Shown piece after piece: positions 1 to 12,914 of a stretch of DNA of 12,914 nucleotides. Made by a program: the position numbers and the translations under genes. Numbering within the stretch: the first letter of the stretch is position 1; every line of letters begins with the position of its first letter. A model generated the notes under the pieces. It was not told where the DNA came from. It worked only from the letters and a program-made list of their open reading frames with translations, and searched no databases. Location of the stretch: the NCBI GenBank assembly GCA_964342815.1, contig CAYFHS010000052.1, positions 1-12,914 of the forward strand, in the 5' to 3' direction. Origin of the DNA: an uncultured archaeon (lineage in GTDB: Archaea; Thermoplasmatota; Penumbrarchaeia; JASLWR01).

Positions 1-18
1 CGAGGATGCATCTAATTT

Positions 19-83
19 GCCAGGTGGTAACCTGTCAAACCGTAACTTGGCAAGCTGTTACCTGCCATAGTTCGCGGAATCGC
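19..83 (+). repeat. Left copy of a 65-bp inverted repeat (partner 12850-12914)
   Basis: 19-83 is the reverse complement of 12850-12914 at 61/65 positions. 19-55 vs 12878-12914 is a perfect 37-nt match. Mismatches are at 56, 65, 74 and 78. Confidence 0.97.
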
Positions 84-310
84 AGCCTGTAGGAAACCGT
101 AAGGTTTTCGAGGGCTCAGGTGTGACCGAAGGTTGCACCCGTAGGTACATTTACCGAGGGTGTAGCAACGCCTACTTGGTGTTGCGGAACGAAGTGGACA
201 CCGGAGTGAAGTGGGAGCCTGTAGGTTTCCAAAGGAAATCGAAGGCTAAGCAATGGCCGAAGGGTTGCGTAGTGAAGCGGTAGCCCGGAGGGATCGATTC
301 CGCTTCATCG
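19..310 (+). ncRNA. Candidate structured non-coding element (RNA or ssDNA), family not recognised
   Basis: Near-continuous stems on +: 26-62, 84-116, 119-139, 141-175, 176-204, 216-247, 250-268 and 272-308. G-U wobbles favour the + strand, and there are GUAA and GAA loops. No credible ORF. Transcription is not demonstrated. Confidence 0.6.
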
Positions 311-384
311 AATAATGGAATAGAAAGGAGGACCGAGATACCTCGAGACCATAACTTAGAGAAAGGCGTTTATGATAATATATA

Positions 385-1794
385 TTACATTTCGAGTTCT
401 TCCAGAACCTTTTCCTTCGTTTTCTTCGCCGCCTCATTCTCCGGATTGATCTCCAAGACCTTTTCGATACAGGAAAGTTTCTCCTCCAGGTTTCCCAGCT
501 TACCAAGAGCGATCCCCTTGTTGAACCAGGCCTTTTCGTGAACAGGGTCTAGACCCAGGGCCTCGTCGTAGCACGCCACTGCTTCACGAAAATTCCCCAT
601 GTGGCGCCCGTACAGGTTCCCTTTCTGGAACCATATATCGGGATTTTCATCGAGGTCCAGAGCCTGATTGAAGAATTCTGTTGCCATATCGGGATCCTTA
701 AGATAGTTTGCGTGGATCTTACCAAGTTCAAGCAGTATCTTAGCGTTTTCCGGTTCGAGTTTCAGGGCATTGTTCAGGGATACCAGAGCCTCGTCGTAGT
801 CCTGGAATTCATTACTTAACAGTATGCCTTTTTCAAGCCATCCAATTGCCAAGTGGCGGTTGAGCTTCGTCAGCTCGTTGAAACAAGCCAGCGCCTCCTT
901 GTGCCTCTCGAAATGTTCGGACAGCATCATGGCCTTGTTGAACCAGGCTTCCTGATAATTTTCCTCGTTTTTAATGGCAAGGTCCCAGAATTCCAGGGCC
1001 TTTGGGTACTTTGATCGAGCATTGTAAATATTTCCCAGATAGAAATAGGATTGCGCAAGATCCTCCTGAAGTTCCACGGTCCTAAGAAAACATTCTTCCG
1101 CTTCGTGGAGAATATCTATATTGAAAAGGGCCACTCCCTTGTAGAACAGGGCATCGAGCAGATCTTCTTTCTGGTATAAGGCTGCATTGAAACACATGAT
1201 GGCTTCGTCATTCTGCTCCAGCTTGAAATAGGCAAGCCCCTTTCCCGAGAAAGCACGGTAGTTGTTCTCGTTTATCTTCAGTGCCTCGTCGTAGCATTGG
1301 ATGGCTTCTTCATACAGCTCAAGTTTCAGTAGGGCGTTGCCCTTGTTCACAAAAGCCTGTTCGAATTTCGGATGCAGCACCAGAGCCTGCTCGAAGTCCT
1401 CCAGAGCCTGCTCGAACTTTTCTTGAAAATAATAATTGCAGCCCCTGTTGTTGTAAGTGTTCTCATTGTTCGGATTTATCTCCATTGCCCGGTTATAACA
1501 TATGATGGAGTTATCATAATCTTCTAGAAGAGAGTGGATGTTTCCCTTGTTGTACCACGCATCTTCAATGTCATCGAAAAGAGCACAGGCGTCCTCAAGA
1601 CATTCCATGGCTTTGTCATAGTTACCGATCTCTTTCAGTACGGAGGCCTTTCTTGTATTGGCTATGTACAGCTCATTATCATTCGACTTGCCGCTCTGAA
1701 GAACTATGTTGTAGAAAGAAACTGCATCTCTGAATTCGTCTTTGCTCCAGGCCACATCACCTAGGTGAATCTGTTGATCAAGATCCTCTATCAC
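385..1794 (-). CDS. Tetratricopeptide-repeat protein (about 13 tandem TPRs, no catalytic domain seen)
   Basis: 469-aa ORF of 34-aa repeats such as AWYNKGNIHSLLEDYDNSIICYNRAMEINP and AFVNKGNALLKLELYEEAIQCYDEALKINE. GTG start with GGAGGA at 1801-1806 (minus strand). Confidence 0.93.
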   Translation of the reverse strand: MIEDLDQQIHLGDVAWSKDEFRDAVSFYNIVLQSGKSNDNELYIANTRKASVLKEIGNYDKAMECLEDACALFDDIEDAWYNKGNIHSLLEDYDNSIICYNRAMEINPNNENTYNNRGCNYYFQEKFEQALEDFEQALVLHPKFEQAFVNKGNALLKLELYEEAIQCYDEALKINENNYRAFSGKGLAYFKLEQNDEAIMCFNAALYQKEDLLDALFYKGVALFNIDILHEAEECFLRTVELQEDLAQSYFYLGNIYNARSKYPKALEFWDLAIKNEENYQEAWFNKAMMLSEHFERHKEALACFNELTKLNRHLAIGWLEKGILLSNEFQDYDEALVSLNNALKLEPENAKILLELGKIHANYLKDPDMATEFFNQALDLDENPDIWFQKGNLYGRHMGNFREAVACYDEALGLDPVHEKAWFNKGIALGKLGNLEEKLSCIEKVLEINPENEAAKKTKEKVLEELEM

Positions 1795-1817
1795 GAAAAA
1801 TCCTCCGTTATACCATC

Positions 1818-1832
1818 ATTAAAACCCTTTTG
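1818..1832 (-). promoter_or_regulatory. Possible BRE/TATA box for the TPR gene
   Basis: Minus strand reads CAAAAGGG-TTTTAAT about 25 nt upstream of the GTG, resembling an archaeal BRE+TATA. Motif match only. Confidence 0.35.
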
Positions 1833-1898
1833 AATATATTCTCTTTTCGGTAATTATCATTATATGCGTTTTTTTCGAAAATAAATCTCAACCGTACT

Positions 1899-2198
1899 TC
1901 AGCCCAGAAGTACTGTGGGAGCCCCTGCGACAACCACTCCTCCATGGGCGGTTGTGTCACCCATCCTTACCGCGGGTTTCCCTCCGATGAGAACCGATGT
2001 GGATCCTTTAACGAGGTTGTCGGGCGGACCCACGCAGGTGGCCAAATCACCCATCACCGCAGCCGGCAAGTTGGATATCAAGACCGTGGGAACCCCTGGG
2101 CCCGTGATGGGACCTCCAACGTGTGGTACGGGTGGGATCCCTGGTGTCACCATTGGGCAGGTGTGCATATCCCCCAGTCTGGCTGCCGGTTGTCCCAT
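1899..2198 (-). CDS. PAAR-domain spike-tip protein (stand-alone, no toxin extension)
   Basis: Three PAAR-type motifs (PAARLGD, PAAVMGD, PAVRMGD) with His/Cys residues (HTC, PHVGG, TCVG, TAHGG) suited to the tip metal site. The start is more likely ATG 2198 (MGQP) than 2204, because GGAG at 2207-2210 is then 8 nt away rather than 2. Confidence 0.93.
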   Translation of the reverse strand: MGQPAARLGDMHTCPMVTPGIPPVPHVGGPITGPGVPTVLISNLPAAVMGDLATCVGPPDNLVKGSTSVLIGGKPAVRMGDTTAHGGVVVAGAPTVLLG

Positions 2199-2216
2199 AT
2201 TCATTTCTCCGGAATA

Positions 2217-3437
2217 TTAATTTATTTTCACCAACGCTCCTTTCACTTCGAGAATGGCCGCGGCTTCCAGCTTACCAGTAGCCCCCGATTTCAATTCCAT
2301 GGGTGCTGCGGTTTCGAATTTTCCCATGGCACCAGCTTTCAGCTCGAGATTGGCTTTGCTCTCGCAAGCGAACCCCGCCCCGGCCTTTATACTTGTGTCC
2401 ATCTTTGATTCCATATCGAGTTTTTGCCCGCTTTTCATTTTGATATCTTTTTTTGCACTGATCTCCAGCTCATCTTCTGTGGCGATGGTCATTTTCTTAG
2501 CTGAAATTATGCTTATCTCCTGGGGGCTGTCAATCTCGATATTGCCATCCTGTTTAATTCTCACAACCGCCTTGCCCGATCTTACGGTGATGGTTGCCTT
2601 ATTTTTTCCAGATGGTTTTTCGGTATCGATCTCAATTGAGGATTCTCCCCTTTCAAGCAATATTGTGGACCGATCCTCGTCTTTTGTATGGATGGATATG
2701 CTTGCCATCTTGTCACTGGATCCCAGTACCATTTCGGATATCTTCGAAGCGGTCTTGCCCAGAAGAGACGATGGCTGCGAATCGGTCTTGCCCGTTTCCA
2801 GGACCAGCTCAGCCTCTTTTTCTCCTACCCCTCGGAGTCTCATGTGGGAGACAAAATCACTCGGTTCCGAGTCTTCACCCTCTTTAGGAAGGAAATTGGT
2901 TACAATGTCCACAATGCTCTCGTCATATCTCACCACGGTACCCGCGTTGAAACGGATCAGGTAATCATGCATGAACTCTCCTTTCTTGGGCATTCCCCTG
3001 AACTCGATGATCCGGCGGTCCAGTAAGGGCTCCCCGCGTGACGTATCTTTATCACCCTGGCGATATACGTTTGGATCGAATGTAATACGATGTTCACCGT
3101 CCCCATAAAGCGGGGTTCTTTTTTCCACTGAGTAAAGCCTTCCAATGATGACAGGCATCGAAAATATACCGTTAATGAAGGATATTAGGACGAGATCATT
3201 CACGTAAGGGATAATGACCGAACCGCTGTGGGCAGTGGCTATGGGAACGTTTTCCAATTTCAATGGTGTACCTTCCTTGGTGGTCCGCCCTTTTAAAAGC
3301 ACGGAACAATCATAGTTCACCACGTCGTCTTCAGTCTCGTGCAGGTTCACGGTCTCCACCACACCCAGCTCAAGGGTGTGCAGTTTTTCTATCTCGTTCC
3401 TGGCTATCTGCCGTATCATCTCTATGAGCGATGACAT
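2217..3437 (-). CDS. Phage baseplate assembly protein V / gp5-like (VgrG C-terminal half) spike protein
   Basis: N-terminal gp5 OB-fold signature (IPYVNDLVLISFINGIFSMPVIIGRLY). C-terminal approximately 8-residue beta-helix repeats (GNIEIDSPQEISIISAKKMTIATEDELEISAKKDIKMKSG...) ending KGALVKIN. Lies directly upstream of PAAR. No gp27-like hub domain. Confidence 0.85.
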   Translation of the reverse strand: MSSLIEMIRQIARNEIEKLHTLELGVVETVNLHETEDDVVNYDCSVLLKGRTTKEGTPLKLENVPIATAHSGSVIIPYVNDLVLISFINGIFSMPVIIGRLYSVEKRTPLYGDGEHRITFDPNVYRQGDKDTSRGEPLLDRRIIEFRGMPKKGEFMHDYLIRFNAGTVVRYDESIVDIVTNFLPKEGEDSEPSDFVSHMRLRGVGEKEAELVLETGKTDSQPSSLLGKTASKISEMVLGSSDKMASISIHTKDEDRSTILLERGESSIEIDTEKPSGKNKATITVRSGKAVVRIKQDGNIEIDSPQEISIISAKKMTIATEDELEISAKKDIKMKSGQKLDMESKMDTSIKAGAGFACESKANLELKAGAMGKFETAAPMELKSGATGKLEAAAILEVKGALVKIN

Positions 3438-3524
3438 TTTTTCCCCCGAGTTTCTTTATTTTTTCTATTAGATATTTTTGGGATGCTGTCTAGATTAAAG
3501 CTAGTAAAAGGTTCCGCCGGGACA

Positions 3525-3544
3525 TTTATATATATCTTTTCTTC
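3525..3544 (-). promoter_or_regulatory. Possible BRE/TATA box for the spike-PAAR unit
   Basis: Minus strand reads GAAGAAAAG-ATATATATAAA in the 134-bp gap, about 90 nt upstream of the spike ATG. Motif match only. Confidence 0.45.
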
Positions 3545-3571
3545 GCCGAATGGATTTTAATAACAGCCGGA

Positions 3572-6500
3572 TTAGCGTTTCCTGGCGATTTTTCTAACCT
3601 TTGTAACTTTCTTCAATGTTTTTCTTGTGTTAGGGATGGATAATGGTGGCAAAGCCAGTATTTCTTCAGCAGGTCTTCCGGCAGCAGGGAGGGAAAGTGA
3701 AGGGGTATCAATGGATAATGGAGGTAATGACGGGAGAGGTGCGGGATATGTCACAATAGGATTCTCCGTTTCCGGCGCGGAGCCAACCTTAATGGCAGTT
3801 GATTCCCCTTGACCATATGCAAACTGGATGTCGTTATTGGCAGACCTATTTTCTTCCCCCTTCATACCCTTTTTTATAATGACAAACAGGACGATCCCCA
3901 CTATGACAATTCCTATAAACACTACTGATATTATCCATACCCATCTTGTAGAACTCGATCCAATTGCCGGTTCCGCGGTATTCCTGCCCCCTTCCCCCTC
4001 TACAGTTAATTTCATTGTCGTTTCGGCCGATCCACCATCCTCATCGGTGACCGTGAGAGTGATCTTGTAATCGCCGGGAGAGCTAAAAATGTGCTGGATG
4101 ATCATCCCGGTCTTGGCGATACTTTCTATCTTCCAGCGGTATTCCAATCCCTCCATGTCTCCCGCCGTGTCGGTGGAGGAGCTTCCGTCCAGGGTTATTT
4201 TTTCACCCGTTTTTACCTTCAGGGAACTTATGTTTATGACAGCCTCCGGAAGAGTGTTTTCGATACGGAGTTTCTGGGTGATTGTCCCTGTAGCCCCGTC
4301 GTCATCTCTCACAGTGAGTTTTACCTCGTGCAGCCCCGAACCAAGGAAGACGTAACCAACCGTTTTTCCCCAGAGCGTCATCTCCCGACCTATCTTCCAG
4401 GTATAGTTCAGTCCGTTAATATCCGATTTGGTGTCCGAGGTTCCGGCTGCCGAGAAAACTATATTCGTCTCTTTATCCATGTCTCTCTTTGGTGAATATG
4501 AAAATCTCGCTTCGGGAGCTCTGTTGAGAATCGTGATGGACTTTGACATTTTGTAGGTTCCATTGCCGTTGTCTCTTATGAAGAGCATTACACTGTAAGT
4601 ACCGGAATAGTTGAACACATGGGTGAATTCGGTTTCATACTGCCATCCGCTAGTATTACCATCACCGAAATCCATGAGAAATTCTAGATCGTCCTCATCG
4701 GATTTTGTATCCTCTCCTTCGGCCGTGAATTTGATTTCGTCGTCTTCATATACCGTATCCAGGGAAATATCAAAGGTCCCATCCGGAATAGGATTTTCGA
4801 TGGTGACATTTGTAACACATGTCCCGATATCCATATCCCAATCCATCACGGATAATATGGCGGAATAGTTACCCGATTGACGATATGTATGTTCAATTTC
4901 CGGGTTCTGAATCCATTCAGACTGAATTCCGTCACCGAAATCCCATCTGAATTCCAACTCATCCGTATCATTTTCAGTATCCAACCCGCTCCCAGTGAAA
5001 AGCAAAGGATAGTCCTCCACTCCAATGAGGGTGGAAGGTGCGGATGCATTGGGCCGGACATTGTATACATTGACTGTCAGGGTGTCAGTGCTCTCTGCAT
5101 TATCATTATCCCTGACATCGAGGGTCACCAAGTAATTTCCCTTGACCGGGTAAGCATGAGCGGCGATGGGAGACCCGCTCCACTGTGAGGAACCACCGTC
5201 CCCGAAGGTCCAGCGGAATTCCAATCCGGCTGCGAGATCGGAAGCCGTGTCGAAACTTTCACTGCCGTTGAACACCACTATGGAATCCTCTGCCTCTACA
5301 CGATCCGGGCCGGCATCAGCTTCAGGGGGCAGGTTCGAAACCTTTATGGGCAGGGTCCGGCTGGTGCCCTGTTTCGATATGCTATCATAGAGCCTTGCGG
5401 AAATATTGTACTGTCCGGTTGCCCCGAATGAGAAGGTCGGGCTCTTTACCTGTCCATTCATAGCAGGTGTCTCCGTATGCTCATATACACCATCGTAGTC
5501 AAGATCCCACTGGACGACGTAATTGCCGGAATCGAGGGTAGCTGATGTTGTAAGAGATGCTGTTATTTTCTCGTCCTCATGGGGTTCGGAGGGGGTAATC
5601 GTCAGTGATTGAATCACCGGGGCATCCCCCTGTGTGATGGCCAATCTCTGATCTGCATCCACATTGAACAGCTCGGAACTGCTACGGTCCGGCCACCTTA
5701 TCTCTATCCGGTCGATGGTATCAGCGTCCCCGAGACCAAAATGTACAACGGGTGAGTTCTGAAAACCATGGCCTCCCGCATCCCCACCGATGATCCGGGA
5801 CATGTGAGTATCCCCCACGCTCAGTATCACCCTTGCACCAATAGCCCCTGAATTTGCCGTTGTACCTTTCAGCTTGAGCTCGAGCCAGTTATTCGAATTC
5901 CCTTCGTTTCTGAACAAGTGAAGCTCCCGAACACCCTTGAACGGGTAGGTTCCCTCTGTAATGAGATCGAGATCACCGTCGTTGTCATAATCGCCCCAGG
6001 CAGCCCCTGTATTGGACCATACGCGTATACCAAGTGTTTCCGCCTGGTCGGTGAACGTTCTGTCGCCGTTGTTCCTCCAAAGGTAACACCAATCCCAAAA
6101 GGAATAAGTCTTAACCTGGGGTATCCATATATCCAGGTCGCCGTCGTTGTCGTAATCACCCCACGTACATCCGAAATAGTCCTCGTCCTTCCAGTAACCG
6201 TTTCCTTCATTATCGTAGATCACCGTACCGGAGGGTGTAATGGGAATTCCCACCTCGGCCCTGATATCCTGAAAGTGATAGTCAGGATATCCGGAAGAAT
6301 CGAGAAGCTGGGCGTCATCACAGAATGCTCCCCTGTTCATTCCCGAACGCTCGTCGTCCTTGTGAGCGAGATTGCTAACCCATAGGTCCATGTCAAGGTC
6401 GTTGTCGAAATCCCCCCAGGCGCAGCCGGCACTGTGACCGTAATACGGGCCGGAGTTCTCGTAATAATCGGCGTCGCCGTCTACATCCGCCCTTGCGGGA

Positions 6501-7351
6501 CCCGCGGCATTTATAAAGGTCCCGTCCCCCTGGTTCTCCCATAGATAATTGGGACAGAGGTGATAATTTCCGACGTAGATGTCCTGCCAGCCGTCGTCAT
6601 TATAATCACAAACAGCTATGGACATCGCGGCATGGGCTGGATTGTTCCGATAAACCCCGGCTTCAGATGTTACGTCGGAAAAGGTCCCATCCCCGTTGTT
6701 GTGCCATAAACGGTCCACTCCACCCCAATTTGGCCAGTTATAATTTTGCCAATCCGGTTTCTGCCAAGCCGTGCAGAAAATGTCAAGAAAACCGTCATTG
6801 TCATAGTCCACCCATGCAGCCGCTTCCGAAGGGCAGTTGTCCTTGAAGTACATCTCGTTGCTTGTCACATTTATAAAATTGTAATCCGGAGCCCCCTCAT
6901 TGCGCCAGAGAGAATCACCCTTGGCGGCGCAGAAGAAATCGAGATTACCGTCATTGTCATAATCACCCCAGATACTGTATCCCCTGCAGTCGATACCCAC
7001 CTGGTCGGTGACCTCTAAAAAATTAAAGGATGGCGGTCCCTGATTCTCGAAAAGCATTGTACCACTGCTAGTGTTCCCTCTCACCAGAAGGTCGATGTAT
7101 CCGTCGTTATTGTAATCTCCCCAGGCTAAGTTGTCTCCCCGGATTCCCGAAAGACCGGCAGCAGGCGATGCGTTAATAAACATCACAGCTTCATCGGTTC
7201 GTCGTCGCGACGCAGTTGAAATGAAGCCCATATCTTTTTCTGTTTCATCCGAAGTTCCTCTATCGGTTGATGAAGTCGGATTCCACCCGGAGAATGATTG
7301 CATAAGAAACATTGCTACGAACAATCCGATAATTATATGCTTGGTTCCCAT
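3572..7351 (-). CDS. Secreted, C-terminally anchored FG-GAP beta-propeller + ASPIC/UnbV (CRTAC1-like) + six PKD-like domain surface protein
   Basis: N-terminal signal-like hydrophobic stretch. Seven WxDYDNDGxxD-type FG-GAP motifs. ASPIC/UnbV segment (NNWLELKLKG...AIGARV...VVHFGLGDADTIDRIEIRWPD). Six Ig/PKD repeats (e.g. FRWTFGDG...HAYPVKGNYLVTLDVRD). TM helix WVWIISVVFIGIVIVGIVLFVII followed by a Pro-rich, basic tail. AGGTGG RBS upstream. Confidence 0.92.
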   Translation of the reverse strand: MGTKHIIIGLFVAMFLMQSFSGWNPTSSTDRGTSDETEKDMGFISTASRRRTDEAVMFINASPAAGLSGIRGDNLAWGDYNNDGYIDLLVRGNTSSGTMLFENQGPPSFNFLEVTDQVGIDCRGYSIWGDYDNDGNLDFFCAAKGDSLWRNEGAPDYNFINVTSNEMYFKDNCPSEAAAWVDYDNDGFLDIFCTAWQKPDWQNYNWPNWGGVDRLWHNNGDGTFSDVTSEAGVYRNNPAHAAMSIAVCDYNDDGWQDIYVGNYHLCPNYLWENQGDGTFINAAGPARADVDGDADYYENSGPYYGHSAGCAWGDFDNDLDMDLWVSNLAHKDDERSGMNRGAFCDDAQLLDSSGYPDYHFQDIRAEVGIPITPSGTVIYDNEGNGYWKDEDYFGCTWGDYDNDGDLDIWIPQVKTYSFWDWCYLWRNNGDRTFTDQAETLGIRVWSNTGAAWGDYDNDGDLDLITEGTYPFKGVRELHLFRNEGNSNNWLELKLKGTTANSGAIGARVILSVGDTHMSRIIGGDAGGHGFQNSPVVHFGLGDADTIDRIEIRWPDRSSSELFNVDADQRLAITQGDAPVIQSLTITPSEPHEDEKITASLTTSATLDSGNYVVQWDLDYDGVYEHTETPAMNGQVKSPTFSFGATGQYNISARLYDSISKQGTSRTLPIKVSNLPPEADAGPDRVEAEDSIVVFNGSESFDTASDLAAGLEFRWTFGDGGSSQWSGSPIAAHAYPVKGNYLVTLDVRDNDNAESTDTLTVNVYNVRPNASAPSTLIGVEDYPLLFTGSGLDTENDTDELEFRWDFGDGIQSEWIQNPEIEHTYRQSGNYSAILSVMDWDMDIGTCVTNVTIENPIPDGTFDISLDTVYEDDEIKFTAEGEDTKSDEDDLEFLMDFGDGNTSGWQYETEFTHVFNYSGTYSVMLFIRDNGNGTYKMSKSITILNRAPEARFSYSPKRDMDKETNIVFSAAGTSDTKSDINGLNYTWKIGREMTLWGKTVGYVFLGSGLHEVKLTVRDDDGATGTITQKLRIENTLPEAVINISSLKVKTGEKITLDGSSSTDTAGDMEGLEYRWKIESIAKTGMIIQHIFSSPGDYKITLTVTDEDGGSAETTMKLTVEGEGGRNTAEPAIGSSSTRWVWIISVVFIGIVIVGIVLFVIIKKGMKGEENRSANNDIQFAYGQGESTAIKVGSAPETENPIVTYPAPLPSLPPLSIDTPSLSLPAAGRPAEEILALPPLSIPNTRKTLKKVTKVRKIARKR

Positions 7352-7439
7352 GAATTACGCCACCTGAACTTATTGGGGAAGATAGTGGAAAAAGTTTACA
7401 GGAGGAATAAGCATAGCTGCGTATTAATAAAATTAGTGT

Positions 7440-7479
7440 AAAAAAAATAAAAAAAAAAAGAAAAAATAAAAAAAAATAA
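7440..7479 (-). terminator. Long oligo-U tract, putative archaeal terminator of the pilin gene
   Basis: 36 of 40 bases are A on + (T on -), starting 16 nt after the pilin stop codon. Archaeal termination at U-tracts is established. Confidence 0.7.
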
Positions 7480-7495
7480 TTTTACATGCGGGTAT

Positions 7496-8074
7496 TTAGG
7501 TTGTCAACTGTTGCTGGTATACAAAGGTATCCGTGAAAACGATTTCCTGGTTCGGGTCCTTTATCATGACTTCGTAGACGGCGCCTTTCTCTATGTTAAT
7601 ACCCATGCTGGCCATGGGCATATCGAAGCCGATATACTCGCCGTCGCTCCATGAGGAACCGGTAGCCTCAACGTTCTTATCCTCGATCTTCCAGTTCTTG
7701 TCGTCGTACCTATAAGACTTGTTTCTGTCGCCGCCCACAGGTGAAAGATCGTCCTCGCCCTGGTCTTCGTAGTCCCTGAAGGCGAAATCAAGTTTCTTAG
7801 GGGAGCGTCCCGTCTCGGTCACATAGAAGGAATATTTCGAGGGGTCGATGTCCACCGCTTTTACGGCGCGGATGGTGAAGAAGCATCCGTGCACCTCGTC
7901 CTTGTTCACTCCATCACTTGCCTCGAAGGCCATGATGGATACGTCACCTCCAGTGTCGGCCATGGATATGACCCACATGTACAACACACCGGCCAGAACC
8001 ACCGTTATTGCCACCATGAGGATGATAGCGATAACAGGCGAAACGGCCTCGTCGTTCTTTTTCATTCTTTTCAT
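7496..8074 (-). CDS. Archaeal type IV pilin-like protein (class III signal peptide)
   Basis: MKRMKKNDEA|VSPVIAIILMVAITVVLAGVLYMWV is the archaeal pilin/archaellin N-terminal motif cleaved by PibD/FlaK-type peptidases. GGAGGA RBS at 8082-8087 (minus strand). Confidence 0.92.
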   Translation of the reverse strand: MKRMKKNDEAVSPVIAIILMVAITVVLAGVLYMWVISMADTGGDVSIMAFEASDGVNKDEVHGCFFTIRAVKAVDIDPSKYSFYVTETGRSPKKLDFAFRDYEDQGEDDLSPVGGDRNKSYRYDDKNWKIEDKNVEATGSSWSDGEYIGFDMPMASMGINIEKGAVYEVMIKDPNQEIVFTDTFVYQQQLTT

Positions 8075-8249
8075 ATTTTTGTCCTCCTGTACGCAAACGC
8101 GTACAATTTTCTTATATGAATGCCGAGCTATATATAGTTTATTACGAGGTTCGTCACTAGGGCAACAAGAGCTGAAGTCGATTATAAAAGCCCACTAAGC
8201 TCATCTCTATTTTTGAGGCCAAAATATTTATTATCCCATTCCAACATTA
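8075..8249. promoter_or_regulatory. Divergent promoter region (pilin on -, peptidase operon on +)
   Basis: Head-to-head genes. TATA-like elements AATAAA-CTATATATA (minus strand, about 8128-8143) and AAAATATTTATTAT (plus strand, 8221-8234). Confidence 0.5.
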
Positions 8250-10136
8250 GTGCGGGTCGATATGAGTCGAAAGATACCGATTCTCCTAATGGCGATGCTG
8301 CTCTCCTTGAACGTTCTACCGGTCTTTGGCCTTGCTGTTTCCCCGGAAGAACCCACATCCGCTATTAACGAGCCGGGGGCTTCCTTGTTGGATATCGATA
8401 GTTTTTTCAGCGAGTATCATACCTACGAGACCATGGTTATGCACCTCGAAATGTTGGAGGGAAAGTTTCCAGATATCATCCGACTTTACGACCTTACCAA
8501 GAACACCGCTCTTGGACGAACCTACCAGGGACGTTCCGTTTGGGCCGTGAAAATAAGCAGTGGCGTTGGCGAAGAGGCTGATTACTACGACGATCCCGCG
8601 AAGCCGAACGTGTTGATATTCGGGGCCCATCATGGGAGAGAATGGATGAGCTATGAAGTATGTATCTATACTGTGTTCTATCTAGCATATAATTACGGTA
8701 GGAAAAACGTGGATGATGACGGTGATTCTTTAGTGAATGAGGACCTCTTTGACGGCCTGGATAACGATAATGATGGTGAGATTGACGAGGACCCTTCTCA
8801 GGGTAGAGTGAACTATCTGGTTGAGAACAGGGAGATATGGGTAATTCCCATGTTAAATCCCGATGGGGTCGCATACGACCACACGATTTCTAGGGCAGGG
8901 TCCGGCGGCGGTTGGCGGAAAAACCTGCGTAACAACATTCCCCCGCTCACAGATGAGTTCGATCCCGATAATGACGGTGTGGACCTTAACAGGAACTATC
9001 CCTATATGTGGTGGGCTAACCGAAAGGGAAGCGTTATCAATCCCGATGGAGTGGTAATGGCTGTGGATTCGGCAAATCCCTCTTCAGATGTTTATAGAGG
9101 ACCCCCTGACGGTGAGAACCAGGATGGTGATTCTGGTAACATGGGATTGATCCCCCGGGTCGATGAGGATCCGGTGGATGGTGTTGATAACGACGGTGAT
9201 GGAAAGTTGGATGAGGACCGGGACGGGGGTTTTTCCGAACCAGAAACCCAGGCTATAGGAGCTCTAGTAAAGACCTTCGATGACCAGCCCGATACAGGGA
9301 ATATACCTTTTGTCACATCGATCTCATATCACAGTGTTGCCGGCCTCGTTTTATGGCCGTGGGGTTTTTCTAGAAGGACGACTCCACACGATTCTCTTTT
9401 CAAGGATATCGGAAACCGATTGGCAGTAGCTACCGGGTACCGCGGCATGCAGGCCACTGGCCTATATCCCGCCTCGGGAGACAGTGAGGATTGGCTGTAC
9501 GGGTCGGGGAACGTTCTTGCATTTACCATCGAATTGGACGGGCCCGACGGGGGCTTTCATCCCGCCACGGAGCACATAGTTCCTATCTGCCGTAAATCTC
9601 TTGCCGCCGATCTCGGTCTCTTTGACCTTTCCGACAAGATCGAAGTGGCAAAACAGTATCATCTTACTGTGGAGCAGTCCGTTGTGGGCATCGATGTGGC
9701 AAATATGCAGACGGTTGTAAAATCGAATGAAGATATTGTTATTCAGGCGGATATACTTAATGAGGACAAGATGGTACCTGATTCACTGATACTCCATTAC
9801 AGCGAGAACGGGAATCAATACCTGGAATCTACAATGGTTTTCGACACGTCATCAGGATATTACAGTACAACCATTAGGGACATACCTCCCGGGACGACCC
9901 TGAGATATTATATCGCCGTTCGCGATGTTAGCGGGATAACTGTGTATGCACCGGATTACGGATCTTATGATCCATTAAGCCTGGACATAAGCACCGAATC
10001 AGGCCTTTCCACTTTGGAAAATATTATAATGGTCATAATGATGTTCGTTATATTACTGGTGGTTTGGGGTGGATTCGCGGGTCTAATTTTAATGGCGTTC
10101 AAGGCGGAAAAGAGGAAAAACAAGATTGCTACCTGA
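8250..10136 (+). CDS. Membrane-anchored M14 zinc carboxypeptidase (carboxypeptidase T-like) with Ca-binding-type inserts, Ig-like domain and C-terminal TM
   Basis: Motifs GAHHGREW (HxxE), NPDG, WRKN, GVDLNRNY, FSEPETQA, SYHS, YPASGDSEDW and FTIEL. Signal peptide at the N-terminus and hydrophobic helix plus basic tail at the C-terminus. The start may be ATG 8262. Confidence 0.93.
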   Translation: MRVDMSRKIPILLMAMLLSLNVLPVFGLAVSPEEPTSAINEPGASLLDIDSFFSEYHTYETMVMHLEMLEGKFPDIIRLYDLTKNTALGRTYQGRSVWAVKISSGVGEEADYYDDPAKPNVLIFGAHHGREWMSYEVCIYTVFYLAYNYGRKNVDDDGDSLVNEDLFDGLDNDNDGEIDEDPSQGRVNYLVENREIWVIPMLNPDGVAYDHTISRAGSGGGWRKNLRNNIPPLTDEFDPDNDGVDLNRNYPYMWWANRKGSVINPDGVVMAVDSANPSSDVYRGPPDGENQDGDSGNMGLIPRVDEDPVDGVDNDGDGKLDEDRDGGFSEPETQAIGALVKTFDDQPDTGNIPFVTSISYHSVAGLVLWPWGFSRRTTPHDSLFKDIGNRLAVATGYRGMQATGLYPASGDSEDWLYGSGNVLAFTIELDGPDGGFHPATEHIVPICRKSLAADLGLFDLSDKIEVAKQYHLTVEQSVVGIDVANMQTVVKSNEDIVIQADILNEDKMVPDSLILHYSENGNQYLESTMVFDTSSGYYSTTIRDIPPGTTLRYYIAVRDVSGITVYAPDYGSYDPLSLDISTESGLSTLENIIMVIMMFVILLVVWGGFAGLILMAFKAEKRKNKIAT

Positions 10137-10173
10137 AGGTACAGGGACTTTCTGAAGAAAGGAGAAATCGGTC

Positions 10174-11757
10174 ATGGAAAAAAAGGGCGGGAAAGAACAG
10201 TTCACATCACGTTGGGGACTGGTCCTGGCCGCATTGGGTGCGGCGGTGGGAACAGGTAATATTTGGCGTTTTCCAAAAGAGGTGGCATCAAATGGCGGTT
10301 CGGCATTCATCCTGATATACATACTGTTCCTCTTCTCCTGGTCCATTCCATTGTTGATCGCCGAGTTTGCCATAGGTAAGAAGACCCGTATGGGCACCAT
10401 CGGCGCGTTCAAGAAGATCCTCGGCAAGAAATACCTGTGGATGGGCGTATGGATGATGCTTGTCTCAGCAGCCATCAATTTCTATTATGCCGTGGTCATG
10501 GGTTGGACCGTGAGATATTTCTGGGTGGCACTTTCGGGGGGTATCACAAGCAAGGTTGATACGTTCCAATTGTGGGATTCCTTCATTTCCTCGTGGCATC
10601 TGGTCATATTCTTCCAAGTTATATCGCTGGCGGCCGGTCTGATAATCGTGTATTACGGCGTGGCCAAGGGTATCGAGAAAGCCACAAAGTTCATGATCCC
10701 GGCACTTTTCCTGCTCTTGGTGGGAGCCATGTTGTGGTCTCTAACTCTACCTCGTGCATATCAGGGGCTTCGCTTCATGTTCTGGGCGGACTGGAGCGCA
10801 CTTGGCAGCGGGGAAACGTGGATCCGCGCCCTTGCCCAGAGCGCATGGTCATGTTCGGCAGGGATGGGGATGGGCATCACTTATGCGGTCTACATGTCAA
10901 AAAAAGAGGATATTGCATTGAATAGTTTTTTGACAGGATTCGGGGACAGTGCCATTGCCCTGGTGGCAGGAATTGCAGTCATATGTACTGTATTCGCCTC
11001 TGCGAACAGCTATGAAGCTGCTGAGGGGTATCTAGCCGAGGGTGGTACCGCATTAACTTTCATTTACCTTACCAACCTCTTTGCGAAGATGCCTCTGGGC
11101 TGGCTCATTGCCCCTATGTTCTTTCTGGCAATGGCCTTTGCAGCTCTCACCTCGTTGATCTCCGGGATGGAAATTTCAGCGAGAAATCTCATAGATTTCG
11201 GTTGGACCAGGAAAAAGTCCGTGATAGTTGTAACCGTGGTTACCTTTTTACTGGGTATTCCCTCTGCTGCAATCGTGCTTCACCTAAATGGCGCCCCGGT
11301 CACAGCATTCCTTGATAATCAGGACCTTGTGTGGGGAACCGGGCTCATCGTGAGCGGCTTCTTCGTGGCGTTCTCGATATGGAAATACGGAACATCCCGG
11401 TTCAGAAGGGAGTTCATCAATACCAAATGGAACGACCTCAGGATCGGTAAGTGGTGGGATTATATCATCAAATACCTTTTTCCCATTCAATTCATCGCAC
11501 TTTTTATATGGGCTTTCTATGATATATGGACTGAAAATAACCCAGAGTGGTGGCATGAGGGACATTGGGGGGTTATCATACTATTGGTCGAATGGGCCGT
11601 GGTCATGGTGATAGCAATACTTCTCAACACGAAACTGGGTAAAAAGTTCGACGAAGTGGAAGCCGGGAGGAAGAAGGGCAACGACGCCGAAGCTGGGTTG
11701 GATGGGCTTGTAGTGGAACCCATACCCACTTACGAGATCATCGATTTCGGTGAATAG
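10174..11757 (+). CDS. Sodium-dependent transporter, neurotransmitter:sodium symporter (NSS/SNF; LeuT/MhsT-like) family, probably amino-acid uptake
   Basis: TM1 signature FTSRWGLVLAALGAAVGTGNIWRFP, PLLIAEFAIGK, NFYYAVVMGW and multiple TM helices. AGGAG RBS upstream. Confidence 0.95.
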   Translation: MEKKGGKEQFTSRWGLVLAALGAAVGTGNIWRFPKEVASNGGSAFILIYILFLFSWSIPLLIAEFAIGKKTRMGTIGAFKKILGKKYLWMGVWMMLVSAAINFYYAVVMGWTVRYFWVALSGGITSKVDTFQLWDSFISSWHLVIFFQVISLAAGLIIVYYGVAKGIEKATKFMIPALFLLLVGAMLWSLTLPRAYQGLRFMFWADWSALGSGETWIRALAQSAWSCSAGMGMGITYAVYMSKKEDIALNSFLTGFGDSAIALVAGIAVICTVFASANSYEAAEGYLAEGGTALTFIYLTNLFAKMPLGWLIAPMFFLAMAFAALTSLISGMEISARNLIDFGWTRKKSVIVVTVVTFLLGIPSAAIVLHLNGAPVTAFLDNQDLVWGTGLIVSGFFVAFSIWKYGTSRFRREFINTKWNDLRIGKWWDYIIKYLFPIQFIALFIWAFYDIWTENNPEWWHEGHWGVIILLVEWAVVMVIAILLNTKLGKKFDEVEAGRKKGNDAEAGLDGLVVEPIPTYEIIDFGE

Positions 11758-11773
11758 GGGTTGGGTGATGTAA

Positions 11774-12553
11774 ATGGATGACGGATTATCAGCATGTACC
11801 TGCGTTGATGAAAATGAAGTGGTGGTGCTAAGCTCACAAAAGAACTGCCACCTCATACGCGCGGGGGATGGTAGAAAAAGGATATCTAAAATTGGTGTTT
11901 TCAATACTTCGTCGCTGGTGGGGAGAGAATACGGTGATAAGTTAAAGGTCGGACCCCATAACTTCACCATATTGAGACCAACCCTGCCCCTTCTTCACAA
12001 AGCGTTTCGCAGAAAGGCTCAGGTTATAATGCTTAAGGATGCTATGACTATCGTTGGCGAACTTGGTATAAGAAGCGGGAGCAGGGTATTGGAAGTAGGT
12101 GTGGGCTCCGGTTTCATGTCTGCGGTATTATTGTGGTTCACAGGCCCCTCGGGCGAGCTGGTTTCCTACGAGAAGAGAAGGGATTTTGCTGAAATTGCAG
12201 AAGAGAACATCAGATCGGCTGGTCTTTACCGTAACTGGAAATTGAGGGTGTGTGCCGGTGAGGATATGGATGAAAATATAAAATTCGATTGTGCGGTGGT
12301 GGATGTACCCGAGCCGTGGAATCTGATGGAGAAAGTGGGTAAGGCGTTGGTGAGGGGTGGGAAAGCCGCTTTCTACGTACCTACCTACAATCAGTTCGAG
12401 ACCTGTCTCGCTGCGTTTGTGGAGTCCGGATTATCAAGTATGGGTGCTAGAGAGGTACTTGTCCGTGACATGACCACCACCCAAGGTAGTATCAGACCCT
12501 GCTTCGACATGCTGGGTCATACGGGTTTCATACTGTTTGCAGGAAAGCGCTGA
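11774..12553 (+). CDS. trmI: tRNA (adenine-N1)-methyltransferase TrmI (GCD14 family)
   Basis: RKAQVIMLKD, SAM motif VLEVGVGSG, SYEKRRDFAEIAEEN, DVPEPW, YVPTYNQ and IRP...GHTGF. GGTGA RBS at about 11766-11770. Confidence 0.93.
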   Translation: MDDGLSACTCVDENEVVVLSSQKNCHLIRAGDGRKRISKIGVFNTSSLVGREYGDKLKVGPHNFTILRPTLPLLHKAFRRKAQVIMLKDAMTIVGELGIRSGSRVLEVGVGSGFMSAVLLWFTGPSGELVSYEKRRDFAEIAEENIRSAGLYRNWKLRVCAGEDMDENIKFDCAVVDVPEPWNLMEKVGKALVRGGKAAFYVPTYNQFETCLAAFVESGLSSMGAREVLVRDMTTTQGSIRPCFDMLGHTGFILFAGKR

Positions 12554-12597
12554 AAAATGAATCGATTTATAAATTTCCAGCTTTCGGTATACAATAC

Positions 12598-12914
12598 GGC
12601 GTTGGGATTTTGCGAAGATGCATGAATCGGAATCTGCCCTTTATAGGCGCCAGTATCTCTCCGATGCCCGCTACGCTCCAGTGCATCGCTGATGCAATTG
12701 CATCCTCGGCCAACTTTCGCGTTGGCCGGACCTGTAAGAACCGAGAGGTTCTGAAGGTTCAGTTGCATGATAATGCAACGGAGTGCCAACGGGAACAGGA
12801 ACGTTCACATAGGGAATGTTCCGAGTATCGGGGATGTTCCCCCCTACGGGCGATACCGTGAACTATGACAGGTAACGGCTTGCCAAGTTACGGTTTGACA
12901 GGTTACCACCTGGC
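12598..12914 (+). ncRNA. Candidate structured non-coding element related to the left-end element
   Basis: Dense stems: palindrome 12691-12704, hairpins 12707-12728, 12729-12759 (GAGA loop), 12762-12779 and 12798-12822, and a three-way junction at 12825-12856. Carries the same module as 84-144 and 216-272. Truncated by the window edge. Confidence 0.55.
12850..12914 (-). repeat. Right copy of the 65-bp inverted repeat (partner 19-83)
   Basis: Reverse complement reads GCCAGGTGGTAACCTGTCAAACCGTAACTTGGCAAGCCGTTACCTGTCATAGTTCACGGTATCGC, matching 19-83 at 61/65. It runs to the last base of the window. Confidence 0.97.

Follow-up and report, generated by a model that had tools for sequence, protein, structure and literature searches.

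The window analyzed here, by which we mean the whole stretch of 12,914 nucleotides (C52:1-12914), is an entire contig of a metagenome-assembled genome (MAG; G000) of a marine Thermoplasmatota archaeon. It carries eight open reading frames, searched here against Pfam, between two inverted arms that are each backed by a train of hairpins. Its features, with the parts of the left arm placed by aligning the copies of the repeat to which it belongs, are as follows:

1-83, + strand: left arm, formed by the right half of a nested-palindrome unit
1-41: right part of the innermost insert of that unit
42-56: right arm of inner hairpin B (CTTGGCAAG)
57-70: right arm of the outer hairpin (CCTGCCAT)
71-83: conserved tail
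84-384, + strand: ORF-free train of short hairpin modules, several with GTAG in an internal loop
385-1794, - strand: TPR-repeat protein, 469 aa, first gene of the block (TPR_1, 2.7e-67), collinear with G001:C125
1899-2204, - strand: PAAR-motif protein, 101 aa (PAAR_motif, 4.8e-26)
2217-3437, - strand: VgrG-like spike protein, 406 aa (weak Phage_base_V and DUF2345 matches)
3572-7351, - strand: FG-GAP/PKD surface protein, 1259 aa (PKD_4, FG-GAP_3, UnbV_ASPIC)
7496-8074, - strand: archaeal type IV pilin-like protein, 192 aa (Pilin_N, 3.6e-9)
8250-10136, + strand: M14 zinc carboxypeptidase, 628 aa (Peptidase_M14, 2.1e-48)
10174-11757, + strand: sodium:neurotransmitter-family symporter, 527 aa (SNF, 1.2e-58)
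11774-12553, + strand: TrmI/GCD14-type tRNA methyltransferase, 259 aa, last gene of the block (GCD14, 2.5e-20)
12554-12849, - strand: ORF-free train of hairpin modules behind the right arm
12850-12914, - strand: right arm, formed by the right half of another copy of the unit, inverted and ended by the contig end

The PAAR-motif protein is the sole PAAR match in the genome, and the spike protein and TrmI have orthologues in the congener G001 that are 88% and 79% identical, respectively. The Pfam search returned no transposase, integrase, Cas1, polymerase or reverse transcriptase among the eight frames, in agreement with the sequence-only reading, which had seen no mobility gene in the block. 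The inverted repeat described in that reading was likewise recovered: a repeat search of the window aligned 19-83 with 12850-12914 as 65-nt arms that are reverse-complementary at 61/65 positions (94%), with perfect identity between the outer 37 nt of both, and BLAST gave E-values of 3e-22 and 9e-22. Since the window spans its contig completely, it is the end of the contig and not biology that truncates the right arm, and positions 1-18, left of the left arm, are also repeat sequence, common to contigs C1, C7 and C13. An origin of the arms as tRNA-derived att sites was ruled out using ARAGORN, which found no tRNA or tmRNA in the window. A search of all Rfam families at E ≤ 1 gave no match to the arms, and its sole match was a chance PhrS hit inside a coding region.

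The DNA backing the arms had been read as structured and non-coding, and this held for both trains, which are free of ORFs and gave single-stranded DNA fold z-scores of -3.9 (1-384, left arm and train) and -2.6 (12554-12914, right arm and train). The left train is a mosaic of other dispersed repeat modules, pieces of which match C2:63868-63975 (89%) as well as C17, C15, C25 and C35, and nothing of it is present at the orthologous site of G001. The right train matches C36:17981-18106 at 95-99% with a 65-nt gap, as a two-hairpin insert (approximately 12698-12762) is absent from this paralogous copy; the same 65 nt are skipped by a Logan contig, which passes from 12697 directly to 12763.

Alignment of the copies reveals a nested palindrome in which an outer 9-bp hairpin (CATGACAGG / CCTGTCAT) carries in its apical loop a 152-nt insert made of further hairpins. 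The complete unit measures about 190 nt (more than 300 nt with its upstream modules) and folds strongly, at -102 kcal/mol with z = -6.8. This nested structure explains the make-up of the arm, whose perfect 37-nt part would be a young inner insert and whose remaining 28 nt, with four mismatches, would be the older outer arm and tail. Copies of the repeat, all of them intergenic, were found at no fewer than seven loci of G000 (C1, C7, C13, C49, the end of C17, the end of C79 and both ends of C52); those inside C7, C13 and C49 each stand alone as a small unit in an ordinary spacer between genes, and the copy on C1 has no large cargo downstream. The outer hairpin is filled at C1 and C7 and empty at C6, C9 and C35, and the site orthologous to the filled C7 copy is empty in G001 (C80). 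The insert is the sole difference between filled and empty sites, and no target duplication accompanies it. A search for outer arms that allowed mismatches returned empty pairs spaced by about 16 nt and filled pairs spaced by about 168 nt; an additional pair on C41, 2.2 kb apart and with degenerate arms, is probably a chance occurrence.

The repeat family is present in G001 and G003, where copies of the unit have other loop contents, and a search of 38 other relatives did not find it; each repeat-bearing genome gave at least 20 module matches. The same side of the unit adjoins a gene start at 8 of 10 loci. The copies were also considered as promoter or 5' UTR sequence common to a family of paralogous genes, which was ruled out since the adjoining genes are unrelated.

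The position of these copies at both contig ends was examined against the way in which the sequence was assembled, namely by a short-read de Bruijn assembly at k=55. Window positions 1-55 are identical to C1:176-230 and position 56 differs, while at the other end 12860-12914, read as its reverse complement, matches C1:194-248 throughout and the 56th base differs; 56-nt queries from either end of the contig are unique in the assembly. Exact sharing of 55 nt with another place was found at 81 of the 232 contig ends, with nine further ends sharing 54 nt. This observation is further strengthened by the Logan k=31 contigs of three runs, used as independent assemblies, which stop at window positions 26 and 12889; copy-specific bases begin at 56 and 12859, in each case exactly 30 nt further in. 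Read as summed contig depths, which are indicative and are not copy numbers, the end bins stand at 1.6-3.5x the interior; on the same measure the interior reaches 7.5-8.1 vs 8.27 for an 11.4-kb contig elsewhere on the chromosome. In the RNA runs X12-X14, only 6-7% of the sampled words were present. The features of the contig ends are those of the repeat-induced breaks of SPAdes-type de Bruijn assemblies with a final k of 55: there, too, the overlap between a contig end and another path of the graph is exactly k bases long, the break lies in multicopy sequence and the signature recurs across the assembly; no difference from such breaks was noted for this contig, and the record of G001 bears SPAdes-style NODE naming.

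The contigs that meet these ends are not the same on the two sides. The last 55 nt of C79 equal C1:110-164, and its end carries the left half of the left-end unit, whereas the last 55 nt of C23 equal C1:1-55, and its end carries the left half of the right-end unit together with the upstream modules. In the congener G001, window positions 384-12642 align to C125 in one collinear 12.3-kb HSP at 79.7% identity, the block is embedded in a 91-kb contig, and its flanks match C79/C74 of G000 on the left and C23 on the right, with no match to the arms or the unit at the edges of the block. The left-hand spacer of G001 holds about 95 nt of unrelated sequence vs about 560 nt in G000 and does not represent a clean empty site. 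The block is split in G003, with TrmI on its C2 and the spike gene on its C49, and a contig scan with TrmI returned the G001 record only, with no wider synteny series. Based on the synteny with G001 and the k-mer overlaps, rather than on reads spanning the repeats, the chromosomal order would be C79, unit, C52, inverted unit and the reverse of C23; the assembly graph alone is compatible with either pairing of arms and neighbors. The two copies would be inverted because each sits upstream of an outward-facing neighbor gene, and the inverted arrangement is one of two equally likely outcomes.

Taken together, we consider it highly probable that C52 is bracketed by an inverted repeat only through assembly breaks in two copies of a multicopy repeat, and that the block between them is ordinary, vertically inherited chromosome. 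The k=55 assembly would have been blocked at both copies, so that the contig starts and stops inside them, and the bracketing is apparent because assembly stopped inside two multicopy intergenic repeats. The sequence-only reading had offered three options and leaned toward two of them, a dispersed repeat at which the assembly broke or the two arms of one palindrome. The first is upheld by the copies at seven or more loci, the exact 55-nt overlaps and the 1.6-3.5x depth of the end bins; the second is not supported, as the ends lead to C79 and C23 and not to each other. The 65-mer, whose copies it had proposed to count in the parent assembly, proved multicopy.

Several other explanations were weighed against assembly breaks in a multicopy repeat. 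The units could be cis-regulatory or RNA elements of the host that lie upstream of particular genes, serve the outward-facing neighbors and are not mobile. Such a role would fit the constant orientation toward gene starts (8/10 loci), the conserved upstream module (TTGTCAATGGTG...) that G000 and G001 both retain at the site on the C23 side, the strong fold, and one compensatory pair in inner hairpin B of the C13 copy, where C-G is replaced by T-A. We nevertheless regard it as unlikely, since the adjoining genes are functionally unrelated, orthologous sites of congeners differ in content and Rfam offers no match, and since some copies in G000 are 100% identical over at least 55 nt vs about 80% for orthologous genes of G000 and G001, which indicates recent spread or conversion and not conservation.

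A further explanation holds that the 12.9-kb block is an invertible segment, in which recombination between the two inverted copies flips the block and adds ambiguity to the graph. Both copies equal the C1 copy over at least 55 assembled nt and probably over 121-248 nt, and inverted repeats of such size can support homologous recombination. Both orientations are seen nowhere, however; the multicopy repeat alone explains the break, and the single orientation found in G001 is that of the simplest join. The one odd Logan joint that might speak for inversion (92->12864) has a 29-nt shorter side, within the range of the repeat-artefact warning. Flipping of the block is very unlikely. The 92->12864 joint occurs in X1 and X2 with its shorter side under the reliability limit of the tool; it most likely represents another copy of the repeat and was set aside as evidence for a circle or an inversion.

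The sequence-only reading had also proposed a non-autonomous cargo transposon, with the 65-nt arms as terminal inverted repeats (TIRs) and the eight genes moved by a transposase acting in trans. The inverted arms are real, no mobility gene lies between them and their repeat family behaves as mobile DNA, but the congener G001 has the same block with the same flanking genes and without the arms, a synteny in a relative that the sequence-only reading had itself given as grounds for refuting a mobile element. Moreover, the arms are not termini: they are halves of small self-contained units that run more than 100 nt outward onto C79 or C23, copies elsewhere stand alone (C7, C13, C49) or without large downstream cargo (C1), and no pair of arms 0.5-3 kb apart encloses a candidate autonomous element. 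A transposon of this kind is highly improbable. Weakest of all, and given almost no credence, is a replicon apart from the chromosome, whether a linear molecule (plasmid or virus) with inverted terminal repeats (ITRs) or a circle with a palindromic junction: the window is a complete contig ending in inverted repeats, which is the criterion by which virus-completeness tools recognize ITR genomes, yet its terminal 55-mers branch into the copy inside the 343-kb chromosomal contig C1, it lacks the direct terminal overlap expected of a circle assembled by a de Bruijn graph, in G001 the block lies within a chromosomal contig of 91 kb, the depth of the block is the same as for other chromosomal contigs, and it carries the housekeeping TrmI and no replication or structural genes. 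With ITR/TIR-bounded elements in general (cargo and composite transposons, casposons, ITR plasmids and viruses), the sole likeness is a block between inverted copies; here the block is without transposase, casposase or polymerase, the repeat units extend past it, and it is syntenic and arm-free in G001.

While the block itself thus appears to be resident chromosome that ends in repeats through assembly breaks, the inner module of the unit may be mobile, as the pattern of presence and absence suggests, although deletion or gene conversion could produce the same pattern. The module may spread as non-autonomous DNA that enters hairpin loops without target duplication, and it would then resemble REP/BIME elements or MITEs mobilized in trans by an enzyme. 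Y1_Tnp (PF01797) and TnpB (PF07282) had no match in G000, which is 88.9% complete. Y1 genes do occur in G001 and G003, but they are IS200-like, end in unrelated hairpins of their own (CCAGC...GCTGG type) and are not flanked by the arm repeat family. Both enzymes were accordingly rejected as partners, being missing from G000 and, for Y1 in G001 and G003, having different ends. Across the four genomes, G002 has neither a Y1 match nor the repeats, G001 and G003 have both and G000 has the repeats only, a pattern too thin to count. The outer-arm search revealed no related autonomous element, in that no arm pair 0.5-3 kb apart enclosed a candidate.

REP, BIME and REPIN sequences are bacterial and are mobilized by RAYT tyrosine transposases (PMC2817692, PMC3116915, PMC3733652), and a REP is defined by GTAG (or CGTC) as a tag left unpaired on one side of its palindrome (PMC3733652). 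The units described here resemble them as short extragenic palindromes in many copies and clustered mosaic arrays that vary between close relatives and fold on one strand, and several of the backing hairpins contain GTAG (84-384 and the reverse strand of 12554-12849). This GTAG may or may not correspond to the REP tag: in the backing hairpins it lies in an internal loop rather than at an unpaired end, and neither the 65-nt arm nor its outer hairpin contains it. In addition, these units belong to an archaeon, reach a much greater length (about 190 nt), are nested and receive inserts in apical loops, and no RAYT/Y1 gene was found in G000, the Y1 genes of G001 and G003 being unflanked by these repeats. 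The units share with MITEs and with PATEs, the palindrome-associated transposable elements of haloarchaea (PMC3119063), a non-coding, multicopy, intergenic and hairpin-forming nature and differences in presence between close genomes. They differ in that comparison of filled with empty sites gave no target-site duplication (even though, for comparison with MITEs, the outer hairpin supplies 9-bp inverted ends), that no autonomous IS with the same ends was found and that G000 has no TnpB or IS200/IS605 partner. There is an outside chance that the nested units record a transposition or recombination activity undescribed in archaea, with an enzyme outside the known Y1 and TnpB families that would insert hairpin DNA precisely in the apical loop of a hairpin already in place, with no target duplication, combined with an invertible 12.9-kb PAAR/VgrG-adhesin block.

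Complete linear elements or transposons are recognized by the hallmark of an inverted repeat at each end of a short-read contig, and C52 serves as a caution, as its arms are simply two points where the graph entered a multicopy repeat. A terminal overlap of exactly k, combined with synteny in a relative, offers a quick way to settle such cases. Beyond the assembly, the arms provide a well-resolved example of a hairpin repeat, with orthologous and paralogous empty sites and a loop insert without duplication. Such hairpin repeats fragment the MAG and remodel the promoter-proximal spacers between sister species.

The 65-nt inverted repeat at 19-83 and 12850-12914 that a sequence-only reading had noted was confirmed (94% complementary; BLAST E ~1e-22), and the outer 37 nt of the two arms are identical. 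The structured non-coding DNA reported behind the arms was likewise recovered: about 300 nt inward of both is ORF-free and folds better than shuffled controls, with ssDNA fold z-scores, arm included, of -3.9 for 1-384 and -2.6 for 12554-12914. Pfam searches on all eight ORFs (TPR, PAAR, VgrG-like spike, FG-GAP/PKD surface protein, archaeal pilin, M14 carboxypeptidase, SNF symporter and TrmI/GCD14) returned no mobility or replication domain, in agreement with the claim that the block lacks a mobility gene.

Two features of the gene block were observed separately. Positions 1899-3437 (reverse strand) hold the only PAAR-motif gene of the genome under study, G000, together with a VgrG-like spike gene; the pair adjoins the TPR protein gene and lies downstream of the genes for the pilin and the 1259-aa FG-GAP/PKD surface protein. 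Because the sole phage-sheath (PF04984) match in G000 sits on another contig (C10:47751-48230), this may be an archaeal contractile-injection spike pair encoded away from the sheath cluster. In 4/4 runs the FG-GAP repeat region (5600-6470) shows a 3-10 fold rise in summed contig depth, with many short joints. This reflects conserved repeat motifs common to other organisms or paralogues and is no property of the locus.

Among the origins proposed for the arms, a break of the assembly at a dispersed multicopy repeat is supported by the end overlaps, the many copies and the depth of the end bins. In a genome search the window corresponded to G000:C52:1-12914, the full length of one contig in a bin of 116 contigs and 4.35 Mb. 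The first 55 nt of this contig recur exactly at C1:176-230, and extending the query to 56 nt already makes it unique; reverse-complemented, the contig starts with 55 nt identical to C1:194-248 and is unique from 56. When shared-end length was determined for every contig end of the G000 assembly, 81 of 232 had exactly 55 nt in common with another place, 9 had 54 nt, and other values were few. Exact 55-nt end sharing is the signature of de Bruijn assembly with a final k of 55, and the record of the closest relative carries SPAdes-style NODE naming. In three runs the independently assembled Logan contigs (k=31) terminate at 26 and 12889; each stop lies 30 nt from the point where copy-specific sequence begins (56 and 12859). 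Summed depth in the end bins is 1.6-3.5x that of the interior, which at 7.5-8.1 (run X1) is close to the 8.27 of an 11.4-kb contig derived from a different region of the chromosome. As assembly phenomena, the ends of C52 are the standard repeat break.

Copies of the repeat lie on C1 (~60-250), C7 (~90640-90850), C13 and C49, at the ends of C17 and C79, and at both ends of C52, where the 18 nt preceding the left arm are likewise part of it; many more contigs carry sub-modules from the hairpin trains that flank it. C79 closes with 55 nt equal to C1:110-164, ending 11 nt short of the C52 start (C1:176), and C23 closes with 55 nt equal to C1:1-55, which lies upstream of the start point of reversed C52 (C1:194). 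Each arm therefore represents the right-hand half of a full unit of the nested hairpin repeat, the left-hand half having been placed on the adjoining contig by the assembly.

The possibility that the arms are terminal inverted repeats of a mobilised cargo element is not supported: comparison with the congener G001, also a Thermoplasmatota MAG, gave the outcome that the sequence-only reading had named as refuting it. Positions 384-12642 align in one 12.3-kb HSP, at 79.7% identity, to the 91-kb G001 contig C125, flanked on the left by DNA matching G000 C79 and then C74 and on the right by DNA matching C23; block and flanks are syntenic, and neither arm nor unit matched at either block edge of the G001 region. 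Synteny and k-mer overlaps, rather than spanning reads, point to C79, unit, C52, inverted unit and reverse of C23 as the most likely order in G000. The reading of the arms as two halves of one palindrome was not supported.

The inversion of the two copies tends to be set by their neighbours and not by the block. The same unit side adjoins the 5' end of an outward-pointing gene at 8/10 loci, a tendency over ten loci rather than statistical proof, and this gene-adjacent side bears upstream modules, among them TTGTCAATGGTG. The promoter-proximal units face each other because the C79 and C23 genes are both directed away from the block. Separately, several unrelated genes have in common a conserved module of ~30 nt (TTGTCAATGGTGAAAAGCTCGATAAAATG-like), which lies 40-90 nt upstream of where they start and immediately past a TATA-like TTTAAAT; it occurs at the C79 and C23 ends, C7:90455-90480, C13:8425-8450 and the right flank in G001:C125, and G001 retains it at the orthologue of the C23-side site. 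The module may represent the composite repeat's outer end, or a promoter-proximal site that these genes share.

For the full C1 copy the fold is a single nested structure (-102 kcal/mol, z = -6.8), whose layers were read by comparing unit copies in G000, G001 and G003 (same family):

Layers of the repeat unit
Outer hairpin: 9 bp, CATGACAGG(T) / (A)CCTGTCAT, followed by a conserved tail
Apical-loop content in G001: two small hairpins, GATGAATC...GATTCATC and CTTGCCAAG...CTTGGCAAG
Apical-loop content in G000: extra inserts within the small-hairpin loops, 152-nt filling in total

This anatomy explains the make-up of the arms: the perfectly matched stretch of 37 bases corresponds to the inner insert's right end, and the remaining 28, which include the four mismatches, to the older outer arm plus tail. 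Inner hairpin B of the C13 copy carries a compensatory change (C-G to T-A). Empty outer hairpins with a loop of 3-6 nt occur on G000 C6, C9 and C35 and on G001 C120, and the filled copy on G000:C7 has an empty orthologous site on G001:C80 (spacers G000:C7:90480-90860 and G001:C80:19952-20113); filled and empty hairpins differ only by the insert, with no target duplication. The same spacer holds in G001 a two-hairpin GTAG-type module, of the same family as window 84-144 in the train behind the left arm, that is missing from G000. Turnover at this single site is reciprocal, and there were therefore gains or losses in both lineages. Within the right-hand train, a 65-nt two-hairpin module (12698-12762) is absent from an otherwise 95-99% identical paralogous copy (C36:17981-18106) and is skipped in the same way by a Logan contig, another case of paralogous copies of the repeat differing by a nested insertion or deletion.

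Bacterial REP/BIME/REPIN elements (PMC2817692, PMC3116915, PMC3733652), MITEs and haloarchaeal PATEs (PMC3119063) are similar to the unit, but it lacks features that define each of these families, with no flanking RAYT gene, target duplication or related IS found. GTAG, the unpaired end tag of REP palindromes, is present in the backing hairpins within an internal loop and absent from the 65-nt arm and its outer hairpin. The unit works like these elements and is assigned to none of them.

IS200-like Y1 transposase genes were observed at G001:C65:2976-3338, G001:C158:39095-39454 and G003:C1:9184-9543, with two additional truncated copies in G001 and none detected in G000; their own conserved end hairpins are of the CCAGCTCCTTTAGGGGCTGG type. 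As to a mobilising enzyme, screens of G000 for Y1_Tnp and TnpB-type domains gave no match, the end hairpins of the G001 and G003 genes are unrelated to the repeat family, and no candidate autonomous element enclosed by an arm pair was found. The family itself is present in G000, G001 and G003 (20-21 matches each); searches of G002 (same family) and of 37 further genomes of the class and phylum did not recover it. The bracketing of the gene block is no feature of the organism; the arms belong to a lineage-specific family of hairpin repeats and are ordinary members of it.

Follow-up and report, generated by a model that had tools for sequence, protein, structure and literature searches.

A lineage-restricted family of structured repeats with GUA/GA two-hairpin units in marine Thermoplasmatota

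Small structured repeats of the REP, BOX, and ERIC type are well known in bacteria and, to our knowledge, have hardly been described in archaea. The BOX repeats of Streptococcus pneumoniae and the ERIC (IRU) repeats of enterobacteria are modular (A-Bn-C), vary in how many internal units they contain, and are predicted to fold stably; they have fixed internal insertion sites, ∼100 copies, and no known transposase. The bacterial GTAG REPs combine a GTAG with a palindrome; they are intergenic, occur in many copies, form clusters of both orientations, and lie within other palindromes (PMC3733652). In these repeats GTAG is an unpaired terminal tag whose position before a hairpin is the hallmark of a REP, and reports of GTAG-tagged repeats come from bacteria only (PMC3733652).

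The archaeal element analyzed here shares the listed build features of the BOX and ERIC repeats; it differs from them in having no sequence relation to either, in ends that each close a hairpin of their own instead of pairing together, and in an internal unit that carries GUA/GA. Like GTAG REPs, BIME mosaics, and REPIN doublets, which are thought to move as single-stranded DNA, it contains short GTAG-preceded hairpins that are intergenic, present in high copy number, arranged in mosaic clusters of both orientations, nested in palindromes, and variable in number between relatives (PMC3733652, PMC3116915). Unlike in GTAG REPs, the GTA of the archaeal unit faces a conserved GA across a closed lower stem to form a 3x2 loop, a second hairpin and a purine-rich linker are coupled to the first hairpin, and the units lie in an archaeal host, with no RAYT, inside a larger element with fixed, unlike ends.

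A third comparison is with IS200/IS605 elements and their miniature derivatives (PATEs), with which the element shares the absence of terminal inverted repeats and of target duplication, a fixed short flank (AT here), hairpins at both ends, and a strand-specific structure. Unlike in IS200/IS605, the two end hairpins are dissimilar to each other and to the IS200 ends of two related genomes (G001, a congener, and G003, from a second genus), Y1 genes do not co-occur with the element, and its interior is far more elaborate. By analogy, the element would work most like REP/BIME, BOX/ERIC, and IS200-derived miniature elements, and it is a member of none of these kinds, as its GTAG is paired and it has no RAYT, no matching insertion sequence, and no inverted repeats.

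Repeat units at the ends of contig C52

The window, meaning the whole stretch of 12,914 nucleotides that was analyzed, is the entire contig C52 of the genome G000, a 4.35-Mb assembly of an uncultured archaeon in 116 contigs that is 89% complete. Genes occupy positions 385-12553, and the non-coding ends are 1-384 and 12554-12914. The sequence of both ends recurs on many other G000 contigs, and positions 19-83 are an inverted copy of 12850-12914 (65 nt, 94% complementary), so the contig most likely ends where the assembly broke at a repeat. Both non-coding ends are parts of a dispersed repeat family, with the following features.

1-69, + strand: module A, an interior segment of the repeat element, 91-94% identical to its counterpart in complete elements on contigs C1, C7, and C13
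19-83, no strand assigned: left arm of the 65-nt inverted repeat with 12850-12914, one module in opposite orientations at the two contig ends; further copies on C1, C7, C13, C17, and C49
70-82, + strand: 5' strand (GTTC-GCGGAATCG) of the P1 closing hairpin, with its partner at 295-303; helix 3 of the consensus fold
84-131, + strand: GUA/GA unit 1 (previously copy 1) with an atypical second half; R2 28.5 bits, model positions 1-56 only; GUA/GA hairpin at 84-116
132-206, + strand: GUA/GA unit 2, absent from the earlier note and found by a structural scan; R2 63.3 bits at 136-206
216-289, + strand: GUA/GA unit 3 (previously copy 2) and its purine-rich linker; R2 60.9 bits
295-308, + strand: 3' strand of P1 (CGATTCCGC) and the terminal TTCAT, the 3' end of the left element; complete copies end at the equivalent position
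12659-12731, - strand: degenerate unit, head to head with the unit at 12729-12801; R2 39.1 bits
12698-12762, no strand assigned: 65-nt segment made of two head-to-head first hairpins, with a TTGCAT direct repeat at its borders; absent from the paralogue C36:17975-18106
12729-12801, + strand: GUA/GA unit (previously copy 3); R2 67.2 bits, E 9e-19
12821-12914, - strand: element fragment, consisting of module A and then a P1-like hairpin (CGGTATCG...CGATAC) around a GTAG hairpin

An earlier note on this DNA had described three two-hairpin segments at 84-144, 216-272, and 12729-12783, and all three are present exactly as quoted there. The covariance model R2 (described below) gives five units in the window, at 84-131 (partial), 136-206, 216-289, 12729-12801, and, on the minus strand, 12659-12731 (E-values of 1e-17 to 1e-19 for the window copies), so that three copies was an undercount by the units at 132-206 and 12659-12731. 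The second hairpin that had been assigned to copy 1 also needs revision, as its 3' arm (132-139) doubles as the lower stem of the unit at 132-206.

The left element lacks its 5' end because the contig start falls inside it, and its units are framed by GCGGAATC (74-81) and GATTCCGC (296-303). Unit 2 has a paralogue that is 89% identical (C2:63868-63975), and the variant P1 (GCGGTATC/GATACCGC) of the fragment at 12821-12914 recurs on contigs C9, C16, and C42. At the right end of C52, where units lie on both strands, positions 12640-12843 are 95-99% identical to the paralogue on C36 apart from the 65 nt that the C36 copy does not contain, and the joined form without these 65 nt is also present in an independent DNA run. 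The C36 paralogue lacks just the two head-to-head first hairpins, indicating that units are gained or lost separately from their second hairpins.

Among the genes of C52, the region 1899-3437 (minus strand) encodes a 406-aa protein that weakly matches DUF2345 and the gp5/VgrG spike OB fold and, immediately downstream of it, a 101-aa PAAR-motif protein (PF05488, 91 bits). This PAAR and spike-like pair is adjoined by a 1,259-aa FG-GAP/PKD surface protein (3572-7351). Spike-tip parts of contractile injection systems are unusual for an archaeon.

Structure of the unit and of the complete element

When G000 was scanned for the pattern stem-GTA-hairpin-GA-stem, ∼63 family-like instances were obtained, and in nearly all of them (C)AG comes next, then another hairpin and a linker rich in purines (GGARNNNARYGGG). 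We also counted loop cores in hairpins with a 3x2 internal loop, using Watson-Crick pairs only, with four pairs above the loop and three below. In this count GTA/GA ranks first of the 1,024 possible 3x2 cores in G000 (79 occurrences against a mean of 17.6, sd 9), although base composition favors AT-rich cores; in a looser count with G-U pairs allowed, chance matches dominate. The recurrence of the GUA/GA module is far beyond chance.

A set of 23 units from G000 was aligned with MAFFT, with no use of structure in the fitting, and R2 was built from this alignment. RNAalifold recovered from it the two-hairpin architecture that the earlier note had drawn, with 15 of the 17 pairs kept through changes on both sides. 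Both GUA and GA are invariant in all 23 units, as claimed for the internal loop; what had been overlooked is that the pyrimidine before GUA pairs with the purine after GA (C-G in 13 units, U-A in 7, and U-G in 3), which makes the internal loop a 3x2 loop. The final G of GTAG is paired with C in 18 of the 23 units and replaced by an A-U pair in 4, and a lower stem of 5 bp, which covaries, closes around the motif. In the second hairpin, which played no part in the selection of the units, there are 11 G-U and no A-C pairs. The proposal that it is the fold that selection preserves, and not the sequence, is therefore borne out by the 15 covarying pairs, with the addition that the G-U excess limits this selection to one strand.

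The bulged-G (sarcin-ricin/loop E, S-turn) RNA motif has as its core signature a GUA that faces a GA between closing Watson-Crick pairs. The units contain this GUA/GA core flanked by helices, and as in the bulged-G motif the hairpin side is closed by G-C (or A-U). In contrast to the classical motif, with its A-A or A-C pair, the units have a covarying Watson-Crick pair on the far side, and the likeness is known here from DNA sequence. We rejected a reading of GUA/GA as a K-turn, which needs a 3-nt bulge followed by tandem G-A pairs, an arrangement that the 3x2 loop does not provide.

By following the copies outward in G000, we found that both ends are fixed, the 5' end as ATATTGTCAATGGTG and the 3' end as GATTCYGCTGAAT. 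A complete copy begins with ATTGTCAATGG directly after a host AT, complete copies form a size series of 74-452 nt with constant ends, and in 32 copies conservation ceases sharply outside ATATTG...GAAT. There are no terminal inverted repeats, since the 5' end ATTGTCAATGG is unlike TCAGCGGAATCG, the reverse complement of the 3' end.

In 16 mini copies, the element has a two-domain fold made of a 5' hairpin, P0, and a long 3' hairpin, P1. The P0 stem has 7 bp and opens at the first base of the element, right after the leading AT; P1 (GTTC-GCGGAATCG...CGATTCCGC-TGAAT) closes at the last base of the element, its last pairs using the terminal GAAT. At its tip, P1 has one to three GUA/GA two-hairpin units or, in their place, a tiny conserved hairpin, and the P1 closing stem bounds 31 stretches in G000 that range from a 31-nt hairpin with the tiny conserved tip up to 279 nt with three units. 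Further modules can occupy or follow the 5' domain, which adds to the variation in size.

A second covariance model, R1, was built from the mini copies. An alignment of 46 copies from two families of the class, which was fitted to R1 and is hence biased toward the structure, has 95.6% of its cells paired and 21 of 27 pairs changed on both sides (10 of 13 in the P1 helix). Its covariation score is 0.340, compared with 0.146 for shuffled alignments (0 of 500 reach the observed score) and 0.05-0.08 for slid partners. The compensations are visible in the alignment rows, where GTTC/GAAT alternates with GCTC/GAGT and GCGGAATC with GCAACATC or GAGGAATC, each with a matching partner. The excess of G-U over A-C in this scaffold (45 versus 16), together with that in the second hairpin of the units (11 to 0), shows that the fold is selected on one strand.

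Short perfect hairpins of the form NNNGAATC-N2-4-GATTCNNN are numerous in G000, alone or within larger elements (for example C7:90681-90699, C5:73601-73619, and C22:21165-21183). Their outer three pairs covary, their GAATC/GATTC core is common to P1, and both halves are GANTC sites.

Distribution, insertion sites, and candidate enzymes

The covariance-model search proposed in the earlier note, run with R2, found hundreds of homologues: at least 118 units in G000 and at least 133 and 127 in two relatives, numbers that are lower bounds as nearly every candidate scored was a match, and 0-2 units per genome in the other 33 genomes searched in the class. With R1, at least 55 copies were found in G000, at least 88 in G001, and at least 103 in G003, with none in G002, which represents a third genus of the family. 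Counts of the end motifs are 107/127 and 72/55 in G001/G003, compared with 0-6 for reversed controls. Diverged full-length R1 copies are present in 5 of 17 genomes of a second family in the same class, and there are none in ∼120 other genomes of the phylum.

One or two lone unit-like sequences also occur in genomes without the scaffold, with GGA or GCA in the place of GUA, as at L153:1500-1575 (G002:C34) and L152 (G030:C624:21309-21379); these may be relics or independent copies. An origin from a host RNA gene was considered and rejected, as the lone unit-like matches in G002, G017, and G030 lie outside any RNA recognized by Rfam.

A 15-mer scan of genome and viral collections gave chance matches and a sole true copy, on one Thermoplasmatota MAG contig, and a 21-mer of the element core was absent from viral contigs. 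Copies are also present on metagenome contigs of other samples, and the same DNA occurs in runs from several studies. With Rfam 15, the whole window had no matches at the gathering threshold, and both window ends and a complete element gave only chance-level matches at E<=10, in agreement with the earlier statement that the units fit no named family; we found no description of the element in the literature searched. From these results, we conclude that the element is a real, undescribed, lineage-restricted repeat family in a few related marine Thermoplasmatota.

Orthologous sites with and without the element were compared between G000 and G001. The 452-nt copy on contig C15 of G000 lies between two co-directional genes, and the orthologous spacer in G001 is empty and 21 nt long (flanks 77% identical); conversely, three mini copies of G001 have empty orthologous sites in G000. 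In four of the five filled/empty comparisons, the filled site reads AT-element-AT and the empty one keeps a single AT; the fifth empty site has a three-base difference. An orthologous site on C33 is filled in both G000 and G001 with different interior modules, and at C2:73297 the element is conserved between orthologues. Copies of the second family mostly end in GT and still have AT on their left, and the bases at the 3' terminus covary with the 5' arm of P1, from which it follows that the right-hand dinucleotide is part of the element and that no target duplication occurs. Whether the single AT should be assigned to target or element is ambiguous from the site comparisons, the target being the best reading of the left AT.

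Relative to neighboring genes, 10 copies are co-oriented and 9 opposed, and this lack of bias is expected of selfish DNA. A terminator or 3'-UTR role was rejected on the same lack of bias and because convergent gene pairs flank few copies. As for a replication-strand bias, 9 of 30 cases have a local excess of G on the strand of the element, too slight a signal to interpret. The element has neither the terminal inverted repeats nor the true target-site duplication of a classical MITE, as flanking dinucleotides differ in second-family copies; its subterminal hairpins, fixed short flank, and lack of inverted terminal repeats and target duplication are those of IS200/IS605-derived miniature elements. 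The element has sharp ends, a high copy number, and a strand-specific conserved fold, and it is gained and lost at orthologous sites. The "modular large ncRNA" proposed in the earlier note is not supported: what carries the modules is a dispersed, sharply bounded element, which has more than 50 copies and is polymorphic for presence or absence when congeneric genomes are compared. The alternative offered there, a protein-binding RNA/ssDNA element, may hold.

No Y1 transposase (PF01797) was found in G000, at its 89% completeness, or in any of 24 second-family genomes, and Y1 genes occur in genomes that do not contain the element. The Y1 proteins of G001 and G003 are of the IS200 type (NF033573, 115 bits; 26 bits with the RAYT model versus its cut-off of 80), and the resident IS200 copies of these two genomes have end hairpins unrelated to the element and are not flanked by GUA/GA hairpins. 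No protein scoring as a RAYT was found. Among other candidates, a TnpB guide RNA was dismissed as there is no TnpB in four genomes, and an IS110 bridge RNA as the single IS110 gene lies on contig C110 of G000, which has no similarity to the element; C110 (1,579 nt, 63% GC versus 45% for the genome) is probably bin contamination. A serine recombinase was discarded as each of the four genomes, the element-free one among them, has one orthologue of it, and an IS91-type Y2 gene as it occurs only in G001, is interrupted by a stop, and lies 3 kb and several genes from the nearest element. In a search for a gene-bearing master copy, no pair of end motifs more than ∼450 nt apart was found in G000, among the G001/G003 matches listed, or in 16 metagenome contigs.

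At L026:1380-1430 (G001:C65), an IS200-type tnpA has its stop codon within a GTAG, after which come a bulged hairpin and GAA, and the loop of this hairpin contains GCGAAGTG, similar to the unit linker. This locus could be a distant link of IS200 ends to the repeat units, or a coincidence.

A proposed mobile repeat and its alternatives

The reading that we favor, with a probability of roughly 0.6, is that the modules are amplifiable internal units of a lineage-specific, non-autonomous mobile repeat that moves as a folded single strand. This strand would most likely be DNA, as in IS200/IS605 and REPs, and a candidate enzyme would read the hairpins and their irregularities, the GUA/GA loop included. 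In the predicted fold, the first base of the element pairs with the base preceding GTTC and its last base with the G of GTTC, so that the two ends abut on an internal splint (...TGACAAT-GTTC...), which may keep them side by side. Units probably multiply within elements through duplication or exchange between copies. Against a mobile repeat stand the lack of a candidate enzyme that tracks the element and of a longer, gene-carrying copy between the end motifs among the copies and matches listed. In addition, conserved scaffolds with expansion at hairpin tips are more typically seen among functional RNAs than among the remnants of transposons, and sequence alone does not separate single-stranded DNA from RNA.

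These last points bear on a possible but rather unlikely alternative, a functional structured RNA family whose copies are transcribed and whose bulged-G modules serve as protein-binding or tertiary-contact units (e.g. as a scaffold or decoy) or which spreads through an RNA copy. The plus strand folds better than its complement (-134.9 versus -108.1 kcal/mol; z -4.3 versus -2.9), covariation is strong with G-U pairs on one strand only, GUA/GA is the bulged-G/S-turn core signature, and the scaffold is conserved while growing at its loop tips. However, G-T wobbles are tolerated in single-stranded DNA as well, so the strand asymmetry is no proof of RNA. There is also no promoter-like conserved block at or upstream of the 5' end, orientation is random with respect to host genes, units lie on both strands inside one cluster, and copies are gained, lost, and remodeled among close relatives. 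A comparison of loop types expected of DNA and RNA (C-GNA-G versus GNRA/UNCG) gave no signal genome-wide. Among the contigs of three metatranscriptome runs, the archaeal type IV pilin-like gene of the organism (7496-8074, PF07790; region 7487-8106) was the sole part of C52 strongly represented (contig depth 35-200) and no contig lay over the window ends, a result that is neutral on an RNA role.

We consider it quite improbable that the GTAG-tagged hairpins are REPs of a true REP/REPIN-RAYT system, mobilized by a RAYT that is unassembled or recently lost. The units do combine GTAG with a palindrome, are highly repeated and intergenic, form clusters of both orientations nested in other palindromes, and include, at the right end of C52, two head-to-head first hairpins that were gained or lost jointly in the manner of a REP doublet. 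Nevertheless, no protein scores as a RAYT, the only Y1 proteins in the family are of the IS200 type, neither G000 nor the 24 second-family genomes have a Y1 gene, the G of GTAG is paired here with the motif inside a lower stem, and GTAG REPs are reported from bacteria only (PMC3733652). The chance of a fortuitous resemblance or a contig-end assembly artifact, which the position of both copy-bearing regions at contig ends that are mutually inverted copies might suggest, is close to nil. It is refuted by hundreds of internal R1 and R2 copies in three independent assemblies and on metagenome contigs of other samples, by the same DNA in runs from several studies, and by E-values down to 1e-19.

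A bolder version of the mobile-repeat reading, which we regard as doubtful, is that the element represents a new, Y1/HUH-independent class of archaeal mobile element, in which a single strand (RNA or DNA) would splint its own ends on an internal guide and the bulged-G modules would recruit a host or element-encoded protein. If true, transposition would here follow a new mechanism, and the family would in addition supply structured RNAs.

The repeat family accounts for many contig breaks and for many calls of "novel structured RNA" in these MAGs, which therefore need not be chased singly. With its exact ends, two covariance models, covariation-backed fold, and pairs of filled and empty sites, it offers a tractable case for movement without a RAYT.
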